From contig JANRIL010000020.1 of assembly GCA_033764955.1 (NCBI GenBank), positions 1 through 64,000 on the forward strand: a stretch of 64,000 nt of DNA, written 5' to 3'. The DNA comes from Cyanobacteriota bacterium (lineage in GTDB: Bacteria; Cyanobacteriota; Cyanobacteriia; Thermostichales; Thermostichaceae). Position numbers and translations under genes: made by a program. Positions 1 to 64,000 of the stretch are shown piece by piece (positions within the stretch are counted from its first letter, which is position 1; each line of letters opens with the position of its first letter). The notes under the pieces were generated by a model. That model ran no database searches and had not been told where the DNA came from. It saw nothing but the letters and a program-made list of their open reading frames with translations.

Positions 1-36
1 GTGCTCAACGCCTTACGGCATCAAAGGTAGAGGCAC
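1..36 (-). CRISPR. Leader-proximal CRISPR repeat GTGCCTCTACCTTTGATGCCGTAAGGCGTTGAGCAC (36 nt); array presumably continues left of the window
   Basis: 36-nt unit with GTG...CAC ends and a GATGCC-GTAA-GGCGTT hairpin, typical of cyanobacterial I-B/Myxan repeats; 250 bp downstream of cas2. Only one full copy is visible. Confidence 0.85.
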
Positions 37-288
37 GGCGACCTCTGAAACGCTTGCCACACAAACCCTGAGGAGCAGTTCGACAAGTATATCTGAAATA
101 TCCCTCCTAAAACTAACTGAAGACAATCAAACCATTCCAAATAACTTAGCTCAAAACTAAGCCCAGAAGGGCATTCCACCTTTTGCAGGCACCCCCAATC
201 CATCCAAAACATCTGAAGCGCCCAACCAATAACAGTTTTAGAGATAACATCCCTCTCCAAGGGTCTTACAGCCAGGGATCCCTGTTTT
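37..288 (-). promoter_or_regulatory. CRISPR leader
   Basis: Non-coding, relatively AT-rich stretch between the cas2 stop and the first repeat, ending ...GCAAGCGTTTCAGAGGTCGCC directly before the repeat. Confidence 0.7.
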
Positions 289-582
289 TCAGAAGATTTG
301 ATAGCTGCCCTGCTGCTCCGGCCAGCTTTCAGGCCGATTAGAGGCGATCACCCGCTCTACGCAACGGTTGCAGATGCCCGTAATCAAAAGGCTATCCTCG
401 GCGTTAAGGATCTTTTCTAACTCCCAACGCAGTTTCTCTCGCTCTCGCAACGTCAACCAACTGCGAAATATTGAATACTGGATCCGTTCTCCATAGCTTT
501 CCAAGAGCTTGTAAGCTTTGCGCCAGCGCTTGGGACAGCGAATGTCGTAGCAAATCAAGTAGCAAACCTTGTGCTCAGCCAT
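289..582 (-). CDS. cas2: CRISPR-associated endonuclease Cas2
   Basis: 97 aa; YLICYDI and RIQYSIF motifs; directly after cas1. Confidence 0.95.
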   Translation of the reverse strand: MAEHKVCYLICYDIRCPKRWRKAYKLLESYGERIQYSIFRSWLTLREREKLRWELEKILNAEDSLLITGICNRCVERVIASNRPESWPEQQGSYQIF

Positions 583-585
583 CCT

Positions 586-2277
586 TCACCTCACCACCAA
601 CTGAGCAAAAAGTCCCGCTTCACCCATCCACTCTTTTTCCAACAGACGCACCTCCAGTTCCAGCAAACGGCGATAGGTGAGGGAATATCCGGTGACTGGA
701 TGCTTCCATTTCTCCTGTTTACGTTGTTCGTAGATGGCAATGAATTTTTTGCGCCCCCCATCACTCAGCCACACCTGCTCCCCGCGAATTGTGAAATCAG
801 CTTGGGGATCCCATTGCCCACGATTGACGGAGGCCACAATGGGCATATCCACCAACGGCACCCGAAAAATCTCCATCAGATCCAACGCCAAGGGCGCAGC
901 TTGGGATCGGGGCTGATGATAAAAGCCCAGAGCCGGTTCTAGCCCCACCGTCAAAATGGCGTTCATCACATCCTTGAGCAGCAACGCATAGCCAAACCCC
1001 AGCAGGGCATTAAACCGATCCTTCGGAGGCCGCCGATTTCGTCCGGCAAAGTGCATCTCTGTTGGCACAGATTCCGTCAACGCTTGGGGCAACGCGCCAA
1101 AATAGAGCGCCGCCAAATTGCCTTCCAGCCCCAACAAACTCGCCAACGAATCGGCCTTGCTCACCTGCTTGAGCACCCGCTTCATCTGCTCGATGGCTTG
1201 CTCCAGCTCTGGCGGACGCAGGGATCCCGCCCCAGCACGCATCAAAAATTTGCGCTGACTTTGCCCGCGACAGGCTACCAGTTTTTGCGCCAAGCTCAGA
1301 CACATCTCCGGCTGAGTGAGGGCTTGATATTGCCGGATGCGGCGCTGAATGCTGCCCCCACGGGGATCCACACTGCCCACGTAGCGCCCACCGCCGGAGA
1401 CAAAATGGATCCCGATCTGTTCTTCGGCACACAGATGAATGGCTTGGGTCGAGATTTGCGAGAAGCTATGCAGCACCACTTGCCCCGTCTGTTGCACCGC
1501 AACAAACTCTTCGGCTTGGTCTTTGTGGGTGATCTTGAGCCGCGATCCACTTCGACCCACTCGCATTCCCGGCTCTAGGATATGCACACATTGCCGCTCG
1601 TCATCCTCAGGAAATAGGCGAACGGGGTGCCACTCTTGGTCATGGGCGAGCCGTGCTTCTTCCGGCAGACACACCGGAGCCAATGAACATCGGGCACAGA
1701 GACGTTCATTGTCAGTCACCGGAGGCCGTAGTGGAGATTGACGCAGGAGTCTAGCTAGGTGAATCGCCTCTCGCACTTCCGATCGTCTCGCGTCATCGAG
1801 GGGCACAGACACCAACACATTGTCAGCGTGGTAGCGGATTCGCCCCTCTGGAATCGGGATCCCTAGAGCCATTTCCATCAGATAGGCATAAGCCAAGATT
1901 TGTAGGCGGTCACTTTCCCAGGCTTGGGGATGATTGTCGGGATCCCGTGCGGCGCGACCCCGTTTGTGCTCGTAGGGAATCGTCTGTCCATCGCGGGTAC
2001 GCAGGGCATCCACCCGCCCGCGCAAGCCCAATTCCGCACTTTCCAGGAATAAATCTTCCCATTCTTCCCCTTCTTTTTTTTCCAGTTCGATGTGTAATCT
2101 TCTCCCGGCAAATACCGCTGCATCTTGGGTATAGAGTTCTTCGACTTCTTCGAGATAAAATAAGCGGGGACAATAGGCTAAAGCGTGTAAAGCAGAGACA
2201 CGAATGGGATCCAGATCCGTTTGAACTAAGGGATCTGTAAGCATTGTCGGCATGGTCGCGTAAGCGTTGCGTGGCAT
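586..2277 (-). CDS. cas1: Cas4-Cas1 fusion (type I-MYXAN)
   Basis: N-terminal Cas4 (YCPR, GRVD, EHKRG, CxxCxxxxxC) fused to Cas1 (LLGLEG...YF, RNRRPPKDRFNALL, GFYH, LDLMEIFR); start uncertain (ATG 2277 follows GGAG). Confidence 0.95.
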   Translation of the reverse strand: MPRNAYATMPTMLTDPLVQTDLDPIRVSALHALAYCPRLFYLEEVEELYTQDAAVFAGRRLHIELEKKEGEEWEDLFLESAELGLRGRVDALRTRDGQTIPYEHKRGRAARDPDNHPQAWESDRLQILAYAYLMEMALGIPIPEGRIRYHADNVLVSVPLDDARRSEVREAIHLARLLRQSPLRPPVTDNERLCARCSLAPVCLPEEARLAHDQEWHPVRLFPEDDERQCVHILEPGMRVGRSGSRLKITHKDQAEEFVAVQQTGQVVLHSFSQISTQAIHLCAEEQIGIHFVSGGGRYVGSVDPRGGSIQRRIRQYQALTQPEMCLSLAQKLVACRGQSQRKFLMRAGAGSLRPPELEQAIEQMKRVLKQVSKADSLASLLGLEGNLAALYFGALPQALTESVPTEMHFAGRNRRPPKDRFNALLGFGYALLLKDVMNAILTVGLEPALGFYHQPRSQAAPLALDLMEIFRVPLVDMPIVASVNRGQWDPQADFTIRGEQVWLSDGGRKKFIAIYEQRKQEKWKHPVTGYSLTYRRLLELEVRLLEKEWMGEAGLFAQLVVR

Positions 2278-2313
2278 GATCAATCAACTCCAAATGGTGA
2301 GGAATGAAAGAAC

Positions 2314-2333
2314 ACGCCTAACGGCATCAAAGG
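2314..2333 (-). repeat. Solitary degenerate CRISPR repeat core
   Basis: ACGCCTAACGGCATCAAAGG (+) matches repeat positions 8-27 at 19/20; the only mismatch is in the hairpin loop. Confidence 0.85.
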
Positions 2334-2389
2334 ATATATTTCTTGAACAGTAAAGACTCAATGGTAGATGAGGGAAGCAATCTGTTTTA

Positions 2390-2749
2390 TCAGATTTTTC
2401 GCTTGAAGGGAATATACTCGACCACATTTTCCCACTCTTTAAGGTCTGAAACTTGGGCAATCAGCTCTAGATCCATGACAAACTGCCCAATTGTTCCTCC
2501 TAGTTGATGACCAAAAATTAGTCCAGAGAAAGGTTTGCCCTCTTGCTGCCATTCTTCTGCCAGAGCACGAAAGCGAATATCTTGAGTAAATAGAAGCCTA
2601 TTGAGTTGTTTTGCCCGCTCCAAGAGTTGATCATCGGGGAGCTGATCACTGTTGTCTTCAATAGCTGTCATGACATCTATTCCTCTTCGGCGAAGCTGAT
2701 CAGTAATAGATTGAGGGATATGAACATCCATATACAAAGAAACTGACAC
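2390..2749 (-). CDS. DUF5615 PIN-like toxin (VapC45-type)
   Basis: LYMDVHIP, DDQLLERA, LFTQDIRF motifs; GTG start overlaps the TAG of the upstream DUF433 gene. Confidence 0.85.
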   Translation of the reverse strand: MSVSLYMDVHIPQSITDQLRRRGIDVMTAIEDNSDQLPDDQLLERAKQLNRLLFTQDIRFRALAEEWQQEGKPFSGLIFGHQLGGTIGQFVMDLELIAQVSDLKEWENVVEYIPFKRKI

Positions 2750-3066
2750 TAGAAAACTCCTCTTGTTTTCATCCTGAGATAGAAAGGTGATTGAGGAATT
2801 TGGACTAATTCTTTCTGGACTCGTTGCCATTCATCCTGAATCTCTTGATCAATATCAGCTTGATGATCGAAGTAGTAAGCCATAGCAGCATGGGCTTCTG
2901 CCAAAGTGAGATAGGGATGTTGGCGACACATTTCCTCCACTGACCAACCATAGGCAAGGTAATCCATTACGATCTGGGCTATCCTGATTCGTGGATGGCT
3001 TGCTAGGCTAGGTGAGTGGTCATCATTTTTCTGGATGTGAGGATAATTGAATTGAGAGATTTTCAT
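2749..3066 (-). CDS. DUF433 antitoxin (VapB45-type)
   Basis: RIRIAQIV...GWSVEEMCRQHPYLTLAEAHAAMAYY DUF433 signature; coupled to the PIN gene. Confidence 0.85.
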   Translation of the reverse strand: MKISQFNYPHIQKNDDHSPSLASHPRIRIAQIVMDYLAYGWSVEEMCRQHPYLTLAEAHAAMAYYFDHQADIDQEIQDEWQRVQKELVQIPQSPFYLRMKTRGVF

Positions 3067-3113
3067 GGTTTAAGCTCTTGAACCAGTAGATTATTTAAGG
3101 ATAGCCTAGAAGT

Positions 3114-3731
3114 CTAAAATTCAGGTTCTGCGAAAAAGTCAGCTAGATCCAAAGTGAAGCCTGGAATGACATCTCCTCCATCCAAGAGATCCCCCGGTCG
3201 CTTGAACTGATCCGGATGAGGTTGGTGATAAACCAAAACATACTGTTCATCGGGATGAATAATCCACACTAGACGGGATCCATTTTCAAAATACTCAACT
3301 ATCTTTTCGTGAATTTCCTCAACAGTATTGCCCGGAGAGAGGATTTCGACCGCAAGATCTGGGGATCCCTCGATATAGCCTGTGGGGATCCCGCCTAAGG
3401 ATTTGATTCGCTCTTTCGAGAAAAAGGAACAGTCAGGGGATCGACGATTACCAGATATCATTTTGAATGAGGTATCGGAATCAAAGACAAATCCCATTTT
3501 TCGCTCACGAGCATAAGCAGTTAAGAAAAAGCTGATTAAAGTAACGTAGTATCCATGTCTTGCCCCAGCCGCACCCATAACAATCAGTTCTCCATTCACA
3601 AGTTCATAACGATTACCGTCATCAGGGAGAGCCATAAACTCTGCATCTGTCCAGATTTTTTGGGTGGGTTCTGCCAGAGAGATTAGCAGGGATCCCTCTT
3701 TTGATTCCATTTTTGCTTGGGTGCCAGCCAT
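3114..3731 (-). CDS. Uma2 (DUF820) family PD-(D/E)XK endonuclease
   Basis: RYELVNGEL, RSPDCSF, PDLAVEILSP, EYFENGSRLVWIIHP; start moved to ATG 3731 behind a GAGGA RBS. Confidence 0.9.
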   Translation of the reverse strand: MAGTQAKMESKEGSLLISLAEPTQKIWTDAEFMALPDDGNRYELVNGELIVMGAAGARHGYYVTLISFFLTAYARERKMGFVFDSDTSFKMISGNRRSPDCSFFSKERIKSLGGIPTGYIEGSPDLAVEILSPGNTVEEIHEKIVEYFENGSRLVWIIHPDEQYVLVYHQPHPDQFKRPGDLLDGGDVIPGFTLDLADFFAEPEF

Positions 3732-3775
3732 AGTTATGTCCTCAACTTCTTTGCCTTTCACTGTCAATCTGTTTT
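3689..3775. repeat. 87-bp direct repeat, copy A (copy B at 4604-4690)
   Basis: Ungapped manual alignment gives 75/87 identity; covers the cas5 stop region, RBS and first Uma2 codons; both copies start at GGGATCCC. Confidence 0.9.
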
Positions 3776-3900
3776 CAATCTTTTTCTTTTTTCCTTGCCT
3801 AAGGAAGATAAGAAGGATAGGGGTGAGGTTCTCTATAGTACATAACAAAGCCATAAGAAAAACTTGTACACGGACATTCCAGATAAAAGATATGACTCAT
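3775..3900 (-). pseudogene. cas5: Internally deleted relic of a second cas5
   Basis: Translates as MSHIFYLECPCTSFSYGFVMYYREPHPYPSYLP*ARKKEKD*; intact cas5 begins MQLYIDCPCTSFPRSFARDYKETYQYP and has a K-rich end; same AAAACAGATTG at the stop. Confidence 0.8.
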
Positions 3901-4241
3901 ATTTCTGCATCGAGTAATTTTTCTAGAGATGGAATTAACAAGGGGATATCAACTTGAATAGTCTGCCAGAGAATATCTAGGTTGACAGAAAAATATGCAT
4001 GAACTAATCTATTCCGCATTGCAATAATTTGTGGCCAAGGAATTTCTGGATGTTGAGCTTGGCGATCAGGGGAAATACTGGATACCGCTTCGCCAATGCT
4101 TTCAATCAGTTTTACAAGGGCTAACTGCAAGAGTTCATTTTTATCTAAATCCTCACGAATGCTATCTCTTGTAAATTCTAGAGCTTTTCTGCTGGCATCG
4201 ATCATGTGTAGTATGCGGGTGCGATCATCAATGGCAGACAT
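3897..4241 (-). CDS. HEPN (DUF86, HepT-like) RNase toxin
   Basis: MRNRLVHAY = RX4HXY motif; overlaps the MNT gene. Confidence 0.9.
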   Translation of the reverse strand: MSAIDDRTRILHMIDASRKALEFTRDSIREDLDKNELLQLALVKLIESIGEAVSSISPDRQAQHPEIPWPQIIAMRNRLVHAYFSVNLDILWQTIQVDIPLLIPSLEKLLDAEI

Positions 4242-4542
4242 ATTGCACCACTGCCGAATCTAAAACCTTTTGTCGAAAGTAAGGACTCAGATCATTAGCA
4301 GTTCTGAGGTCTACTTTCCACTGAAGTAATTCACTTAATTCTAGTTCCATCCCTGCTAGGGAGATGAGTCCCGGTATATGATCCGGGTCAAATTCCACCA
4401 GAAAGTCTATGTCGCTTTCAGTGGTGAAGTCTGATCGCAAAACCGACCCAAATACGGATAGTTTATTAATATGATGTCGTTGACAGAATTCAGTGATTTG
4501 AGGCTGAAACTTTTTGAGATCGATGGATGTTGTGGTACTCAT
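4228..4542 (-). CDS. Minimal nucleotidyltransferase antitoxin (MntA-like)
   Basis: FGSVLRSDFTTESDIDFLVEF = GSX10DXD; AGGAGG RBS before ATG 4542. Confidence 0.9.
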   Translation of the reverse strand: MSTTTSIDLKKFQPQITEFCQRHHINKLSVFGSVLRSDFTTESDIDFLVEFDPDHIPGLISLAGMELELSELLQWKVDLRTANDLSPYFRQKVLDSAVVQYVCH

Positions 4543-4583
4543 ATAACCTCCTTTTTTTGGTTGCGATTCTTGAGTCACTAATT

Positions 4584-4646
4584 TTAGGTAAGACTTAGCT
4601 TTCGGGATCCCTCTTTTGATTCCATTTCTTCTTGGGTGCTAGTCAT
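4584..4646 (-). pseudogene. 20-codon stub of a Uma2 gene 5' end
   Basis: MTSTQEEMESKEGS vs MAGTQAKMESKEGS of the intact Uma2; homology ends at GGGATCCC 4604-4611. Confidence 0.75.
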
Positions 4647-4689
4647 AGTTATGTCCTCAATTCTTGTTCTTTTCGCTGCCAATCTGTTT

Positions 4690-5376
4690 TTAGGGCTTGT
4701 CCTTTTGTTTTTTCTTGTCTTTGTCTTTTGCCTTTCCCAAAAGTGGTTGAATCCGATCTGCTTTTGGGATCCTAACATAACAATCATCTTGAAGCTGATT
4801 GCTCCAAGAAAATCTTTGGAAAGTGCCCTGTCCAGTATCTCGATCAATCCAAATTGGCAGACCAATTAAGCCTCGATTATCCTTGATCAGCCATCGGATG
4901 TTGCCATCAGATTCTCGATATTGCCGAACACCATTGATCATTGCCCAAGATTCACCAAGGCTTGGTCCACCAAAACGGGTGATTTGATTGGGCGTAGAAA
5001 GGGCGATTGTTAATCGATCAGTGAGTTTCACAGTTGCGACCTCATCCTCAGAGTTAATCTGTACTGCTACTTGGAGATCTGTCAAAAGCTCATGATGATT
5101 AGGTTTTGAGAACTTACTGGTAGGATAAGTACCCATATGAGTTTTGCTGAACTTATGATGACGTTGCTTTCGCACAATTCGTGAAATGGGCGGATCCTCC
5201 CCAATAATGCCAATCGCTAACTTCACCCCGCGATGGACTTCCATATCCACCTCCCCTACAAGAGACAGCAACAGCCCGTAAACCGTAGAAGGCGGGGGAT
5301 ACTGGTAGGTTTCCTTATAATCTCGTGCGAAGCTGCGAGGAAAACTGGTGCAAGGACAGTCAATATAAAGCTGCAT
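4690..5376 (-). CDS. cas5: Cas5 (Cmx5/DevS)
   Basis: ETYQYPPPSTVYGLLLSLVGE and SLGESW motifs; TAATG overlap with cas7. Confidence 0.92.
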   Translation of the reverse strand: MQLYIDCPCTSFPRSFARDYKETYQYPPPSTVYGLLLSLVGEVDMEVHRGVKLAIGIIGEDPPISRIVRKQRHHKFSKTHMGTYPTSKFSKPNHHELLTDLQVAVQINSEDEVATVKLTDRLTIALSTPNQITRFGGPSLGESWAMINGVRQYRESDGNIRWLIKDNRGLIGLPIWIDRDTGQGTFQRFSWSNQLQDDCYVRIPKADRIQPLLGKAKDKDKKKQKDKP

Positions 5377-6236
5377 TAGGCATTTACCTCCTTTTTGAGC
5401 AATGACTTAGCGGCAGTGATCGCTTCTTTAACCCCACGGTTAACTTGCACCCCTAATACCGCTAACTTTTGGCCATAGGGTGTATCAGCAATTTCCCCGG
5501 CCACTATCAATTCGCTGGCTGCTACATCACCGACTTCGACCAATCGGAGCAGTTTTGGACAGCCAACGGCATCACCCATCCGTTTGAAACAATCCATAAT
5601 CCAGGGACTTGGATCCTCCGTTACGCGAATGACGATTGACTCTGGGTGAAAGTCATATAGAAAACGAGCGTGGTTTCCCCCTACATGTCGTACAGCCGTG
5701 ATTGCATCCAACGCAAGAGCAGCCCGTGCAGGATCTTTCAAGCTGTCAGGAGTCAGTGCAACTGTGTATTGGTAAGCTGTGTAGTGAACTTCAGTGCTAT
5801 GGATAGAAGTTTTACCCTTTTCGCCACCTTTTGAACCAAAGGCAATATCTCCCCAGTAGGGATCCAGGCTGATGGCACGGCTGATTTCTAGTGCACCCCG
5901 TCGTTTAGTTGTTGCATCCTCATTGTCTTTACCTTTTTTAGCATCCATGTAGCCAAACAAATCATCGTCAATATAGGTGGTTGCGTTAAAGACCTCAGCT
6001 TTGAAGCTGTATTTATCAGTGTTTGGATCAAAGGTACGATTGGTTTCTGCCTCATTATTGTTCTGGAAATACTCTCGTAATCCCCAGCGAATGGCTTCCG
6101 CACTGATGGTGGTGTACTGGTCGTGGCCACGAGTGATTTTTTGCAGTGTGGACAAGGTGCTGCCATCTCCTTCGCCTCGGTTATTGGCAGCAACAGCAGT
6201 AGCTGTAACGATGGTGGCGAACAAATGCTTAGACAT
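5376..6236 (-). CDS. cas7: Cas7 (DevR family)
   Basis: AANNRGEGDG, SAEAIRWGLR, YIDDDLFGYM, GGNHARFLYDF motifs. Confidence 0.92.
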   Translation of the reverse strand: MSKHLFATIVTATAVAANNRGEGDGSTLSTLQKITRGHDQYTTISAEAIRWGLREYFQNNNEAETNRTFDPNTDKYSFKAEVFNATTYIDDDLFGYMDAKKGKDNEDATTKRRGALEISRAISLDPYWGDIAFGSKGGEKGKTSIHSTEVHYTAYQYTVALTPDSLKDPARAALALDAITAVRHVGGNHARFLYDFHPESIVIRVTEDPSPWIMDCFKRMGDAVGCPKLLRLVEVGDVAASELIVAGEIADTPYGQKLAVLGVQVNRGVKEAITAAKSLLKKEVNA

Positions 6237-6271
6237 GATTAATTCTCCTAGAAACCATGAACTTGGAAAAA

Positions 6272-6694
6272 CTATACACTCATTGAAAACATCTCAGCTT
6301 CTTCTGGATCCGATTCAACAACAGATTCGATCTGCACTTCTGCCCCATCCAGGGCATCCCCTTTCTTGCTGGTGTAGGTGGCGATTGCTAACAGAGTCAG
6401 ATCCCTTGCCTGCCGCCAGTTCGCTTCCCGATGAACCCAGTGATAAATTTGTGCACCTGCTGCTCTCCCTGCTTTGCTACGAAACTGGCTCAAGAAATCA
6501 ACGAGCGCGGTGGCAAATTCCTGTTGAGTGCTGGGGCGTTGCATCCGATAAATCACTTTATCCGTGACTTGTCCATAATCCAGCTTGCGCCCCTGCTTTT
6601 GAGCCTGTTTGAATTGTCCGTACAGGTAGTTGCTAAAAGCTCCCTGCACCGCATCAAATAGCACTTGTTCTTCAGCATTAAGATATTCAGTCAT
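6272..6694 (-). CDS. cas11: Probable Cas11 small subunit translated internally from cas8
   Basis: In-frame ATG (MTEYLNAEEQ...) preceded by AAAGGA 9 nt upstream; 140-aa helical C-terminal domain. Confidence 0.65.
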   Translation of the reverse strand: MTEYLNAEEQVLFDAVQGAFSNYLYGQFKQAQKQGRKLDYGQVTDKVIYRMQRPSTQQEFATALVDFLSQFRSKAGRAAGAQIYHWVHREANWRQARDLTLLAIATYTSKKGDALDGAEVQIESVVESDPEEAEMFSMSV

Positions 6695-7777
6695 TTTTAC
6701 CAATCCTTTGCGTTCATAAACACCATTCTGTTTGCGAAATCCGAAAAATCCCTGATACCAGGGTTTTTCAGCTACCAAGTTGTCACAGATCCAGGGCAGT
6801 ATTTTTGAGATTGCCAACCAGGTTTCGCCTTTGCCGGTTTGCTTTACCTGGGCTGGAAAGAGTTGCCGAGCAATGTCGTACAGCTCTAGCACGGCATCAT
6901 TCACCTGCACTCGATAAACTGCTTGTTTGAGAAATGACTGATTCGCATCCCAAACTTGCTTGCCAAGCTGGTAGACCTCGCAATAATCGACTCGAAATTG
7001 TTGGGCATCTTCGAGTGTTTTCTCCTGCAACAAGAAGTGCAGCGCGGATTCGCCCGCCCCACTGCTGCGGAAGTCTCGATAGGTACGACCCGACAGATTT
7101 TGACGGCTTCTGACCCAATGCGTTAGATGGGTGACATTGGGAATGACAACCGCTGATCGTCCTGCGAGCTTGCCACCGACAGACTGAGCCGGAAGCTTGT
7201 AATACCCGCAGGCGATCGGAAGAAACAACAGCGCCAAAAATCCCTCTGGTGACTCCTGATAGGCACCGTTGACAAAGCACTCCACTAATCCGGGTAAATG
7301 ATGCCCTTTTAGCGAAATCTCTTTCTTGAATGTACCTTTGCTGTTGAATGCTTCCTTGATGTCATCAGTGTAGTAGCAGTTCAACAATGGGCGTACATCA
7401 ATTCTGATTTCCGGTTGTCCTTCATCAATTGTGAAACCTCTAGTAATAGGTGTATCTAAACTCCGCTGTTGGCTGTGTTGCAGAAATGTCGATAACACAC
7501 CCTGAGTAAAGGTGTAATGCCCTTGATCATCGAGCTTCAGGGCTGGAACCTTGAGATAGCCATCGGCAGTGATTTGATAAGTCTGGTCGAGCAGCCATTT
7601 AACCACTGCAAAATCGCTGCCTTCCCATGCTAATTTCACAGCTTCGTCTGTCACCTCCCAGGTCAACGGTGCATCCTTATGGGGCAGTACAGAGAGCGCC
7701 AATGCTAACCCGGCAATGCCTGCGCGGTGGGGTAGCAAAGTATTTGGGTCAAAAATCGATAGTGTAAATTCTGTCAA
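6272..7777 (-). CDS. cas8: Cas8b (Cmx8) large subunit
   Basis: TLLPHRAGIAGL N-terminal motif; lies between cas3 and cas7; TTG start at 7777 behind AGGAGG. Confidence 0.88.
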   Translation of the reverse strand: MTEFTLSIFDPNTLLPHRAGIAGLALALSVLPHKDAPLTWEVTDEAVKLAWEGSDFAVVKWLLDQTYQITADGYLKVPALKLDDQGHYTFTQGVLSTFLQHSQQRSLDTPITRGFTIDEGQPEIRIDVRPLLNCYYTDDIKEAFNSKGTFKKEISLKGHHLPGLVECFVNGAYQESPEGFLALLFLPIACGYYKLPAQSVGGKLAGRSAVVIPNVTHLTHWVRSRQNLSGRTYRDFRSSGAGESALHFLLQEKTLEDAQQFRVDYCEVYQLGKQVWDANQSFLKQAVYRVQVNDAVLELYDIARQLFPAQVKQTGKGETWLAISKILPWICDNLVAEKPWYQGFFGFRKQNGVYERKGLVKMTEYLNAEEQVLFDAVQGAFSNYLYGQFKQAQKQGRKLDYGQVTDKVIYRMQRPSTQQEFATALVDFLSQFRSKAGRAAGAQIYHWVHREANWRQARDLTLLAIATYTSKKGDALDGAEVQIESVVESDPEEAEMFSMSV

Positions 7778-7781
7778 AATC

Positions 7782-10058
7782 TCACCTCCTTTTGAGTGCA
7801 AAAGCACCTAGCTCCGGTGAATAGCCCCACTGGTCGGCAGGTGCGATCAAGTATCCTTTCTTGTGTCGCTGCCAGCCTTTGATATCCTTAGTCGGCAAAG
7901 GCACCGTGTAGCGGGGTAAGTCACTGGATTTGAGCATTGAAATCCTTGCTTGATCCTGCTCCAACAACGCTGTCACCGTATAACCTGCTTCCCGTAGAGC
8001 GGCTGGGTAGGTGCGCCACTTGCCATCAAGCAAGACGAAGTGATCCTTCGGTTGGCTTTGCACATGCAGTTGCTCTAACCAGTTAGCCAGTTGTGACTGA
8101 TTGACCTCATCGGAGAACGATCGCACCAACGCCAAGCCAGTATCTAGCTCGTCCTGGCTGTAAGGGAAGCCAATCATCTTCGGATCTTCGGGGTAAAACA
8201 TCGCGTCTAAAGCATGACCACAATAACGACGATTTAGCCTTCCCAAACGCTGAATTAATCCTGCTGGATCAGCAATCTGTGTTACTAACAGGGTTGCCGA
8301 CAAGTCTAGCGACATTTCCGCTACTTGGGTTGCTACTGCTAAAACAGGTGGTGCCTCTGGCTTAAACCCGTCCACGACTGCTCGATGATGCTTCACGCGA
8401 TCGCCGTACCGGAACCGACTGTGATAAAGCAATGCATTCAAGCCGATGCTTTTGGCATGTTCGTAGACTGCGATCGCTGTATTCACCTGGTTGCAGACCC
8501 AAAGCACTTTGCCGCCATTGGTGAGTTCTTGCTGCACCCGTTCCCAGTCGGGAGCTTGCCTTTCATGGAAGCGGTAGCGCGGCTTTTCCTCCAAATCTTG
8601 AGGGCCGTGAATAATCACGACAGGTTCACCGACTGCTGAGCGAATCGCCTCGACTTGCGCGGGTAAAAATGAGGCAGACATCAGTAATACAGGTGCTTTA
8701 ACCACCTTGAGAAATCGCAGCAACGCCCCAAACAGCGCATCGTCATAGCAGTGAACCTCATCAAACACAAAGGCAGCATTAGCGATCGCTGGGAAGCAAT
8801 ACATCGGGCGGCGATTGCATTGCAGTAACCCCAGCACTGTATCTACCGTGCAGATGCTCACTTTTGCCCCCCAAGCCTTGAAGGAATCAAGCTTCTGATC
8901 GGTTTCATTGACAGTTTCATCCCCGTTATCAACCTCTTCGCCAGTCCTCGCCAGTTCCAGATCAACCTCTGAGCGGGAGTGCAGCAGCACTGACTCTACT
9001 TCATCCTGCACATAGTCCAAAAAACCTTCGGTACTGGTGCCCGTTGTGGGATAGCAAAAGAACAGTTTGCGACCGATCGCGTGCCTTTGTGCCCAGTTGT
9101 AAGCTCCAAGCGTTTTGCCCGTGCCACATCCGGCCCGCGCCATCGTCACCCGCGTAGACTTTTCCTTCAGGTCAATTTGGAAGAGTCGCAGCGGATGATT
9201 GCCACGTCGGGCATCAATCACTCGTTGGAGATCAGCCTCAGTAAGGGTACTAGGTTCTTCTTCTGTCCCGATCAGTTGCTCTTTAATCCATTCGTGGATG
9301 TTGACAGAAACTTGTGCTGAGGCAGAACCGATCGAATCTCCCGCAATCAGTAGCGCTTTCATCACTGCTAGGAGTGTGAGGTCTGGCTCCCAATCAGCAA
9401 AGGCATCTAAAACGGCTTGGCGCTTGTCTCGTTTGATCTCACCAACTTCCCAGCGTTCAGAAATCGCCCGTGGTAGCTGAATTTGATTGGGTAGTTCCAG
9501 CGTTCTCACACCGTAGCGAATCAACTTGCGGAAATAAGGATGACGAATATACCAGTACAAGCCGGTATCACCCGTGCCCTCTCGCACCTCACCAAGTTCG
9601 CTTGTATCTTTGCCCTGCTTGCCACCCAATTTGAGGTGATGTCCCCCTGCGGCTGCCAGCGCCACCATAAAATCAGCATCCGGGCACTGCTGAAGCCACT
9701 CTCGAAACTCCCATGCTAGAAGCATTGAGGCGATTTCGTGACGGATAAGCTGTGGCTGCTCTAGAGGATTGCGCTGATGTCGCACCACCATTTGAAAGTG
9801 GTCATTGGCTTTGCCCCAGTCGTGTAGATAGGCTGCCAGCCGTGCCGTTGCCTTCAGCGTGCTGAATTCACAGGTCAACCCAAATTGCTGGATCAGGCGA
9901 TCGCCTAAACAATCTACTAAGCTAGTGACTGACTTAACAACGGCAGCGGTATGACCAACAAGATGGTAAGCCCCTTGCCAGTCTACTGCTCCTGGAGTCG
10001 AGGACTTGGCTAATAGAATATCGGGTTCCAGTTTCGGCGGTGTCATTTTAGGCGGCAT
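7782..10058 (-). CDS. cas3: Cas3 HD nuclease/helicase
   Basis: LHDWGKAN HD domain, GCGTGKT, DEVH, MSAS, QRLGRLNR; ATG 10058 behind AGGAGG. Confidence 0.95.
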   Translation of the reverse strand: MPPKMTPPKLEPDILLAKSSTPGAVDWQGAYHLVGHTAAVVKSVTSLVDCLGDRLIQQFGLTCEFSTLKATARLAAYLHDWGKANDHFQMVVRHQRNPLEQPQLIRHEIASMLLAWEFREWLQQCPDADFMVALAAAGGHHLKLGGKQGKDTSELGEVREGTGDTGLYWYIRHPYFRKLIRYGVRTLELPNQIQLPRAISERWEVGEIKRDKRQAVLDAFADWEPDLTLLAVMKALLIAGDSIGSASAQVSVNIHEWIKEQLIGTEEEPSTLTEADLQRVIDARRGNHPLRLFQIDLKEKSTRVTMARAGCGTGKTLGAYNWAQRHAIGRKLFFCYPTTGTSTEGFLDYVQDEVESVLLHSRSEVDLELARTGEEVDNGDETVNETDQKLDSFKAWGAKVSICTVDTVLGLLQCNRRPMYCFPAIANAAFVFDEVHCYDDALFGALLRFLKVVKAPVLLMSASFLPAQVEAIRSAVGEPVVIIHGPQDLEEKPRYRFHERQAPDWERVQQELTNGGKVLWVCNQVNTAIAVYEHAKSIGLNALLYHSRFRYGDRVKHHRAVVDGFKPEAPPVLAVATQVAEMSLDLSATLLVTQIADPAGLIQRLGRLNRRYCGHALDAMFYPEDPKMIGFPYSQDELDTGLALVRSFSDEVNQSQLANWLEQLHVQSQPKDHFVLLDGKWRTYPAALREAGYTVTALLEQDQARISMLKSSDLPRYTVPLPTKDIKGWQRHKKGYLIAPADQWGYSPELGAFALKRR

Positions 10059-10704
10059 TAGTATCCTCCTTTGATGGATAAAACCAGCCACAGCCAAAGT
10101 GTTGCCGTCCACCTAAACCATGCCACTGCAACCTCAGCGAATCCTCATGACTTAATCCCTCGACTACGACACCAAAGCCCAGAATCTTCTTGTCTTTGAT
10201 CTGCACAGTCCGCCTTGCTAAGTTCCCATTTGGATCACTCGGAATAAATGCCTGTCCCTTAATCTCCAGACGCTCTAGCCCTTTTTGACAAGATTGCAAA
10301 AAGTAGCGAGGCACCTCAGCATGATCGATTGCATCTAACTTAAATGTCACGAGCCTCGCAGCTAGGGTATTACTGGCTTCTGGCAAGGTAATTCTCGGTT
10401 GTACGAGCCTAATGAGATGCCCGCGAATATCAAAAACCTTATTTTGCAAGAAACGATACCAAACCTCTATTTGATCAGACGGACAACGGACTCGAAAACG
10501 AGAACCTTGATTCAGATAAATCATCCCATCCCGATCCGGAATGCCAGGAATACTGCATAGTCTCACCTCCACAGGCAAATCTTTGGGTGTAAAGTCAGAG
10601 TCTGAGTCTTGTAGTAACTTCTTGACTGCTGAATAGAGAGCATAGCCATGATCAGCAGGTAATGTCTTACCTCTTAGTGAAAACTGAATCTCCAGAAAGT
10701 TCAT
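10048..10704 (-). CDS. cas6: Cas6 (Cmx6) crRNA-processing endoribonuclease
   Basis: LPADHGYALYSA and C-terminal GLGGRQHFGCGWF G-loop. Confidence 0.95.
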   Translation of the reverse strand: MNFLEIQFSLRGKTLPADHGYALYSAVKKLLQDSDSDFTPKDLPVEVRLCSIPGIPDRDGMIYLNQGSRFRVRCPSDQIEVWYRFLQNKVFDIRGHLIRLVQPRITLPEASNTLAARLVTFKLDAIDHAEVPRYFLQSCQKGLERLEIKGQAFIPSDPNGNLARRTVQIKDKKILGFGVVVEGLSHEDSLRLQWHGLGGRQHFGCGWFYPSKEDTNAA

Positions 10705-10708
10705 ACTC

Positions 10709-11683
10709 TTAGCTCCTTGAGTAACACATGTTCATTTCAACGATTTCTGCCTTGATCATCTCCATCAGTTCCGGCGGATCCCTGACCACCGCCCCCTTGC
10801 CATAGCCCAACACCCAGCGCTTTACATCATTCATTCCCTGCACCGTCATGCGTAAAACCAGCGATCCATCCGGTTCCTCCTCAATCACCTGTGTGGGGTG
10901 CCAGCGCCGCTCCCGGATAAACGGTGCCGTCTGGGCATCAAACCAAATTCCTACCTGCTGAGGAATCCCGCCCACCTCATGCTGGAAAATCATCGCCAAA
11001 TGATCTTTGGGATCAAAGGTGGGATCCACTTCAAAAGTCTCACGCAGGGTTTTGAGAGAAAGAATCCTATCCACCCGAAACCACCTCACCTCCTGTCGTT
11101 TGTGACACCAGCCAATGACATAGGGGTTTGTGCCTCGGTAGATGTGCAAGAGATAGGGATCCAACTCCCGTTCCGATACGTCATCTCTCCGACTGGCAGT
11201 GCGATAGCGCATCCACACCCGTTTTTTCTCTCGGCAGGCATCCTCCAACTGCTGCCAGATCTCCAAATCCAGATGGGTCTCCGCCCCAGAACGGAAGACA
11301 AAACGGTCATCAGCAACCTGTTGTAAATCCAGCCACTCTTGCTCCGGGATCCGTTCTGCCAGACGAGCAATCGCCGAGCGTAACTGAGGGGCATAGGCAG
11401 ATCCGGCGTAAGCCTCCAGCATCCTGGATCCCAACGTCAAGGCAAACAACTCCCCCTTCGTCAGAGGAATAGAGGGCAAGCGCCATTCCGGATCGGTATA
11501 GTGAAACCCTCTTTTCCGGTTCACCACAATGGGGGCTTGAAAGCGGTCTTTCAAAAAACAAATATCGGCTCTCACCGTCCGCTCACTCACCTCCAAAGCC
11601 TCAGCCAACAAAGGTGCTGTCTGTCGGTGCCCAGCGCGGAGCAACATATCCAGTTTCAAAACCCGTTCCAACTGACGGAGCAT
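10709..11683 (-). CDS. wHTH-WYL-WCX transcriptional regulator
   Basis: LAEALEVSERTVRADI HTH, YVIGWCHKRQEVRWFRVDRI WYL, WVLGYG WCX; start probably ATG 11683. Confidence 0.92.
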   Translation of the reverse strand: MLRQLERVLKLDMLLRAGHRQTAPLLAEALEVSERTVRADICFLKDRFQAPIVVNRKRGFHYTDPEWRLPSIPLTKGELFALTLGSRMLEAYAGSAYAPQLRSAIARLAERIPEQEWLDLQQVADDRFVFRSGAETHLDLEIWQQLEDACREKKRVWMRYRTASRRDDVSERELDPYLLHIYRGTNPYVIGWCHKRQEVRWFRVDRILSLKTLRETFEVDPTFDPKDHLAMIFQHEVGGIPQQVGIWFDAQTAPFIRERRWHPTQVIEEEPDGSLVLRMTVQGMNDVKRWVLGYGKGAVVRDPPELMEMIKAEIVEMNMCYSRS

Positions 11684-11917
11684 GGCCGACTCGGATGACG
11701 ATGAGAGCATTCTAGGCAACCCACCCGGCAAAAACACTTCCGACTTGTCAACCCTTGACCAAGCATTAAAACTTCTTTCTCAGAGGTTGCTGCCCATCAG
11801 GAGTTCAAGGGTTTCGAGACTAAGCAGCAAGCCATCAAGTCTATTGAAAAATCCTTCAGCCACTGCGTCGATCTGATCCGTTCAGAAGCAGTTGCATCCC
11901 AGGTGCTCGACCACCGC

Positions 11918-12661
11918 TCAGCTTAGTTGTTCGACGTCATCCCGCCGATAAAAGATGCGTCCATTCTCCTGAACGCGGGCGGTGATTTCAGCCTTCTCCA
12001 GGCGCAGGCGTGCTTGCTGTTGAGAACATCCCAAAATTTGGCTGGCTACCGACAGCGGGATCCACTGTCTAGCCAGTCGGCTGAGCATCACCGACTCGCA
12101 GGTTTCCGCAATATCCCCCAATAGGCACTGGGCTAGCTGCCAACAAGCTAAGGTATCGGCTTCCGCCCGATGGGATCCCGACACTGTCAGGTGAAAATGC
12201 TCCACCAAGGCGGGCAGAGCACGGGAGGGCAAGTCCGGCAGGAGGATTCTGGCTAATTGCAGGGTACAGAACTGTTGAACGGCAGAACGACGAAATGTTA
12301 TCCCCATCTGCTGAGCTTCCGCCTGCAAAAAACCGTAATCAAAGGGCAGATTATGGGCAGTGAGGATCCCTTGATTGAGGAGTGGCCAATAATCAGGCCA
12401 TACCGCATGAGCAAGAGGAGCTTGATCCACCATCGCTTGAGTAATGCCAGTCAAGCGAGTAATTGGTTGGGGAACCACAGCGGGTGGATTCACCAGGGTG
12501 GTTTGTTGATGCAAAATCCCTTTCTCTAGGCTCGCCTGCAAGAGAGAAACCTCAATCACACGGTTGCCGTTCCCCAGATATCCAGTAGTTTCCACATCCA
12601 CCACTGTTAGAGTGGCTTGGCTGAGCCGTCGATAATAGGCCAAGAGGTCGTGGGAACGCAA
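11918..12661 (-). CDS. DEDDh 3'-5' exonuclease (DnaQ-like) with C-terminal HTH-like segment
   Basis: VVDVETTG, AHNLPFD, HRAEAD motifs. Confidence 0.9.
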   Translation of the reverse strand: MRSHDLLAYYRRLSQATLTVVDVETTGYLGNGNRVIEVSLLQASLEKGILHQQTTLVNPPAVVPQPITRLTGITQAMVDQAPLAHAVWPDYWPLLNQGILTAHNLPFDYGFLQAEAQQMGITFRRSAVQQFCTLQLARILLPDLPSRALPALVEHFHLTVSGSHRAEADTLACWQLAQCLLGDIAETCESVMLSRLARQWIPLSVASQILGCSQQQARLRLEKAEITARVQENGRIFYRRDDVEQLS

Positions 12662-12726
12662 AATATTCGGGTCAGAACCAAGACCTTTTCACGCTAAACC
12701 TTTTCTGCTGAGCAGACAAGCTGAAA

Positions 12727-13002
12727 TCACCGCTGAGCAACCGTCGGCAATCCCCAACACATCTCTAGCCACTGCACCTGCTCCCGAGGATTGGGAGAAA
12801 AGCGTAACTCTACCTGATAAATGCAGGCTCGATCAATGGATCCCTTAGAACCCAGCCGAATCAGAGCACTCAGATTGTCCTCTGCTAGCCAACTTACTGA
12901 AACCCCCAAACTGATCAAACTACGGGCGGCTTGTTCCACACCAGCTTTTGGCACCTGGATAGCCCTCCGTTCGTAGCAAACATAAGGAGTCATGAGCCGC
13001 AC
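12727..13002 (-). CDS. Hypothetical protein
   Basis: 91-aa ORF filling the gap, co-directional with the exonuclease. Confidence 0.5.
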   Translation of the reverse strand: MRLMTPYVCYERRAIQVPKAGVEQAARSLISLGVSVSWLAEDNLSALIRLGSKGSIDRACIYQVELRFSPNPREQVQWLEMCWGLPTVAQR

Positions 13003-13322
13003 TAGAATTTAAGGATATTTTAATATTCCCCCAAAAATTGCCCAATGACTAGAATTGGTCAAGAGATGTTAAGTATTCTTTTATAAGCGAGGGATCCCTC
13101 CCCTCTACCGCTAGCGTCTCCCCGCTTCCTCTTTCAATCTTCTCTACAGAAATGCAATAAACCCTATTTTTCTCAACAATTAGCTAACATAAAGCCGACG
13201 GAGCGACCACTCATTCTCAATAAGCTGGCAAATTGCAAACTTGTCTGATAGGATGGGGAGCGAATTCAGGGATCCGCAACGCCGATTCTTAACCATCCAA
13301 CACGACTAGGAGAGAGACATCC

Positions 13323-13874
13323 ATGTCTGAAGTTCAGTCCATGCTGCGCTCCTTTACGCAGATGGCTCCCAACCCCGTCCTTCTTGAACTGAATGTGACC
13401 GAGCCAGTTTGTGAAGGACTCAATATTTTGTTGGCAAGTTTTCAGGCTCTCTATCTGCAATATCAAAAGCACCACTTTGTTGTGGAAGGAGCGGAGTTTT
13501 ATTCTCTGCACGAGTTTTTTCAGGACAGCTACCAAGCAGTTCAGGGACATGCCCATGATCTCGGTGAGCGGCTGGAAGGGTTAGGAGGGGTACCTGCGGC
13601 TAGCTTTAGCAAGCTGGCGGAACTCTGCTGCTTTGTTCCCGAAGCCGATGGAGTTTTTTCCTGTCGAGCCATGGTCCAACATGATTTGGCGGCTGAACAG
13701 GAAGTGATTAAAGTTCTCCGCACGCAAGCGGCTCAAGTGGAAAGCTTGGGGGATCGGGGCACCCGCTATTTGCTGGAAGGGATCTTGCTCAAAACGGAGG
13801 AGCGCGCCTATCATTTGGGGCATTTCTTGGCACCTGATACCCTAGTCCAACTGAATGGCTATGCCCGTTCTTAA
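13323..13874 (+). CDS. dps: Dps family ferritin-like protein
   Basis: [28 protein letters not shown] motifs; AGGAG RBS. Confidence 0.92.
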
Positions 13875-13974
13875 CCTTATCCCTCCCTCCAAAGCCCATA
13901 CTCAAACCTAGCCTCAGCCCCATCCTCTTCCCTTGGGAGTCGTGACAGTGGGCTGGGCTAAGGCAGTTGTTTCT

Positions 13975-15315
13975 TTAGGGAATCGCCCCTAGAGGCTTGA
14001 TGCTAGAGCCACTGCTTCTCAGGCTGCGCTTGCCGGAGCGGGGTTTGTTGATAGCATGCTGAGGGTCTGAATGAATCTGATCTGCCCCTCTGACTGAGCT
14101 GGGTTGGGAAAGTTTTGCCCTGTGCCCATGAGAGGATGATCCCTGAGGTTTTCGTTTGACGGGTTGAGTGGCTGACAGGGGTTCGTAGCCTGGGATTACC
14201 CCTTTGGGAATATCTTGCTTGAGCAGGCGTTCAATATCTCGGAGGAGATATTTCTCCTCCCGCGAGACCAACGAAATGGCTTGTCCCGAATGTCCAGCTC
14301 GTCCGGTGCGCCCGATGCGATGCACATAATCTTCTGGTAGGTCTGGCAGATCAAAGTTGACCACATAGGGAAGTTGGGCAATATCCAAACCACGGGCGGC
14401 CACATCGGTGGCTACCAACACCCGCACGGCTCCCCGCCGAAAGCTCTCTAAGGCACGAGTCCGCGCCCCCTGACTTTTGTTGCCGTGAATGGCAGCGGTC
14501 TTGAGACCATCTTCCTCTAACTGCTCGGCCAACTGATTAGCGCCATGTTTGGTGCGGGTAAAGACCAAAACCTGTTGCCAATTTTGCGATCCAATCATGT
14601 GAGCAAGGAGTTCGCGCTTGCGTGGCCGATCCACCCAATGCACCATCTGTTGCACCTGCTGAACCGTCGCTGTGGGAGCTACAACCTCCAATAAGGCCGG
14701 ATTTCTTAAGAACTGATCCGCTAGTTTCTTCACCTCCAGTGAAAGGGTGGCCGAAAACATCAGGGTTTGCCGCTGTTCAGGCATCAAGGCCAAAATTTTG
14801 CGGATGTCATGGATAAAACCCATATCCAACATGCGATCCGCTTCATCCAAGACCACGATCTGCACTGCCCGCAAATCTAAGGATTGCTGGGCGATGTGAT
14901 CCAAGAGTCGTCCGGGGGTTGCCACCAAGATATCGATGCCCCGCCTTAGCTTCAGTCTTTGGGCGTGAAAACTCATGCCACCACAGATCATGCTGGAACG
15001 GAGAGGTAAATGCTGACCGTAAGTGGCTACACTTTTCTCCACCTGAGCCGCCAGTTCGCGAGTGGGCGTCAAAATCAGGGCACGGATTGGACGGATTGCT
15101 TTGTTGCCAACAGGCAGGGGATCCCCCAACCGTTGCAGAAGCGGCAGGGTAAAACTAGCGGTTTTGCCTGTGCCTGTCTGAGCAGTCGCCATCAGATCTC
15201 GTCCCTGCAAGATGATGGGGATAGCTTCGTTTTGAATGGGAGTGGGTTGGGTATAGCCCATTTGGGTGATGGCGCGCAAAAGCTCGCTCCCAAGACCAAG
15301 GGAATCAAATGACAT
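13975..15315 (-). CDS. rhlE: DEAD-box RNA helicase (RhlE/CrhC-like)
   Basis: [29 protein letters not shown] motifs. Confidence 0.92.
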
Positions 15316-15547
15316 AGATAACTTCAGCTCCTAGATTCTGCCCCTTTCCCCATAGTTGGGCCTAGCCTAAGAGCAACAAATCGTAATGGTGGTAAATAAG
15401 TGGGCAGTCGAGAGCAATCTCTTGGCAGCCAGCGTAGACCAGAATACGCGATTACAGGATCTTAACATAACAGAAAACAAGGCTGACCGGAGGAACAGGT
15501 TGGTCTTCAGAAAAAAGGGGGGGGAAATCGCTGAATAGGTGAGGGGG

Positions 15548-16846
15548 CTAGGGGGATCCCTCGACCACAGCCAAATTACTGCCCTGATAATAGTGAGCCA
15601 AGATTTGTTGAAATGACCAGCCTTGAGTGGCTAAGCCAGCCGCTCCCCACTGACTCATCCCCACTCCATGCCCAAAGCCCCGCCCTTTGAGGGAAAAAAG
15701 ACTGGGCAGACCAGATACAGGAACTAAGCTAGCGGTGGTGGCTGCCCCTTGGGCAGTGATTTCAAACATGGTGCTGCGTAGCCCAAGGGCAGCGCGAAAC
15801 TCATCCGCCGAAATCTGTTTACTACCGGAGGTTCCCACGAGCTGCATTTGCATGGCTCGCCCGGTGGGGGAGCGTTGGGTAATGCCGACTTGATTGATCG
15901 CGCCAATGCCGCCAAATTTTTGTTGCAATTCTTGACTGGAAAAAGTAGCTGACCAACTGAACACAGGAGCCGCCGCGTCAAAATCAGGAACCCCCTTTAG
16001 ATAGGGCAAAGGTTCTATCCAGACATTGGCGACATCCTCCGTATGCCCGCCAGAGGAGGAGTGAAAGACAGCATTGATGATCGATCCCTGATAGGTCAAG
16101 ACCTGCCCAGAGGTATCACGGGCGGCGGACTGGGTGCGGTTAGATTCTGCCGCGACTCCTTTATACACCTGCCAATCCTGACCACTGCCCAGATCAAAGA
16201 CCTCTTGGGTACGCAGAGTGCGATGAAAAAGTGCATAGCTGCGGGCGGCTACCGCCTGGGCTTTGAGAGCCTCACTAGGGAAGCGATGCCCCATCTCACT
16301 GCCGACCACACTCGACACATAATCATCCAGACCGACTTGGTTGATAGCGGTCAATCCCGATTGATCGGGCACCAATTCCACCAAACCGCGATACCAGTTT
16401 TTGCCGATAAAGACTAAACCATCGGCTGAGGTGGGTTGCAGATAAAGCCGGGATCCCGAAACCGTCCCTACCTGAACGGTTTGTCCGGTGCGGCTAGCGG
16501 TTAGGGGAGTCATCCCTGAGACTTCTGCCACCGGCTGCCCTTGGGCATCTAAAATTCTGGCGGGGCTAGAACTGCCAAGGGTGACCTTGGGAACTTCCAC
16601 CGCGATGCCGATTCTCAGTAAGACTCTAGCTTGGGCTGACAAGGTCAGACATAGCCATAGCCAAAGGGTATAACCCAGCCAGCGTGCCCAGTCGGATGCG
16701 GATCCCAGATGAGTAGGGGGAGAAATAGGATCCTGGGTGGGGAGGGCAGACGATGAGTGGGGAGAAGGAGAAGGGAACAAAAAATCCAAAATCACGCGGA
16801 CATCCTCAAGGAGTAAAAGACGAGCTACGTCAATTGACACTCGCAA
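15548..16846 (-). CDS. SpoIID/LytB domain protein
   Basis: EALKAQAVAARSYA, QVYKG, FHSSSGGHT, GFGHGVGMSQWGA; true start may be downstream. Confidence 0.9.
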   Translation of the reverse strand: MRVSIDVARLLLLEDVRVILDFLFPSPSPHSSSALPTQDPISPPTHLGSASDWARWLGYTLWLWLCLTLSAQARVLLRIGIAVEVPKVTLGSSSPARILDAQGQPVAEVSGMTPLTASRTGQTVQVGTVSGSRLYLQPTSADGLVFIGKNWYRGLVELVPDQSGLTAINQVGLDDYVSSVVGSEMGHRFPSEALKAQAVAARSYALFHRTLRTQEVFDLGSGQDWQVYKGVAAESNRTQSAARDTSGQVLTYQGSIINAVFHSSSGGHTEDVANVWIEPLPYLKGVPDFDAAAPVFSWSATFSSQELQQKFGGIGAINQVGITQRSPTGRAMQMQLVGTSGSKQISADEFRAALGLRSTMFEITAQGAATTASLVPVSGLPSLFSLKGRGFGHGVGMSQWGAAGLATQGWSFQQILAHYYQGSNLAVVEGSP

Positions 16847-17020
16847 AGGAACAAACCATCCCTGAGAGTACCAAAAACTCTGGAGAGAAGCACTCCCCCC
16901 TCGATTGGGTCTGGAAGAGAAGGATGAATCCAGCCAAAATTACGGACTTTCATGACATCAACGGGCTGGTAGCGGTTCAAACGATCCACCGTTGCCCAGA
17001 AGCAGAACGAGTCCACCCCG

Positions 17021-17135
17021 CCCTGCCATCACCGTTTGTGGGGATCGTTCCAGTTGACCCACCGCCAAAAACCTCTCGAACTCAACCGACCAACTTTATA
17101 CGGTCGGTGTGCAACTTGAGTTATGCGAGGGCGTT
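17021..17135 (-). ncRNA. ssrS: 3' ~two-thirds of a 6S RNA (ssaA/ssrS) gene; 5' arm absent
   Basis: Minus strand has nested stems (GCCCTCG/CGAGAGGT, AACTCAA/TTGAGTT, ACCGACC/GGTCGGT) and motifs GTTGCACACCGACCG, AGTTCGAGAGG, ACTGGAACGAT that I recall from cyanobacterial 6S RNAs; no upstream partner for the 3' arm CGGTGATGGCAGGG. Confidence 0.65.
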
Positions 17136-17253
17136 CCAAAAAACATCAGGTTGTATCAAATTCTTCAAGGTTCCAATCCTAGATATACTTGGGAATGATC
17201 TAGACTTTATCGCCTAAGCAAGCTCGACGACTTTTACTGGTAATTACAGCCAT

Positions 17254-18399
17254 ATGGACAGATTTGAAAATATATCAGTGAGAGGCTTTCGCCGCCTTCG
17301 ACAAGTTGACCTTGAGATGAGAGATCTTATTGTCATGATTGGGGCGAATGGAGCAGGAAAAACTTCGTTTTTGGATGTTCTTTCAACACTAGCTGCTTCA
17401 GCCAATGGCAAATTACGAGAAACATTGCAATCTAAAGGCGGATTAAGTGAGATTTTAACCAGAGGCAAATCTCAGGAGCTTAAGATTGCAGTTTCCATGA
17501 GAGTCCCACAAGAGCAACCTTTGAAGTATGGTTTAACCTTGTCTCCTAAAAGTCTATCTTACGAAATTACAAATGAAACCTTAACACAGCAACGAAATCC
17601 AAACAGGCCTGAACCGTTTAAATATATTGAATCGCATGGGTTAGATATCAAATACTTTCAGGAAGGTAGTGGGCTTTTAAGACCAAATTGGGAGCACAAT
17701 CCGCTTGAAACGTCACTCTCTCAAGTTCCTAAAATGTATCGTGAACCTGAGAACTTGAGAAAAAGTCTTGCTTCTTGCACTTACTATGGGGCACTTGATG
17801 TTTCTGAGAAAAGCCCGATTCGCTTGCCTCAGCCAATGCGCCCTGCCAAGCTACCTGGTGCAAGTGGTGAAGACTTGGTTTCCTGTCTCTATGATCTTCG
17901 GGAAACAGATGGAGATCGTTTTGAAATGGTTGAGAGTGTTGTTTCTACAGCATTTCCAGATTTTGAGAGGTTAAATTTTCCTCCTGTTGCTGCCGGAACT
18001 ATTTCCATGACTTGGACAGATAAAAACTTTTCCCAACCCATATATGTGCATGAGTTATCAGAAGGGACACTACGTTTCCTTTGGTTGGTGACTCTTCTAC
18101 AAAGCCAGAGTTTAACGACAATTACTTTGCTAGATGAGCCAGAAGTTAGCTTGCATCCCGAGCTTTTAAGACATTTAGTATATTTGATGAGAGAAGCTTC
18201 AAAATACACACAGCTTATAGTAGCAACTCATTCAGATCGACTCATCAGGTTTCTTGAGCCACATGAAATTTTAATCTGTGACCTTGAAGAAGGTGAGGCA
18301 AGAATGACTTGGGCAGATACGCTTGATTTGCGTAAATGGTTAGAAGACTACACCCTTGATCAAGTTTGGGCAATGAATTTGATGGGGGGTCGTCCATGA
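17254..18399 (+). CDS. AAA_21 / ABC-type ATPase, putative defence
   Basis: GANGAGKT, LSEGT, LLDEPEVSLHP, ATHS; AT-rich. Confidence 0.9.
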   Translation: MDRFENISVRGFRRLRQVDLEMRDLIVMIGANGAGKTSFLDVLSTLAASANGKLRETLQSKGGLSEILTRGKSQELKIAVSMRVPQEQPLKYGLTLSPKSLSYEITNETLTQQRNPNRPEPFKYIESHGLDIKYFQEGSGLLRPNWEHNPLETSLSQVPKMYREPENLRKSLASCTYYGALDVSEKSPIRLPQPMRPAKLPGASGEDLVSCLYDLRETDGDRFEMVESVVSTAFPDFERLNFPPVAAGTISMTWTDKNFSQPIYVHELSEGTLRFLWLVTLLQSQSLTTITLLDEPEVSLHPELLRHLVYLMREASKYTQLIVATHSDRLIRFLEPHEILICDLEEGEARMTWADTLDLRKWLEDYTLDQVWAMNLMGGRP

Positions 18400-19004
18400 A
18401 AATTGCCATCTTAGTTGAGGGAGCTACTGAATTAGCTTTTAGAGAAAAACTACATGAGTTTCTTAAACCTCGGTTGGGGCAACAAATGCCACGGCTCAAG
18501 TTTATTCCACAAGATGGTCGGATTCCTAAAGAAGAAAAACTCAGGCGTGTAGTCGAAAATTTACTGACTGGCAATAGTGCTTATGATGCTGTAATTGCGC
18601 TCACAGATGTTTATACAGGAACTAAGGATTTTCAAGATGCGGCTGATGCTAAAGCCAAAATGATGAAGTGGGTTGGCAACAAATCCAAATTTTATCCTCA
18701 CACAGCACCACATGATTTTGAAGCATGGCTCCTTCCATACTGGAGTACCATTTAAAAACTAGCAAAACATAATCGCTCTGCTCCTAGTGGTTCTCCTGAG
18801 ACTGTGAATCACCAGAAACCACCTTCTTACCATATCAAAGACATTTTTAAATCTGGAGGAAGGCAAGATTATAACAAGCCTATTCATGGCAAAAAAATTT
18901 TAGAGAAAAATGATTTGATGATTGCCATTCAAGCTTGCCCAGAGCTGAAAGCTTTTGTAAACCGAATTATTTCTCTTTGTGATGCAAGCAAGGTAATTAC
19001 TTAA
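18396..19004 (+). pseudogene. DUF4276 (TOPRIM-like) protein with internal nonsense codon
   Basis: VEGATE, LTDVY, HDFEAWLL; ATGA-coupled to the ATPase; in-frame TAA at 18753-18755, frame continues to 19004. Confidence 0.85.
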
Positions 19005-19036
19005 CCCCTGCATTAAGGGAGTAACATACTTTGTAC

Positions 19037-19153
19037 CTATTTAATCAGTAGCACGCACCGCTCTTGTCCTGTCTTAACCCAAAGACAAAGCAGCATAACA
19101 CCTGTAACACGAGGAAAATCAACTATTACAATATCGCCAGGATTGCAGATCAC
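19037..19153 (-). pseudogene. Truncated MazF/PemK-like toxin remnant
   Basis: GTG-start MICNPGDIVIVDFPRVTGV resembles the PemK N-terminus, then diverges and stops after 38 codons; GTGA overlap with the upstream gene. Confidence 0.55.
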
Positions 19154-19375
19154 TCAGGCATCTCCTCACTCTCTGGAAAAAGCTTCACAGCGTACAGCAA
19201 GGAAAAAGCAGCTAGGTCAAGTTGATCTATACTCCGTCCATACATCACCCTGGTCAATTACAGAAACGTTTTGTTGAACTAGAGCATTGAGGATGAGGTT
19301 TGCTAAACGTAGTCTCTCCATCAGTGATAGAGTACGGACAACTTGGATATAGATTTCCTGAGCAGTGCCCAGCAT
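19150..19375 (-). pseudogene. Frameshifted putative antitoxin
   Basis: AGAGGA RBS, MLGTAQEIYIQVVRTLSLMERLRLANLILNALVQQ...; +1 shift near 19228 continues DQLDLAAFSLLYAVKLFPESEEMPE*. Confidence 0.55.
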
Positions 19376-19795
19376 AATGTTAATTCCTCTTGCTCCTAAT
19401 TTTAACTCTTCTAAACTACAAATATAACTGAGGAGCTAGTTTTGAGGAAATACCAATGCCTCAAGTCCCATAACCCTTTCTACCAACTCATTGCTGGCTT
19501 GATGATGTACCATTCCACTTCCTAGTAAGGACATCCCCAATCCCCAACTGTATCGAATTAGGATAGTGCCCTAGAGGTAATGTTAACGAACGAGGCAGGA
19601 TGTTTGATTGAGAACGAATGAAGTCCATAATCTCTCTTCTGCCCTGTCTATTTTGAATAAGGCAAACCTATAGAGCCCCCTGTTATTTCATAACCATTCC
19701 TTGAATAGGACTACCACATATTACAGCCTTCATAAATCGAAGTCAGCTAACAAGATATTCCCTGTGGCTGTCATCTTTTTAGGCTTGAGACGGGC

Positions 19796-20485
19796 TTAGG
19801 GGGAAGCCGTAGCTATCAACTGCTCCATTAGCTCACATCCCCAAGAGGTGCCTAAACGGGTTGCTCCGGCGGCTAAGAGGGCAAAAGCCTGCTCTAGGGT
19901 ACGGATGCCACCGGAGGCTTTTACCCCCACTTTGCCCTGGCTGACCTGCCAAAGGGTAGTGACATCCTCGACGGTTGCCCCACCCGCCCACCCTGTGGAA
20001 GTCATCAACCACATTGCCCCTGCATCCACACAGATCTCCGCGGCTAATTGTTTCTCGGCAACCGTCAGGAGGGAGGTCTCTAAAATTGCTTTAATCGGGA
20101 TCCCTGTGGCCTCGACAATCTCAGCCAGCTCGCTATGCAGACGATCGGTGGATCCCTCCTTTAACCAGCCCAGATTGATCCGCACGTCCAACTCTTCTGC
20201 CCCCTGATCAACCGCCTGTTCGGCCTCATATTGCTTAACTTGAGGGGTGGTTGTCCCCAACGGAAAACCCACCACGGTTGTAACCCGCACGCGGGATCCC
20301 TTGAGGCGTTCTCTCGCCAGCCATACATGGCAAGGATGGACACAGACAGTCGCAAAATGCCATCGATCCGCTGCTTGACAAGCTTCTTCCACTTCCTGCT
20401 CGGTGGCGGTAGTCAACAAAAGCGTCTGATCAATCGCTGCCGCGAGATCGTACTGAGCCGCCAAATCGGAGATTGTAGACATCAT
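19796..20485 (-). CDS. deoC: Deoxyribose-phosphate aldolase
   Basis: IDQTLL, VVGFPLG, KAILET, TSTG, VKASGGIR, RLGTS. Confidence 0.9.
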   Translation of the reverse strand: MMSTISDLAAQYDLAAAIDQTLLLTTATEQEVEEACQAADRWHFATVCVHPCHVWLARERLKGSRVRVTTVVGFPLGTTTPQVKQYEAEQAVDQGAEELDVRINLGWLKEGSTDRLHSELAEIVEATGIPIKAILETSLLTVAEKQLAAEICVDAGAMWLMTSTGWAGGATVEDVTTLWQVSQGKVGVKASGGIRTLEQAFALLAAGATRLGTSWGCELMEQLIATASP

Positions 20486-20839
20486 ACTCCTCGTAATGAT
20501 AGGGACTTGGACGAGTGATGTCTGAGAACAAAAACTAGCAAATCCTCAACAAAATGCGATACTAGGTATAGACTATCAGTCATCTGTTCCCAAATATACA
20601 GAATAAACTTCTGGATAGGCTGCCCATCCCTGTGACGAATCCCCCTACAGTAGCCTAAATCAGCAGGTCGTGTTGCTCTGCTTAGATCTCACCGCATTGT
20701 GAGCGGAGTTTTGCACCAATCTTGAGCCAACCCAGTAGATTTTTGCTTGATGGTGAATTGTTTTAGGCATTCTATAAATAAATAGATAGGCCACTCTCCC
20801 GTCATCCCATTTTTGGATCTAACCCTGAGGTTCTGAACT

Positions 20840-21286
20840 ATGCCCCAAGTGGCCACGGCTGATGAACTCCTCTCACGCTACACAGCCGGAGAACGCAACT
20901 TCAAAGAGTCTAATTTAGTGGGAGTGGACTTAATTCGGGCGGAGTTACAGGATGCCGATCTCCGCAAAGCCAATCTCTCTTTTGCCAAACTGAGTGGAGC
21001 CAATTTAGCCGGAGCCAATTTAGCCGGAGCGGATCTCAGCTCAGCCAATTTAATGGGAGCCAATTTGAGTGGAGCTAATCTTTGGGAAGCCAACTTGATT
21101 GGTGCGGATCTGAGTTTTGCCAACTTGCAGGAAGCCAACTTAAATGGAGCCTATCTCTGGGAAGCCAAACTCACCCGTGCCAGTTTGTTGGGAGCCGACC
21201 TGAATCAGGCCAAGCTGGGGGGAGCAACAATGACCGGAGCCAGCCTGACGGGAGCGACATTGCCGGATGGCAGCATCAGCAAATAG
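20840..21286 (+). CDS. Pentapeptide repeat protein
   Basis: Tandem A(N/D)LxG repeats after RYTAGERNF. Confidence 0.92.
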   Translation: MPQVATADELLSRYTAGERNFKESNLVGVDLIRAELQDADLRKANLSFAKLSGANLAGANLAGADLSSANLMGANLSGANLWEANLIGADLSFANLQEANLNGAYLWEAKLTRASLLGADLNQAKLGGATMTGASLTGATLPDGSISK

Positions 21287-21392
21287 TCATGGGGAAATCC
21301 CTAAAGATTGCTTAGGAAACCCTCTGATCCGGAGGGGGGACACTAGGATGCAACTGTTTGTATCGTAGCTAGGCTACAAGGATCCCACTCCC

Positions 21393-23018
21393 ATGCCGTC
21401 CATCGCTTCGTCGTCACTGATCACGTTTCCCACCCTGGAGGGGATCCCGGCTGAATTTCGTCTGCCCCAGCCGATTCGCCAAACCGAGTATCTGGTGGGA
21501 GGAGAACTGCGGCAGTGGGCAGGCCCTCGAGAGGAGGCTTACTCCTTGATTTATGTGGACGGTGACCAAGGATTGGCTCCTCAACTGATTGGAGAATTTC
21601 CGTTACTAACCTCGGAAGAATCCCTGGCAGCCCTGGATGCTGCCGTCAAAGCCTATGACGGAGGTCGGGGTCTTTGGCCCACCCTGCCCGTTGCCCGCCG
21701 CATCGATCATATTCAAGACTTTGCCTATCGCATGGCGGAGCAACGCAGCCAGATTGTTACCCTCTTGATGTGGGAGATCGGCAAGTCGTATCCAGATGCG
21801 GCCAAGGAATTTGACCGAACTATTGACTACATCCGCGATACGATTGATGCCCTCAAAGATCTGGATCGCACCTCGTCGCGGTTTGTGATCGAGCAGGGAA
21901 TCATCGGACAAATTCGCCGTTCTCCCTTGGGGGTTGCCCTCTGCATGGGTCCCTCCAATTATCCCCTCAACGAAACCTTTACCACGTTTATCCCTGCCTT
22001 AATCATGGGCAACACCGTGGTCTTCAAGCCACCCAGACCGGGTGTAATGCTCTACTATCCCTTGTTGCAAGCCTTTCGGGAGTGTTTTCCGGCCGGGGTG
22101 GTCAACACCATCTATGGTCAGGGGCGGCAGGTCATCCCACCGCTCATGCCCACAGGCAAGGTGGATATTTTGGCCTTTATTGGCTCTAGCACGGCGGCGG
22201 ATGCGCTAAAAAAACAGCATCCCAAATCCCATCGTTTGCGCTGTGCCCTGGGTCTGGAGGCCAAAAATCCGGCGATTGTTCTCCCCAATGCAGATCTGAG
22301 TTTGGCGGTCAAAGAATGCGTTTTGGGCAGCCTTTCTTACAATGGGCAACGCTGTACTGCTCTAAAAATTTTGTTTGTCCACTCCCAGATTATTGATGAG
22401 TTTCTCCAACAATTTGTGACCGCCGTCGGGCAGCTTAAGTGTGGAATGCCTTGGGATCCGGGGGTACAAATCACTCCCTTGCCCGCCGGAAAAGCCGCTT
22501 ATATGACGGAGTTAGTAGAGGATGCCAAAAGGTTGGGATCCCAGGTGATCAATCCCCACGGTGGTACGGTTGAGCAAACATTTTTCTATCCGGCGGTACT
22601 CTATCCGGTCACTCCGGCGATGAAAATCTATCGGGTTGAGCAATTTGGGCCGGTTGTGCCGATTGTGGCTTTTGACCATATCGAGCAGCCCATTCGCTAT
22701 ATGGTGGAGTCCGATTATGGACAGCAGGTGAGTATTTTTGGCAGCGATCCTGAACAAATTGCCCACCTGATTGATCCGTTGGTCAATCAAGTTTGTCGAG
22801 TCAACATCAATAGCCAGTGTCAGCGCGGCCCTGATACCTTTCCCTTTAACGGACGGAAAGATTCTGCCGAAGGTACTCTCTCGGTCTCGGATGCACTACG
22901 AGCTTTTTCTATGCGAACAATTGTGGCGGCAAAAGATGGGTTAACGAACAAATCGATGATTTCAACTATTGTGCGAGAACACAAATCCAATTTCCTATCG
23001 ACGGATTTTATTTTCTAG
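21393..23018 (+). CDS. gapN: NADP-dependent non-phosphorylating glyceraldehyde-3-phosphate dehydrogenase (ALDH family)
   Basis: NYPLNET, FIGS, LGLEAKN, NGQRCTA, EQFGPV, QRGPDTFPF. Confidence 0.8.
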   Translation: MPSIASSSLITFPTLEGIPAEFRLPQPIRQTEYLVGGELRQWAGPREEAYSLIYVDGDQGLAPQLIGEFPLLTSEESLAALDAAVKAYDGGRGLWPTLPVARRIDHIQDFAYRMAEQRSQIVTLLMWEIGKSYPDAAKEFDRTIDYIRDTIDALKDLDRTSSRFVIEQGIIGQIRRSPLGVALCMGPSNYPLNETFTTFIPALIMGNTVVFKPPRPGVMLYYPLLQAFRECFPAGVVNTIYGQGRQVIPPLMPTGKVDILAFIGSSTAADALKKQHPKSHRLRCALGLEAKNPAIVLPNADLSLAVKECVLGSLSYNGQRCTALKILFVHSQIIDEFLQQFVTAVGQLKCGMPWDPGVQITPLPAGKAAYMTELVEDAKRLGSQVINPHGGTVEQTFFYPAVLYPVTPAMKIYRVEQFGPVVPIVAFDHIEQPIRYMVESDYGQQVSIFGSDPEQIAHLIDPLVNQVCRVNINSQCQRGPDTFPFNGRKDSAEGTLSVSDALRAFSMRTIVAAKDGLTNKSMISTIVREHKSNFLSTDFIF

Positions 23019-23062
23019 GTCACTTCTGCTTTGCTCAACCAGCTTGCTTAACCAGAGTGAAC

Positions 23063-24844
23063 TTAGGTCAAGCCCCTCTGCATTTGCGACTCCAAGATAG
23101 CTCCGTAGAGGGGACTAGTTTGCATCAACTGTTGATGGGATCCCTGAGCCACCAGTCGTCCCTGATCCATCAATAAAATGCGATCCGCGTTTTGAATGGT
23201 GCTAATGCGTTGAGCAATCACAAAAGCCGTGCAGGTTTTGCGCCGCATCAGATCATCAAGTGCCAACAAAATTTGAGAGGCTGTTTGGGCATCCACAGCC
23301 GACGTGCTGTCGTCCAAAATTAAAATACTGTAATCCGTCATCAAGGTGCGAGCAATCGCTAGCCGTTGCTTTTGTCCTCCTGATAACCCCAGACCCCGCT
23401 CTCCAACGGGAGTTAAATACCCTTCGGGCAGGCTCAAAATATAGTCATGAATTTGTGCTACCTGGGCAGCCTGAATAATCTTTTCGAGAGGGGCATGGGG
23501 ATCTGCATAGGCAATATTATCTCGAATCGTACCGGAAAAAAGAGTTGATTCTTGAAAAACAATCCCAATGTGAGCGCGCAAACTCTCAAGCTTAAAATCT
23601 CGAATATCACAGCCATCAATCCGAATGGATCCCTTCGTTACATCATAAAAACGGGGGATTAAATTCATGATGGTACTTTTGCCGGATCCCGTCATCCCCA
23701 AAATAGCAATCAACTCTTGAGGGCGGGTTTCAAAGGAAATACCCTTGAGGGCTTCCGTGGTGGATCCTGGATAGCGAAAATGAACATTCTCAAAAGTAAT
23801 TCGGCCATGACAACCCTGAAAAATAAGAGGATGGGGTCGATCTTGAATATCGATCTTGGCATCAACAACTTCATAAACCCGATCTGCCGAGGCAGCGGCT
23901 TGGACAATCACGGGCGAGGAAAAAGCAATAATCAAAATTGGCTGTAAAATGAATAGAAGATAGGAGTTAAAAGCAACGAGTTCTCCAATACTAAAATTTC
24001 CTCCAATCACCTTGAAGCCACCATAGCCCACCACCGCCAAAGTTACTAAGTTGCTCCCCAAGAAAATATAGGGAAAAGTATTGCGAATGGCATGGATGGT
24101 TTGCATATTCACATCCATTAATTCTTGATTCATGGCCTGATAACGCGCTCGTTCTACAGGTTCTCGCACAAAGGCTTTTACCACTCGAATGCCAGAGAGA
24201 TTTTCTTGCAAAATGCCGTTAAGTTCTCCCAATTTCTCTTGCGCCAGACTAAAAATACCCTGGTTGCGAGTAAAAAAACGAAACAACATCCAGCCAGAGA
24301 ATGGAATGATCAGCAAAGTCACCAGGGCTAATTGCCAATTCATAACTAGCAGAATAATGGAAATGGTCATAACCGTTAAGAAGGAACCGATCACCTGAAT
24401 AAAAGCCGTGCCGATAAAGGTGCGAATTTGTTCTACATCACTGGTAATGCGAGTCAAAAGTTGTGAGGTTTGAGCCTGGTCATGGTAACTAAAGCTAAGA
24501 TTTTCTATCTTTTTGAAAATAGTGTTTCGGAGATCATAGGCAACGGCTTGAGAAGCCGCCTCTGACCAAAAGTTTTGACCAAAATTGAAGAGTCCTCTCG
24601 CCAGAGCCAATACCACCATAGCCGCCGCACTATACAGAACTACGGCGAGATCGTTTTGGGTAATTCCTTGATCAATGCCCCAGCGAAAAAGCTGCGGGGT
24701 GAGGGCATTGGCCACGGTCAAAAGCAATAGGCTAACGGCTGACTTCAGCATGATTTGCCAACGGGATCCAAAACTGGCTAACACTCGACCCAAGGATCCC
24801 ATCGTTTTTGCCTTTGCTGAGGACTCAGCCATAATTGATCCCAT
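23063..24844 (-). CDS. ABC exporter half-transporter (TMD+NBD)
   Basis: GMTGSGKS, LSGGQKQR, ILDDSTSAVD; hydrophobic N-terminal half. Confidence 0.92.
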   Translation of the reverse strand: MGSIMAESSAKAKTMGSLGRVLASFGSRWQIMLKSAVSLLLLTVANALTPQLFRWGIDQGITQNDLAVVLYSAAAMVVLALARGLFNFGQNFWSEAASQAVAYDLRNTIFKKIENLSFSYHDQAQTSQLLTRITSDVEQIRTFIGTAFIQVIGSFLTVMTISIILLVMNWQLALVTLLIIPFSGWMLFRFFTRNQGIFSLAQEKLGELNGILQENLSGIRVVKAFVREPVERARYQAMNQELMDVNMQTIHAIRNTFPYIFLGSNLVTLAVVGYGGFKVIGGNFSIGELVAFNSYLLFILQPILIIAFSSPVIVQAAASADRVYEVVDAKIDIQDRPHPLIFQGCHGRITFENVHFRYPGSTTEALKGISFETRPQELIAILGMTGSGKSTIMNLIPRFYDVTKGSIRIDGCDIRDFKLESLRAHIGIVFQESTLFSGTIRDNIAYADPHAPLEKIIQAAQVAQIHDYILSLPEGYLTPVGERGLGLSGGQKQRLAIARTLMTDYSILILDDSTSAVDAQTASQILLALDDLMRRKTCTAFVIAQRISTIQNADRILLMDQGRLVAQGSHQQLMQTSPLYGAILESQMQRGLT

Positions 24845-24865
24845 AAACTTGTCAGCCAGCTTACT

Positions 24866-25510
24866 CTAACTAACTGGGGAGGGAGTCATCCCCGAATGAA
24901 GAGTGGTTAGCAAATCTTGCCAACGGATTTGAGCGGAATAAATCGCTTGTTTTTCGGCTAAGTTTTTTTCCTGGCTTTCTAACCGGGCATAGCGAGCCGC
25001 CAATACTTGGTACTGGGAACGCAACGAGCGTAATCGAGGATCCCGAATTTCCAGCCCTAGCCAGCGCAGAGGGGTGATCGGGCGAGGGTTGGGATCCTGG
25101 GCAGCGATCAATCCCATCAATTCATAGAGGCGATCCAACTGCTGTTCAACCAAAACTAAAGGACTGGATAAAAGCACTTCTAATTCCTGCCAAGGCTGTG
25201 CGGCTCCGGTTAGGGAAATAGACTGCAACCGTTGACGGAGTTCCTGTGCCAATTGCATCGCCAGTTGAATCATCTCTGCCTGAGTTTCTGCTGGCAACTG
25301 GAGAAAGGTAACCGCATGTTTTTGGGTGCAGGTTTGACGGACTTCTCCTAACACATAATCGATGACTGACTGGCTGACCTGTTCTCGATAGGTAAAGCGC
25401 AAAGCGGCTAATTCTTGCTGCACCTGATCTTTGGCGGCCAAAACAGACTGTCGCTCTTCGGCGTAGGGATCCGTATCCCCATTAAGGGGGGGGAGCGGGG
25501 TGTTGATCAT
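24866..25510 (-). CDS. Hypothetical coiled-coil-rich protein
   Basis: 214-aa ORF co-directional with gyrB and the ABC gene. Confidence 0.7.
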   Translation of the reverse strand: MINTPLPPLNGDTDPYAEERQSVLAAKDQVQQELAALRFTYREQVSQSVIDYVLGEVRQTCTQKHAVTFLQLPAETQAEMIQLAMQLAQELRQRLQSISLTGAAQPWQELEVLLSSPLVLVEQQLDRLYELMGLIAAQDPNPRPITPLRWLGLEIRDPRLRSLRSQYQVLAARYARLESQEKNLAEKQAIYSAQIRWQDLLTTLHSGMTPSPVS

Positions 25511-25668
25511 GGCAAGCCGGAGAAGGGATCCCCTTCAGCCTAGCGCTGCTCTTGCTGCCCTGTCACTTGGCAGAAATGCGGACTGTCGGCAATAAATGGA
25601 CAAGGGATCCCTTGTCCTCTGTGGCTCTCAACCAACAGCTACCCATAGAGTGACAACGTTTGAATCCC

Positions 25669-27612
<1,944 letters not shown>

Positions 27613-27804
27613 TCAAACTGTCTAGTCACCATCAGAGAATCTTTCGAGAAATCAGCGAAAATCCGCCAGGAAGATGCACTGAAAATCTGATAGCAAAAAC
27701 CTCCTAAATCATATCACAAACAGGAAAAACGACCAGACAGCTACATCTGGAGAGGGGTTTGGAGATGGGTATCAGAAGAGTGGAGTGGTCAGTAAAAAGA
27801 TGCT

Positions 27805-28182
27805 CTAGAGGCGTTTGGTTTCCGCCAAGGTGACGCCCACATTCCGCCCAGCAATCGCCAGACCCTCCGAAGCTTTGCCCTGAACGGTGACGGTGGAATC
27901 GATAGCCGGGATGCCCGTGGTGGTGATCACCCAAATGGATCCACTGTCATCTTGTAATTCGTAGGCTCCCTGCCCAAAGATACCGATTTGATTCACCACT
28001 TTGCCACGGATCGTCACCTGCGGGTAGTTGGCGGGATTATTGACAACCGTACTGATTTCGGTCACCCCCAAACCCAAACGAGCCAGTGGGGCACAGCCAA
28101 CACTGCCTATCCCCAAGACCACACACAGCAGGAGTAGGACAATTTGGCGCGACGAGCTACGGATTAAGGAAGCTGGCATCAT
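27805..28182 (-). CDS. Putative lipoprotein with OB-fold-like domain
   Basis: Signal ending SVGC; VTIRGKV...YELQDDSGSIWV. Confidence 0.7.
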   Translation of the reverse strand: MMPASLIRSSSRQIVLLLLCVVLGIGSVGCAPLARLGLGVTEISTVVNNPANYPQVTIRGKVVNQIGIFGQGAYELQDDSGSIWVITTTGIPAIDSTVTVQGKASEGLAIAGRNVGVTLAETKRL

Positions 28183-28293
28183 AAAACCTCATGGCGACCA
28201 CCACTCTTACAGGATAGCTCACAGCATAGCTTGCCCTTGGCAGAGGGTTTGGGGGATCCCCTCAGTGGACATCCTTTCAGAGTAGAGAGCCGA

Positions 28294-30294
28294 TCATGAC
28301 AATTGGCTAGCTTGCAAAATCAGTTGATCCAACGAACTGGTGTTTTCTTCGCCGCGAAAGTTGAAGCTGGCTCTCACCAACCATAGCTTCTGCCTAATCC
28401 GACCCGACAAGCTGAGGAGGGTATGGGCAAGCATCTGTTGACGGGCTAATTCATCGTCAGCCGTATCAAAGGGCTGTTCGTCCCACTCAGGGGTGAGTAC
28501 CCGCGCATTGTAGAGGGGATACCAAAGGGAACGGGACCAAGCCTCGTGGGTGATATCAAACCAAAATTGATAGTCGGCTCGCAGCCCCAAGTTGTTATAA
28601 CCCACTGGAGTGGCTACCACCAGCGATTGAGCATAGTCAGGATCCTCAACACGGCGGCTGGAGGTCTGCCCGGAGCGAATCATAGCAACAAAATCTCTGG
28701 GTTGAGCCTGGGGCAAAGCGCGGCGGAAGCGCTGAGCGGTCTCGATTAGATTTTGGATCAAAAATTGTTCGGAGGGATCCTGAATTACTAAGGCCAAAAG
28801 ATCCCGAAATAACTGAGACAAGCACTGATCAATGGGTACGGGAGGGCGTTGGGCATACTGTTGCAGCCATTCCCACAACTGCTGATAGGTTAAAAGATAA
28901 GCAAACCCAATCCGTTCGGGCATCCGCACCGCATTCATCGGGCGTATTTTCTGTAGGGGGACATCCAACGTATCTTCCGCCAATAATTCCGCTCGAATCG
29001 GATCCAGCCCCAGCATAATCCCCACCATCATCTTAAATTCTGAGAGGCGGGGAAAGGATCCCCATTGGGGATGAGCCAGCTCTAGGGCGGTTAAGAGGGC
29101 GCGAATTAAGGGATAGCTGATCAAAGCCGGAAATTGACCCACGGGCAAGACCACGGATCCCAACCGCCGTTGCATGGGAATGGTGAGGGCGGCATCAATG
29201 TGGGGAGTAATGACAGCCATTTGCTGTGCCTCTACCCCCGCTTGCCGTAATGCCTCCATTTGCGTCAGCATCGCTTCCACGGCATCCAGTTGGGTTTCCC
29301 CATCCAAAACCTCAATGCTCGGCCACGCCTCGGGCATGGTTACGGTAAAAGGATGCTGAAATGGGGGGTAAACCGTTTTGGCGATTTGCAATCCCCAATA
29401 GAGAAACGGATGGGTGGCAGGAGGGGGATCCAGAGTGACCTGCGTTTTTTGCCAGATGAAATCATAAACATGAGTGGGCACAGCGGTAAAGGAAGCTCCT
29501 CCACCCACGGTGTAGGTAAAAAATAGACTTTTTAACTGCGGGATCCCCTGCTCATAAAAATCCAAAGCCACCGCGCAACTGTCTTCGGCGTGATCGACAA
29601 TCAGATGATCCAACTCCTGCCAAAAACTCGGCAGTGGCAAAATATAGCGCTGGAACCAGGTAATTTGCGTACCAAAGTCCAGGGATCCCAGGCTGGATAC
29701 TGCTTGGCGTAGGCGGGTCAAGCAACAACTAACCGAGGCTAGCTGCTGGTGTTTGAGGGGATTATCCGATTCGGGCCAAGCCTGGGCGAGTCGGGATCCC
29801 ACGGCTTCCGGGGGGAGTCCAGAGGATCCGGCAATATAGGCGGCACTGCTGATTTGATCCCAAACTTGATAGTCTTTCAGATGAGAGTTGCCAAAGATTT
29901 CTGCGTGCTGAGGGCAGAGTTGGCAGGTACTCGCCAGCAGATATTGGGTTAAATCTTTGGCTAAAACCAGGGGTTCCAGGCGAATCGGCAAACTGGGGAT
30001 CTGATGGCGGATTTCTGCCCAATAAAGCCTGAGCATCCGATTGACAAATTGCAGAAAGGTTTCAATGTGCAGTGGCCCCATCAAGTCGGGTTGCCACGTT
30101 TGCAGTTGCTGCATCACCTGCATTTTTTGGCGTTGATTTCTCACCAAAAAAAGGATGCGCTCAGGGCGGTCGGTTTGCATCAACAAACGATGGTAGGCGT
30201 GCCCACAACGTTGGGTGAGATCAGAGGCGGCTAAGCCCACCACGGACTGAGCCGTAGACTGGGTTGGGGGAGCGGTGCTGGGGAGAGCAGGCAT
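28294..30294 (-). CDS. Conserved cyanobacterial protein, degenerate UvrD/AddB-like helicase fold
   Basis: 666 aa; helicase-like segments (ILFLV, LIVDHAED, MAVITP) with no clear Walker A. Confidence 0.6.
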   Translation of the reverse strand: MPALPSTAPPTQSTAQSVVGLAASDLTQRCGHAYHRLLMQTDRPERILFLVRNQRQKMQVMQQLQTWQPDLMGPLHIETFLQFVNRMLRLYWAEIRHQIPSLPIRLEPLVLAKDLTQYLLASTCQLCPQHAEIFGNSHLKDYQVWDQISSAAYIAGSSGLPPEAVGSRLAQAWPESDNPLKHQQLASVSCCLTRLRQAVSSLGSLDFGTQITWFQRYILPLPSFWQELDHLIVDHAEDSCAVALDFYEQGIPQLKSLFFTYTVGGGASFTAVPTHVYDFIWQKTQVTLDPPPATHPFLYWGLQIAKTVYPPFQHPFTVTMPEAWPSIEVLDGETQLDAVEAMLTQMEALRQAGVEAQQMAVITPHIDAALTIPMQRRLGSVVLPVGQFPALISYPLIRALLTALELAHPQWGSFPRLSEFKMMVGIMLGLDPIRAELLAEDTLDVPLQKIRPMNAVRMPERIGFAYLLTYQQLWEWLQQYAQRPPVPIDQCLSQLFRDLLALVIQDPSEQFLIQNLIETAQRFRRALPQAQPRDFVAMIRSGQTSSRRVEDPDYAQSLVVATPVGYNNLGLRADYQFWFDITHEAWSRSLWYPLYNARVLTPEWDEQPFDTADDELARQQMLAHTLLSLSGRIRQKLWLVRASFNFRGEENTSSLDQLILQASQLS

Positions 30295-30392
30295 AAACTC
30301 AGAGCTTTGGCAGAAATCTTTAGGTTACGCAATTGGCTCAGACAAGTTGGCTCGCTGCACCAAGAATCCCTCGCCCTTGAGCCGTGGGAGTA

Positions 30393-31328
30393 TTAAACAT
30401 TAGCGGCCTTGAGCATGTGATAGGTAATCAGCAGTTGGGTGAGGGCTAGCGGATAACTTTGCAAGATTTCTCCGGTGGTTCCCACCAATTTGCCAATACT
30501 AGGGTTTCCCTCTAGGCTACAAAATTTGCCCAAATAGGGGACTTCGTTACACAACATGCGCTCTAACATCAACACCTGATCGGCGGTGGCATGTCCATCG
30601 ATGCCCAAAACATCTACAGGTTTGCCCATATCCCGATCCAGTTCCAGGCGGACGGCGGATCCCAGGCGGCCATTTTGATGGTCGATGACCGTGTTGAGGT
30701 CGGGGTGAGGAATAGTTGGGCGCAGCACCAGCCGCACATTCAAAAGCAAGTCGTCCCTTTGGGATCCATCGGTGGAGGGGTAAAAACTCACCACCACATC
30801 TGCCCAACCCCGTTGCGGACGAATATAAGCTTCCGAGTCGGGTTCTCGCTTTTCTAATTCCCCCAGCACCTGGGCTTCCGTATAGCCCCGCTTGCGGGTA
30901 TCCCGCTTGATCTTCCAAATAAAGCGCAGCTCTTCCGGCGGAGCCAGATAAACCTTGACATCATAACAGTCCCGCATTCCACGGGTGAAATAGCCCAGTA
31001 GCCCTTCCACAATCACAAATTTATTGGGTTTGATATATTCGGGGGGATCAAATGTGCCCGTATTGTGGTTATAAATGGGCTTGAGAATGGGTTGCCCAAT
31101 CCGCAACAAACCCAGGTGTTGCTGCATGATATCCAGATAGTTGCAGTCAGGATGTAGGGCGGAGATACCGATTTCTGCCCGTTGTTTGCGGTCATAGCGA
31201 TGATAGTCATCGGTGCAGATGACGGTGACATTTTCCTCCCCCAACACTTGAGCAATTCCCCTTGTTAGGGTCGTTTTGCCAGCGGCACTATCGCCAACAA
31301 TACCGAGGATAATGGGGCGTTGGGACAT
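30393..31328 (-). CDS. prk: Phosphoribulokinase (paralog type)
   Basis: IVGDSAAGKTT, CTDDYHRYDR, IVEGLL, WKIKRD, YIRPQ; start ATG 31328 behind GGAG. Confidence 0.85.
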   Translation of the reverse strand: MSQRPIILGIVGDSAAGKTTLTRGIAQVLGEENVTVICTDDYHRYDRKQRAEIGISALHPDCNYLDIMQQHLGLLRIGQPILKPIYNHNTGTFDPPEYIKPNKFVIVEGLLGYFTRGMRDCYDVKVYLAPPEELRFIWKIKRDTRKRGYTEAQVLGELEKREPDSEAYIRPQRGWADVVVSFYPSTDGSQRDDLLLNVRLVLRPTIPHPDLNTVIDHQNGRLGSAVRLELDRDMGKPVDVLGIDGHATADQVLMLERMLCNEVPYLGKFCSLEGNPSIGKLVGTTGEILQSYPLALTQLLITYHMLKAANV

Positions 31329-31636
31329 AGAGACTCCAAAATGAAGGGGTGAGAGGAAGCAGCAACCAAGGAATGCGGGCAAGGATACGCCAGCAGCAGC
31401 CCAAACCGGAAGAGCTTTAATTATCAAAGAGCTTTTAGCTTTAAGGCAAGACTTGGCTGATGACAACGGGAAAGCCGCAATCTGCTGCAATCTTTAGTCA
31501 TAGTTTACGGGCTACTTCCGGGAATAGTCTGTAAAAATGTTACAGTTTCTCATCTTGTGCAACGTGGTGGCTAGGGGCTGCTGACGGAAGGGATCCCTGT
31601 CGGCTCACCCATTCAGACTCCCGAATTCAGACTGTT

Positions 31637-32329
31637 CTAGGGATCCTTCGATGGGCAGTGAACTTTTTCCAAGATAAATAAACTGCCTTCGCTGCCTCGC
31701 CCAATCCGCAGGTCTTGATCCAAATAGGTGATATCTAACCATCCTTTTTGCGGGCGACTTTGGATATCTATTTTCAGGGCGGCAATCCGATCCGGTTGAT
31801 ACTGTAAAAGGTCAAGGAACGAATCAATTTGATAGTTCATGAAAAACGAATTACCCAAAAAAAATCGCTGAAAGGTGACTTCCACCCGCTGCTCGGAAAC
31901 TACAGCAAAGGTAGCCGCCACGGCAAACACTCCTTGGGGAACCAGGGAGACTAACCCTCCAGATCCTTGAATTTCGGCCACATTAAAAACCTGCTGGGTT
32001 TCCACCCGAATCGCCTGATAAATTTCTCCTGTGGTAACAAACGGTAACCCCTTGGCTAGTCGCAGCAGATCGCGGCTGGTGGTAAACAGGGTCAACCAGT
32101 TGCCGTCTAAAGCATCGGTGGCTGCCGTCGGTATGGGGGTGGGATTGTGGGCTTCTAACCAGGCAACCTGTTGGGTAATGGCCTGCTGTTGGGCATCGCT
32201 CACCCGCCGTCCTCGATCCGTGGTGGACAAGAGTTGAACTAAAGCTTGTTTCTGGTCGGCTAGCTCCTGTTGGCTCATCTTGCTCCTTGCTTGCCTGATC
32301 CTGAGGATGCCTTCATCCTGCCATGCCAA
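31637..32329 (-). CDS. PAP/fibrillin family protein
   Basis: LEAHNPTP, LDGNWLTLFTT, GWLDITYLDQDLRIGRG. Confidence 0.9.
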   Translation of the reverse strand: MAWQDEGILRIRQARSKMSQQELADQKQALVQLLSTTDRGRRVSDAQQQAITQQVAWLEAHNPTPIPTAATDALDGNWLTLFTTSRDLLRLAKGLPFVTTGEIYQAIRVETQQVFNVAEIQGSGGLVSLVPQGVFAVAATFAVVSEQRVEVTFQRFFLGNSFFMNYQIDSFLDLLQYQPDRIAALKIDIQSRPQKGWLDITYLDQDLRIGRGSEGSLFILEKVHCPSKDP

Positions 32330-32427
32330 GGCCAGGTCGCTAAACTCTGGACATTTTCTTGGGTAGTCTGGAAATGCCCTCCCTCTTTGGGGTCAATCTT
32401 GTGCTGCCCTCCCATCCATTTTTGCCA

Positions 32428-33282
32428 ATGCGCGTTCGTACCCTGATAGTTGGGTTCCTAGGGATCCATCTGTTGGCAACACTGCTGGCTCAATTGGGAG
32501 CGACAGGGTTGGGGATCCCGCCTCAGGATCCGCTGTTGGTTCACGTCGCCTATTGTCTGACCTTTGGGGGAGTATCGGGCTGGCTGCTGCTGAAAGGCCA
32601 ACAGATGGGAATTTCGACCGCTGCCATTTGGGGGGGCTGGCCCCGCCACTATGCCTGGTTGCCCCTCTTTGGCCTCCTAGTGGCACAGTTACTATTTTCC
32701 GCCGGATCTACCCTGTTGTGGTTCTACGGATTGTTTCATCTGGCTCCCGATTATCTGACGGATTTGTTAGAGTCGCCTGCCTTTGTGGAACCACCCGCCT
32801 CGCAAATGCCCGTTTTGTTTTTGGCATTCCAGATGGTTGCCATTGTGATTGTGGCTCCGATTGCTGAGGAATTTGTCTTTCGCGGCTGGATCTTTCAGCG
32901 TTGGGCGGATCAAGCGGGCATTCCCGTTGGCCTATTGGGATCCTCAGTGTTATTTGGTCTGTTGCACCTCAACCCGATTGGTCTGACGGTCTTTGGCCTG
33001 ATCATGACCCTGCTTTATCTGCAAACCCGCAGCCTGATTGTGCCGATTGTGGCTCACATGTTTAACAATGCCCTAGCTTGGACTCTCCAACATCTCTCCA
33101 GTCTCTCCCCTGCAGGATCCGCGCAATCCCCCCTGACCATGAGCGCCGTCGATTGGCAGGTTGGCCTAGCTTATCTGGCTCTGGCTACCCCCATCCTAGT
33201 TTTTTTTATGGTGAAGCAATGGCCGAGTGGCAGCAGTCGGTTGCCCTACTTGCAGAACCTGGATCCTACCCTTAAACAATGA
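32428..33282 (+). CDS. CPBP (Abi/CAAX) intramembrane metalloprotease
   Basis: APIAEEFVFRG, FGLLH, AHMFNN. Confidence 0.9.
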   Translation: MRVRTLIVGFLGIHLLATLLAQLGATGLGIPPQDPLLVHVAYCLTFGGVSGWLLLKGQQMGISTAAIWGGWPRHYAWLPLFGLLVAQLLFSAGSTLLWFYGLFHLAPDYLTDLLESPAFVEPPASQMPVLFLAFQMVAIVIVAPIAEEFVFRGWIFQRWADQAGIPVGLLGSSVLFGLLHLNPIGLTVFGLIMTLLYLQTRSLIVPIVAHMFNNALAWTLQHLSSLSPAGSAQSPLTMSAVDWQVGLAYLALATPILVFFMVKQWPSGSSRLPYLQNLDPTLKQ

Positions 33283-33733
33283 AGCCGCTGGCTTGGCTTT
33301 GTTCCGCTTGCCAACTGCGGGCATCGTAGTAAAGATCCTCCAGGGTAATTTCCTGCAAAACCTGCTGCACTTTTTGGCTAATCCGCTGCCAGACGGAGGT
33401 GGTTACCCAGGCTTCCGCTAGTGCAGTGGTAGGGGGATCCCCTGTGGTTGAGTCGGGGGGATCCAGCACCTCTAGGGTTTCTCCCACCGCCGCCAAAATA
33501 TCAGCCAAGCAGATGCGCTGGGGGGAACGAGCTAGTTGATAGCCACCCTGTGCCCCCCGATAAGCATGGACAAGACCTGCCTGCCGTAACTCAATCAACA
33601 GTTTTTCCAGGTAGGGCGCGGGAATGTTTTGTCGTTCTGCAATGCGCCGCACTGAAACCGGATGCTGGGATCCCGTCAGAGCCAGATCCAAAAGGGCTTT
33701 GATGCTGTAGTGGGCTTTGGTGGTCAGTTTCAC
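33272..33733 (-). CDS. Rrf2 family transcriptional regulator
   Basis: YLEKLLIELRQAGLV, RGAQGGYQL; lacks the IscR three-Cys cluster. Confidence 0.9.
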   Translation of the reverse strand: MKLTTKAHYSIKALLDLALTGSQHPVSVRRIAERQNIPAPYLEKLLIELRQAGLVHAYRGAQGGYQLARSPQRICLADILAAVGETLEVLDPPDSTTGDPPTTALAEAWVTTSVWQRISQKVQQVLQEITLEDLYYDARSWQAEQSQASGFIV

Positions 33734-33940
33734 AGGCTTAGCCAGGAAAGAATGGGGGGAAATTTTTAACGGCTAGCATGACGGGCGGCAGACAACATCG
33801 AAACCCAGCTAAAATATTCAATCCGTCCGGTGCAAGCGTTTATTAGGCATTCACTATAGGTGATTACGTAAGTTATTTCTATTCTCCAACTAGTTAATTA
33901 GGATGGGTTATGATATCAAGCTATTTTAATACCGAACAGC

Positions 33941-35229
33941 CTAAACAGATGAAGCAATCAACTCCCTCTCAGAAACTTCTTTCTCTAGAGAAACAGAGAT
34001 TTCTTCAATATCGTTGAGTAGCCTTACTAAGGCTCTACCCATAGCAAATGCAAGGTTAACAGGAACAGCATTACCAATTTGCTTATATTGAGATGAAAGT
34101 GATCCGGAAAACAACCAACTGTCTGGAAATGTTTGTATTCTTGCATACTCCCTAACAGTTAACGGTCTTGTTTCTCCGGGATGACATCTTTCTGTTTGTT
34201 TCTGAGCAGGGGCGCAAGTCAAGGTTAAGCTTGGTTCATCCCAGGCTAAACGTCGAGCCATACCTGTTTTGCCTCCACTTAGAAAATAACTCTTTTTCAT
34301 ATATTCACGTTGCAACTCTTCAGGTAAATCACGCCAGTATCTCCAGCGGGCACGTAAGCCATTATCTCTGCTTTGCGCTTGGGATACCTTTGACCTTCCG
34401 AGTCAGGTACATCGTGTGGATAAAGCTCACCCGCTTTCAATGCATCTCTCACAGTCATGATACGTTTATAAGGAGAAGGCCATTGAAACACCATATCTTT
34501 TGCCAAGTCTTTACGTATACAAACTAAAAAAAGGCGCTCTCTCTTCTGTGGCACCTGATAGAAAACAGCTTTAAGAACTTTAGGAGGAACTAATTCATAT
34601 CCAAGTTCATAAATGACATTAACAATAGTTTCCAAAGTTTTCCCGTTATCATACTTCAAAAGACCTCTGACATTTTCTGCGACAAAGACTTTAGGCTCAA
34701 TTTCTTTTACAGCTCTTGCAAACTCAAAAAACAAAGTGCCTCGGATATCCTCAAAACCAAGCTTTTTACCAGCATAAGAAAATACTTGGCAGGGAAACCC
34801 ACCAGAAATCAGATCGATTTTCCCTCGATATTCAGAAAAACTTACGCTTGCAATGTCTCCCTCAATAATATTCCAATGAGGGCGATTTCTGCGTAAAGTA
34901 GCACATGAATCATGGTCTATTTCGTTGAGTAAAATCGATGTAAAACCAGCCTTCTCCATGCCAAGCGCAAGCCCACCACAACCGGCAAATAGCTCAATCA
35001 ATCTAAAGTCTCTGATAGGTTTTGAGAGAAGCTCTTTATCCCAAGAACTGTTAAACAAAAGTTGGGCTTCTTCAAAATCTTCCAACTGAGAACGATGATA
35101 TAGACGATAGTTATTGTCGGGGTGACGCAATGGCACAAGCGTTCCTTTACTGTCCCATTTTCTTAAGGTTTCCTTGGAAACACCCAAAATATCAGCAACT
35201 TGTGCAACAGAATAGTATTCGGGGATCAT
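33941..35229 (-). pseudogene. C5 DNA cytosine methyltransferase with N-terminal MerR-type HTH, frameshifted
   Basis: ELFAGCGG, GFPCQ, ENV, QKRER, YKQIGNAV motifs split over two frames; GGA GA TAC TGG near 34341 lacks one base relative to G-G-Y-W. Confidence 0.88.
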
Positions 35230-35393
35230 TACTACCTATACTAAACGTTGTTTGTTCAAGCCAATCTAATCGTTGACTGAAAGTGAACCGCTATAGACTC
35301 AACATCATCTTTAGTTAAGCGTGTTCGGCTCTGCTTTAAGTTGATCACGATAGGATGATTGCATCACGAATCTGACAGCCATTTGGATCCCTT

Positions 35394-36338
35394 TTAGTGG
35401 CCTCGCTCATAAGAATAGATATCCCCCACTTGCTTAAATAAACGGGTGGAAAGCTCCGTCAGCGCTTGCTGATCCTGGGGATCCAAAGTCCAGGTAAAGC
35501 TTTGCAGATTGCTCTGGATTTGTTGCCGATCGAGAGTAAATCCTGTAACCAAAGCCTGCACTCCTGCCTGCTGTTTTACCCAATTAAGAGCGATCTGTCC
35601 AATTGTTTTTTGATATTTTTCGGCCAATGGTGCCAGGGCTTCTAGTAACTGCAAAACTCCTCCCCAACCCCCATGCGCTTGAATCATAGCGTTGTAATAA
35701 AATCCACGGGCATGGGCGGATTCGGGATGAGGGGAGCGCACCCCCCGAAACTTGCCGGATAAAAATCCCCCTGCTAGGGAGCCATAGGCAAGCAGGCCAA
35801 TACGATGGTGCAAACAAAGGGCTTGCATCGATTGTTCTACCCGCCGATCAATCAAACTATATTGCACCTGATGGCTGACAATGGGGGCATGTTGCAGGGC
35901 TTTTTCTAGCATGGGAGTGTTGAAATTTGTAACCCCCAGGGTCTTAATCTTGCCCTGCTCTACGAGAGCATTGAGGGTGGCAAAGGTTGAGGAAAAATCA
36001 AGTTGGGCATCCTGCCAATGCACTTGTACCCGATCCAGACAATCCCGTCCCAAATGACGCAGCGAATTTTCAATCTTGTGGCGAATATGACTGGCGGTAG
36101 GGATCCCGCTAAAAAACACCGCCTTTGTCAAAATAGTGCACTCTCTTCCTTTCAAAAGTCGTCCTAATAGTTGCTCACTCCGCCCATAAATATCCGCCGT
36201 ATCAAAACTGTTCACCCCCAAAGCCAGATAGGTGTCGAGGGTGCGACCAATGTCCGATTCGGAAAGCGGCTTCCAACTGCGGTCGTCCAGTTGCCAACAC
36301 CCGACGATCAAAGGGATGAATGGACTGGGTTCACTCAT
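35394..36338 (-). CDS. Aldo/keto reductase
   Basis: GCWQ, FDTADIYG, QVHW, GVTNF, QVQYSLIDR. Confidence 0.9.
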   Translation of the reverse strand: MSEPSPFIPLIVGCWQLDDRSWKPLSESDIGRTLDTYLALGVNSFDTADIYGRSEQLLGRLLKGRECTILTKAVFFSGIPTASHIRHKIENSLRHLGRDCLDRVQVHWQDAQLDFSSTFATLNALVEQGKIKTLGVTNFNTPMLEKALQHAPIVSHQVQYSLIDRRVEQSMQALCLHHRIGLLAYGSLAGGFLSGKFRGVRSPHPESAHARGFYYNAMIQAHGGWGGVLQLLEALAPLAEKYQKTIGQIALNWVKQQAGVQALVTGFTLDRQQIQSNLQSFTWTLDPQDQQALTELSTRLFKQVGDIYSYERGH

Positions 36339-36604
36339 AAATCAACACAAGCAGGTCATCCATAGGGATCCTGGGCTAGCCATTTGGATAAGCGGCTACT
36401 ATCTTAAATACCACATCTCTCTATTTAGATATCTATGTTAAATAGCTAGCTTCCCGGTACACTTAGTCCCCAATAGCTGGTGGGGGGGATGGCCAGCCCT
36501 AGACTCGCCCTGAATGATTGAGATCACTTATCCCCCGCCCCCCCAATCTTCGGTGTGATGGGATCCGTACTATCGGCAGGACATTGTGAAACGTCAGGAG
36601 GTTC

Positions 36605-37270
36605 ATGATGCAGAGATGGCTTTGGCAAATAGGAACCAGTAGTTTGATGGTGCTAACCCTCGGATCGCTTGCCCACGCCCAGGCGATCACCAGCGCTAAG
36701 GTGGTGGATATTCCGCGAGCGCCTGTTTATTGGCGTCAGCCCCCCGCGGCAGAAATCGTGGCAGAAGTAGGAACCCTGGTTACAGAAGGGGGCTATCTGC
36801 GTACCGAAAAACCGGGTAAAGCCCAACTGGAGTTGAGCAATGGCACAGCCTTTCGCCTAGGGGGGGATGCTATTTTGCAGGTTTCCCCCGATTTGCAACT
36901 GAATCAAGGGCAGATCATTGCCTGGACAAAGCCGCATGGATCGGGATCCCCCCCCAGCCAGTCGATCACAACTCCTGTCGCCACTGCCGCCATCAAAGGC
37001 TCGACGGTGTTTATCGAAATGAGTGAGGCGGAGGGGCGCTTCTTTAGTTGGATCGGGGATGTGGAGATTTCTCTACCCGACGGCAAGGGATCCCTCATTC
37101 TCAAAAGCGGGGAAGAGGTGGTGATCCCCTCCAATGCCCAGCAACTGCCCACCCCCCAAAAAATGTCAGCACAGGCTATCCAAGAGCGGCTGACGGAAAG
37201 TGAGATGATCAACGGCTTCAACCGTGAGATGGACTCGTTGCCACAGATCAAGGAAGAACTGCTGCCGTAG
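36605..37270 (+). CDS. FecR-domain periplasmic protein
   Basis: Signal peptide (AHA); LRT...AQLELSNG, TPVATAAIKGS; precedes a CHASE2 cyclase. Confidence 0.8.
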   Translation: MMQRWLWQIGTSSLMVLTLGSLAHAQAITSAKVVDIPRAPVYWRQPPAAEIVAEVGTLVTEGGYLRTEKPGKAQLELSNGTAFRLGGDAILQVSPDLQLNQGQIIAWTKPHGSGSPPSQSITTPVATAAIKGSTVFIEMSEAEGRFFSWIGDVEISLPDGKGSLILKSGEEVVIPSNAQQLPTPQKMSAQAIQERLTESEMINGFNREMDSLPQIKEELLP

Positions 37271-37314
37271 CTTAGCCTTGCTCCGTTACGTCCATCCAGT
37301 CAGAAGCAGGGATA

Positions 37315-39282
37315 GTGGTTATGACTTGGCGAATACCGTGGATCATTGGCACTGGCCTGGGCATGGGGGCACTGATGGCTACCCTCAGCCTGCATCCACT
37401 ACTGGGCTATCCGCTCACGCTGATTGAGGAGGTCTTGACCAGTCAGTTCTTTCTCTGGCGGGGCAGCCGGGATCCCCATCCGGATGTGGTGATCTTGGCT
37501 CTGGATGAAGACAGTTTGCGCCTGCGGGATCTGTTTGAACCGGAAGAGTTGCAGGATCAGCCGGAATTACAGGCGATGGCGCGGGGGGTGCCCTGGCCTC
37601 GTCAAGTCTTTGCTAGTGCGGTCCAGAAACTCACCGACGCGGGAGCAAGCAGGATTGGTTTTGATATTTTGTTTGACGAACCCAGCTTTTTTGGGGAGGC
37701 CGATGATCAGGTCTTTGGAGACGCAGTGGCTGCCTTTCCGGGGAAGACGGTTTTTGCCGTAACCGATACTTTCATTTCCAGCACTCTCAGCTCTGGTCTC
37801 TATAACATCCGTGTTGAACCCACCCTGATCGAAGCCCTGCAGCGGGAGCGGGTTGAGCTGGGGTTGGTACATTTTTATCCGGCTAGCCATCAACAACTGT
37901 TGCGGATCCCTGGCCGTCACACTCTGGCTAACCGTACCACCACCGATATTCCCCCCTTTTCCCTAGTGACCACCGGGGATCCCGTGCCGGAACAGGATAT
38001 CGGCATCAACTATGCCGGAACCACCGGCAGCTACCCCACCTATTCCTTTTGGATGCTGTTCGATCCATTTTTTTGGCAGACCAATCTAGAAAATGGGGCG
38101 GTGTTTCGGGGCAAAACGGTGTTGATCGGCAGTACCGCTCTTTTGGCACAGGATCTCTGGCCGACCCCCTTTACCCCACAAATGCCGGGGGTAGAGATTC
38201 ATGCCCATGCCATTGGCACGTTGTTGGGGAGGCAAGGGCTGCGCTCCCTCCCGACCGCTTATCAGCTTGTTTTGGTGGGCATGACAGGTCTGCTGACGGG
38301 TCTGAGCCTGTTTGGGGTCAAACGCCTAGGGATGAAACTGTTACTGGCAACGACAGGGTTGACCCTGGGGATCGGGCTGGGCTACTGGAGTTTTTTGGCC
38401 TTGTGGATCTTACCGATGGGCGGGATCCTAACCAGCATAGGGCTGACGGGGCTGGTGGATATCACCGCTACGGGACTGCGAGAACAGCGGCAACGACAAC
38501 AACTGCGGCGGATTTTGGATCGACGGGTGGCGGCTTCGGTTTTGCAGGAAATTTTGGCTCAACCCCAAGCCTTTGCTGACTCGTTGGGGGGGAGGCGGTG
38601 TCAGGTGGCCGTTTTATTTTCGGATATTCGCTCCTTCACAACCCTCTCTAGCCAAATTTCCCCAGAGACATTGGTGACATTGCTTAACCGCTATTTTGCC
38701 TGCATGGTGGAGCCAATTTTGCAGCAGAAGGGGGTGGTGGACAAATTTATTGGGGATGCGGTAATGGCGGAGTTTGGTTGTCCGATCTTCCGGGATGCTG
38801 CCACGGAAGCCTTGGCCTCGGTGCGGGCGGCCTTACAGATGCGACGATCCCTGTTAGGTCTGCGGGAGCAACTGCGCCAAGAACAACAACCGTTGATTTT
38901 TCATGGGATTGGCATCAATTTTGGGGAGGTGATTGCCGGGAATCTGGGATCCCCAGAAAAAATTGAGTATACGGTGATTGGGGATGCGGTAAATGTGGCC
39001 TCGCGGATTGAGGGTATGACCAAAGATCTGGGGCACGATATTTTGATCTCGCAAGCGGTTTATCAACTGGTGCAGGATCAGATCGAGGCGGTCAACTTAG
39101 GATCTATTTATTTGAAAGGAAAGCCGGATCCGGTGGTGCTGTATGGAGTAATTGACGAAAAAGGGGGATCCGGGCAGACCCATCGGCAAGTGCAACAGGA
39201 CTACCAAGCCTGGTCGCAGAAAATGATTGGGGATCCCGTTCCTCCCTTTCCAGCCGAACCGGTCAAAGGGATCCCTCAATAA
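37315..39282 (+). CDS. CHASE2-domain class III adenylate cyclase
   Basis: PWPR, IGFDILF, MPGVEIHA; FSDIRSFT, DKFIGDAVMA, EYTVIGDAVNVASRIE. Confidence 0.92.
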   Translation: MVMTWRIPWIIGTGLGMGALMATLSLHPLLGYPLTLIEEVLTSQFFLWRGSRDPHPDVVILALDEDSLRLRDLFEPEELQDQPELQAMARGVPWPRQVFASAVQKLTDAGASRIGFDILFDEPSFFGEADDQVFGDAVAAFPGKTVFAVTDTFISSTLSSGLYNIRVEPTLIEALQRERVELGLVHFYPASHQQLLRIPGRHTLANRTTTDIPPFSLVTTGDPVPEQDIGINYAGTTGSYPTYSFWMLFDPFFWQTNLENGAVFRGKTVLIGSTALLAQDLWPTPFTPQMPGVEIHAHAIGTLLGRQGLRSLPTAYQLVLVGMTGLLTGLSLFGVKRLGMKLLLATTGLTLGIGLGYWSFLALWILPMGGILTSIGLTGLVDITATGLREQRQRQQLRRILDRRVAASVLQEILAQPQAFADSLGGRRCQVAVLFSDIRSFTTLSSQISPETLVTLLNRYFACMVEPILQQKGVVDKFIGDAVMAEFGCPIFRDAATEALASVRAALQMRRSLLGLREQLRQEQQPLIFHGIGINFGEVIAGNLGSPEKIEYTVIGDAVNVASRIEGMTKDLGHDILISQAVYQLVQDQIEAVNLGSIYLKGKPDPVVLYGVIDEKGGSGQTHRQVQQDYQAWSQKMIGDPVPPFPAEPVKGIPQ

Positions 39283-39313
39283 GCATAAGCTTCCTTCAAG
39301 ATAGGCTTAGGGT

Positions 39314-40270
39314 TTAGGCCGCTTGAGCCTGCTGATCCGCAAAGCTACTTGTTTCTGCACCCACCTCCAAAGGGGGGTAGAGTTTATAAAATTTCTCGAT
39401 GGTTTCCCGAAAGCCCTCCTCTGGAGTTTCCGACCCCTTCAGTACCTCTGACTCATTGAGGGCAATCATTTTCTCCACTTCGTCGAGACTGCTGAGAGCT
39501 TCCTGCTTGAGAAGGCTGAGCAGATCATTGGAACGTACCAATCGCAGCTCATCTTCCGCTTGGCGAAGGGATTGGGTGACAGCTTGCAGTTGGGCTTGCT
39601 GCTGCTGCCAGATGGACTCAGCTTGCTTAGCACGGGCTTCGGCTCGCAGTTGCGCTTGTAGGGCATCATCCCGTTGATTGCTGATCCGCAGGATTTCCGC
39701 TTGGGCTTGTTGCAGTTGGGCTTGCAGGTTGGTTTGTTCGGCTTCACTGCGGCTGAGGGCGGCTTCGGCACGATGGGCACGATTTTCGGCAGCTTGGTGC
39801 AATTGGCGAGATTCCAGCAGTTGCAAACGCAAGACCGCAATTTCATCCTCCAGTTGACCCAACCGTTGCAGTTGCTGGTGGAGCTGGGTGTTTTCCTCTT
39901 CTAGTCGTGCGACAAGTTGCTGGCTGCTTTCCAGGGCGGCTTGAGTCGTGGTGGCTTGAGCCACAAGCTGATCGTAGTTGCTGATCATCTCCCCCAAGCT
40001 ATCGGCTTGGCTGGCCAATTCTGCCTTGAGGGTTTCGATCCGTTGATCGGTGGATTCCAGTTGTTTTCTTAGGCGTTCCGCTTGCTGCACCTGCTCGTGC
40101 AGAGGCTGCATCTGTTTGAACAAATAAATAAATTTTCGTTGCAAATCAGAATGAGAAATATCGAGGCGAGCGTAAGCATCATTGAGGGTTAAATACGCAT
40201 CGCAGAGCTTGGTATAGCGGTTCGCTACAGAATCAGAATGGGTCATGGCGGTGGCGGGTGGGGTTTGCAC
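39314..40270 (-). CDS. Long coiled-coil protein
   Basis: Q/E/L/A-rich heptads over about 200 aa; alternative start ATG 40246. Confidence 0.75.
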   Translation of the reverse strand: MQTPPATAMTHSDSVANRYTKLCDAYLTLNDAYARLDISHSDLQRKFIYLFKQMQPLHEQVQQAERLRKQLESTDQRIETLKAELASQADSLGEMISNYDQLVAQATTTQAALESSQQLVARLEEENTQLHQQLQRLGQLEDEIAVLRLQLLESRQLHQAAENRAHRAEAALSRSEAEQTNLQAQLQQAQAEILRISNQRDDALQAQLRAEARAKQAESIWQQQQAQLQAVTQSLRQAEDELRLVRSNDLLSLLKQEALSSLDEVEKMIALNESEVLKGSETPEEGFRETIEKFYKLYPPLEVGAETSSFADQQAQAA

Positions 40271-40580
40271 TTATTCTAGACAAAGCAAGCCAGAATCAAG
40301 CATTGAGAATCGCAAAACTATTAGGGAGAATATGAAGATTTGAGGGGTAGAAAGCCGAAATTCTTCTAAAGAGAAGCTTGCCTAGGCAGATTTAGTGGGG
40401 GGAATCGGGTAAAGCAATCGAGAAAAACTTGTCACCATTTCGTCAGCATCTCATCACAATCTAGAAAAGGTAAAAATAGGGATCCCCAACATTTTGACGG
40501 GGGTTTTAGTTGGGTATAGCGTGATCTAATCTTCAAAAGGTCGATTGACACTACAGGTTGATTTTTGGGCAGGGTGGAGG

Positions 40581-41990
40581 CTAAGGGATGCGCTGGGGGA
40601 GAGGGGCGGCACAGATGCCCTGGGCTTCCAAAAAGGCCGCTACCCGCAACAGGGATCCCTCGCGGTAGGGGGCGGCGATCAGTTGTACCCCCACCGGTAA
40701 GCCCCCTGACTGGCTGGCCGGAACGGGAGCCGAGAGGGCTGGCAGGCCAATAAAGGAGATAGGCTGAGTATAAAGACCTAAATTAGGGCGCGTCAAGACC
40801 TCTTGTCCGTCGATCGGCATGGTCTCTTGCCCAATCAGGGGAGCGGAACAGGGGGTGGTGGGGGTGATGATCACATCCACCTCTTCCCACAACGCCTGCA
40901 CCTGCTGGCGATACCAAGCCCGAAATCGTTGAGCCTGTTGCACCCAGAGAGCAGGGATCAAGGCTCCGGCTAAAAAGCGATCCCGTGTGGCCGGATCGTA
41001 GTCGTGGGGGCGGGTTTTCAGGTCGGCCAGATGCAGGTTGGCTCCTTCGGCGGCAGTAATCACAAAGGCAGCGGCTCTGGCGGTGGCAGCCTGCGGGATC
41101 CTGATAAACTGGCTCACCCCCAAGGCTTGAGCTACTTGAGCCACAGCCGTGAAAACCGCAGGTTCGGCACCACGGGCAAAATAGTCATCCGCCAGCGCGA
41201 TTTTTAAGCCGTCGATCCCTCTCTCCAGTTGGGGCAAGGTGGTGTCACCGGGGCGATCGCTGGCAACGGGATCGCGGCTATCTGTCCCCTGCATAAGATC
41301 AAAGCTGAGAGCCAAATCGCGCACCGATCGAGAAAACGGGCCAATATGGTCAAAACTGCCCGCAAACAAAAAAGCCCCTGCCCGCGACAAGCGGCCATAG
41401 GTCGGTTTGAGTCCCCAGATACCGCAGAGGGAGGCGGGTACGCGGATCGAGCCGTTGGTGTCGGATCCCAACGAAAAGGGCACCAATCCCGCCGCCACCG
41501 CTGCCGCCGATCCGCCGGAGGATCCCCCAGCCACCCGTGCCGGATCATGGGGGTTGCGCGTCGGGCCGTAGTGGCTGTTTTCGGTGACAAACCCATAGGC
41601 AAACTCATCCATATTGAGTGCCCCCAGCAAAATAGCCCCGGCTTGCTTGAGGCGGGTAACGGCGGTGGCATCTTGTCGGGCGGGGGGGGCTGTTTGGCGA
41701 ATTTTAGATCCCGCCAGGGTAGGGATCCCTTCGATATCAAAGAGGTTTTTCACGGCAAAAGGGACTCCTGCCAGGGGGCCAGGGTCTTGACCGCGCCCTA
41801 GTTGCTGGTCAATCTGATCGGCAGTGGCGAGGGCAGAGTCGGCTAGAACGGCTGTGAAGCAGTTGAAGGTGCTGTCCTGCTCGGCAATTTGGCTAAGAGC
41901 CGCCGTCACCACCTGACGGGCGCTAGTTTGACCGGAACGAATGGCGGCGGCAATGGCAATGGCATCGCGGTGATGGGGATGAACGGTCAT
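40581..41990 (-). CDS. AtzE-family amidase
   Basis: [28 protein letters not shown] amidase signature. Confidence 0.9.
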
Positions 41991-42005
41991 GGCTGGCTCG
42001 CGGAG

Positions 42006-42200
42006 TTAGGGGTGAAAGACGGGTGCCGCTTCGATCTCTGGAGGGAGCGGAAACTCCATCACTAACGCGGCGATCCCCTGGATCCGCTCAAAGTTGGCGA
42101 TCACCCCTGCTCGATATTCGGTATCCAACGGTAGGCCAATCAGCTCGGCCATCTGGTCAACATAGGCCACTAGGGATCCCTCTGCTTCTGCCATCGACAT
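42006..42200 (-). CDS. DUF4089 / AtzG-like small amidase partner
   Basis: YVDQMAELIGLPL...GVIANF...EAAPVFHP; directly upstream of the AtzE-like gene. Confidence 0.8.
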   Translation of the reverse strand: MSMAEAEGSLVAYVDQMAELIGLPLDTEYRAGVIANFERIQGIAALVMEFPLPPEIEAAPVFHP

Positions 42201-42253
42201 GCCCCAACGCTCTGGCTATGCTATCACCCTCTTTGCCCGATTCTGCCCACAGC

Positions 42254-43678
42254 CTAACCATCTCTATCCGAATCCTCCGCTTGCTCCATCGGGGATGCGG
42301 GGGGGATCGCCAAAATCAAGGCATCCAAAACCCGACTGACCGGACTAAGGCGCATCCCCAAATCCGCCAAACGACTGAGGGAACTGCTCTGGGGAATGAT
42401 GGCATGACTAAAGCCCAACTTAGCGGCTTCCTTGAGGCGTTGCTCCAGTTGTCCCACCGGGCGTACCTGTCCCCCCAAGCCCACCTCCCCGATCAGCACC
42501 GTCTGGGGATCCATGACCCGATCCCGAAAGCTGGCAGCAATCGCCACCGCCACCCCCAGGTCAGCAGCAGGTTCGGCAACGTGGATCCCCCCGGCGGAGG
42601 CAATGTAGGCGTCATATTTGGAGAGGGGGATCCCAACCCGTTTTTCCAAAACCGCCAAGATCTGGTGAAAACGATTGGCTTCGATGCCGGTGCTACTGCG
42701 CCGTGGCGAACTGTAGCTAGTCGGGCTGACTAGGGCTTGCACCTCCACCAGGAGAGGTCGGGATCCCTCACAGGCAACGATGGTAGCGGTGCCAGGGGAA
42801 AGGGAGTCGCGGCTGATAAATAGCTCGGATGGATTGTCAATTTCCATCAATCCTCCCCCCCCCATGTCAAAGATCCCCAATTCTTGACTGGCTCCAAAGC
42901 GGTTTTTTACCGACCGCAGTAGGCGATGGCTTTGAAATCGATCTCCCTCAAAATAAAGCACAGTATCCACTAAATGCTCCAAGACTTTTGGGCCAGCAAT
43001 CGCCCCGTCTTTCGTGACATGCCCCACGATCAGCAAACTGATATTTAGCTTTTTCGCCGCCCGCATCAGAGCGCCTGTGCATTCCCGCACCTGAGAAACC
43101 GACCCCGCCGCCGAGGTGATCTGCGACCAAAAGATCGACTGAATACTGTCAATCACCGCCACTTTGGGTAGGAGGGATTGCAGCTCTAACAAAATGGCCT
43201 CCAGATCGGTTTCGGCTAACAAATAAAGCTGAGCAGAATCCACACCCAACCGTTCGGCCCGCAGTTTAATTTGTTGGGCAGATTCCTCCCCTGACACATA
43301 CAGCAGGCGGTTCGCCTCGGCTAAGTGCTGACAGGTTTGCAGCAGCAGCGTACTTTTGCCAATTCCAGGATCCCCCCCAATCAGCACCAGGGATCCCGGC
43401 ACAATCCCTCCCCCCAAGACCCGATCAAACTCGCCAAAACCAGAGGTCAAGCGGGGCTGAGGATCGGGGCGCACCTCCGGTAGAGGAACAGCCAACTGAG
43501 GCGAGCCAGGGCTGAGTTTGGCGATAGATCCCACCTGAGGACGGGTGGATTTAGTCGCTACCGCGAGAGCCACCTCCGTCAGGGATCCCCAACTATCGCA
43601 GTTGGAACAACGCCCCAAATAGCGGACAAACTTTTCTCCGCAGTTGTTACAAACCCACTCTGACTTGGCTTTTGCCAT
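42254..43678 (-). CDS. radA: DNA repair protein RadA/Sms
   Basis: C4 zinc finger, GDPGIGKS, KNRFG. Confidence 0.96.
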   Translation of the reverse strand: MAKAKSEWVCNNCGEKFVRYLGRCSNCDSWGSLTEVALAVATKSTRPQVGSIAKLSPGSPQLAVPLPEVRPDPQPRLTSGFGEFDRVLGGGIVPGSLVLIGGDPGIGKSTLLLQTCQHLAEANRLLYVSGEESAQQIKLRAERLGVDSAQLYLLAETDLEAILLELQSLLPKVAVIDSIQSIFWSQITSAAGSVSQVRECTGALMRAAKKLNISLLIVGHVTKDGAIAGPKVLEHLVDTVLYFEGDRFQSHRLLRSVKNRFGASQELGIFDMGGGGLMEIDNPSELFISRDSLSPGTATIVACEGSRPLLVEVQALVSPTSYSSPRRSSTGIEANRFHQILAVLEKRVGIPLSKYDAYIASAGGIHVAEPAADLGVAVAIAASFRDRVMDPQTVLIGEVGLGGQVRPVGQLEQRLKEAAKLGFSHAIIPQSSSLSRLADLGMRLSPVSRVLDALILAIPPASPMEQAEDSDRDG

Positions 43679-43896
43679 TGGTAAAATCGGCCAGCCCGCC
43701 TACCAGAATTATCTCAAAGGCTCAATGTTTAGGATTTCATGTTTAGGAGCCGATTTCTAGGATCCCATGGCATGGGATGCCTAGCATCTGCCTGTTGCGC
43801 GCTCCTATCATTTGAAGGTTATCTGTTCAACTGACAAACCAGCTAGATTAGAATTTCTACTCCACACTCTAGCCTTCTTCATCTCTGCACAGCACC

Positions 43897-45015
43897 ATGA
43901 TTTCTACCTCTGCTGCTCCGGTGGCTTCCAGCCTGCCCATCAAACCCCCGATTGTTGCCGCTCTCTCTGGTGGAGTGGATAGTTCGACGGTGGCGGGATT
44001 GCTCCACCAAGAGGGCTATGCCGTAGTAGGGGTGACCCTCTGGCTGATGCAGGGCAAAGGCCAGTGCTGTACCGATGGCTTAGTGGATGCCGCCACCATT
44101 TGTGAGCAATTGGGGATCCCCCATCACGTGGTGGATAGTCGGGAGGTTTTTCAGACCCAGATCATCGACTATCTGGTGACAGGCTACGCCGATGGCGTCA
44201 CCCCCCTACCCTGTTCTCAGTGCAATAAAACCGTCAAATTTGGCCCCCTGCTCACCTATGCCCGTGAAACCCTCGGAATTGACCGGATCGCCACCGGACA
44301 CTACGCCCGTATCCAACGGGATCCCCAAACCGGACGGTATCAACTGCGGCGCGCCCTGGATCGCAGCAAAGACCAGTCCTATTTCCTCTACGATCTCAGC
44401 CAGGATCATCTGGCGGGATCCCTATTTCCTCTGGGGGACTTTACGAAAGCCGAAACCCGTCGGATCGCCGCTCAATTAGGACTCGCCACCGCCGCCAAAC
44501 CCGAAAGCCAGGATCTCTGTTTAATCGAAACCCACGGCTCGATGCAGAAGTTCCTGGATCACTACATTCCGGCGGGCAAAGGCCAGATTGTCGATACCCA
44601 AGGTCACGTCCTGGGAGAACACGACGGCATTCACCATTACACCGTCGGACAACGCAAAGGGTTGGGAATTGCTGCCCCTCACCCCCTCTACGTGGTGCGT
44701 CTGGATCGAGCCATGAACCGTGTGGTAGTGGGAGAACGGCAGGAAGCGACCCAAAGCGCAGCCACGGTGCGGCAGGTCAACTGGGTGTCGATCCCCTGCC
44801 CCGGTGAAGCCATCCCCGCTAGCGTACAGGTGCGCTACCGAACGGATCCTGTCCCCGCCTTAGTCACCCCCATGCCAGATGCCCAGGGATCCCTGACCCG
44901 TGCCCATCTTCAGTTTGCCGAGCCGCAATTTGGCGTCACCCCCGGACAGGCGGCTGTTTGGTATGACGGGGATTGTGTTTTGGGAGGCGGCTTGTTAGAA
45001 CGACTGGTAGAGTAA
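43897..45015 (+). CDS. mnmA: tRNA 2-thiouridylase
   Basis: SGGVDS, ATGHYA, KDQSYFL, ESQDLC, TPGQAAV. Confidence 0.96.
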
Positions 45016-45046
45016 GGATGTCAGACCGATCCAGTAGGAGTGTTTT

Positions 45047-45928
45047 GTGTTTAGCATCACTACCCATCAACAGCAATACACCACCTACGTACTATCGGAT
45101 CTGTTCGCCCAGTCGCAGGTGGAAGTGGTGCCGGAGCGAGGGGGGATCCTCACCCAGTGGCGAATTCAGGATCAAGAGCTTCTCTACCTCGATCATGAAC
45201 GATTTACCCACCCAGAATTAACCGTGCGGGGGGGGATCCCGGTACTGTTTCCCATCTGTGGCAATCTGCCCAATGATACGTACCACTATCAAGGCAAGCC
45301 CTACACCCTCAAACAACACGGGTTTGCCCGTAACCTCCCTTGGCAGGTGGTGGATCAAGACAGTGATGGCGTAGCCAGCTTGACGGTGATGCTCGACAGT
45401 AGCCAAGAAACCCTCTTGTACTATCCTTTTGAGTTTACTCTGGCGCTTACCTATCAACTGATGGGTCAAACCTTAACCGTCCGGCAACACCTCACCAATC
45501 GCTCAGAGCAACCCATGCCCTTCGTTCTGGGGTTTCATCCCTACTTTGCCGCTCCCAACAAATCTCAGTTAAAGTTTGGGATCCCAGCGAAAGCCTTCTA
45601 CGATCACCTCAGCCAAACCTCCCGTCCCTTTGACGGCTCCTTCGATCTGACTCAGCCAGAAATCGATGTAGCCTTCAAGCAACCCTCCAGCCAATCGGCA
45701 ACCGTCAGCGATCCTAGCCTTAACCGCCAACTTACCCTCAAATATGGGGATCCCTACTCCACCCTTGTCTTCTGGACAGTCCTGGGCAAAGACTTTTACT
45801 GCCTAGAACCGTGGACGGCTCCGCGCAATGCCCTCAATACCGGAGAGCAACTCATTACGCTGTCCAGTGGAGAAAGCTTTGAGTCCCAGTTTTCGCTAAC
45901 GGTTAGTCTGCTCAACCCCTCTGCCTAA
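45047..45928 (+). CDS. Aldose 1-epimerase family protein
   Basis: RGGIPVLFP, QHGFAR, GFHPYF, CLEPW. Confidence 0.9.
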   Translation: MFSITTHQQQYTTYVLSDLFAQSQVEVVPERGGILTQWRIQDQELLYLDHERFTHPELTVRGGIPVLFPICGNLPNDTYHYQGKPYTLKQHGFARNLPWQVVDQDSDGVASLTVMLDSSQETLLYYPFEFTLALTYQLMGQTLTVRQHLTNRSEQPMPFVLGFHPYFAAPNKSQLKFGIPAKAFYDHLSQTSRPFDGSFDLTQPEIDVAFKQPSSQSATVSDPSLNRQLTLKYGDPYSTLVFWTVLGKDFYCLEPWTAPRNALNTGEQLITLSSGESFESQFSLTVSLLNPSA

Positions 45929-46073
45929 TCGAGAGAGGAACTCCCCATCCCTCAGCTCAGCCCAAGAGAATCACCCCAAAGATAGGCAACAGGTACATAC
46001 CACTGCTCTCATTCCCACCTAAAGAAGTGATAGGAATGAGAGAGGGACAGGAGATGGGGATCCCCTACCTTGA

Positions 46074-46181
46074 TTACATGTCGGCTCCCCGCAGATAGAG
46101 GGCAAAGATCACCAGCGGACCTGCCAACACGATCAGCGCCAACAAAGCCAGTTGAATAAACACTTCGTATTGTCCGAACAT
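46074..46181 (-). CDS. psb30: Photosystem II reaction centre protein Psb30 (Ycf12), missed by the ORF track
   Basis: MFGQYEVFIQLALLALIVLAGPLVIFALYLRGADM (35 aa): EVxxQL...AGPxxIF...R pattern of Ycf12. Confidence 0.85.
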   Translation of the reverse strand: MFGQYEVFIQLALLALIVLAGPLVIFALYLRGADM

Positions 46182-46286
46182 AGTTTCTAATCCTGCACAA
46201 TCTTGCCAACGCCCGTTATCTTAAGGGATCGCGGTTGCCCCAGATGAGAGAGTCGAAACAAAAGTTGATATTTTTACCCTTCCTGT

Positions 46287-47582
46287 TTACCGTTCCTGCT
46301 GGGGCTGGAGGTGCAGGGGATCCAGGTTGAACAGTTCCTGTAGGGTGCGCATAGCGGCTCGCCGAGCTTCGATATCCCGCTTTGCCCGCAGTTGCACCAT
46401 CGGATCGTGCAAAATTTTGTTGACAATGCCACGGGTCAGGGCATCAATCACTTCCATATGCTTATCGGCAAAATCTTTCCCCAAGCGAGAAAGCGCCTTT
46501 TCCATCTCCTGCTCTCGGATCGTTTCTACTTTATGGCGGAGGCTGTTGATCGTAGGCACCGTTTCCAAAGAACGCCACCATTCGTGAAACTGTTCTCCCT
46601 CCTCCTCAAGCAGGGCTTCGGCGGCCACCGCCAAGCGTTGCCGATAAGCGCGGTTTTCTTCAACAATCACGGAGAGGTGATCGACGTTAAACACTTTGAC
46701 ACCACCCAACTGCTCGACATCGGCAGCAATATTGCGGGGGACGGAAATATCTACCATCAAAAGGGGCTGATCGATTTGCAGCAACGGCTCTAGGTGATGG
46801 CAGGTCAAAATTGGTTCGGTGGCTCCCGTGCTGGTAAACACCAACTGTGACTCACTCACGCAGGAAAGGAGAGCCTCCCAAGGCTGGATTTGAATCGGAT
46901 GATCAAACTGGCTGACCATCTCTTGGGCGCGCTCTTGGGAACGATTGACCACCGTAATATCCACGGCTCCTTTAGCCAAGAGGTGCTGCACCAGCAGACG
47001 GGACATTTTGCCCGCTCCCACCACGGTAATTTTGCCCTGAGCCAAATTGCCTTGGGTTTGGATGGCTAACTCCACAGCCGCCGAGCTGATGGACATCGCT
47101 CCCGTGCCGATCTCGGTTTCTGTGCGTACTCGTTTACCCGCCGTGATCGCGCCTTTGAACAAGCGGTTGAGGATGCGATCCATACCATGGCAGGCTTGCC
47201 CAAGCCGCTGGGCTGTTTTGACCTGAGCCAAGATCTGACCTTCTCCCAAAACAAGGCTATCCAGACCCGCCGCCACCCGTAGCAGGTGCATCACCGCGTC
47301 ATGGTAGATCAGGGTAAACAGGTGAGGGCGAATCACCGCTAGGTTAATTTGCTTAAACTCCGCCAAAAATTGCATGGTTTCCCGTACCCCACTTTCCACG
47401 TCAGGGGTGACAATGTAGACCTCCAGCCGATTGCAGGTACTCAGAATCGTGGCTTCATCAACATGAGGATAGCTGCATAACTGGGTAATAGCGGCTTCTA
47501 CCTGAGCTTCGGGAATGCTCAGTTGTTCCCGGACTTCCACCGGAGCGGTGCGATGGCTTAAACCCACAACGGCAATAAACAT
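46287..47582 (-). CDS. hemA: Glutamyl-tRNA reductase
   Basis: [32 protein letters not shown]. Confidence 0.96.
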
Positions 47583-47952
47583 GTCTCTCCCTAATGTCTG
47601 CTACTGACGGTCTGAATCTGTGGCAGGAATTAATTCGGATCAAAAGCAAAATAAAAAATTGCTCAAGCTGATGGATGACGGCGGGGAAGGATTTGGATCC
47701 CCAAGCGAACGCTAGTGACTTCACCACAACCCTTCCATCCATCCATAAAAATGTCTTGATCTCAGCCTATCCGAGCAATAACAACAGTATCGGTCTCTGT
47801 CTGGCCGATTTTGCTGAAGAGTTGTTACGTTTTCCGGTGCCAGGATGGGTCATATTCTGTAATATTTGCGGCTCTTTCCCCCAGATGAGTTAATGGAGGA
47901 TCATCAGGATCCCAGCGTTGCTAGCCCCACGCTGAATGACTGAGGATAGCCC

Positions 47953-47985
47953 AAGAAAAGGGATCCCCCAGCCAGAGAGGATCCC
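47953..47985 (-). terminator. Probable intrinsic terminator of glpX
   Basis: GGGATCCTC-loop-GGGGATCCC stem followed by TTTTCTT on the minus strand. Confidence 0.55.
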
Positions 47986-48010
47986 AATGGATAGGCTTGA
48001 CCTCGTGGGT

Positions 48011-49051
48011 TTAGCGCAGTTGCAGGTTTTTGGGTTGACCATTGCTCATATGGATGGTGTCCACAAAGCGCACGGTTTTGGATTGGCTGGAGATAACGAG
48101 AGTTTCGGTGCGCGCCCCGCCGCCAAAAAAGCGAACCCCCTTCATCAAATCACCATCGGTGATGCCGGCGGCGGCAAACAGCACCTCTTTGCCACTGGCC
48201 AGTTCTTCACACTCAAAAATCTTGTCAGGATCTTGGATGCCCTTTTCTTGCAATTCACGGCGAGTTTCTTCTACAGGAGGCAAATAGGTTCCCGCTTGCA
48301 CCACCTCAGGGTCATAGATCAATCGCCCTTGGAAATGCGCCCCTAAACAGCGCAGGGCGGCGGCGGAAATCACCCCCTCCGGTGCTGCCCCAATCCCCAT
48401 CAGGGCATGAACCCCTGTGCCACTAAAGCCCGCCGAAAGAGCCGCCGAAATATCGCCATCGGAGATGAGCTTGACCCGTGCACCAGTGCCGCGAATTTCT
48501 TTGATTAATTCTGTGTGACGCTTGCGATCCATGACAATCACCACCAGATCAGCCACCTCCCGATCCAGGCACTCCGCAATGATTTTCAGGTTTTCGGTGG
48601 CAGATTTATCAATGTGGACTTTTCCTTTGGCTTCGGGAGGAGCCGCCAATTTTTGCATATAGATATCGGGGGCATTGAGCAACCCTCCCTTCTCTGAGAT
48701 CGCTAGCACCGCCATCGAGCCATTTTTTCCCCCTGCTACCAAGTTGGTGCCTTCGCAGGGATCCACAGCGATGTCAATCTCGGCCAATTCATCGAGCCGA
48801 CAAAACTGCTCGGCTTGAGGATGAGTGCAAATGCCTACTTCTTCTCCGATATAGAGCATGGGAGCCTCGTCCCTGGTCCCTTCCCCGATCACAATCCGCC
48901 CCCGCATATTGATGCGATTCATCCGTTCCCGCATGGCCTCTACCGCCACCTGGTCAGCCGTATGGTTATCCCCCTTTCCCATCCAACGCGCTGAGGCAAT
49001 AGCGGCTTGCTCAACCACTTCAATAATCTCTAGCCCCAAACTGTTATCCAC
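48011..49051 (-). CDS. glpX: Fructose-1,6-/sedoheptulose-1,7-bisphosphatase class II
   Basis: [29 protein letters not shown] start 49051 behind GGGAG. Confidence 0.95.
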
Positions 49052-49286
49052 GGTTGTCTCCCATTTGCTTGGTAGTTTTTCCTGTTTGACCATTAGTTTA
49101 CCAGGGTGAGGAGCCTCTCCCGTTGATCCTCCAAAGTAATTCTTAAGCAAACATAAAGAAGCCTAAAATCTAGACAGGATGAGCGATCCCCGGATCTGAT
49201 GTCGCCTATTGTCGATGGGGATCACGAGTGGTAAGCTAGGCGTAAAGCTTGATAAGTTTTTCTTAACTAATTCGTCTCAATACGCA

Positions 49287-49601
49287 ATGAAAAGATACGT
49301 CTTTACGAATGACTCAGACCGTGTTCAGGTGATCAAAACCCGAATCCGGCACTGGGAAAGAACTCTCTTTCCGGGGCAAGCCGCAACGTTTGAGGCGAAT
49401 CCAGAGGATTTTCTGGAGATCTATACCTATCAGGTGTCGAGTGCCCTCTTGGCGGATCGCACCCCTTGTTCTCGCCTGCCTACGCCTGACGAAGCGCGTG
49501 TTGGGGAACCCAGTGAAGCGTGCTCTGAGCTGCTTACCTTTGCCGGATCCCCACTGACAGCGGCTCTCAGCGATGGGCTGCGAGGGCGAGGTAGAGGGTG
49601 A
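49287..49601 (+). CDS. DUF1830-like cyanobacterial protein
   Basis: N.SDRVQVIK...WERTLFPGQ...FEA..E..LEIYT pattern. Confidence 0.7.
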   Translation: MKRYVFTNDSDRVQVIKTRIRHWERTLFPGQAATFEANPEDFLEIYTYQVSSALLADRTPCSRLPTPDEARVGEPSEACSELLTFAGSPLTAALSDGLRGRGRG

Positions 49602-49602
49602 C

Positions 49603-50748
49603 ATGGATGCTGGAGGGCTGGATCGCTATTGGATGCAGCACTGTCTATTTTTGGCTCAACAGGTCGAACGGCCTCCTTCTCCCAATCCGCGGGTGGGATC
49701 CGTGGTGGTGGCCGGGAGCCGCAGGGTAGGGGTCGGGTTTCATCCGGGGGCGGGTCAGCCTCATGCGGAGGTGTTCGCCCTGCGGCAGGCAGGCGGGTTG
49801 GCGCTAGGAGCCACCCTTTATGTCAACCTAGAACCCTGTGATCACTATGGGCGAACGCCCCCTTGTACCGACGCCATCCTGCGGGCGGGGGTGGGGCGGG
49901 TGGTAGTGGGCATGGGGGATCCCAATCCACGGGTGGCGGGGCGGGGGATCGCCCACTTGCGGCAGGCGGGGGTAGAGGTGACGGTGGGGGTGGAGGAGGC
50001 AGCCTGTCGGCAACTCAATGAGGCTTTTGGGTTTGCGATCCTGCAGCAACGCAGCTTTGGCATTCTTAAATATGCCATGACCTTGGATGGCAAAATTGCC
50101 ACGGCCACAGGCGATAGTCGCTGGGTTAGTGATCCCCTGTCGCGGCAATGGGTGCATCGTCTGCGCTCCCAGGTAGATGCCGTGGTGGTGGGGAGTGGTA
50201 CAGTCTGGCGAGATGATCCCCAACTCACCGCCCGCTGGGCAGGGATCCCGGAGGATGCTTACCAACCGTTGCGGGTGGTGGTGAGTCGCCGTTTGCATCT
50301 GCCTCGACAGGCTCAGATCTGGGATCCCCAGGTAGCCCCCACGCTGGTTTTTACCGAAGCCCCTGCGGATGGGGAGATGCAAGGTTTTTTGCAGGATCGG
50401 GGGATCGAGGTGGTGGAGCTACCCCAGCTTACCCCTGAGCAGGTACCCCAATGGCTTTATCGGCAGAAGGGCTGTTTAGCCTTGTTATGGGAATGTGGCG
50501 GAACCCTGGCCGCCGCCGCTCTGCAAGCCGGAGCCATTCAAAAAGTCGCGGCCTTTATTGCCCCGAAACTGGTGGGGGGATCCACGGCGGCTACTCCCCT
50601 AGCTGGAGAAGGGATCCCTGTGATGGCAAATGCCCTTGGTTTGCAGGGGGTGACGGTTCAAGCCATCGGCAGCGATTGGTTAATGGAGGGCTACCTACCG
50701 GAGTTTTTATCTGCAAAAGAATCGGGTGGGGGAGACTCCACTCCCTAA
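49603..50748 (+). CDS. ribD: Riboflavin biosynthesis deaminase/reductase
   Basis: PNPRVG, HAE, LEPCDHYGRTPPC, KYAMTLDGKIA. Confidence 0.95.
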   Translation: MDAGGLDRYWMQHCLFLAQQVERPPSPNPRVGSVVVAGSRRVGVGFHPGAGQPHAEVFALRQAGGLALGATLYVNLEPCDHYGRTPPCTDAILRAGVGRVVVGMGDPNPRVAGRGIAHLRQAGVEVTVGVEEAACRQLNEAFGFAILQQRSFGILKYAMTLDGKIATATGDSRWVSDPLSRQWVHRLRSQVDAVVVGSGTVWRDDPQLTARWAGIPEDAYQPLRVVVSRRLHLPRQAQIWDPQVAPTLVFTEAPADGEMQGFLQDRGIEVVELPQLTPEQVPQWLYRQKGCLALLWECGGTLAAAALQAGAIQKVAAFIAPKLVGGSTAATPLAGEGIPVMANALGLQGVTVQAIGSDWLMEGYLPEFLSAKESGGGDSTP

Positions 50749-50856
50749 CCGAGGGATCCCCACAACTGGGATCCTTTCCCTACTGGTAGTAGTGTGGGTA
50801 AAATCTTAAAACACTAGATATATTAATTGGATAGAGATCGCCGGGGGAGATATCCC

Positions 50857-51663
50857 ATGTTGGATGGAGCGAAACCTGCGATGGTGATCACCGTCGTCTG
50901 CTTGAGTGGCGGCTCGGGCAAAACCACCACCGCCTTGAACCTGGCAACCATGTTGTCCCATTATGGCAAGACCCTCGCGGTGGATTTTGATCCGCAGGGC
51001 AACCTCAGTCAGTGGATGGGACATACCGATCTTTCCGATTCAGCCACCATGGCAGAAACCGTTTTAACCGGAACGGATCGGGTCAGTATTAGTGACATTA
51101 TTCGCCCGCCCCTCAACGAAGATCGGCAAGAACGCCTGTGGCTAGCCCCCAGTGACTATAGTTTATCGCGGGCGATGGATGGGGTTGCCCTAGAGCCGGG
51201 ACGAGAGTTGTTTCTGCGACGTGCCCTCAAACCCATCCTGAAAAATTATCAATTTTTGGTGATTGATAGTCCCCCAGCCAAAGGATTGCTCACCTACAAC
51301 ACCATCTTGGCCGCCGATTATCTGGTGGTGCCCACAGAATGTACTCAAAAGGGGGTGATGGGTGCCCTCAGCACGATGATCTTGGTCAAGGAACTGGCCG
51401 AACTGGATTTTGATGTGCCGGAGGTGCTGGGCATCCTACCCACCCGCGAGCAGTGGGCAGGCAACAAACGCACCAAGATGTCGAAGGCTGCCTTAGAAGC
51501 CCTTGGGGAATTGTTGCAAGGGATCCGGATTTTCCCCTCCCTCAAACAAAGTACGGTGGTGCAGCAAACCAACAGCATGGGTTGGTCGCTGGCGGAGGCG
51601 GGGGAAGAGTTGCTGGCCGAACCCTATCGAGACGTGGTGAACCTTGTTTTGTCCAAACGCTAA
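50857..51663 (+). CDS. ParA-family ATPase, McdA-like deviant Walker A
   Basis: SGGSGKTT, DFDPQGN, IDSPP, VPTECTQKG. Confidence 0.88.
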   Translation: MLDGAKPAMVITVVCLSGGSGKTTTALNLATMLSHYGKTLAVDFDPQGNLSQWMGHTDLSDSATMAETVLTGTDRVSISDIIRPPLNEDRQERLWLAPSDYSLSRAMDGVALEPGRELFLRRALKPILKNYQFLVIDSPPAKGLLTYNTILAADYLVVPTECTQKGVMGALSTMILVKELAELDFDVPEVLGILPTREQWAGNKRTKMSKAALEALGELLQGIRIFPSLKQSTVVQQTNSMGWSLAEAGEELLAEPYRDVVNLVLSKR

Positions 51664-51675
51664 GGGATCCCTGGG

Positions 51676-52260
51676 ATGAAACCACCCCGCAAAAAAATTC
51701 CAACTGGCCCTACCAAAGCTGATCTACTGGCTCGTCTGGGATCCCCTGCCTTACCTGCCGCGGATCCCACCCCTAGCCCAGAGAATGTTGTCCCAAGCCT
51801 GGAGGATCCTTCTCCACCTGCGGATGCCTGTCCTACCCCTCAGCCTGCTCCCCAACCAGAAATAGTTGCCAGCCCCGTTGAGGGTGTGGATTCCGGGGGA
51901 GCCGGCCACCCACCCACCCAACAACCATCCGCCAGCCCGTCCGAACATGGCATCCTTTCCCAGGCGGCGGAAACCAAGCTGTCTAGTCTGGCCAGTCAGA
52001 CCAACCTACCCCCTGAGATCTGGTTGCACGTCCTCATCCTGGCCTGGGATCGCCTGGATCCGGCTATGCAGGAAACCTTGATTTTAGAGGCTCACCGCGT
52101 CAGGGTTGAACGATTGCTGGCGGGTCAAAGCAAAACCCTGGCGGCCATTGAGCGGCTTTTACAAGGGCACGCAGATAGCAACGGAGCTGCCCTCCCCCCC
52201 GTTCGGGATGGGCTTAGGCCGCCAGAGGGGCTGGACGAGCCTGCCGCACCGCCTCGATAA
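51676..52260 (+). CDS. Hypothetical ParA partner (basic N-terminus, Pro-rich disordered region, helical C-domain)
   Basis: Starts 12 bp after the parA stop, same strand. Confidence 0.7.
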   Translation: MKPPRKKIPTGPTKADLLARLGSPALPAADPTPSPENVVPSLEDPSPPADACPTPQPAPQPEIVASPVEGVDSGGAGHPPTQQPSASPSEHGILSQAAETKLSSLASQTNLPPEIWLHVLILAWDRLDPAMQETLILEAHRVRVERLLAGQSKTLAAIERLLQGHADSNGAALPPVRDGLRPPEGLDEPAAPPR

Positions 52261-52945
52261 ACGCAGCAAATAGAGCTTGATGACCCGGTTCATCCATAGA
52301 AAATTCGGGATGCCACTGAATCGCCATCGCCCAGGGATGCTGCTGATGTTCAATGGCCTCAATCAATCCATCGGGGGCGTAGGCCACCGCCTGCCAGCCC
52401 GGAGGGGCAAACTGGATCCCTTGATGATGCCATGACACGACCGAAAGGGTTTCGCCCTGAATCATCTTCGCCAAACGGGATCCTTTGCTCACCTGCACAT
52501 CATGACGGATGGGAACCAGATCCACGGGACAAAAATGATGCACCTCCCCAAACTGTTCCGGTACATGGGGAAACAATTTGCCACCGCTCACAACACTCAA
52601 AACCTGCATTCCCCGACAGATCCCCAAAATGGGCTTAGACTGCTGCATAGCGATCTGCGCCAGATCCAACTCAAACTGATCTCGCTCCGAACAGACGTAG
52701 CGCACCATCGGATGATCATCCCCGCCATAGGTCATCGGATCGAGATCCCCTCCCCCTGACAGCACCAATCCATCCACCAGCTCAAGCAGGGGGTGTAGCT
52801 GATCTTCTCCGGGGGTCAACAGGATGGGCAGTCCGCCCGCCCCCAGTAGCGCGTCAACATATTTGCCAGCCAAGGCATAATCATCCGTTTCGTTGCGATG
52901 GCGGGTGGTAATCCCAATTAAGGGGCGAGAATTGGACAGACTCAT
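52214..52945 (-). CDS. Peptidase C26 / gamma-glutamyl-GABA hydrolase family
   Basis: LSGGGDLDP, GICRGMQ, SWHHQG, QWHPE. Confidence 0.9.
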   Translation of the reverse strand: MSLSNSRPLIGITTRHRNETDDYALAGKYVDALLGAGGLPILLTPGEDQLHPLLELVDGLVLSGGGDLDPMTYGGDDHPMVRYVCSERDQFELDLAQIAMQQSKPILGICRGMQVLSVVSGGKLFPHVPEQFGEVHHFCPVDLVPIRHDVQVSKGSRLAKMIQGETLSVVSWHHQGIQFAPPGWQAVAYAPDGLIEAIEHQQHPWAMAIQWHPEFSMDEPGHQALFAAFIEAVRQARPAPLAA

Positions 52946-53186
52946 CCGTGCTGAGGGTAAGAAGCGTGAAAGGGAATTCAGTTAGGGGAAAGTTAGGGTG
53001 AGATTTTAATAATAAGGAATATTTCTAACACACCCGACGGGTTAAAACCACTTTTCCTATTTTCCCGTTCGCAAAATCGGGGGATCCCCATTGGGTGGTC
53101 TCCTTTTTTGGAGGGGAGTAGCTTGAGAAGATAAAGATTTGTGGAGACTGCCGATAGACTAGAGAAGCATTTCTGTTTTTTGCTCC

Positions 53187-54833
53187 GTGCCTGTTTCTAG
53201 CCCCACCTCTGCCTTTACCGCCGAACAAATTCTATTTGAGCGAGCCATTCCCCAAGCCGACGCCATTCCCGTTATTTTTGCCTTTCCCAATACCTACGCC
53301 GTCGGGATCACTAGCTTGGGTTATCAGGTGATTTGGGGGATGCTAGCCAGCCGCTGCGATGTGGCGGTGGCACGGCTATTTACCGACATCGCGGAACCCT
53401 TACCCCGTCATCCTGAGTTGCTGGGGTTTTCGGTGTCTTGGGAACTGGATTATGTGAATATCCTCAACCTCCTAGAAGCCCACGGGATCCCCCTGCACAG
53501 TCAGGATCGTCAGGATACGGATCCCCTCATTTTTGGGGGAGGCCCCGTGTTGAGTGCCAACCCCGAACCGTTTGCGGATTTTTTTGATGTGATAGTGCTG
53601 GGGGATGGCGAGGGAGCGATGGATGCCTTGATCGAGACCTATCAATCGGTTCGCGGGGCAACGCGGCGGGAAAAACTGCTTCAGCTTGCCAGGGTCTCCG
53701 GCATGTATGTCCCCCGTTTCTATCAGCCGATCTATCACGGGAAAGGGGATCCCTTCTACAAGCTGGAGGTGACGGAGACAGGGATCCCCTTTCCGGTGGA
53801 GCGACGCACCTATCGGGGACGGCAGCTTTCGGTATCAACGGTGGTCACCCCCCAAGCCGCCTGGGAAAACATTTTTATGGTGGAGGTAGCACGCAGTTGC
53901 CCGGAGATGTGCCGCTTTTGTCTGGCCAGTTATCTGACCTTACCCTTCCGCGCGGCGGCGGTGCCCGATCATTTGATTCCGGCGGTGGAATGGGGGTTGC
54001 GCCACACTGATCGGATTGGGCTGCTGGGAGCTTCCGTCACTCAACACCCGCAGTTTTCGGAGCTTTTGGACTATCTGGCTCAAGACTGTTTTGATCACGT
54101 TCGCCTGAGTTTGGCTTCGGTTCGCACCGGAACGGTTACCCCACGGCTGGCGGAAGTCTTGAGGCGGCGGGGTAGCCAGTCGATCACGGTGGCGATTGAG
54201 AGTGGATCGGAGCGATTGCGCCAGATCATCAACAAAAAGCTCAGTAATCCCGAAATTCTGGCCGCGGCGGCGGCGGCGCAAATGGGGGGACTATCCAGCA
54301 TTAAGTTTTATGGGATGGTGGGGATCCCTGGAGAAATCGACCCAGATTTACAAGACACCCTTGACTTGTTGGTTCACCTCAAAAAAGTGGCTCCCCGTCT
54401 ACGCTATAGCCTAGGGTGCAGCACCTTCGTTCCCAAAGCCCACACACCGTTTCAGTGGTATGGGGTTGACCCCAGCGCCGAAAAAAAGCTGTCATCCTTC
54501 GCCAAACATTTGCGACCTTTAGGGGTGGAGTTTCGCCCGGAGAGCTACAACTGGTCGGTGATCCAAGCCCTGATCGCCCGCGGGGATCGGCGGGTAGGAC
54601 GGGTGCTGGAATTGGCACGCGGTTTCGGGGATTCTTTAGGCAGCTATCGACGCGCTTTCAAAGCCCTACGAGGAGAACTCCCTCCCCTCGATCACTACGT
54701 GTTTGCCCACTGGTCAACCGACGATCCGCTACCGTGGGGACATGTGCAGGGATCCCTTAGCCCAGAGCGCCTGATCGACCATCAACAGCAGTCTGCCCAA
54801 CTCATGGGGATCCCGCAAAATCGGCATGAGTGA
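53187..54833 (+). CDS. Radical SAM protein (B12-binding-like N-terminus)
   Basis: CPEMCRFC CX3CX2C; FPNTY, FVPKAHTPFQ. Confidence 0.9.
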   Translation: MPVSSPTSAFTAEQILFERAIPQADAIPVIFAFPNTYAVGITSLGYQVIWGMLASRCDVAVARLFTDIAEPLPRHPELLGFSVSWELDYVNILNLLEAHGIPLHSQDRQDTDPLIFGGGPVLSANPEPFADFFDVIVLGDGEGAMDALIETYQSVRGATRREKLLQLARVSGMYVPRFYQPIYHGKGDPFYKLEVTETGIPFPVERRTYRGRQLSVSTVVTPQAAWENIFMVEVARSCPEMCRFCLASYLTLPFRAAAVPDHLIPAVEWGLRHTDRIGLLGASVTQHPQFSELLDYLAQDCFDHVRLSLASVRTGTVTPRLAEVLRRRGSQSITVAIESGSERLRQIINKKLSNPEILAAAAAAQMGGLSSIKFYGMVGIPGEIDPDLQDTLDLLVHLKKVAPRLRYSLGCSTFVPKAHTPFQWYGVDPSAEKKLSSFAKHLRPLGVEFRPESYNWSVIQALIARGDRRVGRVLELARGFGDSLGSYRRAFKALRGELPPLDHYVFAHWSTDDPLPWGHVQGSLSPERLIDHQQQSAQLMGIPQNRHE

Positions 54834-54933
54834 CCCAGAGAATATGACAAAGTAGGAAGTTAACCTTGTCGAGACATCCACAACTACTTATAGTGGTGAA
54901 AAAAGAACAGTATCTTCTAATCACACTAAATAT

Positions 54934-55968
54934 ATGAAAGTGCTGACGGGATCCCGATCTGATCTTGGCAAAGATCCAGGGTCGCTCAACCGTTCCCTTC
55001 CGCTCCTGCCACTGATTTTGTTGGGGATGGTGGCTCTCGGCTGGGGGATAGTGGTGGGGTGGAGCGATTTTTTTGGGCACAGTTGGGCGTTGCAGCTATT
55101 AGGACTGCCACAGATAATCGCAGCCGGCACACTGATTCTATTGGCTGCTTTTGGGCTGGGCTTCTGGGCACATCCCCCTCGCAACGCCGTTTTTTTGCCA
55201 GTTTTCGTAGCTGGCTTGTCTGGCCTCCTGTTAGTGGGTTTTGCGGGTGCGGGGGTTCTCATGCAAGCCTTTTTGACAGCTTCCCTTTACGCATTTAGCC
55301 TGTTAGCAACCCGCCTCTTGGGGGGATTTGAGCCTGTGCAGCCTACCCTCACCCAGGCAGTGAGTAGCTACGCCAGCCACACTTTTGTCTTTACGAGTCA
55401 GTTGGCCGCCTGGATATCAGGATTACTGTTGGTGGGAACCTTGGCGGGGGTAAGTTTGCGAGCTTTGCAACAGCGGGGGTGGCTGCTCAGTGGAGCCAGT
55501 TGGCTAGTGTTGGTCATCTTGGGAGGAGGGATTAGCTTGGGCTGGCATCGGCTGGAGATTTTGGGCTTGGGGTTGGCGGCGGCAGCGATAGTGGCAATGC
55601 CGTTGTGGATTTTTGAGCAAATGCAGGGATCCCCCTGGGGAAAAAGTGGGGCATCTCTTGTGTCTATGGGGGTAGCTACGATTGGCGTGAGTTGTCTGGC
55701 TGCCGGATGGTGGGGAATCAGCCACGTTTTGCCCTGGACAGGACTAGCCACGGCTTTATTATTACTGGTGGCTCCGTTGGTCGTGATGTTTGAGCAAGCG
55801 CAGCGGCGGGGACTTGCCCAAGAGGTGGCGGTTTTGCTCAGTTTGATGACCTCCGTGATTCCTGCCTTGGGGCTGGCTCTAGGGATTGCCACAGCGCAGC
55901 CCTCCCCCAATAGCCCCATCCAAAAGTCTCACCAGCCTTTAGCTGATCAATCCGCCCACTTGCCCTAG
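54934..55968 (+). CDS. Polytopic membrane protein, unknown function
   Basis: Many hydrophobic segments over 344 aa. Confidence 0.7.
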   Translation: MKVLTGSRSDLGKDPGSLNRSLPLLPLILLGMVALGWGIVVGWSDFFGHSWALQLLGLPQIIAAGTLILLAAFGLGFWAHPPRNAVFLPVFVAGLSGLLLVGFAGAGVLMQAFLTASLYAFSLLATRLLGGFEPVQPTLTQAVSSYASHTFVFTSQLAAWISGLLLVGTLAGVSLRALQQRGWLLSGASWLVLVILGGGISLGWHRLEILGLGLAAAAIVAMPLWIFEQMQGSPWGKSGASLVSMGVATIGVSCLAAGWWGISHVLPWTGLATALLLLVAPLVVMFEQAQRRGLAQEVAVLLSLMTSVIPALGLALGIATAQPSPNSPIQKSHQPLADQSAHLP

Positions 55969-56121
55969 TTTCTCCTCGAACAAGCTGAGTGAGAAGTCAT
56001 GTGACGTTTTTGGTCAATCCGCTGCACTAGGGTTGTTACAACGAAACTGCATAACCCGTCAAATCCAGACTAGGGAAAGCTTCCTTAATTCCACCCGTTA
56101 TGGTTTCTGGTTAGCTCAGAA

Positions 56122-57225
56122 TTAGGCAAAGGAAATCAGCAAATAGGGTTCTTGAAACTTTGCTCCGGTCACCTGGCGACCTGCCAACGGGGGGGGCAAA
56201 AACAAGTTTCGCCGTTGATCCCCTGCGGTAATAGTCAATTCTGGTCCCGATTGACTCAGTTCGATTTGATTTTTACTAAAGCCAGGAATAAATAACTTAA
56301 CGGTGCGAGCTTGTTCATCAATCGCTACCGCAGGTGGCACATCCGGGATCCCCAGCAGTCCAGCCGCCACCGATTCTAGTTCTGACCAGTCGGATCCCTG
56401 ATAGCGAGGCACTTGCCGCACCAAGAGAGGGCTAAACTCATTCGCGTCCACGTTCCCATTCGCCAAGGGAGAAACCAACAGACTGCCCACCGTCACCCCC
56501 ACCATCTGGGCACTTCCCCAGAGAAATTTAGCGGTTTGGATCGCCATTGGATCCGCCGTCGTTACCAAATGAGCTAAGACCCGCTTCGGATCCGTCAGCG
56601 CCTGTCGTCCTGCTTCCAAAATATCGGTGCCTCCCCTCATTTGATTGGGCAGATCCTCGAGGGAGGAAAAATCCACATTCGTGATGGAGCGCAGTAGCGG
56701 TTCCGCAAAAGGTCGCAGAGTCTTGGCTAAATCCGACTGCAAAAAGGCTTTAGAAGCCCGCCGCCAATACCAACTCGCCACCTCTGGGATCCCTAACATC
56801 CGCAAAACTGTCTGATCCCCAGAGCCGTCATAGATGATGCTGTCATACTGACCACTGGCATCAAATCGGCGCAGGGCATCCAGCGTAATCGCCTGATCCA
56901 TGCCAGGGAGAACGGCTAGCTCCTGACCATAAATTTCTTTAAAAAAAGGTGTCTTCACATACTGAGCTTCCAGCTCTTTCGCCTGTGTCCAACTTTGCTC
57001 CAGCAACAGGGTGGTTTTCAGTTGAACAACATAGAGATTAGCGGCGATGGAAGTGGGTTCTCCAGAGAGAGGGATCCCTCCCAACAGATAGGACAAGCTA
57101 GGGCTAGACTGATGGCTAACCAACAAAACACGTCGCCCCTGTTGCGCGGCAGCTTTAGCGGTGGCGAGGGCGAGAGTGGTGCGTCCCACACCTCCCTTGC
57201 CCAGAAACGTCAGGATTTGACTCAT
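56122..57225 (-). CDS. ArsA/Get3-family ATPase (Get3d-like, C-terminal HSP20-like domain)
   Basis: FLGKGGVGRTT, LPGMD; C-terminal LFIPGFSK...QRRNLFLP; start ATG 57225. Confidence 0.85.
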   Translation of the reverse strand: MSQILTFLGKGGVGRTTLALATAKAAAQQGRRVLLVSHQSSPSLSYLLGGIPLSGEPTSIAANLYVVQLKTTLLLEQSWTQAKELEAQYVKTPFFKEIYGQELAVLPGMDQAITLDALRRFDASGQYDSIIYDGSGDQTVLRMLGIPEVASWYWRRASKAFLQSDLAKTLRPFAEPLLRSITNVDFSSLEDLPNQMRGGTDILEAGRQALTDPKRVLAHLVTTADPMAIQTAKFLWGSAQMVGVTVGSLLVSPLANGNVDANEFSPLLVRQVPRYQGSDWSELESVAAGLLGIPDVPPAVAIDEQARTVKLFIPGFSKNQIELSQSGPELTITAGDQRRNLFLPPPLAGRQVTGAKFQEPYLLISFA

Positions 57226-57265
57226 AAAGTAGCAATCTTGTGAAGTGGCAGCTAGGGCAAAAGGG

Positions 57266-57580
57266 CTATGACCGCTCTCGCACCAGGGTAGGACGATCCT
57301 CCCGTGGACGGGATCCCTGGGGTTCATAGAGATCCAGATGAACTTGCTGCTGCACCATTTGAGCAGCGGCGGCTAGGAGTTGGCGAATTGCTTGCAGCGT
57401 TCGTCCTCCCCGGCCTAAGACACGCCCTTTATCTTTAGGGTCAAAGGCCACTCGTAACCAGATTTTTGAACCGCCGCAGGTGATTTCCCGATCTACGGTC
57501 AAGGTGGTTAAATCCTCAACCAAAGGCTCCAGCAACAAACGGGTTAAGGCAGCATAGTCGGGTGTTGGCTGGGTTGGCAA
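57266..57580 (-). CDS. khpA: KH-domain RNA-binding protein KhpA
   Basis: DKGRVLGRGGRTLQAIR; follows rpsP. Confidence 0.88.
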   Translation of the reverse strand: MPTQPTPDYAALTRLLLEPLVEDLTTLTVDREITCGGSKIWLRVAFDPKDKGRVLGRGGRTLQAIRQLLAAAAQMVQQQVHLDLYEPQGSRPREDRPTLVRERS

Positions 57581-57623
57581 AGCATTTCCCCCTTGCTGTG
57601 GTCAACTCAAAGTTTAGGCTGCT

Positions 57624-58193
57624 TCAGGAGGCTTCGTCACTAACGGTTGTCTCTATAACCGACTCTTCTTCAGCAGAATCGGTAACAGAGTCAGGAACAG
57701 TAACCGTTTCGCCCATTTCAACACCATCAGCCTGGGCTACTGCCTGGATAACTTCATCTTCGGCTTCCGGCTGAATCGCTTCTGTCACAGCATCCTCAAG
57801 GACTTCGGGCAGTCCAATCGGCTCGGATCCCACCGCTTCAGGGGCTAGTTCGCTCTCCACATCGGTGTCCGCCACCGGATCCACAACCGCCGCGATGGTC
57901 TTGACAACCGCCGGGATCCGCACAGTGGCCGCCACCCCTTCGCCACCCGCCTTCAACATCTCGTAGACTCCGGCTTTTTTGAGAATGGCATCCAATGTAT
58001 CGGTGGGCTGTGCCCCATACCGCAGCCACTTCAAGAGGTCTTGGGTTCGCAAAACGGTTTCTTTGGTGCGCGGATTGTAGAACCCTAACTCTTGCAGGGG
58101 ACGGGCTTGGCGGCGGGCATGGCTGTCAATCGCCACAATCCGATAGCTGGGTTCTCTTTTCTTGCCATAGCGCTTAAGCCGCAGTTTTACCAT
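57624..58193 (-). CDS. rpsP: 30S ribosomal protein S16 with acidic C-terminal extension
   Basis: [12 protein letters not shown]...YRIV...LGFYNP...GAQPTDT. Confidence 0.95.
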
Positions 58194-58458
58194 GAGGTGG
58201 ATGCTCCTTAACGTTGTGTGAAATGAGGGATGGGTTGGGATAGAAAAAACCGCACACTTGAGTTCAGAATCTTCAGGCTCAGTTGAGTCGGATAATAGTC
58301 ACAGGCATACTAGTCTAACGCAAAATTCTTGATCACAGAAGCAGGTAAAAATAAGCTGGCTACCCATGACCACTCCCAATATCTGAAGATTGGGTGATGT
58401 CTCACCTACCTAACCTTCACGGTTCGGGATCCCCTCCAATCGCTCTCCCAGTCCCACC

Positions 58459-60372
58459 ATGCCTACCCCGCTTCTAGAACTTTTCCAGCGACTTTTCCCC
58501 AAACTTCTGTCTCGACAGGGGTGGCTGCACCTCCAAACCATTGGTCAGTCCCATTACGGACTACTGATGGTAGCCATAGCTGTGGCGGTGGGCTTAAATC
58601 CGATGGTTAACCAGGGCTACCCCGAAACCCATTCTCTGGAATACAACCTGATCTGGACATTCCAATACGATCAGCAGTTTTTAGCCGGACAATTCTACCC
58701 CCGGTGGCTAGAGCAGTCCTGGGGAAGTTTGGGTAGCCCCAGCTTCTATTTCTACGGCCCGATCTGTATGGTGGCGACTCTGCCTTTTGCCCTGCTGGGC
58801 TGGGATCCTACCTGGCGGATGGTGGGGGCGATGGGTTTGGCAATGGTGGTCATGGGGCTGGGGGCTTATCTCTACAGCAGGCAACTTTTTCAGGGATCCC
58901 CTCCCTGGTTGCACGGCCTTGTGGCGAGTTTGGCGGTGCTATCCCCCTACTTTTTAGAAAATATTTATATCCGTGGGGCGATGGGGGAGGTGTGGGCAAT
59001 GGCCTGCCTGCCTTGGGTTTTAGCCACCATGCATCGAAGTCTTTCCGGCTATCAATCCTGGGGATCCCCTTTTTTAGCCATTGCTTACGCGCTGTTTGCC
59101 CTTTGCCATCCCCCCACCCTACTGCTATTCACCCTGCTTTGGCTGCTGATTCCCTTCATCACCACTCGCCGCTGGTCGCAATGGAAAATTTGGCTGTGGC
59201 GGGTTTATTTCCCGATGATCCTGGGATTGGGGTTGGCGAGTTTTTATCTGTTGCCCGCCGTCATCGACCAAGAGCACATCAGCCTCCACCACATGGGCTT
59301 CGCCAATCCTCTGGGACGCATTTTGGTGAAAGGATTGGGTCAGCTTCAGCCCCAACTCACCCGCGAAACCTACGATGTCAACCTTTTGCCGATTTATTGG
59401 CTAACCATCGCCGTGATGCTGCTGGCCGGATGGACGCTCTGGAAACATCCCCAGCGCTTTAGCCATTCCCTACACATCCAAACCCAGGTTTTGTTAATCG
59501 GCTCAATAGTCGGGCTGATTATGATGACCGATTTAGGTTCGGGTATCTTTCGCCTATTTCCACTACTGCAAAAAATTCAATTTTCCTGGCGATGGATGGC
59601 GATTACTGGGGTCATGTTTCCTTTTTTGTGGGGAATTTTTCTCCAGATAAAACTTGACTCCCTTCAGTCAGAAAAATACACTATCTTCAGAAAAATATTT
59701 TGGCGAAATAGCCTATTACTGATCACAGCTCTGCTCTTAATATTTAGCTTTTCCACTAATCTACAAAAAATACCCTTCAGCCCCAGACGCATGGCCGATC
59801 TTGATTACTATTTTCAAGCCAAGCCTATCTTTCCTCAAGAAGCCGATTTAGAAGCAGAACCCTTCCAACCTCTGGGACGTGCCCTCTTCATCAATGCTGA
59901 TCAACAACTGATCATCGAAGATGTTTGGGAGTATTTACCGGCCTGGATCCCTTCCACCCAGCTAATCAGAAAAAATCATGAGCTAATCGAATCGGATCCC
60001 TCTCCCGTCCAAATTTCCGGCCTGCTTTGGCAATTCGGTCATCGCCAGTTTGTGGTCGAAGCCCGCCGCGAAAGTTTGCTGACTCTGCGGATGTATGCTT
60101 GGCCCTGCTGGGCGGTCAACGTTAATGGTCAACCGACAGATTTATTACGTGCTCCCGACGGACGATTACAGGTGCGGATCCCATCGGGTCGCTCCGCTAT
60201 TCAAGTTACTCTCAAGGGAACAGTTGCCGAGCGCTGGGGATGGATCGATAGCGGGTTATCGCTGATAGTTTGGCTGGTTTTTGTTCTCCAATTTCGTTCT
60301 CGCTCCCCTCGCTTTCGCAGAGATTCAGGGATCCCCAAGGTTGCCACAAGCTGTCGGGAGGGGGATCCCTAA
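58459..60372 (+). CDS. GT-C/YfhO-like polytopic membrane protein
   Basis: YPRW, FYFYGP, IYIRGAMGE, IQFSWRW, WAVNVNG. Confidence 0.75.
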   Translation: MPTPLLELFQRLFPKLLSRQGWLHLQTIGQSHYGLLMVAIAVAVGLNPMVNQGYPETHSLEYNLIWTFQYDQQFLAGQFYPRWLEQSWGSLGSPSFYFYGPICMVATLPFALLGWDPTWRMVGAMGLAMVVMGLGAYLYSRQLFQGSPPWLHGLVASLAVLSPYFLENIYIRGAMGEVWAMACLPWVLATMHRSLSGYQSWGSPFLAIAYALFALCHPPTLLLFTLLWLLIPFITTRRWSQWKIWLWRVYFPMILGLGLASFYLLPAVIDQEHISLHHMGFANPLGRILVKGLGQLQPQLTRETYDVNLLPIYWLTIAVMLLAGWTLWKHPQRFSHSLHIQTQVLLIGSIVGLIMMTDLGSGIFRLFPLLQKIQFSWRWMAITGVMFPFLWGIFLQIKLDSLQSEKYTIFRKIFWRNSLLLITALLLIFSFSTNLQKIPFSPRRMADLDYYFQAKPIFPQEADLEAEPFQPLGRALFINADQQLIIEDVWEYLPAWIPSTQLIRKNHELIESDPSPVQISGLLWQFGHRQFVVEARRESLLTLRMYAWPCWAVNVNGQPTDLLRAPDGRLQVRIPSGRSAIQVTLKGTVAERWGWIDSGLSLIVWLVFVLQFRSRSPRFRRDSGIPKVATSCREGDP

Positions 60373-60416
60373 AAGTTGACGGCGAATCTCAGGAGAATCC
60401 CTCCTTGAACTGTGCT

Positions 60417-60704
60417 TTAGCCATTGTGGGATCCCTCCTCTAGCCGTTGAACGATATGGCGAATCTCCCCTAGCAGCACATCAAAGCGCTGATCCTGTTC
60501 TGCTTGCCGTTGCAGGATGGCGGTCTGTTGCTGTTGTATGGCGGCTTGTTGTTGGGCAAGTCGTAGCATCTCCTCAGCCAGAAATCCCATCTGGGTTTGG
60601 GTTGCCAGTTGAGCCTCTGTTAAGCGCCGGATCCCAGTGCTGCTGGCATCCGCCACGCGCTCGATAGCCGCTGCCAATCGGTCAAACTTCTCTTCATCGG
60701 TCAT
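60417..60704 (-). CDS. Small Q-rich coiled-coil hypothetical protein
   Basis: 95 aa, starts 2 bp after the DUF29 stop. Confidence 0.65.
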   Translation of the reverse strand: MTDEEKFDRLAAAIERVADASSTGIRRLTEAQLATQTQMGFLAEEMLRLAQQQAAIQQQQTAILQRQAEQDQRFDVLLGEIRHIVQRLEEGSHNG

Positions 60705-60706
60705 GA

Positions 60707-61147
60707 TTAGATATCCTCCGGCAAAAAATCGGGATCCATGATTTGCTCAAAGCGGTAGGGACAGTTGGCTGGGAAAGTAGCTTGATCCAGATTAGTTTCC
60801 CTAACCGCTTGTTGGATCCCTAGTCGATAACCCATAGCCAACAGATCATCCAGGGATCCCTTAAGACTGGGATTGTCTTCTATCAAGATTTCCAGTTGGA
60901 TCCGTTGCTCCTCGATTGTGGCTATCCAACTGCGGCTCCGTAGAGCAGGCTGATACTGCCACTTGAGGAGGTGAGAGAGCAACACCGCTAGACGGTTACG
61001 GAACTCTTGGCGTTGCTGTTTCCCCAAAGACAAGACCTCTTCAATCAGATTTTGGATGTCCAAGGATCCCCATTGCTGGGATCCCAATAGTCGGGCTTGC
61101 TCCTCTGTCCAGGCCAGAAAGTCTTGGTCATAGAGTGGGATAGTCAT
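60707..61147 (-). CDS. DUF29 family protein
   Basis: LYDQDFLAW, HLLKWQYQP, SWIATI, NPSLK, FPANCPY. Confidence 0.9.
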   Translation of the reverse strand: MTIPLYDQDFLAWTEEQARLLGSQQWGSLDIQNLIEEVLSLGKQQRQEFRNRLAVLLSHLLKWQYQPALRSRSWIATIEEQRIQLEILIEDNPSLKGSLDDLLAMGYRLGIQQAVRETNLDQATFPANCPYRFEQIMDPDFLPEDI

Positions 61148-61161
61148 TGTTAGGATCCCTC

Positions 61162-61296
61162 TCACAAACTGGCAGCGATTCTGAACACAATCCCGACCAC
61201 AGCCACCGTTAACCGCCCGTTATTCACCGCCACATCCTGACGGATCGCTTCGATAGCGGTCAGGATTTGATCGAAACGGTCGTCTGTCTGATCCAT
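61162..61296 (-). CDS. 44-aa small protein, missed by the ORF track
   Basis: AGGAGG RBS; MDQTDDRFDQILTAIEAIRQDVAVNNGRLTVAVVGIVFRIAASL. Confidence 0.55.
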   Translation of the reverse strand: MDQTDDRFDQILTAIEAIRQDVAVNNGRLTVAVVGIVFRIAASL

Positions 61297-61518
61297 CAAA
61301 GACCTCCTGAAAATCTTGGATCCCTCTGGGTTATGAGTCTGAATTTATGAGTCTAGATTTTTCCTTCCCATTTAGCCTAAACCACCACAGTCTTAGCCAC
61401 TGTCTTTACCAGGTTAGAGGCAGAATTTGGCTGGTCACTATTAGACATCGAATCGCTCAAAGCCCCAGCAAATCAGGATTTCTAGGACTTTCCTAGACAC
61501 TATTGGATTATCAAATTA

Positions 61519-61591
61519 TGGAGAGTAGGGAATTCGAATCCCTGACCTCTGCGGTGCGATCGCAGCGCTCTACCAACTGAGCTAACTCCCC
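61519..61591 (-). tRNA. tRNA-Ala(CGC)
   Basis: 73-nt cloverleaf GGGGAGT...ACTCTCCA, G3.U70 pair, anticodon arm CTGCG-ATCGCAC-CGCAG, TTCGAAT T-loop. Confidence 0.95.
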
Positions 61592-61623
61592 GTAGTCCTA
61601 ACACTTTAACAAAATCAAGCCGA

Positions 61624-61655
61624 TAAAAATACCCCCTCCCCGAAGAGAGGGGGGT
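61624..61655 (-). terminator. Intrinsic terminator after petF
   Basis: ACCCCCCTCTC-TTCG-GGGAGGGGGT hairpin followed by ATTTTT. Confidence 0.65.
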
Positions 61656-61737
61656 TATGCAATAACTGGCTTGACCCATACAAGCAGCCAAAAAACAGCC
61701 AAAAATCCATACCCCAACAGGATATAGACCCAGGCAC

Positions 61738-62037
61738 TCAATACAACTCTTCTTCTTGATGGGTCATAATCGTGCAGTCTGACGTGGGATAAGCCACACA
61801 GGTCAGGACATAGCCCGCCTCGATTTGATCATCATCCAAGAAAGATTGGTCACTCTGATCCACGGTTCCGGATGTTAGCTTGCCAGCACAGGTAGAACAA
61901 GCCCCTGCCCGACAGGAATAAGGCAACTCAAGTCCCTGCTCCTCAGCCACATCCAGGATATATTCGTCATCTGGCACTTCAATCGTAGTGTTCAGCCCTT
62001 CTGCTTCATTGATGAGGGTGACTTTGTAGGTAGCCAT
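61738..62037 (-). CDS. petF: Plant-type [2Fe-2S] ferredoxin I
   Basis: MATYKVTL...[10 protein letters not shown]...LTCVAYP. Confidence 0.97.
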
Positions 62038-62422
62038 CCTAAAGAAATCTCCAATCAGAAACATCCACTCCTCATCCTGCCACCCTTCGGGCACAGATCA
62101 AGCGGTTTGACTAGGAAAATCTACCGTTAGTTGCAAACTTCTGCAAAGACAAGGGTTGTCCCCCCAGATTTTGCTTCCTCCCCCCTCAGGGAGCTGAGGG
62201 ATCCCGTAGAAAATTCTTCCGCCACTTGCCAACTTAGACCCTCCTGCTTGTATGATCATCTGAGTAAGAAGTAGGGTTGCACTCCCAAAACCTTGCTCTA
62301 AGTCCTATCTAAAGCCACGATCCTTACTTATCAAGGGATCAGTTGCTTTCGATAGAAATATAAGGTAAGTTAACGGGGAGTCTAGCCTAGTCTGGATCAA
62401 TTTTTTGGTAAGAGGAGTAAGA

Positions 62423-64000
62423 ATGAACGGAAACAGTCCGAAGTGGCTTCTAAAGTCACTCAGCTCTTTGACACTGGCATCCCTAGCTGTTTTGCTGCCA
62501 GTTGCTCTAGTTGGTTGCGGCTCTGATGACAGCACTACTGCTGTAACCCCCACACCCACACCCACGCCCACACCTACCCCGGCTCCCACACCTACCCCAA
62601 CTCCGGTTCCTGTAACCGCGTTCGACGTTGTCTTCACTCCTGGAGACATCGTTGCAAGTAGTGATGTCATCACCTCCTTTATCAACGGAGATGGAGCTGA
62701 CGTTGATGAGGATGGTGTTATTGAAGTTGGTTTAGAGCCTGGTATTTACCCCGAAGCCATCCTGATCGAAGTTGATGATGTCTTGATAGCTTCTACCACC
62801 GGCTCTTCTAACGATGTTCGAATTATCGGTGCCGGTTCTGGCAGCATCACTGGAACAACTGCTCCTGTTACCATTGCTTCCAACAATCTTGGAATTGTCA
62901 TTGAAAATCTGAGCTTGGTCAACGACACCCAAGATGACTCTACTGAGTACTGCATTGATGCTACTGAGGCAAGAGAGCTAACTGTAGATGGTATCCAGTG
63001 CTTCGTTGCTCCTTCTTTTGCAACTCCTGCTCAACGCGGCGTGGGGATTGGATTTGGATCTGATGCCGCCGCGATTGAGAATGACAACCTGAATGTCATC
63101 AACAGCCAATTCTATATCGGTGGTGGTGAAGATTCTGCTGCTATCGCCATTGATGGCAACGTAAGTGGAATTGTGTTGAGTGCCGAAGGTAACGGTTTCT
63201 TCCTTGGCTACATCGATGCTGACCAAAACCTTGAAACTGGATTAGATCCTGAATTCGTTGGTTCTATCGGTTCTGGTTCTGCTCCCATCTATGTTGGTGA
63301 TACTGTCACTGGCTTGGTCATTGATGCTGTTGATGGGAACCTCTTTGCTGGTGGTGACTATGTCATCCGTGACCCTAATGGTTTGGGAACCACTGCTTTA
63401 GAGCGTGAAGACATTATTCGCTCTGGTGAATTTGAAAAGGCCGTGGGTGATGGTTTCACCGATGGAGCCGTGATCAACAGCAGCACTGGCAACATCTACT
63501 ACCTGATTCAAGATGCCATTGACGAAGTTGATGGTCTCAACCCCTCTGTTGTGGTTGGCCCTGGCGACTTCACTGTCGAAGGCAACATTGTGATGGATGT
63601 GGACGGTCTAACCTTAACTGCTCTGGACGGTCCTTCCGAAACTGAGATTGACTCTGTCAAGATCCTTGCCTCTAACACCACCCTGGGTGGAACTCCCACT
63701 TCAGGTGCTGGTAACGGCTTTACTATCTCTGGTATCTTCACTGGCGATTCCTTTGCTGGTGATTACCAAGTTGCTTTGGGTGAGTGTGATAACAACTTTG
63801 CTCCTGTTATCAATGTCACAGTTGCCTACAACGACTTCTTGACCCCATCCACCACCGATGTTTACTCCAGCTTGGTGTTCTGTGATGGTGCGGCTGGTGA
63901 AGCTTACAAGAATAACTTCTTTGCTGATCCTAGCTTTGCTGGAATTTTCATCTTCGAAGCGGCTATCCGTAGCGTCTTCATTACTGAAAACGTATTCCAG
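62423..64000 (+). CDS. Large acidic surface lipoprotein with PT linker and probable beta-helix domains (3' partial)
   Basis: GAGGAG RBS, signal with LVGC lipobox, (PT)n repeat, frame open for 526 codons to the window end; absent from the ORF track. Confidence 0.85.
   Translation, partial: MNGNSPKWLLKSLSSLTLASLAVLLPVALVGCGSDDSTTAVTPTPTPTPTPTPAPTPTPTPVPVTAFDVVFTPGDIVASSDVITSFINGDGADVDEDGVIEVGLEPGIYPEAILIEVDDVLIASTTGSSNDVRIIGAGSGSITGTTAPVTIASNNLGIVIENLSLVNDTQDDSTEYCIDATEARELTVDGIQCFVAPSFATPAQRGVGIGFGSDAAAIENDNLNVINSQFYIGGGEDSAAIAIDGNVSGIVLSAEGNGFFLGYIDADQNLETGLDPEFVGSIGSGSAPIYVGDTVTGLVIDAVDGNLFAGGDYVIRDPNGLGTTALEREDIIRSGEFEKAVGDGFTDGAVINSSTGNIYYLIQDAIDEVDGLNPSVVVGPGDFTVEGNIVMDVDGLTLTALDGPSETEIDSVKILASNTTLGGTPTSGAGNGFTISGIFTGDSFAGDYQVALGECDNNFAPVINVTVAYNDFLTPSTTDVYSSLVFCDGAAGEAYKNNFFADPSFAGIFIFEAAIRSVFITENVFQ

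Follow-up and report, generated by a model that had tools for sequence, protein, structure and literature searches.

Repeat-like sequences outside CRISPR arrays have been described in several settings. According to the preprint of Shmakov et al. (2023; PMC10120712), repeat-like sequences occur in cas loci and are enriched near cas6 (in type I-B), cas3, cas8 and cas10d, and such solitary repeat units (SRUs) are possible mini-arrays with a decayed second repeat, of unknown role. The CreA/CreR elements of the Li laboratory consist of two pseudo-repeats with an 8-nt 5' handle and a 3' handle, and of a spacer with partial complementarity to a promoter that adjoins a PAM (PMC8501985; PMC9458426; 10.1101/2023.03.10.532045). 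Racrs are phage-encoded inhibitors, i.e., solitary repeat mimics expressed as small RNAs (PMC10651486). A review adds that viral SRUs may act as inhibitors, and that the DevTRS system regulates itself without depending on Cas6.

The locus considered here occupies positions 1-11737, minus strand, of the window (the whole 64,000-nt stretch analyzed). By domain and family profiles it is a complete type I-MYXAN CRISPR-Cas locus, with cmx6, cas3, cmx1 (cas8), devR (cas7), devS (cas5), cas4-cas1, cas2 and an array present. The assignment is supported by TIGR02807, TIGR03485/03486 and TIGR02585, together with the Pfam Cas1, Cas4, Cas2 and Cas3 domains; TIGR02586 scores under its cutoff in the window and over it in relatives. 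In the direction of transcription, the features are:

10709-11737, minus strand: HTH-WYL-WCX regulator gene, at the head of the locus
10048-10704, minus strand: cas6/cmx6 (Pfam PF09559, 7.8e-63; TIGR02807, 170.8 bits, cutoff 98.85)
7782-10112, minus strand: cas3
6272-7807, minus strand: cas8/cmx1
5376-6236, minus strand: cas7/devR
4690-5376, minus strand: cas5/cmx5/devS, which directly precedes the hairpin in cargo-free relatives
2390-4578, minus strand: the whole cargo block, made up of the next five genes
4228-4578, minus strand: MNT, cargo
3897-4241, minus strand: HepT, cargo
3114-3854, minus strand: Uma2, cargo
2749-3066, minus strand: DUF433, cargo
2390-2830, minus strand: DUF5615/PIN-like, cargo, with its stop at 2390
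2378-2388, minus strand: 11-nt junction repeat AAAACAGATTG, right after the DUF5615 stop
2357-2368, minus strand: weak repeat-like piece TCTACCATTGAG, 11/12 against TCTACCTTTGA in the 5' part of the repeat
2314-2333, minus strand: 20-nt repeat-like unit, 19/20 against the array repeat, on the 3'-handle side of a crRNA
2314-2327, minus strand: solitary hairpin ATGCC-GTTA-GGCGT, a 5-bp stem with a U.G wobble and a tetraloop
2278-2313, minus strand: 36-nt leader from hairpin to ATG, in place of the repeat's handle, with a Shine-Dalgarno GGAG at 2291-2288
586-2277, minus strand: cas4-cas1 fusion gene, 564 aa from the ATG at 2277
289-582, minus strand: cas2
37-288, minus strand: leader of 252 nt
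1-36, minus strand: first CRISPR repeat, 36 nt, inside which the contig ends, the array being unassembled

The full 36-nt repeat is found in the window at 1-36 only, because the contig breaks off within the first repeat, with the array unassembled. The Rfam family CRISPR-DR33 reaches 38.6 bits on this first repeat, short of its gathering score of 39; at the solitary copy, no Rfam family match was found.

When the window was searched with the 20-mer CCTTTGATGCCGTAAGGCGT, allowing up to three mismatches, two matches were obtained: one without mismatch at 8-27 (minus strand), which is the array repeat at the contig end, and one with a single mismatch at 2314-2333 (minus strand). The same search gave no match in 100 shuffles. 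Over these 20 nt, the solitary copy departs from the array repeat at a single loop base (GTAA to GTTA) and keeps the ATGCC/GGCGT stem intact, and the handle TTGAGCAC at the 3' end of the array repeat reads GTTCTTTC in the solitary copy. Folded alone, the hairpin has a predicted energy of -6.9 kcal/mol, and the array repeat one of -11. The last hairpin base, 2314, is 36 nt from the ATG of cas4-cas1, and this 36-nt leader is kept only in the four closest loci. A sequence-only reading of this DNA had reported the 19/20 minus-strand match, the intact stem with a change confined to the loop, the loss of the 3' handle, and a position 36 nt ahead of the cas4-cas1 ATG, with toxin cargo on one side and adaptation genes on the other; shuffling, alignment to the array repeat and the neighboring genes bear out all of this, with the ATG now placed at 2277 rather than 2278.

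Across the 3.8-Mb assembly, the core alone has 26 matches, so that only the extended match is specific. The extended match has three copies, namely the repeat, the solitary copy and a degenerate orphan mini-array on another contig (C34). Within the genome, self-matches of the 41-nt spacer of this mini-array do not exceed 12 nt, apart from one of 18/20 on contig C30 (E = 5.2). The other exact-core matches in the same genome, e.g., the one at C14:12509, antisense and inside an ORF, were taken as chance.

Compared with SRUs as described in PMC10120712, the element is alike in matching its cognate repeat over at least 16 bp (here at 19/20), in being intergenic within a cas locus and outside the array (the 112-nt gap between the DUF5615 stop at 2390 and the ATG at 2277), and in being conserved in related loci; it is unlike them in keeping the hairpin side only, at one fixed operon boundary. 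With CreA/CreR it shares a degenerate repeat in a cas locus beside toxin-antitoxin genes and Cas6-type processing signals, but no second pseudo-repeat, handle or promoter-matching spacer was found in the window. A sister class of elements at other loci, described below, comes closer to the CreA/CreR design, without a detectable target. Like the Racrs, it is a solitary RNA element derived from a repeat, and it would be expected to engage Cas6 or other Cas proteins without guided interference; unlike them, it is host-encoded, lies inside a cas operon and is vertically conserved. A degenerate terminal array repeat would also be repeat-derived with a mutated 3' end, but the present element adjoins no array or spacer, lies upstream of cas4-cas1 rather than at a trailer end, and, with a loop type distinct from that of the arrays, is kept across clades. 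Engineered Csy4/Cas6 cleavage sites insulate genes in synthetic operons. The proposed Cas6 hairpin between cistrons would likewise cut a polycistronic RNA and give its parts separate fates, although the insulators are a synthetic-biology device, and no natural counterpart within a cas operon was found in the literature searched.

The full-text literature search returned no paper on Cas6 cutting cas mRNAs or on repeat-like sites ahead of adaptation genes. In the covered text of PMC10120712 neither "cas4" nor the gap between cas5 and cas4-cas1 was found, while its supplementary tables may list such loci, and no mention of cyanobacteria or of this gap was found in the covered parts of the CreR preprint or of a crlRNA preprint from 2026. 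An undescribed regulatory layer, as the first reading had it, fits the literature searched, but solitary repeat units in cas loci are already a known category.

The conservation of the hairpin was assessed in related loci. The cas4-cas1 homologues compared come from relatives, from 401 cyanobacterial genomes sampled across the class, from a collection of species representatives and from metagenomes. They make up 73 non-redundant cyanobacterial type I-MYXAN loci, each with a protein identity of 60% or more and no less than 200 nt of upstream sequence; the loci are related and hence not independent, and the locus counts, obtained from exact and one-mismatch patterns, are lower bounds. In the 105,937 nt upstream of cas4-cas1 in these loci, the exact core GATGCC-N4-GGCG has 22 sense matches in 21 of the 73 loci and no antisense match, with about 0.1 matches expected by chance. 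When one mismatch was allowed within 400 nt, 25 loci matched in the sense and none in the antisense orientation. Near-matches add L100, L102, L105, L041 and L126, a linked motif adds L014 and L099, and in three more loci the hairpin lies 1.5-2.6 kb upstream, behind cas5. The total, near-matches and more distant copies included, is about 31 of the 73 loci; the element is absent from about 42 and is therefore dispensable. Positives fall into at least six clades and are mixed among negatives on a rough neighbor-joining tree without support values. No element was found beside cas4-cas1 in 34 proteobacterial and other loci of 40-60% identity (127 kb scanned). The comparison of homologous loci that the sequence-only reading had called for thus finds the hairpin kept, in the sense orientation only, in the cas5-to-cas4-cas1 gap, and its fallback of a mere decayed array remnant is therefore very unlikely.

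In a scan blind to gene context, each of the 401 genomes was compared with the pattern CCNNNGATGCCGYYAGGCG, one array with this loop and one array-repeat variant being set aside. Of 25 non-array matches, 21 are in the cas5-to-cas4-cas1 gap: 15 within 450 nt upstream of cas4-cas1 on the same strand, four at 1.5-3.1 kb upstream in the same operon, and two directly behind cas5 on short contigs. The four elsewhere lie behind secDF, inside an RNase III gene, in an orphan mini-array and in an unannotated context. The reversed pattern, used as a control, gave 13 scattered single matches.

Across 19 aligned elements, the identity between pairs averages 0.98 in the 5' stem arm, 0.91 in the 3' stem arm, about 0.7 in the loop, 0.64 in the ACCNNNG ahead of the stem and 0.27-0.33 in the flanks on both sides, so that the conserved stretch runs from about ACCNNNG to GGCG. 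The last G of GGCG (G35) is invariant (19/19), and the next base, which in the window is the stem-closing base, is T in 13 and C in 6 of the 19. Type I systems usually have an 8-nt 5' handle. Since invariance stops at GGCG, conservation ends at the expected Cas6 cut, if a handle of 8 nt is assumed. This boundary suggests that the conserved unit is the piece that would stay with Cas6, whereas the handle piece, which would be loaded into Cascade, is gone in nearly all copies; remnants of it persist as TGAAC in L035 and L106 and as TGAACAC in L102. Among five stem variants, four still pair as RNA (U.G in L041, G.U in L100, U.G in L102 and U-A in L126), and RNA pairing is broken in the fifth (L014, ATGAC).

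The solitary loop differs from the loop of the local array in 17 of the 17 loci where both are readable. Of 21 solitary copies, 19 have a pyrimidine as the third loop base, and 60 of 63 arrays have a purine there, the array loops being GNRA-like and the solitary loops non-GNRA. With none of 17 loops shared, the solitary copies are orthologues of one another, not refreshed by recombination with the arrays. In the array stem, a variant ATTGCC is seen in L034, L009 and L038. The non-GNRA loop could mean an altered or weaker recognition by Cas6.

Cas5/Cmx5/DevS is encoded directly upstream of the hairpin in 14 loci, and in six (L039, L101, L104, L105, L035 and L166) the hairpin starts 8-19 nt past the cas5 stop. 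Cargo lies ahead of the hairpin in the window, L040, L013, L117 and L106, and behind it in G340, G320, G240 and L119; in G039, two hairpins enclose about 3 kb of cargo. Uma2 or toxin-antitoxin genes occupy the gap in the window and 14 related loci, the recurrent cargo being Uma2 with PIN, ParE, RelB-like and DUF433 genes. Thus, the gap is a hotspot where Uma2 nucleases and toxin-antitoxin pairs have repeatedly lodged, which bears on how accessory genes get wired to CRISPR loci; Uma2 is also an accessory gene in cyanobacterial type III loci, according to PMC11855584. In the window, further copies of the junction repeat AAAACAGATTG are found at 4690-4680, after the cas5 stop, and at 3775-3765, and copies bound the cargo block. 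Direct repeats of 103 nt (3689-3791 and 4604-4706) flank the MNT/HepT cassette.

On comparative grounds, the element belongs to a conserved, previously uncharacterized family of hairpin-only repeat derivatives in cyanobacterial I-MYXAN operons, and the best explanation includes that it is most likely an old, selectively maintained derivative of the type I-MYXAN repeat. What is shown is that it matches the repeat in sequence, is conserved, keeps a specific strand and position and is independent of the array, and that cas6 is present; transcription across the gap, binding and cleavage by Cas6, and an effect on the expression of the adaptation genes are what we infer. We give about an even chance to the reading that the solitary hairpin is a selected recognition hairpin for Cas6 (Cmx6) in the cas operon RNA, at the boundary of cargo and adaptation genes. 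The determinants of a Cas6 substrate are present, with a stem identical to that of the repeat, the same strand as all cas genes and cmx6 in the locus, the loop being the difference, and the cas6/cmx6 product is the predicted reader of the hairpin. The operon RNA would be transcribed through the gap with the hairpin on its sense strand. Cmx6 would grip the hairpin in this polycistronic RNA and cut after GGCG, between 2315 and 2314, upon which the upstream cas5/cargo RNA would keep a Cas6-capped 3' hairpin, and cas4-cas1-cas2 would be freed as a separate RNA, with a 36-nt leader not mistakable for a crRNA. The loss of the handle fits selection against Cascade loading of the leader of the adaptation mRNA. 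The idea in the sequence-only reading that Cas6 acts here to split off or regulate the adaptation mRNA is thus supported, though only by comparison of loci, while the guide-like RNA that it also entertained finds no support in the window.

A wider proposal is possible, but we hold it only tentatively: in cyanobacterial I-MYXAN systems, hairpin-only repeats may be built-in Cas6 cut sites that split the operon RNA into interference, cargo (Uma2 and toxin-antitoxin) and adaptation parts; the availability of Cas6 may set the stability or translation of the spacer-acquisition genes; the non-GNRA loop may tune the site apart from the array repeats; and the sister form behind cas5 may be a new crRNA-like small RNA. 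The coordination of spacer acquisition, which carries a risk of autoimmunity, with interference is a largely open question. If the proposal is true, the crRNA-processing enzyme itself sets the fate of the adaptation and cargo messages, which would be a natural counterpart of the synthetic Csy4 insulators and a post-transcriptional layer distinct from the known repression of promoters by crRNA-like guides. Many culturable cyanobacterial lineages carry the element, which is short and sharply bounded.

In the clade of the window, a cut or the binding of Cas6 may also free the ribosome binding site (RBS). The predicted fold there pairs the hairpin 3' arm GGCGUG with the start-codon region CAUGCC, and UUCC with GGAG. 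In this clade, the translation-initiation region (RBS and start codon) has an unpaired probability of 0.22, which increases to 0.43 if the hairpin is either forced or removed, and among shuffles of the hairpin segment only 3% bring the accessibility of this region down to the native level. The same trend is seen in 12 of 16 loci, including the window's own clade, L012, L013 and L102. It is reversed in L101, L104 and L105, and RBS unmasking is therefore a clade-level lead only. The short hairpin is absent from the predicted minimum-energy fold in all 16 leaders, and forcing it costs 2.8-13.8 kcal/mol.

The alternative that survives best, though we consider it unlikely, is that the hairpin is the surviving terminal pseudo-repeat of a crRNA-like small-RNA gene (a mini-array of the CreR/CreA type), with the hairpin as its Cas6-made 3' end and the 5' half lost or displaced by cargo insertion. 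It is supported by the sister class. Upstream of the same hairpin, 12 distinct loci carry a conserved 21-nt motif, TGAACCTTGA(A/C)AACTGAATAC, at 32-44 nt from the hairpin (64 nt in two loci). Part of this motif, TTGAAAAC, is like the handle TTGAGCAC at 6/8 positions, which gives the sister class the look of a small crRNA-like gene. A T-run (T3-T6) follows the hairpin in most of these 12 loci, and the hairpin is part of the minimum-energy fold there. The window element belongs to the hairpin-only class, which lies 24-65 nt before the cas4-cas1 start, and G039 holds both element kinds in one locus. One genome has an orphan mini-array in which a full repeat is joined, across a 39-nt spacer, to a hairpin-only unit whose loop is GTTA. 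Such an array ending in a hairpin-only unit is in keeping with a small-RNA origin, as is the description of mini-arrays beside toxin-antitoxin cargo in PMC10120712. Since the sister class resembles the end of a small-RNA gene, partition of the mRNA may not be the ancestral role of the hairpin. A small hairpin within the sister-class motif was set aside by eye, its registers differing among loci.

The window itself and several relatives speak against such a relic. The sister-class motif has no match in the window within three mismatches. The weaker repeat-like piece that the first reading had seen upstream does exist (2368-2357, 11/12), but it is just 31 nt out of register with the hairpin copy and has no counterpart in relatives, whose upstream sequence differs. 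As a decayed sister-class motif it was rejected, with no match at up to three mismatches and no profile match at 2350-2375 among the 15 matches listed, which extend up to E = 35; it may instead be what is left of the 5' part of the repeat. The upstream region also contains ATTGAGTC 21 nt ahead of CCTTTG. With regard to the CreA/CreR mini-array layout, the window has one repeat-like unit only, and no upstream repeat or handle was found at crRNA spacing. When 2389-2334 was compared with positions 1-13000 of the window, no match of 10 nt or more was found except the AAAACAGATTG copies and two 10-mers inside cas3, where 1.2 matches of 10 nt are expected by chance; the suggested search for a promoter target thus connects this segment with cas and toxin-antitoxin promoter regions through the junction repeat only. 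Without an upstream handle, a target or a conserved upstream piece, a guide-like RNA aimed at the toxin genes finds no support in the window. In the six loci where the hairpin follows cas5 by 8-19 nt, the space is too tight for an intergenic guide. Even the spacer-like part of the motif-bearing class has no self-target above shuffled controls (7-15 kb of operon sequence, 11 loci).

Distinctly unlikely, in our judgment, is a weak intrinsic terminator or attenuator by which, whether or not Cas6 takes part, read-through from the interference and cargo genes into cas4-cas1-cas2 would be reduced. A consensus scan flags 2327-2314 (minus strand) with its tail GTTCTTTCAT as terminator-like, and sister-class hairpins are followed by T3-T6 and, in most of the 12 loci, lie in the minimum-energy fold. 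However, the scan has low specificity (23 sites found, 12.3 expected), the stem has just 5 bp at -6.9 kcal/mol, and the T-rich tail is not kept in the window's own clade (GTGCTCTCTC, GTGTTCGGTC) or in L012, L013, L036, L041, L101 and L104. Moreover, a terminator leaves the match of the stem to the CRISPR repeat unexplained.

A site that acts at the level of DNA, bound by Cas1-Cas2(-Cas4) or another repeat-binding protein or serving as a recombination hotspot for cargo entry, is improbable. The nearly invariant stem shows no pair changed on both sides in the 19-element alignment, and the lack of such double compensatory changes leaves room for sequence-specific recognition of DNA; the recurrence of cargo in the gap (the window and 14 loci), its bracketing by two hairpins in G039 and the short direct repeats at the cassette edges would also suit a DNA site. 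Nevertheless, the conserved T.G is a mismatch in a DNA cruciform and a wobble pair in the sense RNA, single-base variants are wobble-compatible on the sense strand only, and both of the repeat ends used for integration are absent. The orientation is strictly sense (22 to 0), though shared descent alone could yield this.

Finally, a neutral, functionless and decaying remnant of an old repeat is highly improbable, for although active CRISPR systems often have degenerate ectopic repeats in their vicinity (PMC10120712), 42 of the 73 loci lack the element and the same genome has a degenerate orphan mini-array on another contig, the stems are 91-98% identical where Cas4-Cas1 is 63-87% identical to that of the window and the flanks are at random level, strand and position are fixed, the loop was never refreshed from the array (0/17), and recent horizontal copying of one segment is at odds with the divergent flanks.

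Some minor observations concern the surroundings of the hairpin. A promoter-like TTGAGT-17-TATATC upstream of it fell below the promoter-scan criteria. From the target search for the motif-bearing class, the one 17-nt second copy is in G320, within cas8, and takes in the handle-like part. The ATG of cas4-cas1 occupies 2277-2275, with an in-frame TTG at 2283, and the start codon is followed by an insertion of 24 nt relative to relatives; one metagenome contig is without these 24 nt. Contigs of related strains, from three runs of one hot-spring study, are without 3746-4724, i.e., the MNT/HepT cassette.

In related cas4-cas1 loci (L-numbers), a 21-nt motif, TGAACCTTGA(A/C)AACTGAATAC, is conserved behind cas5, 32–64 nt upstream of the repeat hairpin. 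In this sister class the motif is followed by a variable stretch, the repeat hairpin and a T-run. In some copies an outer helix, as judged by eye, encloses the hairpin, and its sequence varies by locus.

Sister-class loci and example elements
Motif-bearing loci: L099, L108/L113, L159, L160, L161, L014, L119, L124, L127, L136, L138, L139
L127:459-535, motif-bearing element (example)
L160:4448-4530, motif-bearing element (example)

With its handle-like TTGAAAAC and a conserved ‘seed’ TGAATAC, the sister-class element looks like a crRNA-like small-RNA gene. In a search of 7–15 kb of operon sequence from 11 loci, no target for the spacer-like part stood out from shuffled controls. A 17-nt identical second copy, covering TTGAAAAC and 9 nt from the start of the spacer-like stretch, was observed in L161 (genome G320) at ~1279–1295; it is located within cas8, ~2 kb upstream of the motif-hairpin element, and is far beyond chance.

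The close relatives from the window's own clade that lack the solitary hairpin (L034, L009 and L038) have the repeat stem ATTGCC, not ATGCC, in their arrays. The solitary site may have been lost as the Cas6 target changed, a reading based on the sequences of two lineages only. At the cas4-cas1 start itself, the window carries a 24-nt in-frame insertion of 8 codons (2254-2277) directly behind the start codon, which duplicates the ATGCC start context; the closest relatives lack it, as does one metagenome contig.

The gap between cas5 and cas4-cas1 varies in its cargo. The MNT/HepT cassette is flanked by 103-nt direct repeats that are 82% identical, and in three runs of a single hot-spring study, metagenome contigs join position 3745 to 4725, skipping 979 nt with 64 other letters between; the cassette is thus absent from related strains. 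An 11-mer, AAAACAGATTG, occurs three times, each copy just past a stop codon or a cassette boundary, a placement consistent with cargo entry at the cas5 end by short-homology recombination. I-MYXAN loci repeatedly carry Uma2-family (PF05685) genes in this gap, 1–3 in each locus and frequently accompanied by TA pairs; this points to an accessory gene specific to the lineage or to a hotspot for cargo.

Cargo features of the gap
Window 3689-3791 and 4604-4706, direct repeats flanking MNT/HepT
Window 2378-2388, 3765-3775 and 4680-4690, minus strand, copies of AAAACAGATTG
Window 3114-3854, Uma2 (PF05685)
Uma2 (PF05685) in other loci: L013, L117, L040, L119, L159, L160, L161, L162

Repeat units were also observed elsewhere. 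On contig C34 of the window's own assembly (G000), a degenerate orphan mini-array (30020-30165, equal to L002:1460-1600, minus strand) lies distant from all cas genes and comprises a 41-nt spacer between a decayed repeat with the end TTGAGCAG and a 32/36 repeat; self-matches of the spacer are all ≤12 nt, except one of 18/20 on contig C30 (E=5.2). A second solitary hairpin of L035 (3348-3361) is located directly upstream of a cas7-like ORF. Genome G060 has, in a non-cas context, an orphan unit (L165:990-1100) in which a full repeat and a hairpin-only repeat are separated by a 39-nt spacer.
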